The position numbers were made by a program, and so were the translations under genes. This document shows, in pieces, positions 1 through 29,529 of a stretch of DNA of 29,529 bases. The stretch's first letter is position 1. Each line of letters begins with the position of its first letter. The notes beneath the pieces are model-generated. The model saw nothing but the letters and a program-made list of their open reading frames with translations, was not told the DNA's origin and did no database searches. This stretch comes from Phycisphaerales bacterium (GTDB lineage: Bacteria; Planctomycetota; Phycisphaerae; Phycisphaerales; UBA1924), in assembly GCA_035546115.1 (NCBI GenBank), contig DASZWV010000398.1, forward strand, positions 1 to 29,529, given 5' to 3'.

Positions 1-127
1 TGGGGGGGGCGGGGTGGAGGCGGGTGAGCGCGCGTGGATTGAAGTGCTATGGGTCCTGAATGTGGAATGCTTGTGCCGCGTGCTCGGTGGGAGTTCCGGC
101 CCATGGGCCCGATCCCCGGGACGTTGT

Positions 128-1561
128 TCAGCAGCCGGCAAACCACGCGTTCAGGAACGCGAAGATGTCGGCGACCTGCAGGCCGTTCATGCCGTCGAAG
201 TCCGCCGTGGCGGAGCCGGAGAACCAGGTGTTGAGGAAGGCGAAGATGTCGGCGACGGCGAGGGAGCCGGAGCAGTCGAAGTCGGCTGGGCAGGGGCGAG
301 CGATGTCGACGACGGAGATGGAGCCGGCGTCGATCTGGTTGTTGTAGTCGTCGGTGGGCGCGCCGAGGGCTATGCGCGTGCCGCCGAGGACGACGGCCGC
401 GCCGACGGAGTCGCCGCTCACGGCTACGGGTGGGACGAAGCGGCTGGTGAGCGTCCATGCGCCGGCGATGCCGGAGCCGGCGGGTCGCTCGTAGAGGGCG
501 ATGTAGCCGGTGTCGGAGGGGTCGCTCGGGAGCGACCCGAGGGGGGAGCCGATCACGAGGCGATCGTTCTGGAGCGCGACGCTGGCACCGAAGTTGCCGT
601 CGGTCTGGCCGGGGTCGATGCGCGCGAACTGCGACCAGGTCCCGCCCGTGCGGGTGAAGATGTAGACCGCGCCGCTGCCCCTAATCGAGCCCGGGGCGCG
701 GTTCGGCGCGCCGACCGCGGCGGTGTCGCCGGAGATGGCGACCGAGGAGCCGAAATGGTCGAAGGCCTGCGCGTCGGAGGCGACGAGCTTGACCTGCTGG
801 GTCCATCCCGAGCCGAAGCCGTTTCCGGTGAAGACGTACGCCGATCCGGTAGCGCCGCCGGCTGCGCTATCGCTCAGGGGAGCGCCGATGATGGCGCTGG
901 AGCCGGAGATGGCGACGCTGGCTCCGAAGATGTCCTGGAAGGCGGCGTCGGAGGCGGTGAGGAAACCCGCCTCGCCCCAGGCCGCGCCGGGGGCGAGCGG
1001 GTTGATGGTGAACACGATGGCCGCGCCCTGGGATCCGTACGCGCCGTTGTATTCCGGTGCGCCGGCGATGGCCACGGTGCGCGTGCCGATGGTGGTCATG
1101 GCGATGCACGAGCCGAGGGCGTAGGCGGGCGACTCGGTGTACGGGATCGCCTGCTGGGAGGACCAGGTCGTGCCGGTGCGAACGGTCGCGTAGACGGTGC
1201 GGTTGTCGGCATGGCCGATGAGGGCGAGGTCGCCAAGGATGGCCACGCCCTTGCCGTAGTAGGGGAGCGCGGTGGCGATGCTGGAGAACGAGGCCTGCTG
1301 GGTCCAGAAGCCGCCGGACTTGGCGAAGATGAAGACATGGCTCGGGCTCTGGTATGGGTTGTCCGCACCGACGATGATGGTGTCGCCGGAGAGGCCGATG
1401 GAGGAGCCGAAGCGGCCGCCGGAGATCGGTAGGCTGGGAATGAGCGGGACGCCGGTGGGCGTGGATTCGCACTGGGCGAGGGCGGCGGGGGAGAGGGCCG
1501 GCAGGACGGAGAGTCCGAGGCCCGCCAGCCATGCGGGGAGGGAATGGAATCGGGCGATCAT
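128..1561 (-). CDS. Secreted FG-GAP repeat beta-propeller protein with C-terminal GC-type dockerin domain
   Basis: Seven FG-GAP-like repeats (FGSSIGLSGDTIIVGA, FGASVAISGSSAIIGAP, FGSSVAISGDTAAVGAP etc.), signal peptide ending AALA-Q, C-terminus DIFAFLNAWFAGC. Start moved from 1672 to ATG 1561 (GGAG upstream, signal peptide follows). Confidence 0.9.
   Translation of the reverse strand: MIARFHSLPAWLAGLGLSVLPALSPAALAQCESTPTGVPLIPSLPISGGRFGSSIGLSGDTIIVGADNPYQSPSHVFIFAKSGGFWTQQASFSSIATALPYYGKGVAILGDLALIGHADNRTVYATVRTGTTWSSQQAIPYTESPAYALGSCIAMTTIGTRTVAIAGAPEYNGAYGSQGAAIVFTINPLAPGAAWGEAGFLTASDAAFQDIFGASVAISGSSAIIGAPLSDSAAGGATGSAYVFTGNGFGSGWTQQVKLVASDAQAFDHFGSSVAISGDTAAVGAPNRAPGSIRGSGAVYIFTRTGGTWSQFARIDPGQTDGNFGASVALQNDRLVIGSPLGSLPSDPSDTGYIALYERPAGSGIAGAWTLTSRFVPPVAVSGDSVGAAVVLGGTRIALGAPTDDYNNQIDAGSISVVDIARPCPADFDCSGSLAVADIFAFLNTWFSGSATADFDGMNGLQVADIFAFLNAWFAGC
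131..292 (-). other. GC-type dockerin domain (copy 1)
   Basis: CPADFDCSGSLAVADIFAFLNTWFSG...ADFDGMNGLQVADIFAFLNAWFAGC: two DxDxxG Ca-loop/helix repeats, terminal Gly-Cys. Confidence 0.88.
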
Positions 1562-1650
1562 GATGGGTTCTCCGCACTTGAGGCGCAGGACGGGACCGCA
1601 CCCGGCCAGGAAACCGCGGAGAACTCGGGTTTCCGATGTGGGAGAGTGGC

Positions 1651-2622
1651 CTACTCGGAGAGCGGGATGCACGCTTCCGCGACGTCGTTCGCGGACGCCG
1701 CCTGGGTGAGATCAAGCCGCGAGTACACCCCGCGGTCGTGGTCGCTGTTGAGGACGACGGCCCTCGGGGAGATGACCGTGCAGCCCTCATCCGCCTTTTC
1801 ATGGCCGAGGATGAACAGGCGGACGTTCCAGGCCTTGGCGAGGCGCTCGATGTGCTCGGGCGTGTGGGCGCGGCCCCAGCTCATGGCTCTGGCCGCGCCG
1901 GTGCGGCTGGTGAAATCTTCGGGCGTGAGGTCGCGGTCGAGGGCGGTGAGGTCGAAGCCGTCGTTGCCGTCGCCGCGGTCCATCATTTCCGGCGCGGGGA
2001 GGGAGTGGGCGCAGAGGATGTCGCCCTCGATCGCGTCGCAATGGAAGCGCACGGCGAGGGGGAGCGCGGCGAGGAAGGTGTTGACGGCCTGGAGGACCTG
2101 TTCGGCGGACCCACCATGCGATGCGAAGGCCGCGTGCACGCCGTCGTCGAAGGCCTCGTTGCAGCGGACGCCTTCTTTCGCGACGGCGATGCCGGCGAGC
2201 TGGGCGATCTCGTGGTTGGCGAGGAGGATGTGGATGCGCTCGGGGTACGCGGCCTTCATGACGGCGGCGCGGACGAGGACGCGGTAGGAATAGTCGAGGC
2301 CGTTGATGAGGCGGTCGCCGTGGATGAGTTCGTGGAGGGTGAGATGGGAGACTGATGTCGGAAGTGGGATGTCCGATGTGGGATGTTCCGGAAGAAGGCC
2401 GGCGGCCCGCGCGATACGGGCGAGATGGAGGGGGTTGTCGTGAAGATCGCCTGTCGCGATGAGCGTGGCGGCGGGGGTTGCGGCTTGCGAGGCGTCAACT
2501 TCGACCCATTCGGTGCAGCCGCGGCGGTTGGGCGTGGTGCGACAGGCGTGTGCGCCGGCCTCGAGCGCGGCGATCACGGCCGTCGGGTCGCGGAGGTCGA
2601 CTTGTTCGAGAATGGAGGGCAT
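1651..2622 (-). CDS. Calcineurin-like metallophosphoesterase
   Basis: Motifs GDLHD, LHELIHG, LLANHE, AHS, LGHE in the expected order. Confidence 0.85.
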   Translation of the reverse strand: MPSILEQVDLRDPTAVIAALEAGAHACRTTPNRRGCTEWVEVDASQAATPAATLIATGDLHDNPLHLARIARAAGLLPEHPTSDIPLPTSVSHLTLHELIHGDRLINGLDYSYRVLVRAAVMKAAYPERIHILLANHEIAQLAGIAVAKEGVRCNEAFDDGVHAAFASHGGSAEQVLQAVNTFLAALPLAVRFHCDAIEGDILCAHSLPAPEMMDRGDGNDGFDLTALDRDLTPEDFTSRTGAARAMSWGRAHTPEHIERLAKAWNVRLFILGHEKADEGCTVISPRAVVLNSDHDRGVYSRLDLTQAASANDVAEACIPLSE

Positions 2623-2757
2623 GCGCGGCCGCGGGTTGATTCGTCGTTCGCCCTCCGGACGAGAAGGCGAGAAGGGTCCGACCGGAGGCCTGCCGGCAGC
2701 GCCTCGCGGCGGCTCCGGCGATCATCGAGCGCACTCCGTGCGAGATCGGGGCGCGGA

Positions 2758-3858
2758 TCAGTTGTCGGCGTCGGCGATGCCGGGGCCGGGGTCGATGGGC
2801 GGGGGCGTGAGGGGCTTGGCGTCGCGGAGCTGGCCGCCCACGCCGATGCCGGTCGATCCGCCGGGGCCCTTGGAGCCGCTCAGGCCGATGGTCTTGGAGT
2901 CGCCGAGGATGGCGGTTCCGCTCCCCGTCCCGTTGTTGAGGTTCAGTCCTGCCCGCGATCCGGAGGAGGGATCGACCTTGGGCAGCATGCCGCTCTTGCG
3001 GAGGCGGTGCTCCGCGAGGAGCTTGCTTCGGACAAAGTTGATCTTGTCGTGGACCTGCTCCATGGTGGGGCGCTTGTCGGGATCGACCTCGACGCACTGC
3101 ATGATGAGCTGGTCCATGAGCTCGGGGACGCGCGGGTTGATCTCGCTGGGCTTCTTGGGCCTCTGCAGGAGCGAGTCGTCCACGGAGCCGACGAGGCTGT
3201 CGGCCTTGGCCAGGGCGGTGGGGATGAACGAGCGGGTGAGGACCCAGTAGAGCGAGGCGCCGAGGTTGTAGACGTCGGTCTTGGGCGTGATGGCCCGCCG
3301 GTGCACCTGCTCCGGGGCGATGTAGTCGGGGGTGCCCTGGATGCGCTGCTTGACGGTGCCGATCTTGCACGACTGGCCGAGGTCGATGATCCTGGCGTTG
3401 AGCTTCTCGTCGACGATGATGTTGTTGGGCTTCATGTCCGCGTGGACGAAGCCCTTGGCGTGCATGTCGGCGAGGCCCTGGGCGACCTGCTCGAAGACGT
3501 ACAGGGCGTCCTCGAAGTACTGCGGCGGATTGCGCTCGCAGCTGGCTCCGTCGACGAAATCCATGACCAGGTACAAGTCATTGACGCCGCCGAGAAGGCT
3601 CTCCTTCTTCTTGATGATCTTCTCGATCTTGCGGACCTTGTCGGAGCCGACCTTGGCCGCGACGTGGTACTCCTGCTCGGCCTGCTCGAGGAAGCGGATG
3701 GACTTCTCGTCGTCCTTCTCGACATGCTTGAGGGACCAGACCTGCTTGGTCCTGGGATCCTGGACGGCGTAGATGACGCTGGCCGCGCCGCGCCCGAGTT
3801 CCTTGAGGATCTTGTAGCCCTCGACCATGTCGCCGGGTTTGAGGATTTCCAGTGGCAC
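2758..3858 (-). CDS. Hanks-type Ser/Thr protein kinase (non-RD) with Gly/Pro-rich tail
   Basis: GRGAAS loop, SLK lysine, HADMKPNN, DLG, YIAPE, DVYNLG. Start uncertain: GTG 3858 or ATG 3828; the ORF-track start at 4104 adds non-kinase sequence. Confidence 0.92.
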   Translation of the reverse strand: MPLEILKPGDMVEGYKILKELGRGAASVIYAVQDPRTKQVWSLKHVEKDDEKSIRFLEQAEQEYHVAAKVGSDKVRKIEKIIKKKESLLGGVNDLYLVMDFVDGASCERNPPQYFEDALYVFEQVAQGLADMHAKGFVHADMKPNNIIVDEKLNARIIDLGQSCKIGTVKQRIQGTPDYIAPEQVHRRAITPKTDVYNLGASLYWVLTRSFIPTALAKADSLVGSVDDSLLQRPKKPSEINPRVPELMDQLIMQCVEVDPDKRPTMEQVHDKINFVRSKLLAEHRLRKSGMLPKVDPSSGSRAGLNLNNGTGSGTAILGDSKTIGLSGSKGPGGSTGIGVGGQLRDAKPLTPPPIDPGPGIADADN

Positions 3859-4183
3859 TCGTTGCGATCCAATCCGTCGAAGAGCGAAGAAGCGGGACCG
3901 TCGATCAAACAACCCGGAGCAGGGAATCCTGTCCCGTAGCCACCCCCATCCCCGTCCGGCACCGACCCTGGCGAGACCGACCCGGGCACGCCGGAAGCCC
4001 GAAGGGGCGGTCCAATCGTGGCGAGTGGGAGAGGCCCGAGGCTTTCGGGCCGTCCCGGCGCATCCCAGAGAGCGAAGTATCCGCCCGGGACGTCCGGAGT
4101 TCAAACCCCGACGCCCGGATCGGACCTACGGCACCCCATCCGCAGGGAGGCTGGGGATGGTTGCCGGACATTCCGATGCCCAA

Positions 4184-4189
4184 AGACTA
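4184..4189 (-). promoter_or_regulatory. Candidate -10 box (TAGTCT) for the kinase
   Basis: TAnnnT hexamer in a ~425-bp intergenic region, same pattern as other hexamers in the window. Confidence 0.3.
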
Positions 4190-4284
4190 GCCGAGGAATC
4201 CCACGATGCGACCCCAACGCCCGTTCGGGGCGAGATTTGCGCCACGAAGGTCGGTTGGTTTGGGCGGGGTGAAGGTTTGTTTGC

Positions 4285-4968
4285 CTACCGCCGGGTGAGG
4301 CTGGTGGCGTTGAACATTCCCGCGGGAAAGAGCTTCCCGGGGTCGCTCACGGCGGCCAGGTCGGATTGCAGCAGGACGCGCTCGGCCGGGAGGCCCGTGG
4401 CGCGGCGGAGGGACTCGACCAGGCGGGCGAGCTGGCGAAGTTGGCCGGGCGTGAAGCCCTGCCGGTTGCCGTCGCCGACGAGACAGATGGAGATGGCGTG
4501 ATCGTTGTAGAACTGGGCGTTGGGGCCCGAGGCGTGGGCGCCGGAGAGCTGATCGAGCCAGCGATAACCGATGTGGACCTGGCCGTCGTCCATGCCGTTG
4601 CCGTTGCCGATGATGAAGTGGTGGCCGTAGCCGCCGTGCAGGTCGCGCTCCTCGCGCTCGATGGAGGCGGCGTCGCCGCGGGTCGAGCCGCTGTGGTGGA
4701 TGACGATCGCCTGCCACTTCGCGAGATCGAGCGGGACGCGGGTCTGGGTGAGCGGATCGGCGGCGTCGGAGCCGATGGTGGTCGCGGCGGCGAGGGGCGA
4801 GAGGCTCAGGCCGTCGCTGCGGGGCGAGGGGCGGCCATCGACCAGGAGCATCAGGCCGCCGGCGATGGTCATCGCGGCGAGGAAGCTGACCCAGACGATC
4901 TGAGCGCGGGTGGCGCCGGAGGGCTGGACGGGAGAACGGCGACGATTTGAGGGGCGGCGTTGCGGCAT
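4285..4968 (-). CDS. Membrane-anchored Amidase_2/PGRP-like peptidoglycan-recognition protein, probably non-catalytic
   Basis: N-terminal TM segment, IVIHHSG, HFIIGNG, GAHA, ISICLVGD, DPG; second Zn His replaced by Gln (VLLQSD). Confidence 0.85.
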   Translation of the reverse strand: MPQRRPSNRRRSPVQPSGATRAQIVWVSFLAAMTIAGGLMLLVDGRPSPRSDGLSLSPLAAATTIGSDAADPLTQTRVPLDLAKWQAIVIHHSGSTRGDAASIEREERDLHGGYGHHFIIGNGNGMDDGQVHIGYRWLDQLSGAHASGPNAQFYNDHAISICLVGDGNRQGFTPGQLRQLARLVESLRRATGLPAERVLLQSDLAAVSDPGKLFPAGMFNATSLTRR

Positions 4969-5125
4969 CGGATCGACCGGCGTGTGCGGGCATTTGATCG
5001 GATGCGCGGAGCGCGCTTCATTCCATTTTCGCGCGCGATCGTGCGAGGTGCGATCGAGGCGGACGCGGGGGGCGTGCAGGTCCGGAAACGCGCGTTCGAG
5101 TTATCGGGTCGTGCGAGCGTGCGAC

Positions 5126-5362
5126 TCAGTCCTTGGGCGCGAGGCGCCCCCGGAGGTTTGGCTCGCGCCGGCCGTACTCGTTCTCGATGTACTGCGGGGC
5201 GTAGCGGCCGCGGACGTTGTCGTAGCGATCGAAGGGAGATCGCTCGTCGGTCGGGCCGAGCAGCGGTCGCGAGCAGCCGACGACGCCGAGGAGGCAGAGC
5301 GACGCGCTGGCTCCCAGGAGCAGCCAGAGCGTCGTTCGGGCGGATGGGCGGCGGTCGATCAT
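5126..5362 (-). CDS. Small hypothetical lipoprotein (78 aa)
   Basis: Basic n-region, hydrophobic stretch, lipobox VVGC. Confidence 0.75.
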   Translation of the reverse strand: MIDRRPSARTTLWLLLGASASLCLLGVVGCSRPLLGPTDERSPFDRYDNVRGRYAPQYIENEYGRREPNLRGRLAPKD

Positions 5363-5372
5363 GCGTGCAAGT

Positions 5373-5921
5373 CTAACGCTTCGGCTCGCGCGGCGTCGGG
5401 GGGAGAATTCTGCCGGTGGAATCGATGGCGATTTCGTCCCGGAGGGACATCTGGCGGATGGCCTCGTAGACGGCGGCGCACACGGCGGTGGCGAGGTTGA
5501 GCGATCGTTCGCCGACGAGCATGGGGAGGGTGACGAGGCGGTCGGCGTGGGCCTCGAGGATTGTCTGGGGGAGGCCCCGGGTTTCCTTGCCGAAGATCAG
5601 GTGATCGCCGCGGTGGAACTCGACGTCCCACGCGGGGCGGGCGGTCTTGGTGGTGAAGAGCCACATGCGCGCGGCGAGGGCTTGTTCGCCGCCCGCGGAG
5701 GTGAGATACGCGGACCAGTTGTCGTGCTCGGCGGGCTTGAGGCGCGGCCAATAGTCGAGGCCGGCGCGCCGGCAGGCCTTCTCGGAGGTGTCGAAGCCGA
5801 GGGGCTTGATGAGGTGGAGGGCGCAGCCGGTGGCGATGCACGTGCGGCCGATGTTGCCGGTGTTGTTGGGGATCTCCGGCTCGTGGAGGACGACGTGGAG
5901 CAGGGGATCGGGCGCGCTCAG
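5373..5921 (-). CDS. trmL: tRNA (cytidine(34)-2'-O)-methyltransferase TrmL
   Basis: Frame upstream of the tracked 97-aa ORF reads LHVVLHEPEIPNNTGNIGRTC...PLGF...RRAGLDYW, then FGKETRGLP and RSLNLA. No ATG/GTG/TTG precedes it; CTG 5921 overlaps the upstream TGA, with GGAG 8 nt before. Confidence 0.9.
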   Translation of the reverse strand: MSAPDPLLHVVLHEPEIPNNTGNIGRTCIATGCALHLIKPLGFDTSEKACRRAGLDYWPRLKPAEHDNWSAYLTSAGGEQALAARMWLFTTKTARPAWDVEFHRGDHLIFGKETRGLPQTILEAHADRLVTLPMLVGERSLNLATAVCAAVYEAIRQMSLRDEIAIDSTGRILPPTPREPKR

Positions 5922-7087
5922 GACTTCTTCTCCGCTGCACGGCGGGCCTTGACGCCCGGGTCGATCTCGATGAGCTTGGCGATGGTCTCGTCGAGGGATG
6001 CCTGGTCGGCGTTGGGATGCGGGTTGCCCTGCCAGCGGATGACGCCGTCGGTGGACATCACGACCACGTGGGGGATGCCCTGCACGCCGAGCGAGGACTT
6101 GATGGTGGCGCGGGGATCGACGGCCTGCGGGTAGGAGTGGTGGGCCTGCTTGATGAAGTTCTTGACCTTGGTCTCGTCCTCATCGCTGATGCCGATGATG
6201 ACGACGTCCTTCTGGTACTTCTTGTACAGGTCGTCGAGGTGGGGCATGGCGGCCTTGCACGGGCCGCACCAGGTGGCCCAGAAGTCGAGGACGACGATCT
6301 TGCCCTCGCGGCTGGGCTCGGGGGTGATCCACTTCTCCTTGCCGAACTTGGCGGGGAGCGGCTTGCCCTGCAGGTTCTTGGCGGAGAGGCCGTTGTTGTT
6401 CACGGCGGGCCACTTGACGTGCTTGTAGTCCTCCGGGCTGACGTGGACCTTGACGTCCGGGCCGCCCATGGGGGCGTCGCCGGATTCCTTCTGGGCTTCC
6501 TTGGCGCGGGCCTCGGCCTTGGAGGCGTCCGCGGCGGACTCGTCGGAGACGATCTTGACGGCGGCGTCGAGGGAGGACTTATCCACGTCGGGGAAGCGGA
6601 GGTTGCCGGCGCGATCGATGATGTAGAAGCCGACGGGGGCGCCGGTGAGCTTGAAGGCGTCGAAGACGGCCTTCTTCGGGTCGTGCGCGGATGCGAACTT
6701 GATGCCCTTGGTGGCGAGGACCTCCTGGGCCTTCTCGAAGCCCGAGGGGTGGTGCACGCCGACGACGATGAGATCGGGATACTTGTCGGCGAGCTTCTGC
6801 GCCTCGACGAGCCCGGCGTGGGAGGTGAGGTACCAGCTGGCCCAGACGACGATGAGCACGGGCTTGCCCGCGGTGGACTCCTTGGTGAGCGGCGAGCCGG
6901 TCGTCCACCCGTCGAGCTTGCCCCAGAGGGCGTAGTCGAAGGGCTTGTAGGTCATGGAGGCGAGCTGGTCGTGGCGCGGGCCGCGGCTGATGAGGTGGAT
7001 CGCGCCGTCGTCGGCGAGGGCGACCGGAGCGCCGCCGAGGATGGAGAGCGCGAGGCAGGCGGAGACGGTGCGTGCAAGGTGTCGCAT
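5918..7087 (-). CDS. Exported protein with two TlpA/redoxin domains; C-terminal one active (WCGPC), N-terminal one Cys-less
   Basis: Signal peptide ALA-DD; GKPVLIVVWASWYLTS (no CxxC); GKIVVLDFWATWCGPC at 6257-6268, GIPH cis-Pro loop. Confidence 0.9.
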   Translation of the reverse strand: MRHLARTVSACLALSILGGAPVALADDGAIHLISRGPRHDQLASMTYKPFDYALWGKLDGWTTGSPLTKESTAGKPVLIVVWASWYLTSHAGLVEAQKLADKYPDLIVVGVHHPSGFEKAQEVLATKGIKFASAHDPKKAVFDAFKLTGAPVGFYIIDRAGNLRFPDVDKSSLDAAVKIVSDESAADASKAEARAKEAQKESGDAPMGGPDVKVHVSPEDYKHVKWPAVNNNGLSAKNLQGKPLPAKFGKEKWITPEPSREGKIVVLDFWATWCGPCKAAMPHLDDLYKKYQKDVVIIGISDEDETKVKNFIKQAHHSYPQAVDPRATIKSSLGVQGIPHVVVMSTDGVIRWQGNPHPNADQASLDETIAKLIEIDPGVKARRAAEKKS

Positions 7088-7133
7088 GGGAATCTCGGGG
7101 GCGTGCGTGCGGTGCGGGATGTTCGAGGGGGAG

Positions 7134-8462
7134 CTACTTGCCGGCCTTGGCCTCGGCGCGGCGGCGTGCGAGGACGGCGGGATCGACGGCGGCGATGCGT
7201 TCGATGGCGATGGGGAGGCTGGGGTCGTGGGCGTTGCCGAACCAGCGGATCTTCATGTCGGTGGAGAGGATGCAGCAGATGCCGAACTCCTCGCGCTTGC
7301 CGGACCAGAGGAACTGGAAGTTCTCGTCGTTGGCGTCGAAGTTCTCGGCGTGGAGGACGGTGGGGTTCATGAAGTGGTTGATGGGGTGGGTCTTGAGGAG
7401 CGTGCCCATGAGCTCCTTGTTGCGCTGCTTGAGCTTGTCGGCGTCGCTGTCGCCGCCGGAGTTGTTGGTGTTGCCGGTGTTGCCGATGCCGCCGACGCCC
7501 TCCTTGAAGAGGCTGGCGCAGACGACGGCGTCGCGGTGGTACTTGTCGTACAGGCGGTTCATGGTGGGGATGACCTCGAGCATCTCCACCTCCTTGGGGT
7601 CCATGAAGTAGACGACCAGGAGCCTGCCGGCGTGCTTGGGAGCGGAGGGGACCCAGTCCTCCTCGGGCCAGTCCTTGATCGTGGGCGGCTCGTACTTGGT
7701 CTTGTCGGTGATGGCGTCCTTCTCGGCCTTGCCGACCTTGTAGGGCCAGCGGGCGTTCTTGTAGGCTTCCTCGTCGGGCTCGGGGAAGGTGACGTTGGGC
7801 TCGTTCACGACCAGGCCGCGGGTCGAGTCGCGGGTCTTCCAGCGGTCGGCCTCGGCCGCGGCGCGGCGCTTCTCGAGCATCTTCGGGTAGTCGGCGGCGT
7901 GCTCGGCGGTCTCCTTGACGAGGTACTCGACGCCGTCGTCCATCGAGGAGGTCTCGACCTGGGCGAAGCGCATCTGGCCGGCGCGATCGATGATGTAGAC
8001 GTTGGGGTCCTGGTCCGCCTTGAGGCCCGCGCGGAACTTGCCGTCCTTGTCCTCGGCGAGGGTGAAGGTGACGCCGAGCTCCTTGGCCTTCTCGGCCGCG
8101 CCCGCGGGGCTGACGGGGTTGTGCACGCCGATGACGACCAGGCCCTTGTCCTTGTACTTCTCGTAGAGCGACTCGGCGGTTCGCATCGCGCCCCAGGAGA
8201 TGCGATAGAAGTTCGCCCAGGTGACGATCAGCACGACCTTGCCGTTGAGCTCGTCCTTCTTGAACTCGGGACCGGAGAAGTTCGAGAGGTTCGACCACAG
8301 GCTCTGGTCGAAGGGCTTGAGCTGCATGGCGTCGAGGGCGGCGCGGGTTGCGCCGGCGCCGCGGAAGCCCAACTGCGGATCGTCCGCGCTCGGGGCGGCG
8401 ATGGCCGCGCTCCCGGCAAGAACACTCGCGCACACGCACAACGCCAGCACCGCTCGATTCAT
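7134..8462 (-). CDS. Exported double redoxin-fold protein lacking both CxxC motifs; paralog of the downstream gene
   Basis: Start ATG 8462 with GGAGG, signal peptide; GKVVLIVTWANFYRIS and GRLLVVYFMDPKEVEM align with the two domains of 5918-7087. Confidence 0.85.
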   Translation of the reverse strand: MNRAVLALCVCASVLAGSAAIAAPSADDPQLGFRGAGATRAALDAMQLKPFDQSLWSNLSNFSGPEFKKDELNGKVVLIVTWANFYRISWGAMRTAESLYEKYKDKGLVVIGVHNPVSPAGAAEKAKELGVTFTLAEDKDGKFRAGLKADQDPNVYIIDRAGQMRFAQVETSSMDDGVEYLVKETAEHAADYPKMLEKRRAAAEADRWKTRDSTRGLVVNEPNVTFPEPDEEAYKNARWPYKVGKAEKDAITDKTKYEPPTIKDWPEEDWVPSAPKHAGRLLVVYFMDPKEVEMLEVIPTMNRLYDKYHRDAVVCASLFKEGVGGIGNTGNTNNSGGDSDADKLKQRNKELMGTLLKTHPINHFMNPTVLHAENFDANDENFQFLWSGKREEFGICCILSTDMKIRWFGNAHDPSLPIAIERIAAVDPAVLARRRAEAKAGK

Positions 8463-8607
8463 AAACAACCTCCGACGCACCGTCCTCGGCCGACGAGGCG
8501 TGCGCGAACACAGAGTACACAATCGCCCTTGGCGACCCTTTGAGAACAACGCGATACTCACAAGTATGTACCGTCGAGGCCCTGGACGGTGCCCGGCAAG
8601 CTGGATT

Positions 8608-9453
8608 TTATTTGGATTTTGTACGATGAGCAAGCCAGGACAGAGCGATGCCCGCCGCCATGGCGACGTTCAGCGAATCCACTATCGGGTCGACCCGGTT
8701 CATCTCGATGCGGACTCGGCGGTGGCAGGCGGCCATGGCGGCGTCGGTCAGGCCGGCCCCCTCGGTGCCGAGGACCAACGCCACGCGAGTTTCGGGTTGG
8801 GTTGTGTGAAGGGGCTCGGCGTCGGGGTGGGGGGTGAGGGCCCAGGCTTCGAAGCCCGCCGCGGCGAGGGTGCCGAGATCATTTGGCCAGTTCGCGGCTC
8901 TGGCGAAGGGCACCGCCAGAGCGCACCCCATGGAGACTCGCAGGCTCTTGCGATACAGCGGGTCGGCGCAGCGCGGCGAGAGCAGCGCCCCGACCCCCGC
9001 ACCGCCGAGCGCGGCCGCGTTGCGGAAGATACCCCCGAGGTTGTCGTGGTTGGTGAGGTCTTCGAGAACGATCAGAGGGCCGGGACGTGCGAGCAGATCG
9101 GCAAGGGAGAGGTCCGGTCCTCGTCGGCCGATGGCGAGCAGGCCGCGGTGCATGTTGAAGCCGACGATGCTGTTGAGCAGGTCTGGCGGCGCGAGGAAGA
9201 TGGGGGCATTCCCTGCCTTGGATTCGAGATCAGGGCGGAGCGATTCGAGACGGGTGGGTGTCGTGAGCACGCTGTGCAAGTCGAAGCGGCTGCTGAGAAG
9301 GCGTCTGACGACGAGCTCACCCTCGGCGATGAAGAGCCCGCCGTGCGCATCCTCGTCGCGCGGGTCGGCTCGCTGGGCCAGTTCGGCGTCGCGCATGTTC
9401 GCGTATGGGGCGAGGCGGGGGTCGGCGAGGTCGTGGATGGGGATGAGGTTCAT
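8608..9453 (-). CDS. TrmH/SpoU family RNA 2'-O-methyltransferase
   Basis: FIAEG, EDLTNHDNLGGIFRNAAA, LRVSMG, LVLGTEGAGL, SLNVAMAAGI. Start set at ATG 9453. Confidence 0.92.
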   Translation of the reverse strand: MNLIPIHDLADPRLAPYANMRDAELAQRADPRDEDAHGGLFIAEGELVVRRLLSSRFDLHSVLTTPTRLESLRPDLESKAGNAPIFLAPPDLLNSIVGFNMHRGLLAIGRRGPDLSLADLLARPGPLIVLEDLTNHDNLGGIFRNAAALGGAGVGALLSPRCADPLYRKSLRVSMGCALAVPFARAANWPNDLGTLAAAGFEAWALTPHPDAEPLHTTQPETRVALVLGTEGAGLTDAAMAACHRRVRIEMNRVDPIVDSLNVAMAAGIALSWLAHRTKSK

Positions 9454-9470
9454 GCGGACGGCTGGGTACA

Positions 9471-9480
9471 AGTCTAAACT
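9471..9480. promoter_or_regulatory. Candidate bidirectional -10 element (TAAACT on +, TAGACT on -)
   Basis: AGTCTAAACT is an imperfect palindrome in a 32-bp gap between divergent genes. Confidence 0.5.
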
Positions 9481-9485
9481 GTCGC

Positions 9486-10157
9486 ATGAACAGCGCAGTG
9501 AAAACTCTTGCGATGGCGGCGATGGCGGCGTCCCTGTGTGCGTGTGACCGAACTCCGGCGCCCCCCTCGCCGACGGCCGGGCAGGGGATCAACAACCTGT
9601 CGGGGAATCCCACATCCATTTATGGGAAATCGGCGAAGCTCGGGAAGGACGCGGCGGCGGGGATCCAGGCGCAGCAGGACCGCGCGGCGAACGCGGCCAA
9701 CCAGATCATGGGTCAGGGGGCCAGCGAGCAGGTCGTGGGCGGGTTGAAGTTCGCGATCCCGGAGGGTTGGAAGAAGGGAACGCCGTCGAGCAGCATGATC
9801 GCGGCGAGCTACACAGTCCCGTCGGCGGGGAACGCGGTGTGCACGTTCACGACCGCGGGCGGGGATGTGGCGAGCAATATCGAACGGTGGAAGAAGCAGA
9901 TGACCGACGCCAGCGGGCAGCCGATCGAGGGCGAGGTGCAGCAGGAGACCGCTGGGGGCCTGCGGGTGACGATCTACAAGGCCACGGGCACCTTCAGCGG
10001 CGGGATGACGGGCTCGAAGCAGGCGAACACGGCCTTCCGCGGGGCGATCATCCAGGGGCCGGCGGAAATGGTGTTCGTGAAGCTCATCTGCCCGGCGGAT
10101 CATGCCGGCGAGGTTGATTCGGCGTGGCAGCAGATGGTGATGGGGTTTGGGCGGTGA
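9486..10157 (+). CDS. Conserved hypothetical lipoprotein
   Basis: Lipobox LCAC; FAIPEGWKK...SSMIAASY...GGDVASNIERWKKQM pattern resembles an uncharacterised family I recall from PVC bacteria. Confidence 0.8.
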   Translation: MNSAVKTLAMAAMAASLCACDRTPAPPSPTAGQGINNLSGNPTSIYGKSAKLGKDAAAGIQAQQDRAANAANQIMGQGASEQVVGGLKFAIPEGWKKGTPSSSMIAASYTVPSAGNAVCTFTTAGGDVASNIERWKKQMTDASGQPIEGEVQQETAGGLRVTIYKATGTFSGGMTGSKQANTAFRGAIIQGPAEMVFVKLICPADHAGEVDSAWQQMVMGFGR

Positions 10158-10195
10158 GGCAAGAAGACATCGGGGCGTAAAGGCGTGGAGTATGG

Positions 10196-10221
10196 AACCC
10201 CGATAGACGTCGGGGTTTTTC
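10196..10221 (+). terminator. Rho-independent terminator
   Basis: AACCCCGA-TAGACG-TCGGGGTT hairpin running into a T6 tract, ~40 nt after the lipoprotein stop. Confidence 0.7.
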
Positions 10222-10248
10222 GCTGCGCCCTGCCCTTGCTCATCCACC

Positions 10249-11181
10249 ATGCTCACCACCTGGCAAGCCGTCGTCCTTGGGCTCGTTGAAGGGATCACCG
10301 AGTACCTGCCGGTTTCTTCGACCGGTCATCTCGAGATCACGGCGGATCTGCTGAAGCTCAAGACCTCGCCGGAGGCGACGGCGGCGGTGAACACGTTCAA
10401 CATCGTGGTTCAGGGGGGCGCGATCCTGGCGGTGCTGGGGCTGTACTTCCCGCGGTTCGTGCAGATGGCGCGCGGGCTGGTGGGCAAGGACAACGCGGGG
10501 TTCAAGCTGCTGGTGAACATCGTGATCGCGTTTGTTCCCGCGGCGGTGGTGGGGGTGCTCTTCAACAAGATGATCGAGGAGCGGCTGTTCCGGCCCGGGC
10601 CGGTGGTGCTGGCGTTCATCGCGGGCGGGATCTACATGGTCATCGTGGAGGCGAGGCGGAGCGGGAGGCTGGGATCGCCCAAGTGGGGCTATGACCGGGG
10701 CTCGACGGTGGACGATCTCACGCCGGGGCAGGCGCTGATGATCGGGGTGATGCAGATCCTGGCGATGTGGCCGGGGACGAGCCGGTCGATGATGACGATC
10801 ACGGGCGGGTACTTCGCGAGGCTGCGGCCCGCGGCGGCGGCGGAGTTCTCGTTCCTGCTGGGAATGCCGACGCTCCTGGCGGCGACGCTCTTCAAGCTCT
10901 TCAAGGACTGGAAGCACACGCACGAGGCGGGGCAGCCGTCGTTTGTGACGACGCTGGGCGCGGGGCCGGTGGTGGTCGGGATCATCGTGGCGGCGATCTC
11001 GGCGATGATCGCGGTGCGGTGGCTGGTGGGTTTCCTGAACCGTCGCGGGCTGACGGCGTTCGGGGTGTACCGCATCCTGGTGGGGATCGCGCTGATCGGG
11101 CTGATTCTCGGACACATCGTGACGATCGAGCCGGAAACCAGGATGGGTGACTCGGCCTCGCCCGCGAAAGCACCGAAATAG
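10249..11181 (+). CDS. uppP: Undecaprenyl-diphosphate phosphatase
   Basis: LGLVEGITEYLPVSSTGH, QGGAILAV, PGTSRS, AEFSFLLG; multi-TM. Confidence 0.96.
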   Translation: MLTTWQAVVLGLVEGITEYLPVSSTGHLEITADLLKLKTSPEATAAVNTFNIVVQGGAILAVLGLYFPRFVQMARGLVGKDNAGFKLLVNIVIAFVPAAVVGVLFNKMIEERLFRPGPVVLAFIAGGIYMVIVEARRSGRLGSPKWGYDRGSTVDDLTPGQALMIGVMQILAMWPGTSRSMMTITGGYFARLRPAAAAEFSFLLGMPTLLAATLFKLFKDWKHTHEAGQPSFVTTLGAGPVVVGIIVAAISAMIAVRWLVGFLNRRGLTAFGVYRILVGIALIGLILGHIVTIEPETRMGDSASPAKAPK

Positions 11182-11189
11182 CCTTTCCC

Positions 11190-12470
11190 ATGCCCACGAA
11201 GACGTCATTCCCGAAGGACAAGATCCGCGTCGTGCTGCTCGAGAACATCCACCCGCGCGCGGCGGAGCTGTTCGAGGAGGAGGGATTCAGGGTCGAGCGG
11301 GTTCCCAAGGCGCACGAGGGGGCGAGGCTCGTGGAGATCGCGAGCGATGCGCACGTGCTGGGGATCCGGTCGCAGTCGCAGGTGCGTGCGCCGGAGTTCA
11401 AGGCGTGGCACCGGATGCTGAGCGTCGGGTGCTTCTGCATCGGCACGAACCAGGTGGACACGAGGGCGGCGTGCCTGGCGGGCGTGCCGGTGTTCAACTC
11501 GCCGTTCAGCAACACGCGCTCGGTGGCGGAGCTGACGATCGCGGAGATCGTCGCGCTGCATCGGCGGCTGGCCGACAAGAGCGCGCAGCTGCACGAGGGC
11601 AGGTGGGACAAGTCGGCGACGGGGGCGCACGAGGTGCGCGGGCGGACGCTCGGGATCGTGGGGTACGGGCGGATCGGCTCGCAGGTGAGCGTGCTGGCCG
11701 AGGCGATGGGGATGCGGGTGGTGTACTACGACATCGCGAGCGTGCTGCCGATGGGCAACGCGCGACCGGTGAAGACCCTCGACGACCTGCTGGCGCAGGC
11801 GGATGTGGTGACCCTGCACGTGCCGGCGACCAAGAAGACCGAGCGGATGATCGCGGCGGGGCAGATCGCGAGGATGCGCGAGGGGTCGTACCTGATCAAC
11901 AACGCGCGCGGGAGCGTGGTGGATATTCCGGCGCTCGCGGCGGGAATCAAGGGCGGGCGGATCGCGGGTGCGGCGCTCGACGTGTTTCCCAAGGAGCCCT
12001 CGAGCAACGCGGAGGCGTTCGCGAGCGAGATCCGGGGGCTGGCGAATGTGATTCTGACGCCGCACATCGGCGGCTCGACGGAGGAGGCGCAGGCGGCGAT
12101 CGCGGAGGATGTGGCGACGAAGCTGATCCGGTTTGTCAACAACGGCTCGACGACGGGCGCGGTGAACGTGCCGCAGGTGGACCTGCCGGAGCAGGACGAG
12201 GTGGGGGCCGTGGAGGACGGCGCGGGGGAGCGGCGGGCGCCCAAGCACAGGCACCACCGCATCCTGCACTTTCACCGGAACGTGCCGGGCGTGCTGAGCA
12301 AGATCAACACGGTGATGGCGGAGCTGGGCGTGAACATCGCCGGGCAGTATCTCAAGACCAACGAGGATGTCGGATACGTGGTGCTGGACGTTGCGCCGAC
12401 CAACGCGGACCAGATCAGCGACCGGCTGAAGGCGATCCCGGAGACCATCCGGGTGCGGATGCTGTGGTGA
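11190..12470 (+). CDS. serA: D-3-phosphoglycerate dehydrogenase with C-terminal ACT domain
   Basis: GIRS, FCIGTNQVD, NSPFSNTRSVAE, GYGRIG, INNARG, LTPHIGGST, ACT HRNVPGVL. Confidence 0.95.
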   Translation: MPTKTSFPKDKIRVVLLENIHPRAAELFEEEGFRVERVPKAHEGARLVEIASDAHVLGIRSQSQVRAPEFKAWHRMLSVGCFCIGTNQVDTRAACLAGVPVFNSPFSNTRSVAELTIAEIVALHRRLADKSAQLHEGRWDKSATGAHEVRGRTLGIVGYGRIGSQVSVLAEAMGMRVVYYDIASVLPMGNARPVKTLDDLLAQADVVTLHVPATKKTERMIAAGQIARMREGSYLINNARGSVVDIPALAAGIKGGRIAGAALDVFPKEPSSNAEAFASEIRGLANVILTPHIGGSTEEAQAAIAEDVATKLIRFVNNGSTTGAVNVPQVDLPEQDEVGAVEDGAGERRAPKHRHHRILHFHRNVPGVLSKINTVMAELGVNIAGQYLKTNEDVGYVVLDVAPTNADQISDRLKAIPETIRVRMLW

Positions 12471-12482
12471 GCGCGCGAAGAA

Positions 12483-13070
12483 TCAATCGGGATTCGACGG
12501 GCGCGGCGTGGTCGCGCCGTTGGGCTGGCTGTGGTTCACGTCCGTGCTGTCGACGGTGATGTCGTCGGAGGTTCCCGCCTTGCCGTCGGGGCCGTCGCTG
12601 GCGATCTGGAACTCGTTGTTCTTCTTGGCGACGAGGTGGTAGGGGTGGCCCCAAGGGTCCTGGAGTTGGTGGGAGCGCACGCCCGGCAGAGACTTGAGGT
12701 CGGGGGGCATCGGGTTGCCGTTGTCGAGTTGGTCTTGCACGTCCCGCGCCAGGACCAGCATGTCCATGGTCGCTTTGGCGGGCTTGAGCGCGGTTCCGAT
12801 GCCGACGGCCGCGCCGATGGTGGCCAGGCCGATGAAGAACACCGCGATGATCGCCAAGATCGAGCCGATGAGGCCGAGAACGACCCCCGCGATGGCGAAG
12901 CCGCGCGGGGCTTTGAACATGGCGATGAACGAGAGGAGCAGTCCGATGGGCGAGAGCAGGCCGCAGGTGCCGAGCAGGCCCAGAAGGGAGACGATAAAGC
13001 CCGCGATGCCGAGACCGTTGGTTCGCCCGACCTGCTGCACCACCACGACGGGTCCCGGTTGCTGGCTCAT
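12483..13070 (-). CDS. Membrane protein: DUF4190-like TM region fused to GspG-like (T2SS pseudopilin) head
   Basis: TNGLGIAGFIVSLLG...RGFAIAGVVLG, then DPWGHPY...IASDGPDGKAGTSDDI. Confidence 0.75.
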   Translation of the reverse strand: MSQQPGPVVVVQQVGRTNGLGIAGFIVSLLGLLGTCGLLSPIGLLLSFIAMFKAPRGFAIAGVVLGLIGSILAIIAVFFIGLATIGAAVGIGTALKPAKATMDMLVLARDVQDQLDNGNPMPPDLKSLPGVRSHQLQDPWGHPYHLVAKKNNEFQIASDGPDGKAGTSDDITVDSTDVNHSQPNGATTPRPSNPD

Positions 13071-13115
13071 GGAATGAGTGTACCAGAAACCGGGCTGACC
13101 CGGAGGATCGGAAGT

Positions 13116-14177
13116 TCAGACTTCCAGCGTGACGGCGAGGGCGTCCGGAGCCATCGCGGCCTGCATGGCGGCGACGGCGTCCTCGAAGCGGGCCCGGCGC
13201 GTAACGAGGCTCAGCACGTCGATGGAATCTTCGCCGAGCATGCGGAGGGCGTCGGGGATGGGGCCGTCGCGCGAGCCGACGATCTGGACTTCGTTCACGA
13301 TCGCCGGGGTGAGGTCCACGGGCGTGCTCCATGCGGAGCCGGCGGCGACCTCGGGGAGGGGCTGGCCCGGCGGGAAGGGCGCGAGGCCGAGCGGGCTCTT
13401 GAGCAGGACGATGCCGCGGGGGCGGACGAGTTGCAGGGCCAGTCGCAGGCCCGTGCTGGAGCCGGTGCAGTCGACGACGACGTCCTGGTCCTGGCGGCGG
13501 CCGGGCTCCTCGATGGCGCGGTGTTTGATGCCCCACTTCTCGCAGAGCTTCTGGCGCTCGGGGTGGGACGAGAGGACGCGGACGGTCTTGTTCATCCGCG
13601 CGAGGGCCTGGGCGGTGAGCAGGGCGAGGACGCCGTCTCCGAGCACGGTGATGAAGGAGGCGTGCTGGCCGCGGAGCATGTTCACCGCGTGCAGCGCGCC
13701 CGAGAGCACGTGGGCGAAGACGGCCTTGTCGTCGTTGACCGAGTCGCCGACCTGGGAGAGGCTGAGCAGGGGCGCGGCGAAGGCGTCGGCGAAGCAGCCG
13801 TCGCGCTCGAAGACGCCCATGACGCGCCGGACGCGGCAGTGGATGGCGAGGCCGTGGCGGCAGAGGTCGCACGAGCCGCAGGAGTGGGTGGGGCATCCGA
13901 CGATGCGCCGGCCGACCCAGGACTTGCGGGCGGCCAGGAGCGGACCGGCGTCGGCGGGGAGGTTGATCTTCTTGATGATGCCGACGAACTGGCTGCCGAG
14001 GACGCCCTGGAAGGGCCTGGTTTCTGGGGATCCGGAAATGAGCCCGGCGGCGCACAGGTCGGCGGGAGAGATCAGCAGGCGCGTGGGCCTGATGATGGCC
14101 TCGCCCGGCGGGCAGGCGGGCTCGGGAAGCTCGGCGGAGAGCTTCATGGTTCCGTTGTCGATGCGAAGGGCGCGCAC
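13116..14177 (-). CDS. MDR/Zn-dependent alcohol dehydrogenase family protein with degenerate catalytic Zn site
   Basis: Structural Zn CGSCDLCRHGLAIHC intact; DVVVDCTG; Rossmann GDGVLA; CxxD replaced by SPAD and GHE by GSQ. GTG start. Confidence 0.85.
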   Translation of the reverse strand: MRALRIDNGTMKLSAELPEPACPPGEAIIRPTRLLISPADLCAAGLISGSPETRPFQGVLGSQFVGIIKKINLPADAGPLLAARKSWVGRRIVGCPTHSCGSCDLCRHGLAIHCRVRRVMGVFERDGCFADAFAAPLLSLSQVGDSVNDDKAVFAHVLSGALHAVNMLRGQHASFITVLGDGVLALLTAQALARMNKTVRVLSSHPERQKLCEKWGIKHRAIEEPGRRQDQDVVVDCTGSSTGLRLALQLVRPRGIVLLKSPLGLAPFPPGQPLPEVAAGSAWSTPVDLTPAIVNEVQIVGSRDGPIPDALRMLGEDSIDVLSLVTRRARFEDAVAAMQAAMAPDALAVTLEV

Positions 14178-14271
14178 GGTAGAGAGTCATCGGCGCGCCG
14201 CGGCGGCGGGTGAACGGGGCGGGGGCGTTGGGGGGTTGGAGGGGCGGGCCCGGGTTCGGGTTCTCGGACGC

Positions 14272-15165
14272 TCAGCCGCCCTTCTTGGGAGTGGGGGGGG
14301 TTGGGGGGGTGGCGGCGGCCTCGGAGCGGCCGGACTCTTCGAGGGAGAAGCCCACGGGGGTGGAGGCGGTCTCGTTCGGGACGGCCGGCATGAAGGGGAC
14401 GTAGTCGAGCCAGCGCTTCTCGCGCCAGAAGACCGGGTAGATGTAGGGTCGCTGGCCGGCGAAGTGCTGGCTGTTCGACTTGGACCAGGTGACCCACGCC
14501 TTGCGATCCGCCGGCAGGTCGTCGTTCCCGGTGAGCGTGCGGAGCGAGTCGTGGGCGTTCTTGTTCACCAGCAGGCTGGGGTCGGCGAGGGCGGCGATGA
14601 GCGCCTGGAAGGCGGAGCTGTCGGCGTATTGGCCAAGGGCGCTCGCGGCCTCGGCGCGGATGTCGGCCTCCGGCTCCTTGTCGATGTTCAGGCGATCGAC
14701 CAGCGCGGGGACGGCGACCGGGTTGTGCAGGCGCTGGAGGGCCCGCGTGGCCTCCAGGCGGACGAGCACCGCATCGGACCGGGTCAGGGGGACGATCCGC
14801 GGGACGTCCTCGGAGCCTCCGTGCAGGGCGAGGGCCCGGCAGGCGATCGCCCGAACCGGGGCGTTGTCATCCTTGAGGCGCTCGCGGTACATATTGACGT
14901 AGACGTCGGCTCCGCCGAAGGGGGCGTTGGCAAGGATGTTCATGCCGCGGGCGCGCTTGTCGGCGTCGTAGGGGTCGGCTGCCCAGGCCGCGGCGTCGGC
15001 GGGGGACATCTGCTTGAAGAACGGAGCCAAGATACTCTCGTTCTTGGCCATCTCGGCCCGCTCGTTGGTCGAAAAACATCCTCCGAGGGCAAGGCATGCG
15101 ATAGCGCCGCCGAAAGCGGCGAATAGAAAGGCCCGTCGATGATGCGACGTGAACCAACGAATCAT
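14272..15165 (-). CDS. HEAT-repeat lipoprotein, possible Tat substrate
   Basis: HRRAFL motif, lipobox LGGC, repeats VRAIACRALA / VRLEATRALQ / IRAEAASALG / VNKNAHDSLR. Start set at ATG 15165. Confidence 0.82.
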   Translation of the reverse strand: MIRWFTSHHRRAFLFAAFGGAIACLALGGCFSTNERAEMAKNESILAPFFKQMSPADAAAWAADPYDADKRARGMNILANAPFGGADVYVNMYRERLKDDNAPVRAIACRALALHGGSEDVPRIVPLTRSDAVLVRLEATRALQRLHNPVAVPALVDRLNIDKEPEADIRAEAASALGQYADSSAFQALIAALADPSLLVNKNAHDSLRTLTGNDDLPADRKAWVTWSKSNSQHFAGQRPYIYPVFWREKRWLDYVPFMPAVPNETASTPVGFSLEESGRSEAAATPPTPPTPKKGG

Positions 15166-15243
15166 GAACAGACAGTTTATCGGCCCAGACGGGAACACCT
15201 AATGACCAGCCGCGTATATCCCCGAAACAAGGGGTCGATGATC

Positions 15244-16101
15244 ATGGCCTCGATTCGCGTGCTTGCGGTGGTGTTCATTGGGGGCTCGCTGGCGATCCAT
15301 TTCGGGTGCGAGGGGCAGACGAAGACGGAGCCGCTGAAGCCGGCGCCGAAGATCGGCGAGGCGCCGTTCAAGCCTCCGGCGCGCAACGTGGGGGCGAAGG
15401 CCGTGAATCCGCCCGCCGCGAGCGCGGGAGCGCGCGGCGTGCCGTCGCCGGCTCCGGCGGCGCCGCTCATGGCGGAAAAGTTCGCAGCGCACACGCCGCA
15501 GACGCTGACGTACGAGACGGACAAGTCGACGCCGCTGATCGCCGTGCAGGAGGCGGTGCCGACGTGCCACTGCGCCGGGCAGAAGTGGTGGGTGCGCTAC
15601 TACGCGGGCGACACGAGCGCGCCGGCGGAGCGCGAGGTGCACATGACGATCGACCAGAACGGGTCCATCGCGGAGATGGAGGAGATCGACCGCGTGGACA
15701 AGGTGGAGGTGGTGTACACGCCGCCGCTGGTGCTGATCCCCGACAAGCTCCCGCCGAAGGCGGTGAACGACGCCATCTACCGGCAGGACGTGAAGATGGT
15801 GGTGCACCCGCTGGGCGACCGGACGAAGATCAAGGCGCACGGACCGGCGAAGAACGAGATCGTGTTCGAGGGCGACGAGGTGGTGCACACCGGGGCGGGC
15901 GACTACACGGCGCACCGGATCACGGCGACGCTGACCGCGGAGCTCTCGGCGGCGAAGACGGTGGACACCACCGAGACGTGGCTGGTGGATGGAATCGGGA
16001 CCGTGATCCAGCGCGATCACGAGGAGACGCGGGTGATGGGGGCCAGGATCCGCGACAACACCTCGACGCTCATCCTCAGATCGTTCGAGCAGACGAAATG
16101 A
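15244..16101 (+). CDS. Hypothetical lipoprotein with beta-rich C-terminal domain
   Basis: Lipobox HFGC, Pro/Ala linker, strong GC3 bias. Start ATG 15244 (AAGGGG upstream); 15238 also possible. Confidence 0.75.
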   Translation: MASIRVLAVVFIGGSLAIHFGCEGQTKTEPLKPAPKIGEAPFKPPARNVGAKAVNPPAASAGARGVPSPAPAAPLMAEKFAAHTPQTLTYETDKSTPLIAVQEAVPTCHCAGQKWWVRYYAGDTSAPAEREVHMTIDQNGSIAEMEEIDRVDKVEVVYTPPLVLIPDKLPPKAVNDAIYRQDVKMVVHPLGDRTKIKAHGPAKNEIVFEGDEVVHTGAGDYTAHRITATLTAELSAAKTVDTTETWLVDGIGTVIQRDHEETRVMGARIRDNTSTLILRSFEQTK

Positions 16102-16104
16102 GCA

Positions 16105-16950
16105 TCACATCGCGTGCTCGTCCGCGGGCCGAAGGGCCACGGGCGCGTGGAGGATCTCCGAGAGGACGATCGCCCTGCGCCACTCCGCGGCGGATGTCGA
16201 GCCGCCGACGCGGCTGAGGGCGGCGCCGACGACGGCCTGGCGCGCCGCCGTTGCGGCGGCCTTTGCGACGGGGGCGGATTGATAGGCGTTGGGCGTGGAG
16301 GCCGGCGCGGTCTCGCGGGCGCTTCGGTCGGCGGCGTCGCGGAGAGTCTTCTGCTCTTCGAGCACCTGGCGCCGCGCATCGGCCTCGCGCTCGGCGCGGC
16401 GCTTGGTCTCGGCCTGCTGCTTGCGGCGGAGGTTTTCCTCGGCGAAGGTGCGGGGCGGGGTGATGACGTTGCGCTGGGCCTGCGAGATGGGCGCCGGGCG
16501 CATGGTGGGCGGGGCCGGGCGCTGGGGCATCGGCCGGGGAAGCGGGCGAGCCTGGGGAGGCGTGGGAGGGGCGAGCATGGATCCGCCCGTCGCCGCCTTG
16601 CCCTGCTGGGCGCGGCGCATCATCTCGGCGAGCTCGCGCCGGCGGCGCTCGGCGAGTTCCTGGAGCTTCCTGCGGGCGTCTTCGGCGGTGGACGGCCGCA
16701 TGGTGGGGGAGGCGACGTTGGGCAGGGCGGGAGGCGCATCGGGTCGGCCGGTGCGGAGGACCTGCTCGTCGCGCATCTGGCGGCGGAGCTCGGTGTCGCG
16801 CTTGGCGCGGGCTTCCTTGGCCTTTCGCACGACCGTCGCGATGCCCGCCAGCGCAAAGAAGAGCGCCCAGAACAGCACCTTGATGGTGCCGGCGTTGATC
16901 CAGCCGCCGCTTCCACCCGAAGACCCGTATTGGGCAAGCGTCTCGAGCAT
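16105..16950 (-). CDS. Single-pass membrane protein with coiled-coil/Pro-rich tail and C-terminal RRAIVLSEIL motif
   Basis: TM VLFWALFFALAGIATVV, charged helices. Start ATG 16950 preceded by TACCAT box. Confidence 0.75.
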   Translation of the reverse strand: MLETLAQYGSSGGSGGWINAGTIKVLFWALFFALAGIATVVRKAKEARAKRDTELRRQMRDEQVLRTGRPDAPPALPNVASPTMRPSTAEDARRKLQELAERRRRELAEMMRRAQQGKAATGGSMLAPPTPPQARPLPRPMPQRPAPPTMRPAPISQAQRNVITPPRTFAEENLRRKQQAETKRRAEREADARRQVLEEQKTLRDAADRSARETAPASTPNAYQSAPVAKAAATAARQAVVGAALSRVGGSTSAAEWRRAIVLSEILHAPVALRPADEHAM

Positions 16951-17012
16951 CGTCTGATGGTATCGGCGACCGGGTCGGCAAGACGGCACCGATCGGCGAG
17001 GCGTGGGACGGC

Positions 17013-18074
17013 ATGGCCGTGTACGCTTCGACTCCCGTGAACGCCACTCAAACGAACTCGGCCGCGTCTTCCCGCTCGCCCCGCACGGTTGCCGTCACCG
17101 GCTGCACCGGCTTTGTCGGCAGGCATGTCGTGCGAGAGTTGTTGGGGCGCGGATACCTGGTCCGGGGGCTCATCCGCGATGCGGAGAGGGCCCGCGGGGT
17201 GTTCGGGGCGCGGCCGCCCGAGGGGCTGGCGACGGTGGTCGGCGATGTGTGCGACGGGCAGGCCCTGGATGCGCTGGTTCGCGGGTGCGATGCGGTGATC
17301 CACCTGGTGGGGATCATCCGCGAGGTTCGCGGCGAGGCCGCCGATCTGCCGCAGACCTTCGAGCGGATGCACGTCCGGGCGACCAAGGCGATCGTGGATG
17401 CGTGCGCTCGCGCGGGCGTGCGGCGGTATCTTCACATGTCGGCGCTCACGGTCGGGCCCGAGGGGAAGAGCCGGTATCAGAAGACCAAGTGGGAGGCGGA
17501 GCAGATCGTGCGGCGGACGGAGTTGGACTGGACGATCTTCCGCCCGGGGATCATCCACGGGCCGGACGGCGAGTTCATGCAGACCATGGCGGAGCTGGCC
17601 TCGGGCGAGGCGCCGCCGTATCTGTTCATCCCGTACTTTGCGCGGGCGAGGGTGGACCATCGCGTGGTGATGGGCGCCGTGACGTACGAGCCGGCGATGG
17701 CCCAGCCGGTGGCGGTGGAGGATGTGGCGTTCGCGTTCGCGCAGGCGATCGAGACACCGGGGGCGATCGGGGAGATCTACAACCTCGTGGGCTCGGAGCG
17801 GCTGGACTGGCGCGAGATGGTGGAGTTCATCCGCGACACGATCCCCGGGACGAAGAAGGGGCTGGGCGTGTGGTACGTGCCGGGGAACCACGCCGCGACG
17901 CTGGCGCGGGTGGCCGACAGGATCGGGCTGGGGAGCCTGCTGCCGTTCGACGAGGGGCAGGCGCTCATGGCGACCGACGACACGGTGGCGGACCCGACCA
18001 AGGCGCGGGTGGACCTTGGGCTGGAGCCGAAGGGCTTTCGGGAGACGGTGCGGGGATATGCGGGGATGGTGTGA
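17013..18074 (+). CDS. Atypical SDR NAD(P)-binding protein (NDUFA9-like)
   Basis: VAVTGCTGFVG, VIHLVGII, YLHMSAL, YQKTKWEAE, FRPGIIHG, QPVAVEDVA. Confidence 0.9.
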   Translation: MAVYASTPVNATQTNSAASSRSPRTVAVTGCTGFVGRHVVRELLGRGYLVRGLIRDAERARGVFGARPPEGLATVVGDVCDGQALDALVRGCDAVIHLVGIIREVRGEAADLPQTFERMHVRATKAIVDACARAGVRRYLHMSALTVGPEGKSRYQKTKWEAEQIVRRTELDWTIFRPGIIHGPDGEFMQTMAELASGEAPPYLFIPYFARARVDHRVVMGAVTYEPAMAQPVAVEDVAFAFAQAIETPGAIGEIYNLVGSERLDWREMVEFIRDTIPGTKKGLGVWYVPGNHAATLARVADRIGLGSLLPFDEGQALMATDDTVADPTKARVDLGLEPKGFRETVRGYAGMV

Positions 18075-18670
18075 GCTTGGTAGCGAGTCGAGGTGTCACC
18101 CTCGCGTGTCTTTCACTCTGCTTCGCGGCGTGCGCGAGCGATCGGAGTGCTTACAAGCAGGGGTACGCGCAGGGAGTGTTCGATCTCCAGGGGCCGTTCG
18201 ATACGGGTCAGTCGATCACCAGCGATGGGGCGGGGCATGCGCTCTACGCGGAAACGTGGCTCTCCCGCCCTCGAAGTGCCGACGAAGTCGAGAACAACCG
18301 GTGGCCTCCGGCGGAGGCAATCGCGGTGCTGGACCTGCGCGACGTGCAGGGGCTGGACGGGCCCGGTGCGGGGCTGGGCGCGGAGAATGGCACGCTGGGA
18401 TTCGACCTGAACCTGATGCCCTATCTGCTGCGGCATTTCGGGGCAGCGCCAATCGTGGTGTACAAGCTGCCCTCGCTCGTGGAGCGGGAGAGGCGGGATC
18501 CGGCTGTTCGTCGCGCCGTGCAAAGGATTGTGGACGATCGGTACGAGGTTCGGGTGATCTCCGAGGCCTCGTTCGACAACTTCAACCCGGGCGCCACGCT
18601 TCCGCTGCATCCGAAGCCGTTCAGGTTCGTCGCCCCACGGTTTCGGCTGCGATCGGCGGATTCGCCGTGA
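18071..18670 (+). CDS. Hypothetical lipoprotein (199 aa)
   Basis: Last 199 codons of the tracked 17003-18670 ORF; GTGA overlap with upstream stop; lipobox FAAC. Confidence 0.65.
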   Translation: MSLVASRGVTLACLSLCFAACASDRSAYKQGYAQGVFDLQGPFDTGQSITSDGAGHALYAETWLSRPRSADEVENNRWPPAEAIAVLDLRDVQGLDGPGAGLGAENGTLGFDLNLMPYLLRHFGAAPIVVYKLPSLVERERRDPAVRRAVQRIVDDRYEVRVISEASFDNFNPGATLPLHPKPFRFVAPRFRLRSADSP

Positions 18671-18714
18671 AATGAGGCCCCACCTGCACGGATCGAGCGA
18701 ATCCGCCTCGGCTG

Positions 18715-18723
18715 TGCTACACT
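18715..18723 (+). promoter_or_regulatory. Extended -10 promoter (TGcTACACT) upstream of rnr leader
   Basis: TGnTAnnnT match 163 nt before the rnr ATG. Confidence 0.55.
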
Positions 18724-18729
18724 TGAGTC

Positions 18730-18872
18730 CGAAGGGGATTCGGCCGATGATTCGGCACGTTCGGGGGTAACTCAGATATCCTTGTTGGAAACCACCCCTC
18801 GCCGGGGATTTTTTCCGGCGGACGGTCCGTTGATGGGCCGGCGAATCCCTTCGTTTTTCTTCTCCTTTTTCT
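18730..18872 (+). ncRNA. Candidate structured sRNA or attenuator leader
   Basis: 18730-18746 pairs with 18839-18853 (15 bp, two bulges), followed by a U-rich tract 18854-18872; internal hairpins; begins 7 nt after the -10 box. Confidence 0.4.
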
Positions 18873-18886
18873 ACAGAGAGATTTGA

Positions 18887-21349
18887 ATGTCATTGAAGTT
18901 TGAGCGGCGTCTCGTTGAGCACTTGAAGCACGAGCGCTACGTGCCCGGCGCGGTCCGGGCCCTCGCGAGCGATCTGGCGATCGACTCGGAGGACATGCCC
19001 GAGTTCGAGGCGGCGGTGGAGGCCCTCGTGGGCAGGGGCGTGCTGACGCGGGATGGGTCGGGGAACATCAAGCTGCCCGCGATGGGCGACGAGATCACCG
19101 GCACGCTCCGCAAGAACCAGCGCGGGTTCGGGTTCGTGATCCCGGAGGCCGCGTTTCGCGAGGGGGATGTGTTCATCCCGCCGGACTCGATGCTCGATGC
19201 GCTCACGGGCGACGTTGTGCGGGTGCGCGTCTATCGATCGATGCGCAACGGATCGCCGGACGTGACGGGCGAGGTCGTCGAGGTGCTGGAGCGCAAGCGG
19301 GCCGGTTTCACCGGCGAGCTGAAGAAACGCGGGGGCCTGTGGGTTGTTCTTCCCGACGGCAAGGAGCTCACGCAGCCGATCGTCGTGAAGGACCCGGCCG
19401 TCAAGAACGCGAAGGAGGGCGACAAGGTCGTCATCGAGATCACGAGCTATCCGCAGGGTAACGAGCTGGGCGAGGGCGTGATCACCAAGGTGCTCGGCGA
19501 GGCCGGGCTGCCGGACGTCGAGACCCAGGCGGTCATCGAGGCGTTCGGGCTGCCGGGAGAGTTCTCAAGGGAGTGCGTCGATCAGGCGCGGGCCGCGGCG
19601 GCCAAGTACGAGGTCGATCTCCGCGAGGGCGATCGAAACGGATGGACCGACCGCATCGACATGCGCGACCAGTTCATCATCACGATCGACCCGAGCGACT
19701 CGAAGGACTACGACGATGCGATCTCGATCGCGCCGGCGCCCGACGGCGGGTGGTATCTCGGCGTGCACATCGCGGATGTGGCGCACTTCATCCCGCCGGG
19801 GACGCCGCTGGATGTGGAGGCGCGGGAGCGCGGCAACAGCTGCTACCTGCCGCGGATGGTGATCCCGATGCTGCCGGAGGTGCTGAGCAACGGGATCTGC
19901 TCGCTGTCGGAGGGCGTGGCGCGGTTCTGCAAGAGCGCGTTCATGCACTACGACGCGGATGGGAACATGCTCTCGGAGAAGGTCGGGGCGACGCTGATCA
20001 AGTCGGCCAAGCGGCTGACCTATCTGGAGGCCCAGGCGCTGATCGACGGCGACCTGCGCGAGGCCCGCAAGCACGCCAGGACGGAGCCGAAGTACACCGA
20101 CCAGTTGATCAAGACGCTGCGGTCGATGGACTCGCTGGCGAAGGTGATCCGGGCGAGGCGTCGCGCGGCGGGGATGATCCATCTGGACCTGCCCGAGGTG
20201 AACCTGATCTTCGACGATGCGGGGCACGTGATCGACGCCGAGCCCGAGGACGACTCGTTCACGCACACGCTCATCGAGATGTTCATGGTCGAGGCGAACG
20301 AGGTGCTGGCGCGCCTGTTCGCGGACATGCACGTGCCGCTCCTGCGGCGCGTGCACCCCGAGCCGCCGCCGGGAGATGTGCAGGACCTGCGGCAGATGGC
20401 GCGGGTCGCGGGGTTCGCGATCCCGAAGAACCCGACGCGCCAGGAGCTCCAGAACCTGCTGGACTCCACGGCGGGAACGACCTCGGCGCGGGCCGTGCAC
20501 TTCGCGGTGCTGCGGACGCTGACCAAGGCGGAGTATTCGCCGGCGGACATCGGGCACTTCGCGCTGGCGAGCGAGGCGTACGCGCACTTCACCAGCCCGA
20601 TCCGGCGGTACGCGGATCTGACGGTGCATCGTGCGCTCGCGGCGTACCTCCGGCAGACGGACAACGGGGCGAAGGGGCCCAGGTCGGAGAAGGACCGCAA
20701 GCGGCTCGGGCGCGTGCTCATGCAGCTCGGCGAGAAGCATGGCGTGATGAGCGAGGAAGACCTCGTCGAGATCGGCCGGCACTGCTCGGCGATGGAGAAC
20801 CGGGCCGAGGGCGCGGAGCAGAGCCTGCGCGGGTTCCTGGTGCTGCAACTGCTGACGAACCACCTCGGCGAGACGTTCCCCGGGTTGGTGACGGGCGTGA
20901 CCGGCGCGGGCGTGTTCATCCAGATCGAGAAGTATCTCGCCGAGGGGCTCATCAAGACCGCCGACCTTCCATCCGGGGGCGGGCAGCGGGGCGGGCGCTG
21001 GAGCGTTGATCAGCGCACGGGCGCGCTGGTGAACCAGGGGACCGGGCGGTCGTTCAGCGTGGGGGATCGCGTGGACGTGACGATCGCGGCGATCGATCTG
21101 GCGCTGCGGCGGATGGACCTGATCGTGGCCGATCCGCGAGCGCGCGATCAGGGCAAGGGCAAGCACGCCGGCAAGGCCGGTCCCGACGGCAAGAAGCCCA
21201 AGGACCGCACCCCGGCCAAGGCGAACGCGGGGTACGACGAGTTCTTCCACCACAACCGGCTCACGGGCTCGAAGCGGCGGGCGATGCGCTCCAAGCAGCG
21301 CGACCAGGGCAAGCAGGATTTCCGCGGGAAGAACAAGCGGGGCAAGTAG
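18887..21349 (+). CDS. rnr: Ribonuclease R
   Basis: N-terminal HTH and CSDs (RGFGFV), RNB motif IDPSDSKDYDDA, HFTSPIRRYADL, S1 domain, basic tail. Confidence 0.96.
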   Translation: MSLKFERRLVEHLKHERYVPGAVRALASDLAIDSEDMPEFEAAVEALVGRGVLTRDGSGNIKLPAMGDEITGTLRKNQRGFGFVIPEAAFREGDVFIPPDSMLDALTGDVVRVRVYRSMRNGSPDVTGEVVEVLERKRAGFTGELKKRGGLWVVLPDGKELTQPIVVKDPAVKNAKEGDKVVIEITSYPQGNELGEGVITKVLGEAGLPDVETQAVIEAFGLPGEFSRECVDQARAAAAKYEVDLREGDRNGWTDRIDMRDQFIITIDPSDSKDYDDAISIAPAPDGGWYLGVHIADVAHFIPPGTPLDVEARERGNSCYLPRMVIPMLPEVLSNGICSLSEGVARFCKSAFMHYDADGNMLSEKVGATLIKSAKRLTYLEAQALIDGDLREARKHARTEPKYTDQLIKTLRSMDSLAKVIRARRRAAGMIHLDLPEVNLIFDDAGHVIDAEPEDDSFTHTLIEMFMVEANEVLARLFADMHVPLLRRVHPEPPPGDVQDLRQMARVAGFAIPKNPTRQELQNLLDSTAGTTSARAVHFAVLRTLTKAEYSPADIGHFALASEAYAHFTSPIRRYADLTVHRALAAYLRQTDNGAKGPRSEKDRKRLGRVLMQLGEKHGVMSEEDLVEIGRHCSAMENRAEGAEQSLRGFLVLQLLTNHLGETFPGLVTGVTGAGVFIQIEKYLAEGLIKTADLPSGGGQRGGRWSVDQRTGALVNQGTGRSFSVGDRVDVTIAAIDLALRRMDLIVADPRARDQGKGKHAGKAGPDGKKPKDRTPAKANAGYDEFFHHNRLTGSKRRAMRSKQRDQGKQDFRGKNKRGK

Positions 21350-21357
21350 TTGCGCGG

Positions 21358-21363
21358 TATTCT
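21358..21363 (+). promoter_or_regulatory. Candidate -10 box (TATTCT) for the Cys-rich protein
   Basis: TAnnnT just after the rnr stop; GGAGG Shine-Dalgarno precedes ATG 21444. Confidence 0.4.
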
Positions 21364-21443
21364 GCGAGGGTTCAACTTGCGGCCCGGAAACCGCGGCGTT
21401 CTTCCGGCCGAATGGACGCGGTTCTGCCACTCGGGAGGCTCCG

Positions 21444-24400
21444 ATGAAAACCCGTCTGGCGTCGTCGATGCTCGCCGCGGCCGCCCTCACGGCGGCGGCG
21501 GGCGCACAGACCGTTGAGTTCCGAATCGTGGAGGAGGCGCTCAGCGGCGACGCCTCGACGGTGATCGCGGCGCCGCCCTCGCAGGGGACGACGCTCGGGG
21601 TCTCCAACCTCACCGGCAACTACGCCGTGCAGGCGCGCGTGACCGCCGGGCCCGGCGGCGTCGCACTCGGCGGGTTCGACTTCGACATCGTCATCCTCAA
21701 CGAGGCCGATGCCAATGGCCAGTTGGTCAAGATGCGCATCAGCAACCCCGACGGCTCGTACTTCACCGGCTCTCCCGCGCTCAATGCCGCGGTCGGCACG
21801 GGCGGCCTGGCCAGAACCTACACGTATCTCGCGGGCATCAACGCGGCGTTCAACGGCCAGATCAACACCTCGCTGGGCACGTTCAGCAACAACCCGGCCC
21901 AGCAGGAGATCGGCCTCATCACCGCTTCGGCCTCCGGCAGCGCCCTCCTCGGCGTTCCGAACATGGACCCCTCGGGCGAGGGCAACGTCGGCACGTGGTC
22001 CGGTTACGGCCTGGGCGCAACGCCGCTCGGCGGCGCGACAGCCTCGATCGATCCCACCTTGGGAGCCACGTACTTCGCCCAGGGTCAGTTCATCGACATC
22101 TACCGATTCCGATACACGATCAGCGACACGACGGGGCGCACGCTGAACATCACGCTCGACCATGCCTCGGCCCAGGTCTTCAGCAACTTTCTTTTCAACA
22201 ACGGCTCGTGGGGTCCGCAGGCCGCGACGGTTGATGCGGGGAGCGTCACCGTCACCCCGCTTGTCGTCACGGTGGGCGTGCCGGGAGCCTGCTGCGATCT
22301 CGGCTCGGGCGGCTGCACGTTGGTCCTGGAGAGCCTCTGCACGTTCGGAACATTCAGCGCGGGAGCGTGCGCTCCGAATCCATGCCCGGAGCCGCAGGGC
22401 CAGTGCTGCGACATGAACGGCTGCACGACGACCACGCTCGCCGGCTGTCCGCAGGGCAACACCTGGACGCTGACGTGCTGCAACGTGGCGAGCGGCGCCT
22501 GCACGACGACGACCCAGCCGGGGTGCGCCACGGGGAACGCGTGGATGGTCGCCACGACCTGCACGCCCAACCCGTGCCCGGCGCCGCCGCAGGGAAGCTG
22601 CTGCGTCATCGCAACGGGGGCCTGCTCCGAAACGGCGCAGATCGACTGCGATTCGGGAAGCACCTGGACGCTCGCGGGGATGTGCACGCCCAACACGTGC
22701 GTGCAGCCGCTGGGCACGTGCTGCAATGGAAACGCCTGCACGAACACGACGCAGGCCGCGTGCGCGGTCGGAAACGTCTGGACCCTGGGAGCGGTGTGCA
22801 GCGCGGGAGTGTGTCCGGGGACGTGCTGCAACGTGAGCACGGGGACGTGCTCGATCCAGGTTGCATCCACCTGCGGCCTGGCAACGCACACATGGGCCGC
22901 GGGCGGGATGTGCACGCCGAATCCGTGCGAGCAGCCCGGCGACTGCTGCGACCCGGCGACAGGGAACTGCCAGCGGCTCATCGCCTCTCGCTGCACGGGA
23001 AGCTCGACGTGGATGATGTCGAGCACCTGCTCACCGAATCCCTGCCCGCAGCCGCCGGGCGCCTGCTGCGATCCGATCGGTCTGACGTGCACGAGCACCA
23101 CCCAGGCAGGATGCGCTTCGGGCTCCAACTGGCACGCCGGCCTTGACTGCATGACCGTGGTATGCCCTCCTGCGGGCACCTGCTGCGACTCCACGAACGG
23201 CGCGTGCTCTTTGCAGATCCAGGATTCGTGCGGCACCAACAACACGTGGACGACCGGAGGGTCCTGCACGCCCAACCCCTGCCCGTCCCCGAGCGCGTGC
23301 TGCAACATCTTTACGGGGGCGTGCACGCTATCGGTGGCGGCGGCGACCGTCGCGTACAGCTACACGTACACCAAGGGACTCGGCGGATACGCGCGAAGCG
23401 ATCTGGGGGGAACGGTGGAGCGCATCAACGCCAGGTTTGAGCCGATCGGCAAGCGGCTGGTGTTCGATGTGCAGTTGAGCGGCGCGGCGAGTGGTGATCC
23501 GCTCACGACCGCCGGCTTCTGGCTCGTGCTCGATCGTGGGCCGAACCCAAAGGCCCATCCGGGCGAGCTGGCGATCTTCTACTTCGACGCGCAGACGCTC
23601 GGCTCGCCGCTCATGACCGTGTACACGTACAACGGCGTGGATGCGGGAACGTCTTGGAGCGACGGCGACCCCTTTGCGCTCAACGATCAGCCCGGCGACC
23701 TGATCAAGGGCGTGTACGAGACCTCGTACATCAACGCGATCGTCGCGGAGGACATCACCGTCTCGGGCCAGCCCCGTCGCCACATGATGTTCGACATCGA
23801 TGCGAGCGACATCGTCGCGCACGTGCCGCAGTATCTCCCGGTCGGCGGGGGGGCGTGGTTCGGGACGGGTTTCGATCTTGCGCTCGGCCTGTGGTTCCAC
23901 CCGGTGCAGAGCTTTGCCGCAACCTACGAGGCGAACTCGGGCGGCGCTCGTGGCGGGCTGGCCTCGCTCACCACCGGCGCCGAGGGGTGGCTGGATGGGA
24001 CGAATCGCCCGACCACCGACAACGATCCCTGCCCGAGTGGCAGTGTGATCTCCACCCAGAGCGCCTGCACCCCGAGCAATCCCTGCGCGCCGCAGCGGGC
24101 GTGCTGCAACGCCACCAGCGGGATGTGCGTCGTGGTCTACCCGCTCGACGACTGCCCGGCGGGCTTCGTGTTCGCATCGCCGGCGGCCATTTCGTGCTCG
24201 CCGAGTCCCTGCCCGAGCCTCGCCCGCCAGCCCAGCGGCACCTGCTGCAACACCCTCACGGGGATGTGCTGCGTCATCCCGCTCAGCGGGTGCAACCCGA
24301 CGGCTTTCGCGTGGCTGGAGGGAGGGACGTGCGCGACCAGCGGGTGCCCGGCGCTGCAGGGGGCGTGCTGCAACTTCATCACCGGCGGGTGCACCGTGCT

Positions 24401-25511
24401 CGCGCAGGGCGCGTGCGGGACGGCGGCGCATGATTGGTCGGCGGGCGGAGCCTGCTCGTCGGGCGAGTGCGCCGCCCCGGGAATCTGCTGCGACACCGGC
24501 GCCGGCACGTGCCGGCGCTCGACGCGGATGCGCTGCACCACGGGCTGCACGTGGGCGCCGGCGGGGGCGTGCTCGCCCAGTCCGTGCTCGCAGACAGGGG
24601 CGTGCTGCAACATCCTCGTGGGCACCTGCTTCGTGGCGGCCCAATCGGCGTGCCCACCCGCCGCGCACGACTGGATGCCGGTGTCGTGCACGCCGAATCT
24701 CTGTGCCGTCCCGGGCGTGTGCTGCGATGCCGCGACGCTGGCGTGCACGCGGCGCACGCCGGAGCGCTGCACGAGCGGGAGCGTCTGGGGCGCGGGTGGG
24801 GCGGCGGCGTGCTCACCGAATCCCTGCGCGCAGCCCGGGGCGTGCTGCAACGTGCTCGTCGGAACCTGCCAGTTGACCCTGCAAGCGGCGTGCGGACCGG
24901 CCGCGCACGATTGGTCGGTGGGCGCGACATGCTCCCCGGGCACCTGCGCCGCAACGGGCGTGTGCTGCGACCTCGCGAGCGGGGCGTGCCGGCGACTCAC
25001 CCAAGCGCGGTGCATGGCCGGCGCGGCGGGCGCCGCGGGGTGCGTCTGGGCGACGCCGCCGGTCTGCTCGCCCAGCCCGTGTGGCATGCCTCAGGGGGCG
25101 TGCTGCGATGTGACTCTGGGGACCTGCGCGGTCGTGGTGCAGTCCGAGTGCGACACCAAGGAGCACGACTGGGTCGGCGCCGCCTCATGCTCCGTCGGGT
25201 GCGCAAGCCCCAGCGCGTGCTGCGACGGATCGTCGGGCCAGTGCCGCACGCTGACGCAGGCTCGCTGCATGGTCGTTGAGGGCACGTGGCTGACCGGGCA
25301 GACCTGCACGCCGAGCGCGTGCTCTTCGGGGCTGGGCAAGCCGTGCGCGGCCGACTTCGACCGCTCCGGTTCGGTGAACGCGTCTGATGTCCTGGCGTTC
25401 GTCAACGCCTGGCTGGATTCCCGGGCGAGCGCGGACTTCGACGGGTCCTCGGCCGTGGATGTGCGGGATATCTTCGCGTTCCTGAACGCCTGGTTCGCCG
25501 GCTGCGCGTGA
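21444..25511 (+). CDS. Large secreted Cys-rich repeat protein with C-terminal GC-type dockerin domain
   Basis: Signal peptide AGA-Q, ~260-aa N-terminal beta domain, 20 GxCC repeats, ~230-aa inserted domain, terminal FAGCA. Confidence 0.93.
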   Translation: MKTRLASSMLAAAALTAAAGAQTVEFRIVEEALSGDASTVIAAPPSQGTTLGVSNLTGNYAVQARVTAGPGGVALGGFDFDIVILNEADANGQLVKMRISNPDGSYFTGSPALNAAVGTGGLARTYTYLAGINAAFNGQINTSLGTFSNNPAQQEIGLITASASGSALLGVPNMDPSGEGNVGTWSGYGLGATPLGGATASIDPTLGATYFAQGQFIDIYRFRYTISDTTGRTLNITLDHASAQVFSNFLFNNGSWGPQAATVDAGSVTVTPLVVTVGVPGACCDLGSGGCTLVLESLCTFGTFSAGACAPNPCPEPQGQCCDMNGCTTTTLAGCPQGNTWTLTCCNVASGACTTTTQPGCATGNAWMVATTCTPNPCPAPPQGSCCVIATGACSETAQIDCDSGSTWTLAGMCTPNTCVQPLGTCCNGNACTNTTQAACAVGNVWTLGAVCSAGVCPGTCCNVSTGTCSIQVASTCGLATHTWAAGGMCTPNPCEQPGDCCDPATGNCQRLIASRCTGSSTWMMSSTCSPNPCPQPPGACCDPIGLTCTSTTQAGCASGSNWHAGLDCMTVVCPPAGTCCDSTNGACSLQIQDSCGTNNTWTTGGSCTPNPCPSPSACCNIFTGACTLSVAAATVAYSYTYTKGLGGYARSDLGGTVERINARFEPIGKRLVFDVQLSGAASGDPLTTAGFWLVLDRGPNPKAHPGELAIFYFDAQTLGSPLMTVYTYNGVDAGTSWSDGDPFALNDQPGDLIKGVYETSYINAIVAEDITVSGQPRRHMMFDIDASDIVAHVPQYLPVGGGAWFGTGFDLALGLWFHPVQSFAATYEANSGGARGGLASLTTGAEGWLDGTNRPTTDNDPCPSGSVISTQSACTPSNPCAPQRACCNATSGMCVVVYPLDDCPAGFVFASPAAISCSPSPCPSLARQPSGTCCNTLTGMCCVIPLSGCNPTAFAWLEGGTCATSGCPALQGACCNFITGGCTVLAQGACGTAAHDWSAGGACSSGECAAPGICCDTGAGTCRRSTRMRCTTGCTWAPAGACSPSPCSQTGACCNILVGTCFVAAQSACPPAAHDWMPVSCTPNLCAVPGVCCDAATLACTRRTPERCTSGSVWGAGGAAACSPNPCAQPGACCNVLVGTCQLTLQAACGPAAHDWSVGATCSPGTCAATGVCCDLASGACRRLTQARCMAGAAGAAGCVWATPPVCSPSPCGMPQGACCDVTLGTCAVVVQSECDTKEHDWVGAASCSVGCASPSACCDGSSGQCRTLTQARCMVVEGTWLTGQTCTPSACSSGLGKPCAADFDRSGSVNASDVLAFVNAWLDSRASADFDGSSAVDVRDIFAFLNAWFAGCA
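22284..25322 (+). repeat. Array of 20 coding Cys-rich repeats (~35-46 aa each)
   Basis: Consensus GxCC-x(4-6)-C-x7-C-x(9-14)-C-x(3-5)-C, often with W and CxPNPC; 121 Cys counted by hand. Confidence 0.9.
25344..25508 (+). other. GC-type dockerin domain (copy 2)
   Basis: CAADFDRSGSVNASDVLAFVNAW...ADFDGSSAVDVRDIFAFLNAWFAGCA. Confidence 0.88.
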
Positions 25512-25622
25512 GGACCCCGGTTGGCGGGTGGGGGACCTTGAAAACCCGCCGGGGCCCGCGGGCTAATGATTCGAATCCGGCTCGCATTTTCCGGCGGGTG
25601 TGGCAGAGTTGCGAGAAGAATC

Positions 25623-27053
25623 ATGGCGAGACTTCACCTGTCGGCGGCGTTGTTCGTGGTCTGCATCGGCGCACCGATGGCGCCGGCGATCCCGCCGCAC
25701 AGGGCCCTCTTCGACGCCACGAAGGCGGAGATGGCCGGGAACGCGGACTGGGTGATCGATGCGGACACGCACAACGTCGGCACGGGCTCCGGCGGGGCGA
25801 TGACGGTGGGCGCGGGATCGGATTCCAATCCGCAGAGATTCCCGACGCCCGCGCAGAGCGGCATCACATCGTCCACGCCCGAGACGTACTGGCAGGGCTC
25901 GCTCTCGGCATGGGGTGTCGCGCTCGTGCAGCGGGGCGTGTCGGTCGAGACGCTTCCGATCGGCGGCCGGATCACGTATGGCGACTCGACCAACGCGCAG
26001 GATCTCTCGAACTACTCGCTGTACATCGTGGACGAGCCGAACATCGCGTTCACGAGCGCGGAAAAGACGGCGATCATCAACTGGGTGCGCGACGGCGGCG
26101 GCCTTTTCATGATCAGCGATCACAACGCCAGCGACCGCAACAACAACGGGATCGATTCGGTGGGCGTGTGGAACGGGCTGCTGAACTCGAACTCAACCGG
26201 ATCCAACCCGTTCGGGATCACGTTCAACGTGGACAACATCTCGCCCACGTCCACGTACGTGGACACCGCCGCGTCCGACCCGGTGATCCACGGGCCCGCG
26301 GGAACGGTCGCGCAGATGATCTACCACAACGGCGCGAGCATCACCATCAACACCGCGCAGAACGCCACGGCGAAGATCGCGATCTGGACGACCTCGTCGC
26401 ACGCGAGCGCCAACGGCATGGTCGCGTACGCGATGTACGGTCTTGGGCGTGTCGTGGCCCTCGGCGATTCCTCCCCGTTCGACGACGGCACCGGCGACCC
26501 CGGCGACACCCTGTACAACGGCTGGTCCGCAGAAGCCGGCGGCGACCATGCCCGGGCCGCCATCAATGCGTCGATCTGGCTGGACAATCCGCCGGCGGCG
26601 TGCGCGCCGCCGAGCGTCGGGACGCTCGCGACGACCGGCGCCGTCGACGGTTCACCCTTTGCGCTCGCCGTCTTATCGAGCGGGAGCGGCGCACTCTCGT
26701 ACCAGTGGCGACGAAACGGCTCGCCGCTCGTTGACGGCGTCAGGGTGTCGGGCGCGATCACCCGGACGCTCCTGATCGACCCGGTGCTCCTTGCCGATGC
26801 GGGCACGTACGACGTCGTCGTGACCAACACCTGCTCCGGCTCCAACGCCAGCGCGGGCAGCAACCCCGTCGTGGTGTCCGTGCTCTGTCGGCCGGACTTC
26901 AACGGCGTCGGCGGCCTGACCACGCAGGACGTGTTCGACTTTCTCAACGCCTGGTTCGCCGCCGATCCGCGGGCGGATTTCGATGGGAGCGGGACGCTCA
27001 CGGTGCAGGACATCTTCGCGTTCCTGAACGCCTGGTTCGCCGGCTGCCCTTAG
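25623..27053 (+). CDS. Secreted protein: class I glutamine-amidotransferase-like domain, Ig-like domain, GC-type dockerin
   Basis: LFDATKAEMAGNADWVID...YIVDEPN...GGGLFMISDH...GRVVALGDSS; Ig motif SYQWRRNG...DAGTYDVVVTN; terminal FAGCP. Start set at ATG 25623. Confidence 0.85.
   Translation: MARLHLSAALFVVCIGAPMAPAIPPHRALFDATKAEMAGNADWVIDADTHNVGTGSGGAMTVGAGSDSNPQRFPTPAQSGITSSTPETYWQGSLSAWGVALVQRGVSVETLPIGGRITYGDSTNAQDLSNYSLYIVDEPNIAFTSAEKTAIINWVRDGGGLFMISDHNASDRNNNGIDSVGVWNGLLNSNSTGSNPFGITFNVDNISPTSTYVDTAASDPVIHGPAGTVAQMIYHNGASITINTAQNATAKIAIWTTSSHASANGMVAYAMYGLGRVVALGDSSPFDDGTGDPGDTLYNGWSAEAGGDHARAAINASIWLDNPPAACAPPSVGTLATTGAVDGSPFALAVLSSGSGALSYQWRRNGSPLVDGVRVSGAITRTLLIDPVLLADAGTYDVVVTNTCSGSNASAGSNPVVVSVLCRPDFNGVGGLTTQDVFDFLNAWFAADPRADFDGSGTLTVQDIFAFLNAWFAGCP
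26886..27050 (+). other. GC-type dockerin domain (copy 3)
   Basis: CRPDFNGVGGLTTQDVFDFLNAW...ADFDGSGTLTVQDIFAFLNAWFAGCP. Confidence 0.88.
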
Positions 27054-28048
27054 ACCGCCCGCCACGGACGCCATGGAAAGTTCGCGGGAATCAGCCCCGG
27101 CCGCTCGCCGATCAGCCCGGCGAGGAACTCCAGCCCATCCACCAGCCGCGGCCCGGGTCGATTGAACATCTGGCTGCCGTCCACCACGGCGACCTGCCCG
27201 CGGCGGACCGCCGGAAGGTCTCCCCACCAGGTGTGCCTTGAAAGCAGTTCGGTCTCGCGCCAAGCCTGATCGAGCGTCAGGCCGCACGGGCAGACCAAGA
27301 GCCACTCCGGGCGCGATTCGGTCAGCTGTTCGGGGCTCACGCGGATGCTCTTGCCAGCACGGCGCATGGTCTGGCCGATCATGCCCGCGGCCGCGCCCGA
27401 GCCGTCGGCGGGCCGGGATGGGTTGAGGGGGTGTGCTCCGCCGGCCCGTTCGATGAGCTGAGGCGTCCAGTGGCCGCCGACGAAGAGCGGGTCGGTCCAC
27501 TCGAGGAAGGCGACGGATGGGGGCTCGGTGTAGGGGTTCACGTATTCCTGGGCTCGGCTGGCTCGCTCGCGCAGGCCGGCCACGACCTCGATCGACCGCT
27601 TTGACATCCCGACGGCCTCCCCAACGGACATGATGTCGTCGAGGACGTCGTCGAAAGTCTGTGGGTTGAGGCTGACGACCTTCGGAACGGGCGAAATTGA
27701 GGCCGCGGCCTGCCGGACAGTCTCCAGGTCGATCGAGCAGACCTCGCAGAGGTCTTGTGTGATGATGACGTCGGGCCGGACGCTGGCGAGAAGGGCCGTG
27801 TCGAGCGTGTACAGCGATTCGCCCGCCGCCAGGGCGGTGCGGACGGCTTGATCCACGGCCGCGCTGGTCGTGAAATGGGTTCGAGCGGCGGTGAGGGCGG
27901 GGATGCGGTTGAGCCCGACATCGGGGGGCCAGTCGCACTCGTGGCTGCGGCCGACCAGGCGCACGGGCCCCTCGCCGCGGACTGCGTCCGGCCCTGTGAG
28001 GGCCAGGATGATCTCGGTCGCCGAGGGCAGGAGGCTGACGACACGCAT
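27050..28048 (-). CDS. BtuF-like/iron-siderophore ABC substrate-binding fold protein without signal peptide
   Basis: MRVVSLLPSATEI, VGRSHECD, PDVIITQDLCEVC, FNRPGPRL. Its stop overlaps the convergent gene's stop (TTAG 27050-27053). Confidence 0.88.
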   Translation of the reverse strand: MRVVSLLPSATEIILALTGPDAVRGEGPVRLVGRSHECDWPPDVGLNRIPALTAARTHFTTSAAVDQAVRTALAAGESLYTLDTALLASVRPDVIITQDLCEVCSIDLETVRQAAASISPVPKVVSLNPQTFDDVLDDIMSVGEAVGMSKRSIEVVAGLRERASRAQEYVNPYTEPPSVAFLEWTDPLFVGGHWTPQLIERAGGAHPLNPSRPADGSGAAAGMIGQTMRRAGKSIRVSPEQLTESRPEWLLVCPCGLTLDQAWRETELLSRHTWWGDLPAVRRGQVAVVDGSQMFNRPGPRLVDGLEFLAGLIGERPGLIPANFPWRPWRAV

Positions 28049-28339
28049 CGCCGATACTAGAGCCCGCCGGAAGGAATTCGTCCAGCACGTGCATCTTCCG
28101 GCTCGCGGACCCTGTATCCCCTACGCCCGCCAAGGTCAGGGGAATGGGAAGGCGGGCCGCCCCGGGCGGATTGTGATGCCCGCGGCTTGGAGGGGACGAC
28201 CCTTAGGTCGTGGGACCCGGCGCGATGGGCGGAGGCCAGCCTCCGTCCGGTTGTTGCACCCACGGCGCGGGCGTTCGCGCTCCGTGTTCCCTACGCTTTC
28301 CCCCCGGCGAACCCGGGAATCTGCTCGGAGGACCCGCCC

Positions 28340-29529
28340 ATTTCTTCCAACACCACCCTCAATCGATTCTCGGCAACTCGATCCTGGTCCGCGGCGGGCC
28401 TGTTGGCCCGGTGCGGGTTCGCCGGGGTCATCGCCGTCACTTCGCTGTCGCTCCCGATGCGGTCGGCCATGGCGCAGGACAAACCCTCTGAAAAGCCGGC
28501 CGAGAAGCCGTCGGAAAAGCCCCCGGCGAACCCGGGCGAGGATGAGAAACTCAAGGCCCAGCGGGAGGCCGAGGCCGCCGCCCGCGAGGCGATCCTGAAG
28601 AAGATCAAGGCGGAGGCGGAGCGCGCGGGGATCAAGACCGACAATCCCGTGGGCCCCGCGCCGCAGCAGCCCGCGGCCACCCCGCCCGCCAAGCCGCAGC
28701 CTCCGGCCGCGACCCCGCCCGCGACGGGAGTGGCTCCGACGCCAACCCAGCCCGGAAAGACGGCCATACCGACGGCACCGGGCACGTTCCGGGGCGTCCA
28801 GCCGCCGAGCCGACCGGGCGTCGCGCCGGGGGGCATCCGGCCGGGAGTCCCCACGGCGCATCCGACGCCGGCCGGCGCCGCGGGCGCGACGCCGGTGCAG
28901 GCGATTCCGTTGTCGCAGCCGGGGCCGGACGACGACCTGCTGATCAACATCACGGAGAACGTGGAGATCGTGCAGCTCGTCGACTACATGCAGAGGGAGC
29001 TGCACATCCAGCTCATCTACGTGGACGGCGGGCTGTTCGGGCGGAAGGTCTTCTTTCCCACGCCCATCCACGTGAAGCGGTCGGACCTGATGGGTTTCAT
29101 CATGTCCCTGCTGGAGCAGAACGAGTATGCCATGTGGCAGGATCCGGCGACGGAGATCTACTACGTGGGTCCGAAGAACTACATCTCGCCCCAGTTCGGC
29201 GGGAAGAAGACCGAGGCGCCCCAGCTGAGCGCGCTCACGCGGATCATCCGCACGCCGAACATCAAGCCCTCGTCGCTGCAGGCGAGCATCACGTCTCTGC
29301 TGACGGCCGGTCGCGGCGGGCAGGCGGGCACCCAACCGGTGTACATGGACGACCTCGGCATCATCATGATGACCGACTCCCCGCGGATCACGCAGCTCAT
29401 CGAAGAGTTCGTGGACATGGTGGTGAAAGAGCGGGACTCGATGAAGTTCTACCCGTTCGACCTGCAGAACATCTCGGCGGTGTCGGCCAAGGACCGGGTG
29501 CTCGAGCTGCTCGGGCTGCAGGCGCAGCG
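28340..29529 (+). CDS. Secretin (GspD-like) N-terminal part, truncated at window end
   Basis: Open frame absent from the ORF track: signal peptide ending AMA-QD, Pro/Ala-rich linker, N0-like (VEIVQLVDYM...LLEQNEYA) and N1/N2-like KH repeats (TRIIRTPNIKPSSL; FDLQNISAVSA). Start uncertain: ATT 28340 or TTG 28403. The secretin domain itself is outside the window. Confidence 0.7.
   Translation, partial: MSSNTTLNRFSATRSWSAAGLLARCGFAGVIAVTSLSLPMRSAMAQDKPSEKPAEKPSEKPPANPGEDEKLKAQREAEAAAREAILKKIKAEAERAGIKTDNPVGPAPQQPAATPPAKPQPPAATPPATGVAPTPTQPGKTAIPTAPGTFRGVQPPSRPGVAPGGIRPGVPTAHPTPAGAAGATPVQAIPLSQPGPDDDLLINITENVEIVQLVDYMQRELHIQLIYVDGGLFGRKVFFPTPIHVKRSDLMGFIMSLLEQNEYAMWQDPATEIYYVGPKNYISPQFGGKKTEAPQLSALTRIIRTPNIKPSSLQASITSLLTAGRGGQAGTQPVYMDDLGIIMMTDSPRITQLIEEFVDMVVKERDSMKFYPFDLQNISAVSAKDRVLELLGLQAQ

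Follow-up and report, generated by a model that had tools for sequence, protein, structure and literature searches.

The rnr locus and its predicted leader

The window analyzed in this study is a 29,529-nt stretch of a Phycisphaerales metagenome-assembled genome (68% GC, 72% complete), and it contains rnr, a gene whose homologs in Phycisphaerales carry the name ribonuclease R, together with an SDR/epimerase gene upstream and a lineage-specific lipoprotein-like ORF inserted between the two (Table 1; gene starts are predictions of a home-made gene finder). The SDR gene directly precedes rnr in many relatives, and no relatives of the 199-aa ORF were found outside its own cluster. The gap left before rnr measures 216 nt, most of which is occupied by an end-paired RNA of about 130 nt that had been proposed in a first-pass annotation. 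The SDR-rnr junction is an insertion hotspot, which holds the orphan lipoprotein-like ORF here (18075-18670 of the window), an Mrr nuclease and an 81-aa gene on contig P0002, and repeat-like palindromic spacers at four loci (L007, L008, L045 and L048); in more distant relatives (L026, L028, L030, L165 and L166) a small divergent gene lies head-to-head with rnr. No canonical terminator was found between the upstream ORF and rnr. Between the stop of the inserted ORF and the promoter P1 lies an imperfect hairpin (18686-18717) that has no U-tract, and as a predicted structure it could be a candidate 3' end stabilizer of the upstream transcript; Rho is encoded in the genome. Genes for RNase E/G and RNase Y are also present, and a query for RNase J gave no match in this 72%-complete genome.

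Table 1. Features at the rnr locus (positions refer to the window)
Feature	Position	Strand	Description and basis
SDR/epimerase gene	17013-18074		upstream of rnr
Lipoprotein-like ORF	18071-18670	+	199 aa; lineage-specific, inserted between SDR gene and rnr
P1	18718-18723	+	-10 hexamer TACACT, predicted TSS 18729-18731; genome's own -10 consensus
rnr 5' UTR	18730-18886	+	157 nt, predicted; P1 position and rnr start
5' arm of closing stem	18730-18742	+	pairing p 0.90
Hairpin H1	18743-18756	+	p 0.99; also a DNA inverted repeat over the putative old -10
P0	18746-18751	+	putative eroded ancestral -10, GATGAT (relatives: TATGAT, TACTAT, TACCAT)
uORF	18747-18770	+	7 codons, SD-like purine run inside 5' arm; sequence
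Hairpin H2	18763-18799	+	weak, internal loops; outer helix p ~0.6
P2	18777-18782	+	further consensus -10 (TATCCT), lying within the proposed RNA
Hairpin H3	18800-18820	+	p 0.99-1.00
Hairpin H4	18823-18840	+	p 0.83
3' arm of closing stem	18842-18853	+	predicted pairing
U-rich pyrimidine tract	18854-18872	+	candidate S1/standby site or leaky terminator tract
Weak 6-bp hairpin	18861-18881	+	tract paired with SD-like AGAGAG (18875-18880)
rnr	18887-21349	+	RNase R, 820 aa; Pfam RNB (E 7e-103), OB_RNB, CSD2, S1

A generic sigma-70 scan of the region found no promoter, and the consensus applied here was derived from the genome's own leaderless genes. Leaderless transcription is widespread in this genome, with a -10-only promoter (TANNNT) standing 5-9 nt before about 450 start codons; the motif peaks at these distances (147, 163, 81, 73 and 54 cases, compared with about 15 for each position elsewhere), no -35 motif was seen in the genome's promoters, and a TG extension is barely enriched. 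The hexamer of P1 is the third commonest -10 hexamer found 5-8 nt before leaderless starts, and its score lies at the 56th percentile of the genome's real -10 sites and above 95% of coding-region TANNNT. An extended -10 had previously been read at 18715-18723; the typical -10 at 18718-18723 holds, the extension was not confirmed, given how little TG is enriched at that position. The start formerly placed near 18730 agrees with the range 18729-18731 predicted from the position of the hexamer, and this range is well placed since TANNNT peaks 5-9 nt before start codons. P2 scores at the 42nd percentile of real sites and above 90% of the coding background; it lies 110 nt from the ATG, the -10 of relatives ranging from 105 to 124 nt, and a start at P2 would give a 98-nt leader without the 5' arm. 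At P0 the first T of the -10 has been lost.

The segment 18730-18853 is predicted to fold at -60.0 kcal/mol, its four hairpins being enclosed by a closing stem of 12 bp that contains one bulge; z is -3.4 for ends hand-picked after the fact and -1.8 for the whole intergenic region. The motifs quoted in the first-pass annotation lie where it had placed them, and the -10 consensus together with the fold supports a structured, end-paired transcript segment with a promoter before rnr. Its end pairing of 17 with 15 nt shrinks to the 12-bp stem between 18730-18742 and 18842-18853. Neither of the two structural competitions that it described was recovered: the hairpin at 18743-18756 coexists with the closing stem (p 0.99 and 0.90), and CCCC/GGGG, the supposed competitor of CGCCGG/CCGGCG, has a pairing probability of 0.00 from 10 to 55 C. 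A single dominant fold is predicted over this temperature range, without a pairing switch, and alternatives imposed on it cost 4.3 kcal/mol (pairing of the 5' arm with the anti-SD at 18861-18867, which would free the SD) and 8.6 kcal/mol. A further helix, the ancestral-like 18799-18805/18838-18844 suggested by RNAalifold, was rejected at a cost of 6-9 kcal/mol in this leader. The inverted repeat at 18743-18756 straddles the putative ancestral -10 here and also in the sister species L004, more weakly in L003, with changes on both sides, and it could be a DNA operator instead of an RNA hairpin.

Directly 3' of the closing stem, seven of the eight nucleotides at 18854-18861 are U. Two other strains carry a T at 18853, by which the terminal pair is lost and the U run lengthened, so that the stem begins at G18731 and is followed by six U. 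The SD is weak (anti-SD duplex -4.0 kcal/mol) and is about 0.18 unpaired at 37 C, rising from 0.14 to 0.28 over 10-55 C, and opening of the ribosome-binding region is predicted to cost 12.3 kcal/mol at 15 C versus 6.4 at 37 C. The SD-like run of the uORF gives an anti-SD duplex of -8.7 kcal/mol.

The leader among other leaders of the genome and known RNA classes

As a comparison set we used the 104 promoter-led leaders predicted in the genome. A paired 5' end is found in 50 of them, end pairing of at least 8 nt in 26 and of at least 10 nt in 12. At least five U in the 8 nt that follow the stem occur in two of the 26 end-paired leaders, and the combination of stem and U-tract is thus present in 2/104. 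In the rnr leader, 14 U fall within a 20-nt window near the start codon, and at least 12 are reached by 2/104 leaders. The arm duplex amounts to -16.5 kcal/mol, which is borderline against shuffled downstream sequence (p 0.066). Strong intergenic U-tracts of the genome stand after a strong local hairpin in 84 of 173 cases and without one in the other 89; the tract of the rnr leader, before which no local hairpin was found, resembles the genome's terminator tracts. The tmRNA gene of this genome (G000:C508:3355-3716) ends flush with a six-U run and has no separate terminator hairpin after it.

No match to the window was obtained in an Rfam scan at gathering thresholds, the best permissive scores having E values of 3.1 and 8.6, which bears out the earlier statement that SRP, 6S, tRNA and common riboswitch motifs could not be recognized. 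The SRP RNA of the genome (RF00169) was located on another contig (C125:4465-4564, 47 bits). For 6S RNA (RF00013), the region reaches 7.2 bits, the same as coding DNA, with a model trained on seven Phycisphaerales 6S-like RNAs, and no 6S RNA was found elsewhere in the 72%-complete genome. A tRNA, a tmRNA or a remnant of either was rejected as well (no ARAGORN hit; the longest shared word, 12 nt with tRNA-Gly, is shortened by a strain variant), and so was a REP/MITE repeat, the sequence being single-copy in the genome. Across ten genomes of the genus (G000-G009) neither RF00013 nor the Phycisphaerales-trained model gave a convincing 6S RNA (best E 0.016), other genera of the family and order do have one, and the 6S RNA of the genus may have been lost or have diverged highly. 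The Phycisphaerales 6S-like RNAs (L200-L206) have a distinctive conserved core, and five of the seven fall below the Rfam cut-off.

As to regulatory elements in general, a U-rich tract directly after a helix is present, as in a canonical intrinsic terminator, and a local GC-rich hairpin abutting the tract is absent. A conserved and covarying sensor domain of a riboswitch or attenuator was not found among relatives, of which only two independent lineages align, with differing structures and in too small a number for statistical covariation testing. Mutually exclusive structures of similar energy were not found either, the alternatives costing 4.3-8.6 kcal/mol. The SD does lie in a weak hairpin, as in an RNA thermometer, but a sharp change with temperature in the direction of induction is lacking. 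Of the features of a structured 5' UTR with a 5'-terminal stem, an upstream promoter consensus, location on the strand of the gene and a helix at the predicted TSS are present.

Conservation of the leader and proposed turnover of its promoter

A survey of 104 non-redundant rnr loci, this one included, found rnr leaderless in 39, behind a -10 and an unrelated leader of about 13-240 nt in 43, and after the SDR gene with a short spacer in nine, with 13 unclassified; rnr therefore needs no conserved leader element. Judged from these sequences, it is the promoter at rnr, and not the leader, that is widespread. BLAST of the DNA in 40 relatives returned only one 27-nt match at chance level (E 0.007). 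A covariance model built from this leader and those of L003 and L216 recovered no additional member among 43 rnr loci, and in 120 genomes of the family it gave only partial 21-bit matches at chance level. Conserved structure, the lack of which the first-pass annotation had itself named as speaking against its proposal, is thus largely missing in relatives. Our literature search turned up no publication that deals with a leader element of rnr or with leaderless promoters in Planctomycetes.

Seven genus-level relatives carry a -10 at 105-124 nt before the start, and the leaders at this level share only a plan of GC-rich hairpins, followed by a pyrimidine tract and an SD. Distant homology was seen with two sister species only, L003 and L004, which align collinearly with the leader with modest support (for L003, global p 0.003-0.02, best local match p 0.09); 18729-18748 shares 17/20 identities with the sequence just before the -10 of L003. 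In this register the 5' arm corresponds to the promoter spacer just upstream of the consensus -10 of L003 and L004, and that -10 aligns on P0. Alignment anchored on the -10 gave P0 a z of 4.1 with L003 and 3.1 with L044, against 0.9 and -0.3 for P2, which favors P0 over P2 as the ancestral promoter. An alternative, non-collinear match is given by a shared G5-AA word at 18759-18771 (p 0.1). Between the upstream terminator and the -10, both L003 and L004 lack any TA dinucleotide, so the 5' arm is probably not transcribed there. A closing stem is predicted in L003 (7 bp with two G-U pairs, z -3.1) and is absent from L004, the U-run is displaced in L003 and absent from L004, and an H1-like hairpin is predicted in both. 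The uORF is not conserved, with no ATG in the aligned leaders of L003 and L216.

In the protein tree, this genome and P0002 are sister to L044, L003 and L004 (support 92/94), with L009, L010, L011 and L117 outside this group, and by parsimony this topology makes a -10 at 105-125 nt ancestral in the genus. P0002, the closest relative (89% identity; a search with shorter rnr fragments found none closer), has a 210-nt gap before rnr that follows a divergent gene, and thus needs a promoter there too. Alignment and tree together suggest that P0 was taken over by P1 in the lineage of this genome.

Proposed origin of the leader, competing explanations and significance

The leader is real but lineage-specific and structured, and most likely it represents an ordinary lineage-specific 5' UTR of the rnr mRNA and not a conserved regulatory RNA. 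We propose, with a probability of about 0.55, that the 5'-terminal stem of this 157-nt UTR shields the mRNA and that its pyrimidine tract aids ribosome loading at the weak SD. The ancestral state in the genus would have been a -10 about 105-125 nt before rnr, followed by a leader with GC-rich hairpins, then a pyrimidine tract and lastly a weak Shine-Dalgarno sequence. P0 would then have lost its consensus in this lineage, and P1, 28 bp upstream, would have taken over the start of the transcript, making the mRNA begin with 13 nt that had formerly been G-rich promoter spacer. This G-rich 5' arm would pair with the C/U-rich 18842-18853, and the resulting 5'-terminal stem would cap a five-way junction and putatively hide the 5' end from pyrophosphate removal and from 5'-end-dependent decay by RNase E/Y. 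The unpaired U-rich stretch behind the stem might act as an S1/standby site on which the 30S subunit lands before opening the weak SD hairpin. Use of P1, silence of P0 and both functions of the leader are what we infer from these predictions. In favor of this proposal are the genome-specific -10 consensus and its spacing at P1, the one dominant fold without a switch, the absence of a conserved leader among relatives, the alignment of the 5' arm just upstream of the -10 of L003 and L004, the tree that makes this -10 position ancestral, and the frequency of paired 5' ends in a genome that encodes RNase E/G and RNase Y. On the other hand, the U-tract begins at the first base after the stem, like the genome's terminator tracts, in a combination that is rare among the leaders. 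In addition, several positions of the 3' arm are not as in L003, nearly all of them in ways that improve pairing, a hint that a specific stem has been selected for; the 7-bp closing stem of L003 would need transcription from upstream of its -10; and the homology is modest, its global p value coming from L003 only.

The stem can be likened to the 5' stem-loop stabilizers of E. coli ompA and papA; 5'-terminal stem-loops were reportedly found to stabilize mRNA in E. coli by Emory, Bouvet and Belasco in 1992 (cited in PMC3997798). The helix of the rnr leader likewise begins at the predicted TSS or 1-2 nt from it, its sequence is not conserved and the relevant enzymes, RNase E/G and RNase Y, are encoded; it differs in being long-range and closing a 124-nt five-way junction, and a stabilizing effect is putative. 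The multibranched fold also sets it apart from the rod-like 6S and SRP RNAs, which it resembles in size and paired ends. Autoregulation of rne, pnp and rnc relies on endonucleolytic cleavage in the leader, and no such cleavage site or conserved structure was identified in the rnr leader. It nevertheless shares a long structured leader on a ribonuclease mRNA with E. coli rne, pnp and rnc, which a passage of PMC3997798 describes as autoregulatory RNase-gene leaders; that passage does not list rnr as an autoregulated gene. For the pyrimidine tract, the comparison is with S1-dependent enhancers and standby sites (PMC2176067; PMC5934652), among which A/U-rich enhancers promote the initiation of translation (PMC2176067). 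The tract is partly single-stranded and has a weak and structured SD beside it, its distance to the start codon being 15-33 nt, and pyrimidine tracts recur in the genus-level leaders; unlike A/U-rich enhancers it is U/C-rich and half of it is predicted to pair with the SD, and its role in Planctomycetota is putative.

It is possible, though we consider it unlikely, that the leader acts as a leaky long-range intrinsic terminator, in which the closing stem, joined by pre-folded inner hairpins, releases some transcripts at the U-tract. Part of the P1 transcripts and of the read-through from the SDR operon would end there, dampening rnr and leaving the 130-nt RNA as a by-product, and P2, whose transcripts lack the 5' arm, could supply rnr independently. 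The zero gap between stem and a tract with 7/8 U, extended to six consecutive U in the T18853 strains, is what such a terminator would show, the tract resembles the genome's terminator tracts where no canonical terminator precedes rnr, and L009 and L010 also show a 5' stem and then U-rich runs. However, canonical intrinsic terminators need a hairpin abutting the U-tract (PMC3993855), and this stem has a loop of about 100 nt, other pairings take up about half of the 5' arm until the 3' arm has emerged, strong U-tracts without a strong local hairpin are common in this genome (89/173), the U-run is displaced in L003 and absent in L004, and no regulated antiterminator was found. The attenuator of the first-pass annotation is not supported, as neither an aptamer, a T-box, a conserved leader peptide, a competitive low-energy antiterminator nor a local terminator hairpin accompanies the tract. 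A composite of these ideas seems very improbable to us, namely a recently evolved attenuator in which the 12-bp helix closing the 100-nt multibranch domain became a terminator out of an exapted promoter spacer, the tailed 130-nt RNA titrates RNase R, and the internal promoter or 5'-arm/anti-SD switching sets rnr output.

Less likely than a leaky terminator is a merely incidental stem, in which P2 or SDR-operon read-through feeds rnr and a G-rich stretch pairs a pyrimidine-rich one by chance. P2 scores like a real promoter and stands at the same distance from the ATG as the -10 of relatives, and chance pairing would fit the arm duplex p of 0.066, the whole-region z of -1.8, the 12/104 leaders that are as end-paired and the polymorphic terminal pair. 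Against it, P1 scores slightly better than P2 and lies exactly 6-7 nt before the stem, and flanking sequence ties the ancestral -10 to P0 and not to P2. We give still less credit to a regulated switch responding to temperature or translation state, in which the 5' arm pairs by turns with the 3' arm and with the anti-SD, or is stripped by a ribosome on the uORF. The 5' arm to anti-SD pairing, which frees the SD, costs 4.3 kcal/mol, the uORF has an SD-like run (-8.7 kcal/mol), and RNase R is cold-induced in S. pneumoniae (PMC3534368); but the pairing stays the same from 10 to 55 C, homologous leaders lack the uORF and 39 relatives are leaderless. Since the ribosome-binding region becomes harder to open in the cold, the change runs in the wrong direction for cold induction, and the suggestion of a thermosensor is not supported.

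We regard as highly improbable that a stand-alone small RNA gene, trans-acting or a decoy of RNase R, merely happens to be located before rnr. RNase R needs a 3' single-stranded tail, and an end-paired RNA with a U tail would resemble the 3' end of the genome's tmRNA, with P2 serving rnr separately. The sequence is however single-copy, the 40 relatives lack a DNA match apart from the 27-nt one, the three-homolog model yields nothing new in 43 rnr loci and no more than partial 21-bit matches in the 120 family genomes, and the RNA is not SRP, 6S, tRNA or tmRNA. The autoregulatory decoy put forward in the first-pass annotation is further weakened in that decay of a released RNA would give a 3'-to-5' exonuclease no direct route to its own full-length mRNA.

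As an ordinary lineage-specific leader, which we favor, the element matters little and has a modest value as an example of promoter turnover, in which an old -10 decays, an upstream one arises and former promoter DNA turns into a 5'-terminal RNA stem. If the long-range stem does terminate transcription, it would offer a rare natural example of an intrinsic terminator that lacks a local hairpin, and a new way of controlling RNase R.
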